Virus record (IMG/VR): IMGVR_UViG_3300032087_002465
Location: 1-26,154 of that record
Direction: 5' to 3' (one strand)
DNA: 26,154 nt
Source of the DNA: a virus
Taxonomy: Duplodnaviria; Caudoviricetes
Positions within the stretch are counted from its first letter, which is position 1, and each line of letters begins with the position of its first letter. Below the pieces are notes generated by a model. It had not been told where the DNA came from, did not search any database, and was given only the letters and a program-made list of their open reading frames with translations. The position numbers and the translations under genes are program-made. Below are positions 1 to 26,154 of this stretch, one piece after another.

Positions 1-332
1 TCGACATGGCCAATGCGCTTTGCTGTAACGCAATAGACGCCGCAGCATTTCAGGCGCTCTTGTATGTCCTTTTGATTTGCTGACAAGCTGCCGCCTTTCG
101 GGCGCTTCAACTCGATCATTATCGGGCCTTTTGCAGCCTTGTCACGCCACCCGTTATCCGGCACAAAGATTTCCAGATCAGGCCAGCCTGCCGCCATGCC
201 CAGCTTTTTCAAACGCACTTTGTAGGCAACATGACGCTTGCCTTCGTTGGGGCTGTGATGCCAGACACTACCCAGAGGCAAAGCCATTTGCAGCCAGTGA
301 ACGACATAGGTTTGCAATTCATCCTCTGTCAT
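1..332 (-). CDS. VRR-NUC domain nuclease (putative Holliday junction resolvase), 3'-truncated by the window edge
   Basis: Not in the ORF track. Manual translation from ATG at 332 (alternative 335): MTEDELQTYVVHWLQMALPLGSVWHHSPNEGKRHVAYKVRLKKLGMAAGWPDLEIF...IELKRPKGGSLSANQKDIQERL; GxPDL...IELK...LSxxQ is the VRR-NUC signature. Confidence 0.85.
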   Translation of the reverse strand, partial: MTEDELQTYVVHWLQMALPLGSVWHHSPNEGKRHVAYKVRLKKLGMAAGWPDLEIFVPDNGWRDKAAKGPIMIELKRPKGGSLSANQKDIQERLKCCGVYCVTAKRIGHV

Positions 333-543
333 CATCAGTCAACAAGTAAAAGTCGTTGGGCTGCACCTCGCCATCAGTGATCCTGACGATTGCCTGCATA
401 AATTTTGCTGATGGAATTTTGCGATCTTCATCGCCCGGCGGCAAACACCAGCGCCTAGAAACAGTGGCATGGGCAGCGCCTGTCTGGCGTGCTAACTCTG
501 CAAATGACCAATCTTTGGCCAATCTGAAATCATTTAATGTCAT
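319..543 (-). CDS. Cro-like XRE helix-turn-helix protein
   Basis: MTLNDFRLAKDWSFAELARQTGAAHATVSRRW...IVRITDGEVQPNDFY, typical small Cro/CI HTH, divergent from the repressor. Start moved from 594 to ATG at 543 because the longer ORF runs through the operator/promoter. Confidence 0.85.
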   Translation of the reverse strand: MTLNDFRLAKDWSFAELARQTGAAHATVSRRWCLPPGDEDRKIPSAKFMQAIVRITDGEVQPNDFYLLTDDDRG

Positions 544-556
544 GCATTCGTAATAT

Positions 557-583
557 GCCACTTGACACAGTAGGTCAAGTGGC
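557..583. promoter_or_regulatory. Operator palindrome overlapping divergent cro/cI promoters
   Basis: Perfect 10-bp inverted repeat GCCACTTGAC-N7-GTCAAGTGGC; contains TTGACA (+, 562-567) and TTGACC (-, 578-573) -35-like hexamers. Confidence 0.75.
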
Positions 584-629
584 CTTATCACCACAAAATG
601 GCTTTAACACAATGTGACATGGTGATAGC

Positions 630-1409
630 ATGATACCTATGAATAACCTGAAGAACATGATCAAGGCGTCTGATCGGACATTGCGCGATGTAGCCGCGCA
701 AAAAGGCATCACGCCGGAATCAATCAGCCGCCAATGCAATGGTAAAACGCCTTTAAATGAGTATGACGCACAGGACTATGCCGAAATTCTAGGTTGTAAT
801 CCGTGGGATATCATGTACCAAAACCCGCCAGTGCCGTTGCTGGCCGCGATTATGCCGTGGGACGAAATCACTGATGATTATTTTGTCAAAAACGCGCCAG
901 ATTCCAAAATACCGACAAGCGACAACGGTGGAAAACCCGAACTTTTTATCGCCCACGAATGGTCTACTGAGCGTTCAAAACGGTTTGAGAACAAGTCTGT
1001 TTTTCTGCATGACTATTACAAAGATGAGGTGATGGCTGTCTACTGGGATCACACAATCGATTTGCCAGAAAACAACACCTACTTAGCCAGCGCCATTGAG
1101 ATTGTTGATGCAGAGCCATTGCGCACAAAAACAATATCGAAAGATTGTTTCGGCTATTTCAGCTATGCCATGACTGAGAATGGCGAGCTTCTCTATGGCA
1201 TTTTATACCAAGCTGGCAAAAATAATTTTACTATAGAATCAGTAAATTTTGGGACGCATACAAATCTTAAACTGTTGTGGGCTGCCCCATCATTAGCGTT
1301 GATAACCCGCCCTGACTTACGCGGGGTAAAGATTGTTGAACGGCCCACGCCAAAATTAAAAGAGGTAATTGGCACCAAGGCACAGGTGGGGGGTGTTAAG
1401 TTAGAATAA
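630..1409 (+). CDS. CI-like repressor (N-terminal XRE HTH, C-terminal degenerate S24-like domain)
   Basis: N-terminus NNLKNMIKASDRTLRDVAAQKGITPESISRQCNGKTPL...AEILGCNPWDIM is an XRE HTH; divergent from the cro-like gene; size typical of phage repressors. Confidence 0.85.
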   Translation: MIPMNNLKNMIKASDRTLRDVAAQKGITPESISRQCNGKTPLNEYDAQDYAEILGCNPWDIMYQNPPVPLLAAIMPWDEITDDYFVKNAPDSKIPTSDNGGKPELFIAHEWSTERSKRFENKSVFLHDYYKDEVMAVYWDHTIDLPENNTYLASAIEIVDAEPLRTKTISKDCFGYFSYAMTENGELLYGILYQAGKNNFTIESVNFGTHTNLKLLWAAPSLALITRPDLRGVKIVERPTPKLKEVIGTKAQVGGVKLE

Positions 1410-1427
1410 TATTTTACAATATGTAGC

Positions 1428-1456
1428 TTGACACTAAATGATATGGTCGTTAGAAC
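1428..1456 (+). promoter_or_regulatory. Putative sigma70 early promoter with overlapping degenerate operator
   Basis: TTGACA (1428-1433), 17-bp spacer, TAGAAC (1451-1456) directly upstream of the recombination operon; 1428-1443 resembles the operator motif. Confidence 0.55.
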
Positions 1457-1488
1457 CTTGGTAGATTGATTTCTATCGGGGTTTTTTT
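1454..1488 (+). terminator. Putative intrinsic terminator downstream of cI
   Basis: Stem AACCTTGGTAGA / TCTATCGGGGTT (with G-U pairs), 6-nt loop, T7 run at 1482-1488. Confidence 0.55.
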
Positions 1489-2406
1489 ATGTCCTTACCA
1501 CCAAGCACCAGTTGGGCTGCATCAAAACACTACCATCATCACAGTAACCCGGCGTCCCGCCCGGTGTGCCGCACTCTATTTGAAAAGTGCATTATCAGGC
1601 CAAAGGTCAACAAGGCTTGGATGATCATTAAGGGTGATCTGGTGGGCGATAAGCAAGCTGCCAGAGCGACCATTGATCTTTATGCAGATGACAATGCCAA
1701 CATGCTGGCTGGCCGTGTCGTGCAGGATTGCGCCAATCTTGTTCTAATTGATGAGCATACGCTGGACGCAGCCATCAGGCAGGGCATGAGCCGGTTTGAT
1801 GAATACCATCCACGCACTTGGGATGGCGGCAAAGATGAGCGCAAGCTGGCGGTCAATCGCGGTGAGTTTGCTGATGTGCTGACCAATGCCATCGAGGGCG
1901 TTAAAGAAGCGCACGCACTTTATGGCCTTAACCGCATTGAGGGCGAAAGCGAGATATTCGCCAATCTGCCGGGGCTAGAACTGCCTTACTCTGGCTTTCC
2001 AGATTTCTCACGGCGCATTGAGCTTAAAACAAAATGGTCAACTGCCACCGACACAAAGTCTGGCAAGCGGTCTGCCAGCCTGCCGAACAAACCCACGTGG
2101 CCACACATTTGTCAGGTGGCCGGTTACTGGTTTGGTACTGGCCTGATGCAGACCATCGTATACGCAAACGCCAAAGATTATCGTGTGTTTAACGAGGATA
2201 ACTGTGAGCAGCTATCTAAAGATGGGCTGCAATCGGCAGTAAACCATATCGTTGCCAAATGCTCGATCCGCGAAAATCTACTCAAAAGCACAAATTCTGT
2301 GGACGAAATGCTGCGCCTCATTGAGCCAGATTTCGGACATATGTGGGCATGGGATATGCGCCCTGCCGTTCTTGATGAAGCCAAAAAATTATGGGGGTTC
2401 AAATGA
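1489..2406 (+). CDS. PD-(D/E)xK family exonuclease (RecB/Cas4/lambda-exo-like)
   Basis: E...GFPDFSRRIELKT...HICQVAGY motif order; first gene of an operon that also encodes ERF. Confidence 0.75.
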   Translation: MSLPPSTSWAASKHYHHHSNPASRPVCRTLFEKCIIRPKVNKAWMIIKGDLVGDKQAARATIDLYADDNANMLAGRVVQDCANLVLIDEHTLDAAIRQGMSRFDEYHPRTWDGGKDERKLAVNRGEFADVLTNAIEGVKEAHALYGLNRIEGESEIFANLPGLELPYSGFPDFSRRIELKTKWSTATDTKSGKRSASLPNKPTWPHICQVAGYWFGTGLMQTIVYANAKDYRVFNEDNCEQLSKDGLQSAVNHIVAKCSIRENLLKSTNSVDEMLRLIEPDFGHMWAWDMRPAVLDEAKKLWGFK

Positions 2407-2576
2407 ACAAATACTTACAACTGCACATAGATCAGGCCAGTCACTCTACACGGCGGCGCTTTCGTATGACTTTTGCTGTGCTGCGTTGCTTGGGCTATCT
2501 GGCAATGATTTACGCCGTTGTCCTCTCGCTCTGGTGGACGCTGACCTTTGCCTTCGCCATGACACCGGGAATGTGA
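2403..2576 (+). CDS. Small hypothetical membrane protein
   Basis: ATGA overlap with the exonuclease stop; hydrophobic C-terminal half LGYLAMIYAVVLSLWWTLTFAFAM. Confidence 0.6.
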   Translation: MNKYLQLHIDQASHSTRRRFRMTFAVLRCLGYLAMIYAVVLSLWWTLTFAFAMTPGM

Positions 2577-2578
2577 TC

Positions 2579-2917
2579 ATGGTGCAAGCAACGCTCTTTG
2601 AGGCCTTAGAGGCACCTAGAAACCAGCGAGAGGCGCGATTTCTAACCTTCCATCGGTCAAACCCGGTTGTTTATCAGCTATGGGATAAATTTACCCGCGA
2701 GGCATTGGCCAAGGGCCACAAGCGCGTTGGCTCTCAAATGATCATGGAACGTATTCGGTGGGAAACCACGATCAACATTATCGATGCGCGGCCTGATGGC
2801 GAGGCGCTGAAGATCAATGACCATCACAAGCCTTACTATGCGCGGCTGTGGATGAAGAACAACCCGGCCCATGTAGGGCTGTTTAACACAAGATCAGTTG
2901 AGGGTGACAATGAGTGA
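2579..2917 (+). CDS. Phage hypothetical protein (possible DNA-binding)
   Basis: Likely start MVQATLFEAL at 2579, 2 nt after the previous stop; FHRSNPVVYQLW...MERIRWE...KINDHHKPYYARL resembles a recurrent phage early protein. Confidence 0.7.
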   Translation: MVQATLFEALEAPRNQREARFLTFHRSNPVVYQLWDKFTREALAKGHKRVGSQMIMERIRWETTINIIDARPDGEALKINDHHKPYYARLWMKNNPAHVGLFNTRSVEGDNE

Positions 2918-3515
2918 ACTAGCAAAGGCTTTAGCTGAGTTTCAATCGGCGCAGACAGGCTTGGATTTAGACAAGCAGGGCAACAGATCACAATATGCCA
3001 GCGTTGGCTCTGTGATGACTAAGGTAAAGCAGGCCGCACAGCATGGCCTGTCTTTCAGCCAATTGGTTGATTATGAGGATGGTGTCGGCACGCATCTGAA
3101 AACCTACATCATGCACACCTCTGGCGAGGAAAAGGTGGGCCGTTATCCGATTGCAGTTGATGATATGACCAACAATCAGAAGCTGGGTTCAGCAATCAGC
3201 TATGCACGGCGATATGCATTGATGGCAGCACTTGGCATGGCTGCTGGCATTCAAGAGGTTGATTTTGACGATGATGACGATGGCGAGATCAATGGCGCAC
3301 TAAAAGACCCACCAAAGCAAGCAGCCAAGGCATATGACCTCGATGCGCTTGAGACAAAAATCCAGACATTCAAATCACTGACCGGGCTGAACGCTTGGAT
3401 CGGCGAGATGAATCCTGTGCTAACGGCGATGCACAAAGAAAACAACGCCGACTATAACCGCTTTTTTGCATTTTGGAAAAAACAGGAAAAGGACATATCC
3501 GATGGCAAGACCTGA
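2910..3515 (+). CDS. erf: ERF-family single-strand annealing protein
   Basis: LAKALAEFQ...YAS...QKLGSAISYARRYALMAALGMA followed by acidic DDDDDG, the diagnostic ERF motif; SD-like GAGGG upstream of ATG 2910. Confidence 0.9.
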   Translation: MSELAKALAEFQSAQTGLDLDKQGNRSQYASVGSVMTKVKQAAQHGLSFSQLVDYEDGVGTHLKTYIMHTSGEEKVGRYPIAVDDMTNNQKLGSAISYARRYALMAALGMAAGIQEVDFDDDDDGEINGALKDPPKQAAKAYDLDALETKIQTFKSLTGLNAWIGEMNPVLTAMHKENNADYNRFFAFWKKQEKDISDGKT

Positions 3516-3867
3516 TTACAAAGGGGGCAACCCCAAACTACAGCGCGGGGTGGAAATCACTGACAATCTCCAAATCGGATTTTGGTTCAACATTGATGAC
3601 CCTGATCTGCGTGCGAGGCTTGATGCCTATTACGCAGCGGCAGCGGCTGACAAGGAAAACGGATGGAAGCGAGAGCCGGGTGTGCAATTGCAAGTCAAGG
3701 TTGGCAACGAATTTATGACCGTTTGCAAAAGCAGGCTGTGGCTCGACACTGGGCCACCAGCGGCACCGGCACCGGCACCAGTCTATGCCCCTGCCCCGCC
3801 GCCTCACACAAACGTGCCTGACGCACCGCCACCACCAGCAGGCTATGGGGCAGCTAAAAATGGCTAG
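3502..3867 (+). CDS. Putative single-stranded DNA-binding protein with Pro-rich tail
   Basis: Position after ERF; aromatic beta-rich core and a flexible PAPAPVYAPAPPP tail; AGGA upstream. Function inferred from context only. Confidence 0.45.
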   Translation: MARPDYKGGNPKLQRGVEITDNLQIGFWFNIDDPDLRARLDAYYAAAAADKENGWKREPGVQLQVKVGNEFMTVCKSRLWLDTGPPAAPAPAPVYAPAPPPHTNVPDAPPPPAGYGAAKNG

Positions 3868-4072
3868 GCAGGCTCTGTATACAGTCAAAGAGGCGTGTGA
3901 TGCGCTGTTTGGTGAGGGTTACAGCGAGGCCAGCCGCAAGCGTGTAAGGCGCTGGATCAGCAACGGCCAGTTGAACGCGATTCGAGACGGATCACGCTGG
4001 TTTATACCGCGTGGCGAAATTGCCAAAATGGGAGGTGATGTTGGACAAGAGAGCAACAAGCTGGACGCCTGA
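3860..4072 (+). CDS. xis: Excisionase / recombination directionality factor (HTH_17, MerR-like)
   Basis: LYTVKEACDALF...KRVRRWISNGQLNAIRDGSRWFIPRGEI matches the excisionase winged-HTH pattern; next to the integrase. Confidence 0.8.
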   Translation: MARQALYTVKEACDALFGEGYSEASRKRVRRWISNGQLNAIRDGSRWFIPRGEIAKMGGDVGQESNKLDA

Positions 4073-4208
4073 GAGGCGTGCGGCACATAGCATTGCGATG
4101 CGTAAAATGTGGGCTGAAAAACAGAGGGCGGCTGTCAAGCAAGTAGCCAAACCGCCAGAGACCAGTTGGTTACAGCAATTTTGGGAGAGGGTGAAAGGGG
4201 CGCGTTAG
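4038..4208 (+). CDS. Small basic hypothetical protein
   Basis: GGAGG immediately upstream; SWTPERRAAHSIAMRKMW; ends inside the terminator hairpin. Confidence 0.6.
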   Translation: MLDKRATSWTPERRAAHSIAMRKMWAEKQRAAVKQVAKPPETSWLQQFWERVKGAR

Positions 4209-4218
4209 CGCCCTTTTT
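4194..4218. terminator. Bidirectional intrinsic terminator between the early operon and int
   Basis: AAAG-GGGCGC-GTTA-GCGCCC-TTTTT between convergent stops at 4208 and 4217. Confidence 0.75.
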
Positions 4219-5368
4219 ATGTGCCAAATATGGCGCTGGCTGTTGCTGACCTTGCCTTTTCTTGCTTGGCCTCGTTCTTTGAATAATGGCCATATTGGCG
4301 ATATGTGAAAGATGGGTTGCTGTGACCCATGTGGGCAGCAACATCTGCCCAATCCTCACCTAAACCAGACAATTGCACGCTAGCGAAAAAATGCCTCATA
4401 TCACCCCACACCATGCGCTCAATGCCTGCTCGTTTGCTGGCACGCTCAATTAACTCGCGCAGTGTTTTTTTCTGTTTTGGCAAGCCAGAGCCAGTTGCAA
4501 AAACCAGATCATCATCAGATTTGTACCGGCTCTGCAATTTCACCTCACGCAACACTTGGATAGTTTCAGCAGGCACTGGGATCGTGCGATAGCCACGCTT
4601 AGTTTTTGGCTCCCCAATGTTACTGCTTTCATTTTTAACAGCTTGCTTTACACGCACCGTGCCACCAGCAAAATCTACACAACCCCAAGATAAAGCACGT
4701 AACTCGCCCTGCCTCATACCTGATGACAACGCTGTGAGGATCATTGCACGGCTAACAATCGATTCGCCAACAACGCCCTTGGTTACCAGCTTCTGCACTG
4801 TTTCTGGTTGAATTTTGGGAGCGCGATCCGCAATCTCTGTAGACAGACCAAATGAAACCTTGTCCAACGGGTTTAGATCAATCCACCCTTTACCTTGGCA
4901 ATAATTAAAAAACGCTTTCATAACTTTGATGCGTTTTTCAGCGGTGGATTTGCTCGCACTTTTCGCTTTTATCTCGCGCTTGAAAGCCGCTGCCAAATCA
5001 TCTTTGTTTGATTTTGAAATTGTTTTTGCCAGATCATACTTACCGAATGGCCTTCCATCGACCTTTATTGCTAACGCAAAATCCACACCACGCCGCAAGT
5101 CGTTATAGTGAGGTTCGCTGATTTCGCCATCTTCAACCCTGCGCATTTGAGACTTTAAAAAAACAACGGCAGCATCACTGCATTTAGTTACAGCAACCGG
5201 CGCTGCAATCTGCCCAGTCAAAAATTTGGCCTTCAGCATTTCAGCTTGTTCCAGCGCCGCTGCTTCAGTTTCGAATCTGCCGTGATTGACACTCAACCCT
5301 ACACGCGATGCGTTGATTGTGTAATAGCCACGCTTTGCCCAAAATTTTACTGATAAATCTTTCATCAC
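4217..5368 (-). CDS. int: Tyrosine recombinase (phage integrase)
   Basis: SGMRQGELRALSW, PKTKRGYRTIP, DMRHFFAS, MGHSNPSFTYRQYGH catalytic motifs; GGGAG upstream; adjacent to the att core. Confidence 0.95.
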   Translation of the reverse strand: MMKDLSVKFWAKRGYYTINASRVGLSVNHGRFETEAAALEQAEMLKAKFLTGQIAAPVAVTKCSDAAVVFLKSQMRRVEDGEISEPHYNDLRRGVDFALAIKVDGRPFGKYDLAKTISKSNKDDLAAAFKREIKAKSASKSTAEKRIKVMKAFFNYCQGKGWIDLNPLDKVSFGLSTEIADRAPKIQPETVQKLVTKGVVGESIVSRAMILTALSSGMRQGELRALSWGCVDFAGGTVRVKQAVKNESSNIGEPKTKRGYRTIPVPAETIQVLREVKLQSRYKSDDDLVFATGSGLPKQKKTLRELIERASKRAGIERMVWGDMRHFFASVQLSGLGEDWADVAAHMGHSNPSFTYRQYGHYSKNEAKQEKARSATASAIFGT

Positions 5369-5400
5369 AAGCTCCCAATTGTCTTATTGCGCTTGCTATA

Positions 5401-5416
5401 TTGACACAAAAGGTCA
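5401..5416. promoter_or_regulatory. Operator-like site upstream of int
   Basis: TTGACACAAAAGGTCA versus TTGACACAGTAGGTCA at 562-577 (14/16 identical; TGAC-N7-GTCA dyad). Confidence 0.65.
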
Positions 5417-5428
5417 CGTATTTAAAGA

Positions 5429-5461
5429 AAAACTATAACAAAACTATAACAAACCTATAAC
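5429..5461 (+). repeat. Three tandem 11-bp direct repeats, putative integrase arm-type sites
   Basis: AAAACTATAAC AAAACTATAAC AAACCTATAAC. Confidence 0.8.
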
Positions 5462-5466
5462 AACGC

Positions 5467-5509
5467 AAAAAAACAGCCCCCAGCCGTTAAAGGCTGAGGG
5501 CTTGTTTTT
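5467..5509 (-). terminator. Intrinsic terminator downstream of the tRNA fragment
   Basis: AGCCCCCAGCC / GGCTGAGGGCT stem (one mismatch) flanked by A7 and T5 runs; lies 3' of the tRNA CCA end on the - strand, before int. Confidence 0.7.
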
Positions 5510-5532
5510 GAGGCTATGCCTCGGTTTGGGGA

Positions 5533-5577
5533 TGGCGGGAGTGACGGGACTCGAACCCGCGGCCTCTGGCGTGACAG
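5533..5577 (-). other. attP core: 3' part of a tRNA-Asp(GTC) gene (not a complete tRNA)
   Basis: - strand CTGTCACGCCAGAGGCCGCGGGTTCGAGTCCCGTCACTCCCGCCA = anticodon loop (CT-GTC-AC), variable loop, T-arm with GGTTCGA, acceptor 3' strand and CCA; 5' half absent. Confidence 0.92.
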
Positions 5578-5605
5578 TCACGATTTTAGTGGTTTTTGAA
5601 CACCT

Positions 5606-5629
5606 AAAATGGCGGTTTCCCGCCGTTTT
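5606..5629 (-). terminator. Putative terminator of the late operon
   Basis: AAAATGGCGG-TTTC-CCGCCGTTTT hairpin about 55 nt downstream of the last late gene stop (5684). Confidence 0.55.
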
Positions 5630-5659
5630 TGTGATTTCATGGTATTTGCTGGGAACCCA

Positions 5660-5681
5660 AAACCTATAACAAAACTATAAC
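5660..5681 (+). repeat. Two tandem 11-bp direct repeats, putative integrase arm-type sites
   Basis: AAACCTATAAC AAAACTATAAC, same unit and orientation as 5429-5461, on the other side of the core. Confidence 0.8.
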
Positions 5682-5683
5682 AG

Positions 5684-5860
5684 TTATGCCTTTGCCTTAC
5701 GCTTTTTTGCCGTCTTAGCAGATTGCTTGAACGCAGCGGCTGTCGGTGCGCCTTTGCTGCCGACTTTTCTCATGCGTTCTGGCTTTCTACCAGCCGCTTT
5801 TTGCGCTTTGATTCGCGCACGTTTTCTAGCAATGTTGCGGTATAATCCGGGTCGTTTCAT
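5684..5860 (-). CDS. Small highly basic protein
   Basis: MKRPGLYRNIARKRARIKAQK...RMRKVGSKGAPTAAAFKQSAKTAKKRK; GGAGG upstream of ATG 5860. Confidence 0.8.
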   Translation of the reverse strand: MKRPGLYRNIARKRARIKAQKAAGRKPERMRKVGSKGAPTAAAFKQSAKTAKKRKAKA

Positions 5861-5862
5861 TA

Positions 5863-5982
5863 TCAAACCCTCCGCAAACTACGGCCACCCATGCGGCCAC
5901 CCATGCGGCCAGCAGGCTTTTTGTTAGCTGCTGTTTTTGTCTGTTTCTTTTTCTTCATTGGTTTTTTCATATATCCGGGCAT
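5863..5982 (-). CDS. 39-aa highly basic peptide with GRMG repeats
   Basis: Below the ORF-track cutoff. Manual translation MPGYMKKPMKKKKQTKTAANKKPAGRMGGRMGGRSLRRV; fills the gap between its neighbours; includes the 12-bp tandem repeat CGGCCACCCATG at 5882-5911. Confidence 0.7.
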   Translation of the reverse strand: MPGYMKKPMKKKKQTKTAANKKPAGRMGGRMGGRSLRRV

Positions 5983-5986
5983 CTTC

Positions 5987-6148
5987 TTACCTTCCTGCTC
6001 TGCGCATAGCCGCCCTATGCGCTTCTGTGAATGTCTTGCCGCCGCGCATTGCTTTACGCATTGATGTGATATGCTTTGCAGTATGATGGGCGCGATGGCG
6101 CTTCAGCGCGGCTTCCTGCCGTGCCGTTAAAGCTTTTGGTTTCCGCAT
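5987..6148 (-). CDS. Small highly basic His-containing protein
   Basis: MRKPKALTARQEAALKRHRAHHTAKHITSMRKAMRGGKTFTEAHRAAMRRAGR; TAATG coupling to the upstream gene at 6148. Confidence 0.8.
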   Translation of the reverse strand: MRKPKALTARQEAALKRHRAHHTAKHITSMRKAMRGGKTFTEAHRAAMRRAGR

Positions 6149-6408
6149 TATGATCTCCGCGATTTTTTGCCAGCGCATTTCCAACGCTTGCGTGATAGCC
6201 GCAAAGGGCTATTAGGATTCTTTGCTGCTTTCGGATTCTTTCTCATCTGACCGGCTGATCTGGCGCAGTAGCTATCACCCTTGCTGGTGCCTGCGCGTAC
6301 ACGCGGCCCACCACCCTTGGCCTTACCAGCTTGGCCATAGCTGACCTTTTTGCCTGTCGCTGTGATTTTAACCTTGGCCTTGCCTTTAGCTGGCGTTAAC
6401 CTAGCCAT
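6148..6408 (-). CDS. Small basic phage protein (DUF6321-like)
   Basis: SYCARSAGQ...KNPNSPLRLSRKRWKC pattern with two Cys; overlaps the endolysin stop. Confidence 0.7.
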   Translation of the reverse strand: MARLTPAKGKAKVKITATGKKVSYGQAGKAKGGGPRVRAGTSKGDSYCARSAGQMRKNPKAAKNPNSPLRLSRKRWKCAGKKSRRS

Positions 6409-6859
6409 CTTTTAACAGCCCCTGCCGATAGCCCTTGGCCTTGCTGTATGTCAGCGTCTCGCGTCTGCCTTCATCTGCATATGAGCAGTGAACCCAGCCG
6501 CTATTGCCGCCCTGATAGCACTCAAGGATCAGTTGATCGAATGGCAGATTATCCTCGATCCAGCGTGCTAAATCGTAGTTGTCCACCCCGGCCACCTCAA
6601 AGTCGGCTGCTGCCGCGTTGTTGTTGCAAGTATGCTGTGATGTCATTTTGGAGCCAATGGCAACGCATAACTCCGGGCTACGATAGCCGCTAGAGACCAT
6701 GAACGATCCAAACTCATTGCGAATGGGCTGCAATATGTTTTCACACAGAGCCTCTAACGCACCGATCTGGTCAGTGTCTGGCAAATTTGGGATGCCCTTG
6801 CGTTCTGCCGTTTGGCTTTTACACAATTCATCAAGCGTGAAATTTTGTGAAAGTCTCAT
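6401..6859 (-). CDS. Endolysin, peptidase M15A family (Zn peptidase)
   Basis: LSQNFTLDEL...VSSGYRSPEL...SQH...AADF...WVHCS: SxH, D and H zinc ligands of M15 peptidases. Confidence 0.9.
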   Translation of the reverse strand: MRLSQNFTLDELCKSQTAERKGIPNLPDTDQIGALEALCENILQPIRNEFGSFMVSSGYRSPELCVAIGSKMTSQHTCNNNAAAADFEVAGVDNYDLARWIEDNLPFDQLILECYQGGNSGWVHCSYADEGRRETLTYSKAKGYRQGLLKDG

Positions 6860-7227
6860 TTTTTATCCTTCACTTTGCCAACGACACCTTCGAGCATCCC
6901 GCCGCCAAAGTAGAATGCCAGAATGGTCAGCATTGCCTCACCAACGTAAAAATCATCGATGACTTGCTTTATTTCAGGAATGTTGGCCTGACCCATCAAG
7001 GTCATCACAAGCACAAGGAAAAACGAAATGAGGAATGTGCCGGTGAACATGAGGGCCAGATAGCGCTGCGCTACTTTAAACGGCGCATAGGCTTTCATTG
7101 TGTCAATCTTGGCCTGCGCTTTGACGCGCTCCATTTCCTCATCAGAACTGTGGACATCATCAATCAAGTCCATGCCTTTTTTGATGACATCACCATTGCC
7201 CAATATGGACGCAAGAACTGCAAGCAT
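6856..7227 (-). CDS. Putative holin (GTA 3TM-holin-like)
   Basis: Amphipathic N-terminus, charged linker (SDEEMERVKAQ), hydrophobic segments ending LAFYFGG, basic tail; ATGA-coupled to the endolysin. Confidence 0.7.
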   Translation of the reverse strand: MLAVLASILGNGDVIKKGMDLIDDVHSSDEEMERVKAQAKIDTMKAYAPFKVAQRYLALMFTGTFLISFFLVLVMTLMGQANIPEIKQVIDDFYVGEAMLTILAFYFGGGMLEGVVGKVKDKK

Positions 7228-7228
7228 A

Positions 7229-7549
7229 TTATTTCCTATCTATCCAAGTCGTAAAGCCCATGTAAGCGCCAACAACGCCTGACAAACTGATGTACAGCAG
7301 TGGGCTGACCTCACTGAGCAGCTTGATGCGGCTATCAGGCACAAAGGGCATAAACAGCATGATTGTGTAGACGCCAATGCCAATCAGCGAATATCTGGCC
7401 AGTCGCAGTTGTGCTAGGTGCTTGCGTGATCTGTCCTCAAACTCGCGTATCTCTTTTGCGCGTTCAATCTCCGCATCGCTTACGATGCCATCATCATCGA
7501 GGTCGTACTTTTCAAACTCGCTGGACGGCTCAAGTTTTTTCTGGGCCAC
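7229..7549 (-). CDS. Two-TM membrane protein with an EF-hand-like loop (lysis-cassette associated)
   Basis: DLDDDGIVSDAE loop, two hydrophobic segments, GVVGAYMG end; directly upstream of the holin. Confidence 0.7.
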   Translation of the reverse strand: MAQKKLEPSSEFEKYDLDDDGIVSDAEIERAKEIREFEDRSRKHLAQLRLARYSLIGIGVYTIMLFMPFVPDSRIKLLSEVSPLLYISLSGVVGAYMGFTTWIDRK

Positions 7550-7553
7550 GGTT

Positions 7554-9578
7554 TTACTGACCAGTTATATTGGCCTGCATATTGGCGACAAAAGCGTTTA
7601 CTGCTTCGGCAAGTTCAGGGTCTTTGCCGGGCAGAACGGCAAGGCGACCAAGCTGTACTGCTAAAGGATTTACGCCACGATTTGTTGCCTGTGCAGTGGT
7701 TTTAAGCCAGCGAATGAACTTAGGTGATGTCATTAGCTTGGCTGCATAGCGCGGAGCAAGCAACGTGCCGCCTGCTGCTGCCGCAGAGGTTGCCGCGCCG
7801 CCCAAATCGCCACTAAAAGCCAGACCACCAGCAAGCGCCAAAGAAGCTCCAGTTGTGGCAATTTGCACAAATCCTGCGCCGGTCACTCCTGAACGTGATT
7901 TGTTTATTTCACCAATGTTTTCTGCTGCCACCTCTGCTAACCGCGCCAAAGAATCAAGCTCTTTGCGAACTTCTTTAAATCTAGGCGCACCAAACAAAAT
8001 GTCTTTGCTGCGCTTGTCCATATTGCGCCAGTTGGTTAAAAACACATTGGCAGACCATTCGCCGCCACCTTCAGTTGCTGACCCGCGTATGCCCAAACGG
8101 CCCATGACACTGGCGCTCACTGCATCCCGCTCTGGCTTGGTCAAAACTTTAAAAACGTCTTTTATACGTTGACCACCGCGCTTTCCCTCTTGCATGGCAA
8201 AACTGAAAACTTGGCTATCCAAATTTTGGCGTGAAATTTTGTCGATTGTTTTCAATTGGTCGTTGGCAGTCTGCCGCGTGTAATCATTGGCACGGCGCAA
8301 CAAGCGTGCAGCTTGCGGTGATGCTGCCTCGACCGCCTGATCAATATCGTTGCTTAACGCAGAATAAATGCTGGGCAGTTTTTTGTCACCAGCTTTAAAC
8401 ACTCTGACTGTCTGTCCGGGCAGCGTTGAGCCAATAGCTTCACCAATATTAGTGCGAATTGACCTAGCAGTTCTCAAATCAAGTTGACCACCGGCCGCAT
8501 CTGCATCTTTCAAAATGACTCCAAGTTGTCTTAACGCTGGTGCATATTCGTCTTTTAATGCGTTGGGCGCGGCTGCTAATTGTGTTTTTAATTCTGCTTG
8601 CAGTGTACGCAATGAACCCATTGGTATGCTGATTTCACCAGCGGCATCATAAGCAGCATCATAAAGCTGGCTTTGCTTTGTTTTTATTATATCTTTTGCC
8701 GCGATTGCCCCTGTGCGAATGGCGCTGCCAATCACCTCAGGGCTACCTTGAGGGTCGCCAAACTTTCTTGAAATTTTGGCAGCAGCGTCACCTAATTCTT
8801 CAATCACTCGGGTGCGGTTTGTTCGAATAATATCAGATGCAGAGAAAAACGATGCTAACGCTTCTTCGGCCTGCCCAACTGATGGACGCCCTGTCAATGT
8901 TGCCGCTGTCGGCTGTACATCAAGTCTAGCAAAATCCTCTGCCCTTTGCCCAGGGCTGATGCCTGTTAACCGTTGCGTGCCTTTTTGGATACCAGTCTTC
9001 ACGCCTCTAAACGCTGTGTCAGCTAATCGGCCACCCATCATTTCCAAGCCGATGTTGGTCGCAGCCTGACCTGTTTCTTGCAGTGGCGTACCGCGTGGTA
9101 TAGCACCACCAGATATCATATCCATAGTGCGGTCATACATTTGACCACCGAACTCTGCGCCAAGGGCAGCGCCTGCTGGCACGGTGTAGACTTCTTCAGG
9201 CGTTAGAGCCTGTGGCCCCATTTGTCCAACAGCGAGTGGTATCGCGCCGCCAACCAATCCACCCGCAGTTTCTGCAATAGTGCGACCGCCTTCAACAATA
9301 TCTCCGACATCAACCTTTGGTGGGAAAAAAGATTGAAAGAAACCTGGTGGGTCAAGCACTTGAATAGTGCCGTCATTTTGTAAAAAATAAATAGCGTCAG
9401 CGTCTATTTTTTTTCTTAAAGTATTGTTGTCGGGATTTTTGGCAAGTATGTCTGACCCACGGCGCACATCGTCATAATACTGCCCTAGAACTTCAACCTT
9501 TTGGTTGTCTGGCACAGACGCCAGAACTTCTCTGATGGCTAATGGCGCACCAGTTAAATTTTCAGCTAATTTTGCCAT
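7554..9578 (-). CDS. Putative DNA ejection (internal virion) protein, large
   Basis: 674 aa, Ala/Gly-rich and helical with hydrophobic Gly-rich segments; third gene of the trio after the tail genes (position of P22 gp16). Assigned by position. Confidence 0.6.
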   Translation of the reverse strand: MAKLAENLTGAPLAIREVLASVPDNQKVEVLGQYYDDVRRGSDILAKNPDNNTLRKKIDADAIYFLQNDGTIQVLDPPGFFQSFFPPKVDVGDIVEGGRTIAETAGGLVGGAIPLAVGQMGPQALTPEEVYTVPAGAALGAEFGGQMYDRTMDMISGGAIPRGTPLQETGQAATNIGLEMMGGRLADTAFRGVKTGIQKGTQRLTGISPGQRAEDFARLDVQPTAATLTGRPSVGQAEEALASFFSASDIIRTNRTRVIEELGDAAAKISRKFGDPQGSPEVIGSAIRTGAIAAKDIIKTKQSQLYDAAYDAAGEISIPMGSLRTLQAELKTQLAAAPNALKDEYAPALRQLGVILKDADAAGGQLDLRTARSIRTNIGEAIGSTLPGQTVRVFKAGDKKLPSIYSALSNDIDQAVEAASPQAARLLRRANDYTRQTANDQLKTIDKISRQNLDSQVFSFAMQEGKRGGQRIKDVFKVLTKPERDAVSASVMGRLGIRGSATEGGGEWSANVFLTNWRNMDKRSKDILFGAPRFKEVRKELDSLARLAEVAAENIGEINKSRSGVTGAGFVQIATTGASLALAGGLAFSGDLGGAATSAAAAGGTLLAPRYAAKLMTSPKFIRWLKTTAQATNRGVNPLAVQLGRLAVLPGKDPELAEAVNAFVANMQANITGQ

Positions 9579-9585
9579 GTTTCAC

Positions 9586-10860
9586 CTAAAATTCAATGTC
9601 GCCAGGGTCATCGTCACTTGTCATGGCGAATTCCAATTTGATTAATCCAGGAATATTTCGGCCTGCACCAAAAGCATCCACATTTGTATTAAAATTGTCG
9701 ACAAGCCTTTTGAGCTTAAATCTCACAGTTTCAGCCGTATCGGTTGCGGCAGGCAAAATTTGATTGAAAAAGAATTGTCTTTCCTCTGGAGGCGCAGTTG
9801 CGCCAGATCGGTCGCGTGTTGTTAAATCTGCCAAATTGTTTAGGGCATTTTTAATTATTTGAATATCTCCGCTAAACGCACCAGCAGCAGGCGTGTTCAA
9901 TCCGACTACCAATGATCTATTGACATCGCCACCTAAACCGTCAGGAAACAATTTGTTTAAAACAGCGTTCAAATCAACTTTTGCAGACGACAAGTTAGCT
10001 ACAAATTTAGATTCGGTTGATGAAAGTTGCGCTGGTTTTTGGGCTACAACTGTACCGCCTGGTATGCCAGCAACGTCAGCGCCGCCTGTTGTGCCAGCGG
10101 TTGGATCGCCTTGCAATGCGGCGTCTCCCGTGACCGTCTGACCGCCAGTGATGGAGCTTACGTCTAAGCCAGGTTGCATTACGGTAACAGTGCCGCCTGC
10201 TCCGTCAGGCACTACCACCGGACGTGGCCTAGCTAAATCTTTAGTAAATAAATCTAATCGCATTTGCTCCTGTTGCGTCAGGTTATCTGTTTGGCTTAAT
10301 CGAATCACTTCATTAATTTGATCGAAACGGTTTGAAATATCACCAGAAACTTGTGAACCACTGGGCGGAAAGATTGCACCGAGCGTGTCTATTTGATAAA
10401 CGCCCAAACTAGGGTCACGCCCTGTGGCCTTAACCTCATCTGGAGTCATATCTCGCCTAGTGTTTTTAGGTGTTCTACCAGCAACGGTGGTTTGATAATT
10501 TGCCGCCGCAGTTAGGGCCGGTATTTCCATGCCCGGCACTCGACCCAATGTAGTTATAGCGGATGGGATATTATCACCCAGACCAGTCAAAGCGGTTGCT
10601 AATTGATTGCTATATTCACTCTCACGCTCGACTTGTGCGTCACCAGCCTTGCGCTGTAGATATGCGCCCACCAATGCGCTAGACAGCCTGCCAAGCCCTT
10701 GCAAGGGCGTTCTAACAGGCGCAGAACTAGCGCCTTGTCCCATCAGCGTCTGGCCTAAGATGCGGCGCGGATCAGACTGAAATGCCTGATTTAGCTGCTG
10801 ATACTGCATACTAGGCCGCGTGTTACCCAGCCCCAGCATTTGCCTTGGATTTAGTGCCAT
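9586..10860 (-). CDS. Putative DNA ejection (internal virion) protein, middle
   Basis: 424 aa; PVRTPLQGLGRLSSALVGAYLQRKA N-terminal helix; position of P22 gp20. Confidence 0.6.
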   Translation of the reverse strand: MALNPRQMLGLGNTRPSMQYQQLNQAFQSDPRRILGQTLMGQGASSAPVRTPLQGLGRLSSALVGAYLQRKAGDAQVERESEYSNQLATALTGLGDNIPSAITTLGRVPGMEIPALTAAANYQTTVAGRTPKNTRRDMTPDEVKATGRDPSLGVYQIDTLGAIFPPSGSQVSGDISNRFDQINEVIRLSQTDNLTQQEQMRLDLFTKDLARPRPVVVPDGAGGTVTVMQPGLDVSSITGGQTVTGDAALQGDPTAGTTGGADVAGIPGGTVVAQKPAQLSSTESKFVANLSSAKVDLNAVLNKLFPDGLGGDVNRSLVVGLNTPAAGAFSGDIQIIKNALNNLADLTTRDRSGATAPPEERQFFFNQILPAATDTAETVRFKLKRLVDNFNTNVDAFGAGRNIPGLIKLEFAMTSDDDPGDIEF

Positions 10861-10869
10861 GTTTTACCC

Positions 10870-12048
10870 CTATGAAAGCAGATAAGCTGCGCCGAGGTTT
10901 CCGGCGAGGCCGAATAAACCGCCTAAGTTTGATGCTTGATTATTCATTGCTTGAGAATAAGCATTCTGTTGCGCCGCCATCTGTGCAGCAAAGGCACCCT
11001 GCGTGTCGATTGATCCCGGTGCAAAGAACGATGCCTGCTGCACTTGTGGGCCACCAAGCAGTGCCGCCAGTTCGTTAAAGTTCTGACCGCGCAGCGCGTT
11101 ACGCTCTGCAATCTGACGGCTACGATTCTGATTGGCAATCTGATTAGAAAGCAACTGGTTAGCAACAGTGTCTTGACGCGCTGCATTAGCCAATTGCGCG
11201 TTTGCTGCTGCTTGTCCAAAGCCTTGGCCTTGTGCCGCCAGACCGAACTCGCCAGCCGCCGCACGCTCACCAAACTCCTGTTGCCGCGCCGCACGCGATT
11301 GGTTGACCAGCCGGTCTGATTCCTGACCCGCCGCCAATGTGGCCTGCTGCGCCAGCCGACCAAGCTGTTCGCCTTGCTGGCTCTCAAATCGGTTTATGGC
11401 TGAATCATAAGCCTCTGAGGTAATTGGAATACCTCTGTCAGCAAGGTTCTGCTCAAGGGTTTCCCTTTGCCGCGTGAACTCTGGCTGCAACAGCCCTAGC
11501 TGCCGATTGTACAGCGTCTGTTCGATGTTGCTTCTAAACGCCTCTGGATCACTTTGCAGGGCTGTCAGGCCGGTTGTGTCAATGCCAGTTGGCAAAGCTG
11601 TCGGGCTGTTGATGCTGCTTTGGAACGCAGGCAGGCCAGTGGTCGGGTCAATGTTCTGTGCCGCCGTAATGCCTGCTAAAGTAGGGGCTGTTCTAAACGG
11701 ATTCTGAAAATCTGGGTCAGCCTCATAGATCGGTGAGCCGTCAGGGTTTTGCCCCGTAACAGTGCGACCAGAAATACGGTCAAACGCTACATTGCCAAGA
11801 CCCAAACCAGTGCCTTCGGTGGCGGCACGCATCTGCGCTTGAAACGGCGTTTCCTGCGTGAACGCAGCGGTTTGAAAGTCACCATCTTCCGGCGCTCTGC
11901 CCTGCATAAATTGACCTTGATCACCTACATAACCAAATAACAAATTGCCCTGCGGCGTGTATTGGTTAATGCGGTTCGCGTCAGCTTGAGCGTTGATTAA
12001 CTCGTTAGGATTTGGCGCGGGTGGTGGTGATGGCGCTCTCTTGCCCAT
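10870..12048 (-). CDS. Putative DNA ejection / pilot protein, first
   Basis: MGKRAPSPPPAPNP...ANRINQYTPQGNL N-terminus, Q/A-rich coiled coil, C-terminal LGGLFGLAGNLGAAYL; follows a GNAT gene as P22 gp7 follows gp14; TAAGGA SD. Confidence 0.7.
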   Translation of the reverse strand: MGKRAPSPPPAPNPNELINAQADANRINQYTPQGNLLFGYVGDQGQFMQGRAPEDGDFQTAAFTQETPFQAQMRAATEGTGLGLGNVAFDRISGRTVTGQNPDGSPIYEADPDFQNPFRTAPTLAGITAAQNIDPTTGLPAFQSSINSPTALPTGIDTTGLTALQSDPEAFRSNIEQTLYNRQLGLLQPEFTRQRETLEQNLADRGIPITSEAYDSAINRFESQQGEQLGRLAQQATLAAGQESDRLVNQSRAARQQEFGERAAAGEFGLAAQGQGFGQAAANAQLANAARQDTVANQLLSNQIANQNRSRQIAERNALRGQNFNELAALLGGPQVQQASFFAPGSIDTQGAFAAQMAAQQNAYSQAMNNQASNLGGLFGLAGNLGAAYLLS

Positions 12049-12463
12049 TATTTTGTGTCCTTATCCATTTACATTCGCTTCTTAACATTCCCCACAAGAT
12101 TGCATCATGCGGTGGGTATAGCTGCCGCAGCCTGCCCTCTTGCGTGAAGCCAAGCTGGCGGTTCATCTTCATGGCCTTGTCGTTGGCCTCATTGCACGAT
12201 ACGAGCAGTCTGTGTGCGCCCACCTGATTGAACGGGTAGGCAAACAGCGTGAACAGGACAGACCGATTTGCCCAGCGCCGGGAGGAAGCAGCTATTGACG
12301 CCTCGATCTGCCCATCCCGATAATCGTGATACACAGCGGCGCAAATGATCTTGCCATCACGCTCAACGCCGATTGCGGTGCTTGGGCCAAAGCCATCAAT
12401 GCCAATGCGTTTTGCTGCCCACGATTTTAGATAGTCATCAGCCTCAAATATCAGCCGGTTCAC
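12005..12463 (-). CDS. GNAT-family acyltransferase (RimJ/RimL-like, virion morphogenesis module)
   Basis: LFAYPFNQVGAHRL...NEANDKAMKMNRQLGFTQEGRLR...DAILWGMLRSEC matches the N-x-x-A...LGF-x-x-EG GNAT motif. Confidence 0.88.
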   Translation of the reverse strand: MNRLIFEADDYLKSWAAKRIGIDGFGPSTAIGVERDGKIICAAVYHDYRDGQIEASIAASSRRWANRSVLFTLFAYPFNQVGAHRLLVSCNEANDKAMKMNRQLGFTQEGRLRQLYPPHDAILWGMLRSECKWIRTQNNGQESAITTTRAKS

Positions 12464-13161
12464 TTTTGGCTTTCCCGAATCTCTTTAAGAGTTTCTTGGA
12501 TCGTCATTTCCTTCTTGGCATTTGGGTCATATTTGCATTCATATTGGTTTGGTATAAATTCCATGTACTCAAAGAACTGCGTTTCAATTGTGTTATTAGC
12601 ACCCCGAAAAACGCAGACAGTCTGCTTGTTGTCTAGTGTTTCACATTTCACTTTTCGGCAAGTGACCATCACTTCATCGGCATTTGCTTGATAAACGAAC
12701 ATTGCAATCAAACCGGCAACCAATATGCCGACAACAACAATTAGAACAGTGAACACTGCCCACAAATCATCGACTGTTTCCTTTCGCGCTGCCGCCCTCT
12801 GCCGCCGAATTATGACCTCTTTTTCTTTGACCTCTTTGACCCGTTTTGCTCGTTCTTCAACGATGCCCCGCCAAGTCCCGTGGCCGAATCTCATATCAAC
12901 CATCAAAGCAACTTCGCGCATTTGTTCCTGCGCCAACCTTGCGTTTATGACCTCTGTGGCGACATCACCGATGCCGTCTAGGCTAGACACGCCAGACTTT
13001 TTTGCGCGTTGTTGCTGGACTTGCTTTTCGCCCTCAAACAGCTTGTCGATAAAACCAGCAATCTCGCTGATGTCCTTGGCCGTTCCAATGGCCCCCTTGA
13101 TGGCATCTACTGAGGCTTTTACAAGTGCGATACCAGCCAGTGCAGTGGAGATCGGTTCCAT
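12460..13161 (-). CDS. Hypothetical single-TM protein with a Cys-containing C-terminal domain
   Basis: Helical N-terminal region, TM segment LWAVFTVLIVVVGILVAGLIAMFV, C-terminal domain with four Cys; GTGA-coupled to the GNAT gene. Confidence 0.75.
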   Translation of the reverse strand: MEPISTALAGIALVKASVDAIKGAIGTAKDISEIAGFIDKLFEGEKQVQQQRAKKSGVSSLDGIGDVATEVINARLAQEQMREVALMVDMRFGHGTWRGIVEERAKRVKEVKEKEVIIRRQRAAARKETVDDLWAVFTVLIVVVGILVAGLIAMFVYQANADEVMVTCRKVKCETLDNKQTVCVFRGANNTIETQFFEYMEFIPNQYECKYDPNAKKEMTIQETLKEIRESQK

Positions 13162-13356
13162 TCAATACACTTTCATATTCTCAGTGATGGCTTCGGGGAT
13201 GCAATATGCTGTGATCTTTTGCCCTTGCGCGTGTAGCTTTTGAGCAAAATAGACGCAGTCATTTATGTCTCTAAAACGCATGGTTTCAGGCACGCGCCTA
13301 CTGTCCTCTCCAATGCCTACGAAAACGTAGAGGGCGAAAGCAACAAGGGTTTCCAT
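13162..13356 (-). CDS. Small hypothetical protein with hydrophobic N-terminus and two Cys
   Basis: METLVAFALYVFVGIG...FRDINDC...AYCIP; abuts both neighbours. Confidence 0.7.
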   Translation of the reverse strand: METLVAFALYVFVGIGEDSRRVPETMRFRDINDCVYFAQKLHAQGQKITAYCIPEAITENMKVY

Positions 13357-13359
13357 TGA

Positions 13360-13536
13360 TTATGTAAGGATGATGCCTAAAAGCAGCACGATAGTCGTGC
13401 CAGCCGTGCCAATCATAATGTGTTCGATGCGCTTGATACGCAGAATGGTCTCTTTCCAGCGTTCCGCGCAGACCGCCTCATGGGTGTCGATTTGTGCTTG
13501 GACAGATGCAGCGGTGGGCTTAGACACTTTGTGCAT
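13360..13536 (-). CDS. Small coiled-coil protein with C-terminal TM (XhlA-like)
   Basis: Not in the ORF track. Manual translation (MHK)VSKPTAASVQAQIDTHEAVCAERWKETILRIKRIEHIMIGTAGTTIVLLLGIILT; start at ATG 13536 or GTG 13527. Confidence 0.75.
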   Translation of the reverse strand: MHKVSKPTAASVQAQIDTHEAVCAERWKETILRIKRIEHIMIGTAGTTIVLLLGIILT

Positions 13537-13801
13537 CCATCGCAGCTTGATACGCAGTCTTCACACTATCGCTCCACACAGCATTACAAATGCCCTGCAC
13601 CTCTGCGCTTTCGCCAGAGATGTCTGTGTCGCCCCAAGTGTCGCCGGTCTTGGTGCTTGGCTGCAAAACGTGCCGTGAAAAGCTACGGCTAATCTCTTCG
13701 CCATCACGCTTAATGACTGTTGCTGTGCGTACTTGAACGACTGAAAATGTGCCGCTGTTCACGATTTCGATTTTGTCTTGGATTGTTTCTTCTGTAAGCA
13801 T
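13520..13801 (-). CDS. Putative tail fibre assembly chaperone / fibre-associated protein
   Basis: DKIEIV...VQVRTATVIKRDGEEISRSFSRHVL...VQGICNAVW; strong AGGAG SD; directly after the tail fibre. Confidence 0.6.
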   Translation of the reverse strand: MLTEETIQDKIEIVNSGTFSVVQVRTATVIKRDGEEISRSFSRHVLQPSTKTGDTWGDTDISGESAEVQGICNAVWSDSVKTAYQAAMDAQSV

Positions 13802-13847
13802 TTTTATCTCCTATGCTTGGACTGTCCGACCTGATAATCCAATCAAG

Positions 13848-16175
13848 TTATGCTACCGTATATTGTGCAGATATTTCTAAATAACGCCCTGTGCCGGCAG
13901 CGTGTTGCAAAATATCCCAAGTTGTGCTGTCCCCAGATAGATATGGAAATAGGTTTGTTCCAGAAACTTGCACGCTTAAACTCGTCAGGCCAGTGGGGAA
14001 ATCAAAAAGATACGCAGCGCAGTTGCCTGACGAAGCAAATGAGTTGTTTGGGGTGTATGGCAACCCAGACACATAAACATTACCAGAAGCCCCCGCATTG
14101 CTAATATTAGAAAATTTTATTTCAACATAAACTTTACGGCCTACTTTAGTGTATTCTCCTGTTGCAGTAACTGCCGTTGTTGGGTCAGAACCGACACCTT
14201 TAAGAGTACCTGTCCAAGTGCCTTCCTCATAATCATCCAAATAATTAGCAGAACCTGTGCCGCCCAAGTAGACACCGCCGCCAACTTGAATATCGCCAGC
14301 AGCAGTAATGTATCCATCATCTCTCACTGCAAACTTTTGGGCGAGGCTGCTGTTATAGCAGACCAAAATGCTGCTTCCAGAACCGTCAGTTGCACCAGCC
14401 ACGGTCAGTGCGCGGGTGCTAGCTATCGCGTCAACTCCAATAGACGCATGATCTGTGATAGCTGTATCGCCTGTGATGTCCACGCCTGTAGCTGTCGTGG
14501 CGATTTTGACAGAGTTATCATACCAAAGAGAAGCACCTCCATCGTCATCAAAATAAGCCATTGTTTCTGTAGCTGTAGGGTTGGATATAATTACATTTGA
14601 ACCCGCCAGATAAAGATTACCTGTTCCTGTGTCTTGGACATAAGAATGTGAACCATTGTGGTACACGCTGAGGTCACTGCCGGAACCGAACATAGCTTTT
14701 GCACCATCTGGAAACAGAATATCATCGGAGCCAGTTGGCACGGTGAACACCGTAGCATCCGCATCGTTTTTTAGAGTTATGTCTGATGTAGAGCCTTGTC
14801 CTGTCAGGATAAGCCCTTCTGCGCTAGTGTAGCCAATCGCTGCGTTGTCACCAGCAGAGGTATCGGCTGTGGCCTCTAGGGTGCCGCCAGTGATTACGCC
14901 TGTCGTTGTAATTGCAGAAGCACCGTTGTCGATTGCGCCAAAGCCGCTAGTGATGCTGCCAGAGTTTAGTGCGCCAGTTGTGACGATGTTGGAACTACCA
15001 GCCGCTGGTGCTGCCGCAATGTCTGATAGCACCTCTGCCGCAGACCGGCCTTCGATAGCTGTGCCAGCCACGCGCAGGAAATCATCGTCTGCAACGCCGC
15101 TGGTAAACTTAGGCACATTGTTGTTTGAGATGCCTGTGTCCAGCGTGGCGGTGGCTGTGATCGCCGTGCCGTTCAGTGTTATTGCATCGGCTTCCAGCGT
15201 GCCATCAAAGTCTCCATCTACTGCGTCTATGTTACCCTTAAATATAGTTGATGTAATAGTGCCTGTGCTTGGATTGTAAGTGAGATTACCATCCATCTCT
15301 AGGCCAACATTACCTGTGCTAGCGGTGGCATCCTCTACAAAAGTAATAAGGTTTTCTTCGTTTGTGCTTTCGTTATCAGTGACCAAAACGTGAGCAGAGT
15401 TAGTGGCGTCAGTAACGGTGACACCCGCAATAACGGTATTCAGTGCTGTGCCATTGACAGTGATTGCATCAGCCTCAAGTGTGCCATCAATGTCAGCATC
15501 ACCGCTAATGTCCAGTGACCCGGCGTCTAGCTCACCTGTAAGCGTGACGTTGCGGAAGCTGGCAATGTCCTTGTTACCATCCACGACCACGGCCTTGTTA
15601 GCCGCCACAGTGCCGTTAGTTATACCGTCCAGCTTTTCTAGCTCTGCCTCGCTGATGACCGCGCCTGATCCCAGCGTCAGATCACCACCGACTGTCAGAT
15701 TTCCTGCAACCGCCGTGGTGCTGCTGGCGACAGTGCTGTTTGGAGTATGTGTGAGATAGCTGACAAAGCTGCCACTGATCTTGCTGGCCATAGTGAGCGT
15801 GCCGCCATCAGCAATCCCGACCTTATGCTGGTCAGCATTATCATCGCCCTGATCGGCCTTTAGCACGATGCCAAGCGCCGCGCCTTCTACATTGGCCGCA
15901 ATCTCTAGGCTGTCATTGGTGCTTTCATCATATTGGATCGTGATGTCACTATTAGTGCCAAGGATGATGGTCTTGTTGTCAGGCAGCGTGATGCCTTGTG
16001 CAAACGGTATTGCTGCCGTGCAAGTCTGGGTGCCATCCTTGAGGATGCAAGTAGACAGGCCAGTAGCCATGCCATCGAATTCTTGATCCATGCGAGATGC
16101 AAGGATTTTAACGCCGTTGTCACGATCAGTTGTCCAGTCGTAAAGCCGCGAGAATGTACCGCCTGAAAATGCCAT
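13848..16175 (-). CDS. Tail fibre / receptor-binding protein
   Basis: 775 aa, G/T/A/D/S-rich beta-repeat composition; N-terminal attachment region (SRMDQEFDGMATGLSTCILKDG); internal repeats; C-terminal domain after LDDYEEGTWT. Confidence 0.85.
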   Translation of the reverse strand: MAFSGGTFSRLYDWTTDRDNGVKILASRMDQEFDGMATGLSTCILKDGTQTCTAAIPFAQGITLPDNKTIILGTNSDITIQYDESTNDSLEIAANVEGAALGIVLKADQGDDNADQHKVGIADGGTLTMASKISGSFVSYLTHTPNSTVASSTTAVAGNLTVGGDLTLGSGAVISEAELEKLDGITNGTVAANKAVVVDGNKDIASFRNVTLTGELDAGSLDISGDADIDGTLEADAITVNGTALNTVIAGVTVTDATNSAHVLVTDNESTNEENLITFVEDATASTGNVGLEMDGNLTYNPSTGTITSTIFKGNIDAVDGDFDGTLEADAITLNGTAITATATLDTGISNNNVPKFTSGVADDDFLRVAGTAIEGRSAAEVLSDIAAAPAAGSSNIVTTGALNSGSITSGFGAIDNGASAITTTGVITGGTLEATADTSAGDNAAIGYTSAEGLILTGQGSTSDITLKNDADATVFTVPTGSDDILFPDGAKAMFGSGSDLSVYHNGSHSYVQDTGTGNLYLAGSNVIISNPTATETMAYFDDDGGASLWYDNSVKIATTATGVDITGDTAITDHASIGVDAIASTRALTVAGATDGSGSSILVCYNSSLAQKFAVRDDGYITAAGDIQVGGGVYLGGTGSANYLDDYEEGTWTGTLKGVGSDPTTAVTATGEYTKVGRKVYVEIKFSNISNAGASGNVYVSGLPYTPNNSFASSGNCAAYLFDFPTGLTSLSVQVSGTNLFPYLSGDSTTWDILQHAAGTGRYLEISAQYTVA

Positions 16176-17719
16176 TAGATTGGGCCTCCGGGTGCAAATG
16201 TGTAATGTGCGCTAATAAAGCTGATGGTTTGCGTGCTGGTTGCGACCTTGATCCGCAATGCTGCTGAATATCCAAGCCGATTTACTGCCTTGCGGCGCTT
16301 GGTAACGCCTGCGCCAGTTGTGTCAGCCCAGAAGAAATCATCCCAAGTGGCCGTGTCCCAAGACGCAAGATTTGATGCGAATGTCACCGGGGATACGTCA
16401 ATTGTGGTGGTCGGTGCCTGATCAACGCCTACACCAAAGCTGAACACAATATCTGTTTCACCCTCAAGCATCGGCTGTACACTGCTAAAACGTTTGACGC
16501 CGCCGCGATCACCAAAATAATTGTATGCCGTAGCCACATCACCAGTGATGTTTTCGCCGTTATCGGCATCACCGCCCACCTTGAACACAACGCCGGAAGC
16601 ACTGCCAAAGTATGTATCACCGTTAAACTGCCCCCAGACATGGGCTGGCATATTCTCAAAGATGCACCAAGCCCTGATGATGGGATTGAAAACGTGCTGA
16701 TTGAACGGATCAGGCTCACCAGTAGGATAATTGAAAATCACCTTGTCACCGTCTGGGCTGACAAATATTTGCCAACCAGTGGTAGTGCCGGTGGCTTTGA
16801 CTTGTGCAATGACTGTGCCGCGAATTTTCTCTGATATGGCCGCTGCCTTGTTGCCAACAATGTCCTGCCTGACAACTTGGCTCAGAGGCAAATAACCCTC
16901 TTTTGTCATCACGATGACATCGCCGCCTAACTTGGCAATAGCGCGTTTTTCTGCAATCGGCTCTGCAATGCGGAATGTGCCTACCAGAGAAAAGTCGCTG
17001 CCGGGGTTCGAACCTGAGTAAATAAGAACCTCGCCGCTAGTCATTATAATACAAAGTAAATCCTCAACACCTTCGCCACCGTCTAAAGTGAGAGTGTTGA
17101 TCATCACAATGTTACCGCCGAATGTGCCAACAAGGCCAACCGGGAACTTTGTAAAATTGCCGGTGAATGTGTCCACGGTGGCGCTGTAATAAAAATTCTG
17201 GCTTGTGCCTGTCCAGTAGTAAACGCGGTTCTTATGGGCATGGACGCCGGTTAATGTATTGGCATTAACACTATCAGAGAGCGTTATTGACAGATCAGAT
17301 GCGCTTGAGCCGTTCCATGAAAACGGCACATTAGCACCAGACGGTACAACCACTGTCACGTTGTTGAACTCAATATGCTCTGCCCTGCCATTGGCAAGGC
17401 CGGTCTTCTTGCTGACGGCTGTCCCGCTGTCGATCTGGTAAAACGTGCCGTTCGAGCCAATCGCCAGCAACTGCCGGTTTGCGCCTGCGTTATGCTCAAT
17501 TAGCGTTTCAACATTACCGCTGCCAACGCCGGTACAGAATGATGTGTAGCCATCGCGTAATGTGACCTTTTCCACAGTTGGGAAAAAGTTGGACATAATC
17601 AGCGCATCTGTCGGCGGCATCGCATCAATGCTGTCACGGCTGTTTAGACCGCCGACAGGGGCTGGCACAGATGCCGCTTTGACGCGGTATCCTCTACTTG
17701 TTGGCAGTGCCGCTAACAT
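16175..17719 (-). CDS. Tail nozzle / packaged DNA stabilisation protein (tail tubular protein B or P22 gp10-like)
   Basis: 514 aa, beta-rich; PAPVGGLNSRDS...NFFP N-terminus; between adaptor and fibre with 1-nt overlaps on both sides. Confidence 0.7.
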   Translation of the reverse strand: MLAALPTSRGYRVKAASVPAPVGGLNSRDSIDAMPPTDALIMSNFFPTVEKVTLRDGYTSFCTGVGSGNVETLIEHNAGANRQLLAIGSNGTFYQIDSGTAVSKKTGLANGRAEHIEFNNVTVVVPSGANVPFSWNGSSASDLSITLSDSVNANTLTGVHAHKNRVYYWTGTSQNFYYSATVDTFTGNFTKFPVGLVGTFGGNIVMINTLTLDGGEGVEDLLCIIMTSGEVLIYSGSNPGSDFSLVGTFRIAEPIAEKRAIAKLGGDVIVMTKEGYLPLSQVVRQDIVGNKAAAISEKIRGTVIAQVKATGTTTGWQIFVSPDGDKVIFNYPTGEPDPFNQHVFNPIIRAWCIFENMPAHVWGQFNGDTYFGSASGVVFKVGGDADNGENITGDVATAYNYFGDRGGVKRFSSVQPMLEGETDIVFSFGVGVDQAPTTTIDVSPVTFASNLASWDTATWDDFFWADTTGAGVTKRRKAVNRLGYSAALRIKVATSTQTISFISAHYTFAPGGPI

Positions 17720-18438
17720 CAGACCGCACCATAGCCGCTATCAGGCAGATTGTAGCTGTATGGGCTGACCAGCAAGCGTCTGGCATCATCAAGGCTAATG
17801 ACCGGCGCACCGCCTGCGCGGCTGATGGCTTGGCGCAGTTCTAGCTGATACTGCCGAAAGTCCTCATCATATGTCAGGCCGTGGTTCTGCTTAAAACGCC
17901 ATGTAACACCCATTTCCAGCAAAGTCTCATCAAGGATGCCGACATCAGTATCTGCCGCCATAGCAGCCTGTGAGGTGCCGCCACTGGTCTGGTTCCAGTG
18001 GCTGCTGACATACTCAAACCCAATAGATTCGGCTGACGTTGGTGTCGGGGTAATATCAAACTTGAGGACATTGCTTGACGGCTTGAAACGGAACTTTTGC
18101 GTAATGCCTGCGCTAGCAGTCCCGTAACGGTCTTGCTGAAATTGTTGCGGTGTGATTGGCCCGATCATCTGATCCAGATCGGTGCGATTGTACATTGTAG
18201 AGCCTACAGACCGATCAAAGTCTGTTGGTAACGCATAGCTCTGGGTGCCATTGACCGTGTTAAAAGTATGTTCCTTTAGCAAAATCGGCCAGTTGCTGGC
18301 ACGCATAAGCTGCTTGCCCTCGCGGTTGATAAAGGCAAATAACTGACGCGCTATCGGGTCAGTATTGCCAACCACCGTGGTCGGGCGCTCGAAGCCGGTA
18401 AAATCAGCTACGTTCTGCGCTATCGTTAACAGGCTCAT
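17719..18438 (-). CDS. Head-tail adaptor (tail tubular protein A-like)
   Basis: MSLLTIAQNVA...TVNGTQSYALPTDFDR...ITPTP...FEY pattern; position after the capsid genes. Confidence 0.7.
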   Translation of the reverse strand: MSLLTIAQNVADFTGFERPTTVVGNTDPIARQLFAFINREGKQLMRASNWPILLKEHTFNTVNGTQSYALPTDFDRSVGSTMYNRTDLDQMIGPITPQQFQQDRYGTASAGITQKFRFKPSSNVLKFDITPTPTSAESIGFEYVSSHWNQTSGGTSQAAMAADTDVGILDETLLEMGVTWRFKQNHGLTYDEDFRQYQLELRQAISRAGGAPVISLDDARRLLVSPYSYNLPDSGYGAV

Positions 18439-18859
18439 TCGTTACCCCTTCTGCCAAGGTCTGTGCCGCAACGGCAACCTCAACAACTAGATCATCTTTT
18501 TTCTTGCTAGCCTCAACTTGCAGTTTGGCAATCTTGGCAAGCTCAACGTAAGGCTCACCAATGGCACGCAGCGCAGTTTCCTGTGCTGCTGCTAGTGCTT
18601 CAATCGTTTCAATGTCGTGCAATTCTAGTTCAGTCCGGCGCGGCTCTGTCATCCCCGGCAGTTCTGCCAAGCCAGTGCCTTTTGTGCGCGGCTTTTTCTT
18701 TTTGCCTTTGTACGCTTTCCATTCGTCAGGAAAACGCTGCAAATCCTCTGGTCGTGCTGGGCCTTCCCATATGTCCCGCACACCGGCTATTTCAATGCGG
18801 CAAAAGTCACGCTTTTGGCCGTTAAGTTCTCTTTCGAAAAAGATGCCTTTTTCGCTCAT
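18404..18859 (-). CDS. Hypothetical phage protein with a helix-hairpin-helix-like segment
   Basis: DLQRFPDEWKAY...GTGLAELPGMTEPRRTELELHDIETIEALAA; GGAGG SD. Confidence 0.65.
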   Translation of the reverse strand: MSEKGIFFERELNGQKRDFCRIEIAGVRDIWEGPARPEDLQRFPDEWKAYKGKKKKPRTKGTGLAELPGMTEPRRTELELHDIETIEALAAAQETALRAIGEPYVELAKIAKLQVEASKKKDDLVVEVAVAAQTLAEGVTNEPVNDSAERS

Positions 18860-18880
18860 TCAATCCTCCCGATTGCATAG

Positions 18881-18907
18881 AAAAAGGGGGCGAGTTGCCC
18901 CGCCCCC
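18881..18907 (-). terminator. Intrinsic terminator after the capsid and decoration genes
   Basis: - strand GGGGGCGGG-GCAA-CTCGCCCCC-TTTTT (GNRA loop, U tract), a few nt after the stop at 18914. Confidence 0.85.
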
Positions 18908-18913
18908 AATGTT

Positions 18914-19387
18914 TTACATGGGGAAATCGCAGATGATTTCCTTGTCTGACGCATCCCCAGCATAAGCCACGACAACGCTGGTCACATCGGCGGTAACATC
19001 TAATTTACCATCCGAACTCCCGGTCGCCGTTAAAGGATCGCCATCTGCGCCAGCAGTTAGTGCTGCTGCCATAGTTGCCATGCCTTTGATCTGCACCCAG
19101 CAATACTGGCCATCAGTTGGCGCTGATTGCAGAATGCCTGCGCCGATTTCAATTGAATCGGACAGATCAGACGTTACCTTGAACAGCTTATAGCCATCCA
19201 AAGTGTAATAGTAACAAGCGTTTCCGCTTACTGCTGCCACGCTTCCACTGCCAGTGTCATACTGGACGTATTTGTAGATGCGTGTACCGCTGGTGTCATC
19301 AATGATCGCACCAAGCTGACCCAACTGAAATTCAGGGGTGTCAGCAACTGCTGTGGGGTCAATCCCCATTACTGCTGCAATAGTCAT
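18914..19387 (-). CDS. Putative capsid decoration / cement protein
   Basis: Start MTIAAVMGIDPT at 19387 with AGGAAGGGG SD; YKYVQY...DGQYCWVQIKG; co-transcribed with the capsid gene ahead of a terminator. Confidence 0.6.
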   Translation of the reverse strand: MTIAAVMGIDPTAVADTPEFQLGQLGAIIDDTSGTRIYKYVQYDTGSGSVAAVSGNACYYYTLDGYKLFKVTSDLSDSIEIGAGILQSAPTDGQYCWVQIKGMATMAAALTAGADGDPLTATGSSDGKLDVTADVTSVVVAYAGDASDKEIICDFPM

Positions 19388-19401
19388 TACAATTCCCCTT
19401 C

Positions 19402-20343
19402 CTAAGTGTGGATCACGCCTTGCAGAGCGCGGTTTGAACAAGTCAGATTTCCTGACCAGAACATTGGCGTTACCATAGCGTCTTGGTTGACGGACATTTT
19501 TGCTTCACCCGGAACGAAATCCCTTGCAGCGGCTACTTCCAGACGGAGATAGTCAGTGTTTAGGAAATACATCCGATTGGTGTTACAAGCTGAATCAAAC
19601 ACAACATCGCTGTTTAGGTACTGCAATGAGGTGAATCCAGAGTTTGCCATATCGTCACTGGTAATACGCTGGATAGCCTGCAAGCTGCCCAAAAATGCGG
19701 TGTATGCATTTGTGCCAGCCATGACAAGATCAGGGCTGTCAGCGCCACGAACAAGCGACAGATAAATAGTATTCATATCTGATTGCACGTTAGCGACTGA
19801 GAAAGCACTCGATGTTGCAGTGGTCTGTTGGTTTTGCCAGAAAGTGTAAGTTGATGAGTTAATCCCGCCAACGGTTCCTGTTCCGGCATCTGCTACGATT
19901 AGCTGCAAGCCACCAACCTCTTTGCCACTGCTTCCTGTCCCATCAGAATATAAACTGACGCTGAGACTATTCATAAGTGACTTTTCGAGCACGTTGATGC
20001 GTGCCTCAAGAAGATTGATGAGTGCCTCTGTGCCTGAGTTTTTGACTTGCTCAAGACCAGAGATTGTGACGTTACCAGCAAGCTGACGATATTCGTACAC
20101 GGCTGCACTGAGTACGTCTGAGGGTGAAACATCAAGTGTTTCATAACCGCTATAGAACTGCACGGTTCCATTATCGGCATATTCGAGTTCACGGACAATG
20201 TCGCGTCCTGTGACAGACGTTTGATTGCCATTCTCGCGCAAGCGCCGCAACAAAGCGTTGTGGTTGCTCACGTTGTCCGAAAGTGTCTTACTACGATTTC
20301 GCAGCGTAGTTGTGACGATTTCGGAAAGATTTGGGCTGGCCAT
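19402..20343 (-). CDS. Major capsid protein
   Basis: 313 aa; SEIVTTTLRNRS...DNVSNHNALL...LYSDGTG...GGLQ...YFLNTDYL...GNLTCSNR; follows the scaffold gene; AAGGAG SD. Confidence 0.88.
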   Translation of the reverse strand: MASPNLSEIVTTTLRNRSKTLSDNVSNHNALLRRLRENGNQTSVTGRDIVRELEYADNGTVQFYSGYETLDVSPSDVLSAAVYEYRQLAGNVTISGLEQVKNSGTEALINLLEARINVLEKSLMNSLSVSLYSDGTGSSGKEVGGLQLIVADAGTGTVGGINSSTYTFWQNQQTTATSSAFSVANVQSDMNTIYLSLVRGADSPDLVMAGTNAYTAFLGSLQAIQRITSDDMANSGFTSLQYLNSDVVFDSACNTNRMYFLNTDYLRLEVAAARDFVPGEAKMSVNQDAMVTPMFWSGNLTCSNRALQGVIHT

Positions 20344-20346
20344 TGG

Positions 20347-21426
20347 CTAGCTCCTTCCATTTTCCAGTTGTCTAATTGACGCATTAATTGTGTCACGAAT
20401 AGACGCATTTGCTGGAAGCGCAGGCGCGGCTGGGGTTGCACTGCCTCTGACCTTTGACCTTGCTGCTTTCTTCGCCTTTGCAACAGCTTCGGTTTTCACA
20501 TTGTTCTGTGATTCCGCTGCCGCCATTGCCTTGACTTGCTCTGCACGTAATTCCGGGTCGGCATAAACCGCCATCTCATACGCGCTGTTCAAGTCCTTGG
20601 CATTTTCAGAACTGATCAACGAACCCATCACGCCGCGCACTCTTTCAAAATGCGGGTGCTTTGGATTGCCGTTTGCATCAGTTTCTGCTGCGAATTGGTC
20701 AATGAGAGACTGTGTGCTTTGCTGCACATGGCTCTGCTGCTGTGTCTGTTGATTTTGTATGAAGCCAGTTAGCTGGGCAACTTGTTGCTGCAACTGTTTC
20801 ACTTGAGGGTCTACAAATTCATCCTCAACCGCTGGATCGTTACCGATTGCGCCAATATCCACGCCATACTGGTTTGCAAGCCAAGCAATAGCGTTTTGAG
20901 GGTCTTTTCGCAGATAGTCATGGGCGGCTAACAGTTGCCTGACAGCACCCACCTCATCCATACCAGCACGCTCAAAATCGCTTTTGTGCGGCTGCATGAT
21001 TTCGTCAAACGCTTCCTGTCGCTTTCGATACTGCGCCACGGCTTGCGTTTTCTTTGTGTAATCGCCTTCTAAATCCTTATAACGCTCCATAAACATATGT
21101 TGCGCTGGTGCCTCTAGGGCTTCGAATTTAGCGGCAAAATCTTTCGGCCAATGGTTTGGCGCTGGTAGTGGCTCAAGATCGGCGCTGTCTTGCGTTGCTT
21201 CTTCGCCCTCATCCTCATTAGCCTCATCAGGCTCATCAGTTTCATCTTGGCCGTCTGGAATATGCTCCGGCAGCGGTTCGGCTTCATCTGTTTGCTCATT
21301 AACCTCATCGGCCTCACTATCAAATGATTCTAGTGTTTTCGCCAGTGTTTCCGCTACGGTTTCGGGCCTTGCTGGCTCCGCTGCTGGGGTTGTGGCCTCA
21401 ACTTCAGGAGTGCTATCAAGCTGCAT
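20347..21426 (-). CDS. Capsid scaffolding protein
   Basis: Acidic disordered N-terminus, long Q/A-rich helices, basic C-terminus (AKAKKAARSKVRG); immediately upstream of the capsid gene. Confidence 0.75.
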   Translation of the reverse strand: MQLDSTPEVEATTPAAEPARPETVAETLAKTLESFDSEADEVNEQTDEAEPLPEHIPDGQDETDEPDEANEDEGEEATQDSADLEPLPAPNHWPKDFAAKFEALEAPAQHMFMERYKDLEGDYTKKTQAVAQYRKRQEAFDEIMQPHKSDFERAGMDEVGAVRQLLAAHDYLRKDPQNAIAWLANQYGVDIGAIGNDPAVEDEFVDPQVKQLQQQVAQLTGFIQNQQTQQQSHVQQSTQSLIDQFAAETDANGNPKHPHFERVRGVMGSLISSENAKDLNSAYEMAVYADPELRAEQVKAMAAAESQNNVKTEAVAKAKKAARSKVRGSATPAAPALPANASIRDTINASIRQLENGRS

Positions 21427-21438
21427 TTGGTTTTTCCT

Positions 21439-21651
21439 TTAACTAAATAGTTTGTTTTGCTCGTTGCCGATTTCGACAAAATTATTGCGCCGCAGGAACT
21501 CACGATGCTGTGAACGGCTGGTGATCCAGCCACGATCTTTCATGTTCTGATACGGCTCTATGTCGCGGATAAGAGAAAGGCCAGCGTTTCCGCTGGCCTC
21601 TGACTTTTCGACTAATTTACCGTCCCTATAGACGAATGTTTTTTTGCTCAT
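21439..21651 (-). CDS. Small phage head-module protein
   Basis: DIEPYQ...ITSRSQHREFLRRNNFVEIGNE; ATGA-coupled to the upstream gene. Confidence 0.75.
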   Translation of the reverse strand: MSKKTFVYRDGKLVEKSEASGNAGLSLIRDIEPYQNMKDRGWITSRSQHREFLRRNNFVEIGNEQNKLFS

Positions 21652-21860
21652 CGCATCAGCATCCCTGCTGCCACCTGACGCATTTCTGCGTCCATCTTGC
21701 GCCGTGGCCGGTTAAACTGACCCAAGCTACTCATCAAATCAGGGAATATCTTAGACAGCACCGCCGCTAGTGGGCTATCGAGTGCCTCGCGCACAATCTC
21801 TTTTTCCTGCTCTGATAGCGCCTGATAGGCGGCATCAGCAGCATCCAGATCAATTTCCAT
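21648..21860 (-). CDS. Small helical hypothetical protein
   Basis: 70 aa; TAATG and ATGA overlaps on both sides; AAGGGA upstream. Confidence 0.7.
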   Translation of the reverse strand: MEIDLDAADAAYQALSEQEKEIVREALDSPLAAVLSKIFPDLMSSLGQFNRPRRKMDAEMRQVAAGMLMR

Positions 21861-23062
21861 TATCTAAAGTCCCTTGGGTTTCCGAATAATCCTAAGTCTG
21901 GCGCAGCTTGGCCGGGCATCTGCATATTGCGTGTTTGCAACAGATCAACCAGCGTGCCGCCCGCATATCCATATGGCTGGAATAAATTATTCTGGCCTGA
22001 ATAGAGGTAATATGGATTTTGCAGATAATTGACCGCCAGATCGTCAATCTGTTCTGGCGTGGTTGTGCCGGGGTCTATTGGTGCGTCTGGCTGTTGAGCA
22101 GCCATCTGATTATTGCTTTGCCGATCATCGCCTGCACCATTGTTGCCAGCAGTCCCACGCACCAGCGATTCAAATGGCCCAGAATAATTCGGATCGTTCA
22201 TGCCGCTGTAAACGACACCGCCCAATGCGTTCATGCTTAATGTGCCGGGGCCAGCCTTTGCGCCTGACACCAATCCAGTTTCGGGATCACGGACACCACC
22301 CAGCGACATTAACTGCCCAACATTGAAAGCAGCGGCATCAGCCGCATCTGGCGCATTAGCAAGATTACCTAATATTCCACCAGACAATATCGAACCAACA
22401 GCCGTGCCGGGCGCATTGCCGCCGTAAAGTTCATCATAAGCATCAGCAAAGAAGCCGCTTTCTGCATCCCTGCGCCCGGCTGCTCCCTGCACGCTGTTTA
22501 TAATATTTGGGCTAGGCTTGTTGCCCATAAGAGATTGTGCTTGTGACATAAATGCTGAATCTCGCACAAGCTGATTTGCTAATTCTTGAGGCGATAAACC
22601 GGCTGCGTCTGGTGATAGCCCAGCGGTCATCTCACTACCACCTGATGGGGCAGCAAACGGATCAGGCGCACCAGCAGACGCGGCTAGCATTTGCCGGTCT
22701 GTCATCGGCTGCTGTCGTGCCATAGCTTGCGTTGCCGATTGGTTTACAAGGTCAAGAGGGTTTGCGGCTGGCGCGACAGTTGTGACTTGGCGCGGTGTCA
22801 CACCGAAATTTTGATTTCTTTCCGATGGCGTAGGCGCACCACGGCTAGCCCGGTCATCATTAAAATCCTGCTGTCGCTGCGGTCTTGGACTTGGATTAGC
22901 TGGGCCAGCTTGTGCTGGTGGCTGATTAGTCCGGCCTCGCTCCGTACCACGGTTTGGATCAGAGCCACCACCGCCACCGCCGCCGCCGCCGCCATCACCG
23001 CCAAAACAAAACATCCGGCGCTGGTAATAATCATCATCTAAAATTAGGTGCTTGCCGACCAT
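21860..23062 (-). CDS. Gly/Pro/Gln-rich, lysine-poor low-complexity protein (putative internal virion protein and acyltransferase substrate)
   Basis: 400 aa; MVGKHLILDDDYYQRRMFCFGGD-G10; overlaps the HlyC-like gene by 19 nt; function inferred. Confidence 0.6.
   Translation of the reverse strand: MVGKHLILDDDYYQRRMFCFGGDGGGGGGGGGGSDPNRGTERGRTNQPPAQAGPANPSPRPQRQQDFNDDRASRGAPTPSERNQNFGVTPRQVTTVAPAANPLDLVNQSATQAMARQQPMTDRQMLAASAGAPDPFAAPSGGSEMTAGLSPDAAGLSPQELANQLVRDSAFMSQAQSLMGNKPSPNIINSVQGAAGRRDAESGFFADAYDELYGGNAPGTAVGSILSGGILGNLANAPDAADAAAFNVGQLMSLGGVRDPETGLVSGAKAGPGTLSMNALGGVVYSGMNDPNYSGPFESLVRGTAGNNGAGDDRQSNNQMAAQQPDAPIDPGTTTPEQIDDLAVNYLQNPYYLYSGQNNLFQPYGYAGGTLVDLLQTRNMQMPGQAAPDLGLFGNPRDFR
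22964..23002 (-). repeat. GGN trinucleotide tract encoding GGD-G10
   Basis: (GCC/ACC)n run on the + strand. Confidence 0.9.
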
Positions 23063-23445
23063 GATTTACCCTTCTGCTTGCGCCATCCCTTAAAAGTGAC
23101 ACTTTTGCCATATTGTTTGCCTAGATGGTCACGCCCTTCGCGCACCATCTCTCTAACGCCGCCAAACGGCCCTAAAAAGTCCACGACATAAGCGGTCTCG
23201 CCGCTATGCCAATCGTCAATCTGCAATTTGCGCTCACCTGTCAAATAGCCCTGCTCAACCTCATCATTGAAAAATCCCCAAGTCATAAAGCCAACGGGGT
23301 TATCGTCACTTTCCCAGATGCGATACTGGCCTAACGCGATTGCTGGCAAAAACAGCCGGTGAACGTCATCTATCGACCATTCACGGTGGATCGGGCTATG
23401 GCCAGCAAGCCAGATCATCTTTGCAATTGCTTCACCCGCCTTCAT
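23044..23445 (-). CDS. HlyC-family (RTX toxin-activating) lysine acyltransferase
   Basis: WLAGHSPIHREW...LPAIALGQY...PVGFMTWG...DDWHSGE...VDFLGPFGG aligns by eye with HlyC motifs (WLW..SPLHRNW, LPAI..NQY, PVAYCSWA, EDWTSGD, IDWIAPFG); catalytic Ser/His and Asp retained. Confidence 0.9.
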   Translation of the reverse strand: MKAGEAIAKMIWLAGHSPIHREWSIDDVHRLFLPAIALGQYRIWESDDNPVGFMTWGFFNDEVEQGYLTGERKLQIDDWHSGETAYVVDFLGPFGGVREMVREGRDHLGKQYGKSVTFKGWRKQKGKSWSAST

Positions 23446-25424
23446 CCGTTTGTCACCACCTTGGCTGCATCAATTTCCAGCTTTTGCTGCTTAAAGTCGG
23501 CATCCTGCGCGACTTTTTGCTGATCAAGCTGCAAGCGTGCAACTTTGACTTGTGCATCGGCTGCTGCCTGCTGTGTCTGCGCCTGCACCTTGGCGGCTTC
23601 CACCTCGATCAGTTTATCTTGAGGCGTTGGCCCTGATTCCTGCGGTGCCTCAATGCTTTCCAGACTTTCTTCCAAATCTCTTGCGCCGGGAAAGGCTCTG
23701 GCGGCAAATAACAGCATTTGTTTGGCCTGCTCAAAGCCTACAGCGCCAGATGCCACCAATGGGCCAATGGCCTGCAAAAACTGCACGGTGGCTGTCAAAA
23801 ACTCTGTGCGGCTCTTTTGTTCTGTTGCAGAATCCATTGCGCTGGATTCATCAGTATCCACCGACACGCGATATGAGCGCAGCCGGTCATCCCGCATCAC
23901 AGCGACAACCTCTGGTGAAATCTCAATGCCGGTAATGCGCGAGAGTAGTGACGGCTCAAGGTTTTCGACCAGCAACTCTGCTTTTAGTTCCATGATCTGG
24001 TCTAGGAACTGTTCTACGCGCCGTTGCCGGTTGACCAGACGCATGGCCCCGAACTGGCCCTTTATGCGCTGCGCCGTGGCTGTCTCACGGCTGGCCGACT
24101 GACCGCGCATGATATCTGAGATGCCGGTGATCTCATAGATTGTTTGCACCACGATCTGGCGCGATTGATATAGCTGGGCTAGCGCCTTGATCAGATTGTC
24201 CAGCGGTGCTTCCTGCATGACATTGGCAAGACCGCCGCCAGCCTGCAACATGGCCATGTTGTCCACCGGCACAAATTCATTGTCGCTGGCATTGGACAGG
24301 CGCTGCAACTCGCTAAAGCTGGCATCGTAGACGCCGCGCCGTTTTAGGGCTTCGGTCAGATTGGCAATGCGCTGTGTGATCAGATCAAGCTCGAATAGCT
24401 GATCTTCATAGGTCAGTATCTCTGGCACCGGCACCGTTGTGTCTGTCGTGCTGATGGCATAAAGCGGCTCTGGCATTGGCCAGAAGCCCTCAAGATTATA
24501 AGGATCATCAAATTCTTCCAGCAACTCATTGAAATCACTGGCAACAAATATCTGCTTTAGGCTGCGCTTGTCCCAGATTTCATAGACCTCTGCCATGTCT
24601 GGCTGCTGGTCATCATCATAGCCGCCAGCATCCTCACCGCGATAGGTCAGCGGTATTTGCTCACCCTTTGCGCCGTAATAATCAACCAGTTCTTGGCGGG
24701 TCATCAGGTGCCTGAAGGCAATCCAGTTAACATCTTCCCAGCTTCTTGCCGGGGCCATTGTGAAATCCTGCCAATGGACATATTCACAGCGTATTGACTG
24801 CTCACCAATATACTCAATCGGCGCACCCTCAATGTACGGCCCCTGCGGCCCGACCTTGACCATGTTCTGATCAATCTCGCTGCCATCAGCGCCAATGAAT
24901 GCTTGGCCGATAGGCACCTCGCCCATCTGACCGGGCGCAACCTCGCCCACGCCCATGATCCTGTTTACTTGCACAGGAATGCGCTCCGGCTCACCCTCAA
25001 CCAGCAATGGCTCATATGTCATACGCATCACGCCGCGTCCGACAATCAGCATATCCTCAATGACGCGCCTGACCGCACCGTCAAAATTGTAAACATCAAG
25101 CTGGTACTGCAAACCACGTTGCAGGACAGTCGAAATAATCCGGCCAATGGGGTCTTGGTCTTTAAAACGGCGTGTGACACGCGGCTTTGGCGTTTTGAAA
25201 TACAAGCTGGATTTCAGCGTATCGACATTGCTGTAAAAGATGTTCATGCGTGTTTCGCGTGTTACGCGATCCGGCGTGTCATCTCTGTAGCGGTCAATGA
25301 TGTTGTAACAGCGGTCATGCCAGTTTTCCTCGAACCGTCTGGCACGCCTGATTTGCTCATTCCAATACCGCGCACGTTCCCCCTTCTTGGTGGGTTCGCG
25401 GTCATAATCATAGGATTCAGCCAT
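23442..25424 (-). CDS. Portal protein (P22-like, with C-terminal barrel helix)
   Basis: 660 aa directly after the terminase; IYEITGISDIMRG...ETATAQRIK; Q/A-rich C-terminal coiled coil. Confidence 0.88.
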   Translation of the reverse strand: MAESYDYDREPTKKGERARYWNEQIRRARRFEENWHDRCYNIIDRYRDDTPDRVTRETRMNIFYSNVDTLKSSLYFKTPKPRVTRRFKDQDPIGRIISTVLQRGLQYQLDVYNFDGAVRRVIEDMLIVGRGVMRMTYEPLLVEGEPERIPVQVNRIMGVGEVAPGQMGEVPIGQAFIGADGSEIDQNMVKVGPQGPYIEGAPIEYIGEQSIRCEYVHWQDFTMAPARSWEDVNWIAFRHLMTRQELVDYYGAKGEQIPLTYRGEDAGGYDDDQQPDMAEVYEIWDKRSLKQIFVASDFNELLEEFDDPYNLEGFWPMPEPLYAISTTDTTVPVPEILTYEDQLFELDLITQRIANLTEALKRRGVYDASFSELQRLSNASDNEFVPVDNMAMLQAGGGLANVMQEAPLDNLIKALAQLYQSRQIVVQTIYEITGISDIMRGQSASRETATAQRIKGQFGAMRLVNRQRRVEQFLDQIMELKAELLVENLEPSLLSRITGIEISPEVVAVMRDDRLRSYRVSVDTDESSAMDSATEQKSRTEFLTATVQFLQAIGPLVASGAVGFEQAKQMLLFAARAFPGARDLEESLESIEAPQESGPTPQDKLIEVEAAKVQAQTQQAAADAQVKVARLQLDQQKVAQDADFKQQKLEIDAAKVVTNG

Positions 25425-26154
25425 TAAAGTCTCCAGCCCTGCGGCTTGCTTGCGTTATCCAGCCCAGCCATCATTTCGTCCACTGTCGGTGGACGCCACG
25501 GGTCATCTTCTATTTCCGGCGCTCTGCGCTGCCACGGTCTTGCCATGCAAGCGTATCTGATATCGTCAGCCGCATGATCTTCTTGGGTGGTGTCGATATC
25601 CTCGACCCGGTGCTTGTCGTGCGTAAGTACCGGCAGCGTTCTGATTGTGTCCGTACACTCGCTAAAAACATAAAGCATTGGGATACCATCATCACCTATC
25701 AGGCGCTGTCTGACCTGATCCCATCCACTAATACGACTGTTATCTGCACGGCGAAACTTTACACCCATCTTGGACAGGCGCTCACCAATCGATGGCCCAC
25801 CGTCAAATTTCCAGATGCTGGGATCGCCCACACTAAAATCCAGACGCTCATGGCGCTCACGGCTGCGAATACCAGCCCCAACCTCTTCTGCGGTCATCCG
25901 CAGGCCCACATTCGGCCTGCCTGATGAGCCGTACCATTCGCGGTAACGGATCAATGCACCATCTGGGTATTTATCGTGATCATCTGCCACAGCCCACCAG
26001 CCCACGGAAAATGGCGAGGCGCTGCCCCAGTCAAATGATCTGAATCTTGTCCAATGCTGCGGTATTTCAAACGGCCTGATAACGTGCAGATCACGTTTCC
26101 AGACATCGCCAAAGAATGAGCCAACGACCAAATCCCAATCGCCTTCACGCAAGG
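25424..26154 (-). CDS. terL: Terminase large subunit, C-terminal nuclease domain (5'-truncated by the window edge)
   Basis: RSFDWGSASPF...YREWY...VGDPSIW...EDHAADDIRYACM RNase H-like terminase motifs; TAATG-coupled to the portal. Confidence 0.92.
   Translation of the reverse strand, partial: LREGDWDLVVGSFFGDVWKRDLHVIRPFEIPQHWTRFRSFDWGSASPFSVGWWAVADDHDKYPDGALIRYREWYGSSGRPNVGLRMTAEEVGAGIRSRERHERLDFSVGDPSIWKFDGGPSIGERLSKMGVKFRRADNSRISGWDQVRQRLIGDDGIPMLYVFSECTDTIRTLPVLTHDKHRVEDIDTTQEDHAADDIRYACMARPWQRRAPEIEDDPWRPPTVDEMMAGLDNASKPQGWRL

Follow-up and report, generated by a model that had tools for sequence, protein, structure and literature searches.

What does an acyltransferase of the family that activates RTX toxins do in the morphogenesis operon of a phage, and which protein does it act on? 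The question is raised by a gene for a protein of 133 aa in the window, by which we mean the whole stretch of DNA analysed here, a virus record of 26,154 bases. As the record is shorter than the genomes of its complete relatives (26 vs 33-34 kb), the genome-wide absences reported below rest on five complete relatives. The morphogenesis genes of the window lie on the minus strand, in the order terminase, portal, the 133-aa gene, a gene for a 400-aa protein (p400), two 70-aa genes, probable scaffold, capsid, tail, and probable ejection genes. The gene for the portal protein (660 aa; 23442..25424; phrog_12082, E 3e-156) ends in a TGA overlapping the ATG of the 133-aa gene (23044..23445), with the shared sequence ATGA, and p400 (21860..23062) starts 19 nt inside the 3' end of the 133-aa gene. 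Both reading frames (23445-23044, 133 aa, and 23062-21860, 400 aa) and both overlaps can be read in the sequence just as the initial annotation had given them. Downstream of p400, on the same strand, the interval up to the scaffold is filled by the two 70-aa genes (21439..21860), which are found in related loci and have no family match above the cut-off. The probable scaffold (21426-20347) has been assigned by position and has no family match, and the major capsid protein (20343-19402) belongs to phrog_9953 (E 1e-96).

The 133-aa gene encodes an intact, conserved acyltransferase of the HlyC/TAAT family, as demonstrated by its profile, fold, and catalytic residues. The four motifs on which the initial annotation had based this assignment occur in the expected order, SPIH at residues 17-20, LPAIALGQY at 33-41, DWHSG at 78-82, and DFLGPFG at 89-95. 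The PF02794 profile matches with E 5.3e-30 and 104 bits (curated cut-off 25), and the protein also falls into phrog_20210. The AlphaFold model (pLDDT 95) overlays the ApxC structure 4WHN in Foldseek with TM 0.82-0.83, E 8e-12 and rmsd 2.5-2.7, and lies far nearer to it than to the GNATs, none of which matches better than E 3e-3. At the sequence level, residues 5-112 align with ApxC without gaps (E 1.2e-16), although the phage protein is shorter (133 aa vs about 170 in the ApxC chains). This alignment places Ser17 (codon 23397-23395), His20 (23388-23386), and Asp89 (23181-23179) on the ApxC motifs S-P-L-H and I-D-W-I-A-P-F-G; a catalytic His/Asp dyad with a Ser three residues before the His is described for the HlyC family in the portions of PMC8510554 and PMC8339906 that we consulted. 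The gene is under purifying selection (median dN/dS 0.11 in 186 usable pairs from 52 close genes), and position 89 is Asp or Glu in all 122 distinct phage enzyme-partner pairs. Each of the five relatives rated complete carries one HlyC gene.

The enzyme is not accompanied by a toxin system. The initial annotation had reported neither an RTX toxin nor a type I secretion gene in the window; in agreement with this, no match appeared when the window was scanned in all six frames for RTX nonapeptides, and none of its 30 proteins matched the ABC or HlyD families. An RTX gene elsewhere in the genome, named there as a finding that would tell against the proposal, did not appear in the five complete relatives (PF00353 in 0/5; positive in 2/14 controls). 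The same genomes had no type I secretion ABC transporter (PF00664 in 0/5; 13/14 controls) and no phage-encoded ACP (0/5). The class IV CDI genes cdiB and large CdiA are absent beside HlyC, as its flanks are the portal gene and p400. A search for portal relatives among genome_contigs, as a prophage route to the host, found none.

We then considered the gene order in related loci, using portal, p400, and metagenome sets that have contigs in common and hence yield counts that are not independent. In the portal set (best 80 of 147 loci), the slot after the portal gene holds HlyC in 71, a GNAT in 3, and is cut off in 6, so that an acyltransferase occupies it in 74 of the 74 uncut loci. Seen from the other side, the gene upstream of p400 in viral loci (best 80 of 90) is HlyC in 65 and GNAT in 2, the upstream part being cut in the other 13. 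The 25 metagenome loci comprise 9 with HlyC upstream, 6 with GNAT, 7 that are cut, and 3 not scored as p400. Hence, wherever upstream DNA is present in the viral and metagenome loci, p400 is preceded by HlyC or GNAT. A locus search with one distant single HlyC as the query returned no loci. The GNAT that replaces HlyC (PF13420, phrog_1249) is annotated as an acetyltransferase and does not align to HlyC. The initial annotation had proposed a neighbourhood survey of HlyC homologues, and these locus counts link them to a conserved downstream gene, p400, which is likely the cognate partner of HlyC. The same counts bear on the suggestion that HlyC is an accessory gene directed at the host, with a toxin or an envelope protein of the host as its target, and that it stands in the head operon incidentally. 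Phages HTVC103P and HTVC104P, with HlyC among replication genes, would fit this, but the 74 of 74 occupancy in the portal set (best 80 of 147) and the recurrence of a partner motif after distant HlyCs (see below) make it highly improbable.

The partner itself has no Pfam, PHROG, or NCBIfam match. We found 393 homologues of p400; the counts below come from the 120 listed, of which 112 bear a leader, and conservation is taken from an alignment of 63. In the structural model, 252 of 400 residues have pLDDT <50, and fold searches with this low-confidence model gave no clear match (best Z 3.3, one viral match, and an uninformative best Atlas score of 0.80); neither these nor the family searches found a sequence or fold match to known virion or ejection proteins. 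A small folded domain is predicted at residues 240-302 (22157..22345, minus strand), with pLDDT 82-95 in blocks 241-300 and the best VIA-align Z of 3.3. The strongly conserved C-terminal segment, residues 330-399 (21866..22075, minus strand), holds most of the invariant columns and is possibly a capsid-loading signal, while the region of about 130 residues after the N-terminal junction varies freely among the 63 aligned homologues. We predict that p400 is a virion protein or an ejected one.

The composition of p400 is as initially described, with 3 Lys against 22 Arg and the sole Gly-Lys at residues 3-4. Scarcity of lysine was considered as a marker of the substrate and rejected, as another protein of the window, of 392 aa (12048-10870), has fewer, namely one. 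The initial annotation further proposed Lys4 of this Gly-Lys as the acylated residue, in line with the use of Gly-Lys sites in HlyA (PMC8510554, in part). This proposal does not hold: Gly-Lys occurs within the first 10 residues in only 6 of the 112 leader-bearing homologues listed, 23 of which are entirely Lys-free, and the Lys4 column is Lys in just 5 of 63 aligned homologues. Moreover, the Lys4 codon falls within the stretch that p400 shares with the enzyme gene, the residue belongs to a leader that sister lineages lack entirely, and CdiC, a characterised member of the family, does not use the Gly-Lys site of its substrate CdiA (PMC8510554, same portion). Acylation at Lys4 thus seems very improbable, and no other lysine is conserved across the p400 family; among the leader-bearing matches listed, 71/112 have no Lys after the C-[FY]-x position. 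The general idea that the phage acylates a virion or ejected protein has fared better, as the enzyme is a real HlyC with a likely downstream partner and no RTX system was found; it is the site that has to be given up.

What is kept at the N-terminus of p400 is either a leader with the junction C-[FY]-x-[GS]-D-G or a bare M-G start. In the window, the leader, predicted to be removable from the comparison of the two forms, comprises residues 1-20 (23003..23062, minus strand) and ends in R-R-M-F-C-F. Its last two residues belong to the conserved junction C19-F20-G21-G22-D23-G24, which together with a Gly run (22964..23008, minus strand) is the candidate acylation site. In the 63 aligned homologues, D23 is invariant, and R16, C19, and G24 are at least 90% conserved. 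The p400 proteins of sister lineages lack the leader and start with M-G-D-S, M-G-G-D-S, or M-G-S-E. Leaderless partners of HlyC start with M-G in 28 of 28 loci, whereas the partners of GNAT in the p400 and portal locus set start with M-C in 8 of 8. The second residue of the partner thus changes with the enzyme class, from Gly with HlyC to Cys with GNAT.

The junction offers two other candidate acceptors. The first is Cys19, modified as a thioester or, if a cut upstream makes it the first residue, as an N-terminal cysteine, which would echo the M-C partners of GNAT. Among the matches listed, 111 of 112 leader-bearing homologues have this Cys, usually with no other, and in locus L242 the motif follows an unclassified gene in a leaderless protein that starts with M-C-F-G-G-D-G. 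However, the leaderless partners of HlyC start with M-G and, among those listed, have no Cys at all, and Cys-less leaders exist (L050, L080, L092, and L119), so we hold Cys19 to be a rather unlikely acceptor. The second candidate is a lysine elsewhere: at position x of the motif, at Lys3 of the 392-aa protein in trans, or in another virion protein. The HlyC family is known to modify lysines, and x is Lys in 76/112 of the homologues listed, so that a lysine acceptor is available there. But x is Gly in the p400 of the window and Asp, Gln, Gly, Glu, or Met in 35 of those listed, and some of them, as noted, contain no lysine. The 392-aa protein is part of a second acyltransferase-partner pair (10870..12463, minus strand; phrog_4470, phrog_6121), in which a GNAT gene (12463-12005) precedes it. 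This virion protein has its sole Lys at residue 3, in an M-G-K start conserved in 4/4 loci listed, which could suit an acylation in trans; still, it has its own GNAT upstream in 5/5 complete relatives. As acylation of lysines elsewhere would also leave the switch of the partner start with enzyme class unexplained, we consider it improbable. The pair also demonstrates that GNAT does not always imply Cys, since here it precedes an M-G-K protein.

The partners in L473 (HlyC, MGDSPS) and L472 (GNAT, MCGGGS) differ at residues 2-6, but from residue 13 onwards their identity is 83% (295 columns). In L038, HlyC is only 50% identical to that of the window and the leader is different, yet identity to the window reaches 95.5% just past the Gly run. 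These two patterns suggest that the enzyme and the first residues of the partner travel as a unit. Six leader codons of p400 lie within the overlap with the enzyme gene, and adjacency alone can yield co-inheritance of the enzyme and the partner start, which reduces the weight of this evidence. For a similar reason, we did not score it as co-evolution that leader types cluster on the HlyC tree, since related sequences carry the same labels and the two genes are neighbours. In L177, both kinds of pair, GNAT-MCLGGG and HlyC-MGSDS, occur in tandem. As far as our literature searches reach, neither the N-terminal signature nor the exchange of HlyC for GNAT has been described before.

The signature recurs far beyond p400. 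A DNA scan for HlyC motifs yielded 87 stretches, and HlyC was encoded in all 86 loci analysed. Together with the other loci, these gave 122 distinct enzyme-partner pairs, which fall into 16 clusters when grouped at 50% identity; clusters 2, 4, and 15 were left out of the forward count because they had been found only via the partner motif. In five of the remaining 13, the partners bear a leader that ends in C-[FYW]-x-[GS]-D, and in four they start with M-G or M-S..D. The other four do not fit cleanly: one (L172) shows G-D-G-G in a partner whose start is uncertain, two (HTVC112P and HTVC115P) have M-G starts without the Asp motif, and in one (HTVC103P/104P) HlyC lies in the replication region and has no motif-type partner. 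The bodies of the partners are mutually unrelated, except in clusters 0, 3, 7, and 12. The motif is present in 8/11 partner families compared to 3/77 other ORF families of the same loci (Fisher p 4e-7, an optimistic value, as the motif was defined post hoc and the loci are not independent).

The reverse scan, for DNA encoding C-F-x-G-D-G-G-G, retrieved 69 loci, and in 43 of them HlyC is directly upstream on the same strand. The rest comprise 4 loci at contig ends, 20 matches that by eye appear to be due to chance, and 2 real genes with no HlyC nearby, namely L259 and L242. In L259, the motif is on a scaffold gene and HlyC is absent from the 3-kb locus. After bacterial hlyC genes, the motif was seen in 1 of 96 loci (48 of which have a downstream ORF of at least 80 aa), and that one resembles the partner in phage CRP-235. 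We also considered Gly2 after bacterial hlyC as support and discarded it: it is found in 17/33 ORFs vs 10/163, but by families in 2/11 vs 7/97 (p 0.23). Annotated HlyC genes are carried by the cultured phages CRP-235, HTVC103P, HTVC104P, HTVC112P, and HTVC115P, and the next protein starts with M-G in CRP-235, HTVC112P, and HTVC115P.

Taken together, our preferred reading, to which we assign a probability of about 0.55, is that HlyC acylates the mature N-terminal amine of p400. That the enzyme is directed at the N-terminal region of its partner is, on its own, probable. The acceptor would be the alpha-amine freed by removal of Met or by a cut of the leader near C19-F20, for which we see slightly better than even odds. 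In leaderless partners, removal of Met would expose an N-terminal Gly. In leader forms, a host protease may cut after Phe, most simply producing G-G-D-G in the window and K-G-D-G in many relatives, with the precedents of OpdA in P22 and of Prp. The freed N-terminus would then receive an acyl chain from HlyC; we predict a fatty acid supplied by host acyl-ACP. The enzyme and the first residues of its partner would be inherited as one unit. By analogy with the rest of the family, the donor is reasonably expected to be long-chain acyl-ACP. The lipid might anchor p400 in the host envelope at DNA ejection; this suggestion draws on the analogy with CdiC and on the gene position, and we put it at somewhat below even odds. 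Several observations speak against N-terminal acylation: the HlyC family is described as modifying lysines only, the mature N-terminus of P22 gp7 could be sequenced (see below), four of the 13 clusters fit poorly, the catalytic residues are not constant in all relatives, and neither a Prp protease nor an ACP was found in the five complete relatives.

Part of the evidence also fits a different role, in which the enzyme adds a short acyl group to the p400 N-terminus, or binds or processes the leader with no lipid involved, for protection or maturation. An unrelated GNAT annotated as an acetyltransferase occupies the same slot, a phage ACP is absent from 5/5 relatives, and the catalytic positions vary, as His20 is replaced by Tyr in 5/53 close relatives and Asp89 by Glu in clusters 3, 12, and 13. 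On the other hand, the characterised family members use long-chain acyl-ACP (PMC8953716 and PMC8510554, each in part), and the fold is nearer to ApxC than to GNAT by the E-values given above. We therefore consider this role unlikely.

If N-terminal acylation of p400 is correct, it assigns a role to phrog_20210, a phage family so far without a known function, provides a testable reason why acyltransferase genes adjoin ejection genes in podophages, and extends the chemistry of HlyC from internal lysines to N-terminal amines. A broader and more tentative idea is that short-tailed phages run an N-terminal lipidation system for their virion and ejected proteins, with HlyC acting on Gly (at a bare start, or exposed by removal of a leader ending in C-F) and GNAT on Cys. 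The enzyme and the first codons of its partner would form exchangeable cassettes, and the DNA-delivery channel would be anchored in the host envelope by the lipid. Bacterial viruses would then have an equivalent of N-myristoylation, and toxin-activating acyltransferases a new kind of acceptor. Standard proteomics easily overlooks peptides with a modified N-terminus, which may explain why N-terminal acylation escaped notice. As cultured phages with the pair exist (CRP-235, HTVC115P, and HTVC112P), virion mass spectrometry can test it directly.

Searches of the main texts of open-access papers turned up neither a functional study of a phage HlyC nor a case of N-terminal acylation by the HlyC family; phage HlyCs are named in GenBank records and in one figure legend of 10.1101/2019.12.14.876532, and the consulted part of that source proposes no function for them. 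The initial annotation had known of no description of this role for the family. Within these searches, this stands as regards functional studies of phage HlyC, but not as regards a substrate other than RTX, since CdiC is already described as acylating CdiA (PMC8510554, in part).

Among known systems, podophage ejection proteins (P22 gp7; T7 gp6.7/gp14; phrog_308, phrog_1249, phrog_4470) have processed N-termini and a GNAT-like gene upstream; P22 gp14 and T7 gp13 are GNAT-like. The likeness to our loci lies in the predicted removal of the p400 leader, in the GNAT-partner pairs of the window and of L177, and in the replacement of HlyC by GNAT in relatives; no homology between p400 and the ejection proteins of P22 or T7 has been detected. 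In P22, host OpdA cuts a 20-residue leader off gp7, giving the new start K-G-G-K-G, and the mature N-terminus is readable by N-terminal sequencing (PMC8402733, in part), which indicates that at least a fraction of a comparable ejection protein has a free N-terminus. In T7, small ejected core proteins are bound at the portal (PMC11784390, in part). The portions of PMC8402733, PMC11784390, PMC8954989, and PMC11288001 consulted make no mention of acylation of ejection proteins of the P22/T7 type. The leaders cut by Prp after Phe, in the capsid and scaffold of phage 80alpha, L27, and FlhB (PMC9405229, in part), are similar in being short N-terminal extensions that end in Phe and have leaderless orthologues in other lineages. 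The motifs differ, L-Q-F-F-A for Prp and C-F-x-G-D for p400, and the Prp protease (PF04327) was found in 0/5 complete relatives.

The RTX acyltransferases HlyC, CyaC, and ApxC resemble the phage enzyme in family, fold, the Ser/His/Asp residues, and the position of the gene upstream of the likely substrate. Unlike theirs, the phage partner is often Lys-free, the phage gene is in the head operon, and RTX repeats and an ABC exporter are lacking (5/5 relatives); the family is described as acylating lysines only (PMC8339906 and PMC8510554, each in part). Closer is CdiC, an enzyme of the HlyC family that acts on a non-RTX protein encoded next to it, as is predicted, though only predicted, for p400. 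CdiC adds 3-hydroxydecanoate to Lys1467 of CdiA, and the lipid is proposed to anchor CdiA in the outer membrane of the target bacterium (PMC8510554, same portion). CdiC acts on an internal lysine of a large secreted effector, while the phage locus conserves the N-terminus of a small protein. Thus, the phage locus is neither an RTX system nor a class IV CDI system, and among known systems it is most like CdiC.

Judged by nucleotide identity, window 23500-22100 is mosaic relative to L040, one of the compared loci: the two are 98-100% identical in the portal gene and at the 3' end of the gene for p400, the likely 400-aa partner of HlyC, but only 48-87% identical over the HlyC gene and the 5' three quarters of the p400 gene. 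On the minus strand at window 12463-10870, the gene for a 392-aa virion protein is preceded by one for a second acyltransferase, a GNAT (phrog_4470); the virion protein starts M-G-K, and its sole lysine is residue 3. GNAT of this type was found in 5/5 related phage genomes rated complete, with one TGA inside the match of one genome (G004). The 514-aa gene downstream of the adaptor (window 17719-16175, minus strand) matches phrog_5107, labeled 'amidase', but from its position it more likely encodes a tail protein.

In L177 (2097-5529), tandem enzyme-partner pairs occupy a single ejection region, in the order phrog_308 gene, M-C-L-G-G-G protein, HlyC, M-G-S-D-S protein, and a further M-C protein. 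L242 (986-2337) encodes a protein that has no leader and starts M-C-F-G-G-D-G, and the slot expected for an acyltransferase upstream is filled by an unclassified gene with no match in Pfam and PHROG searches.

In Pelagibacter phage HTVC112P (L013 8411-12659), which has a tape measure gene, HlyC is flanked by genes for minor tail protein L and a central-tail-fibre-J-like protein, the latter starting M-G-G. Tail tips may be a further site of action of the family. The HlyC genes of HTVC103P (L011 8986-9435) and HTVC104P (L014 4986-5435) lie in replication regions; their neighbors lack the partner N-terminal motif, and Ser/His are missing from the aligned positions.

M-G starts are also seen in two families of bacterial proteins encoded directly downstream of hlyC (L271, L273, L278, L279 and others; L296, L332, L334, L338). 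In one family, with many members from Rhodobacteraceae-type genomes, the start is found in 13/13 proteins, and in the other, RTX-like, in 4/7. Counted by family, the occurrence is not significant; still, these starts would fit acylation of N-terminal glycine in bacteria too.

A leader of the motif type also occurs in L259, where no HlyC is present in the 3-kb locus examined. The leader of the scaffold gene product (1462-2358) ends C-F-D-G-D-G, that of the capsid gene product (2423-3022) ends C-F-A, and both resemble leaders cleaved by Prp.
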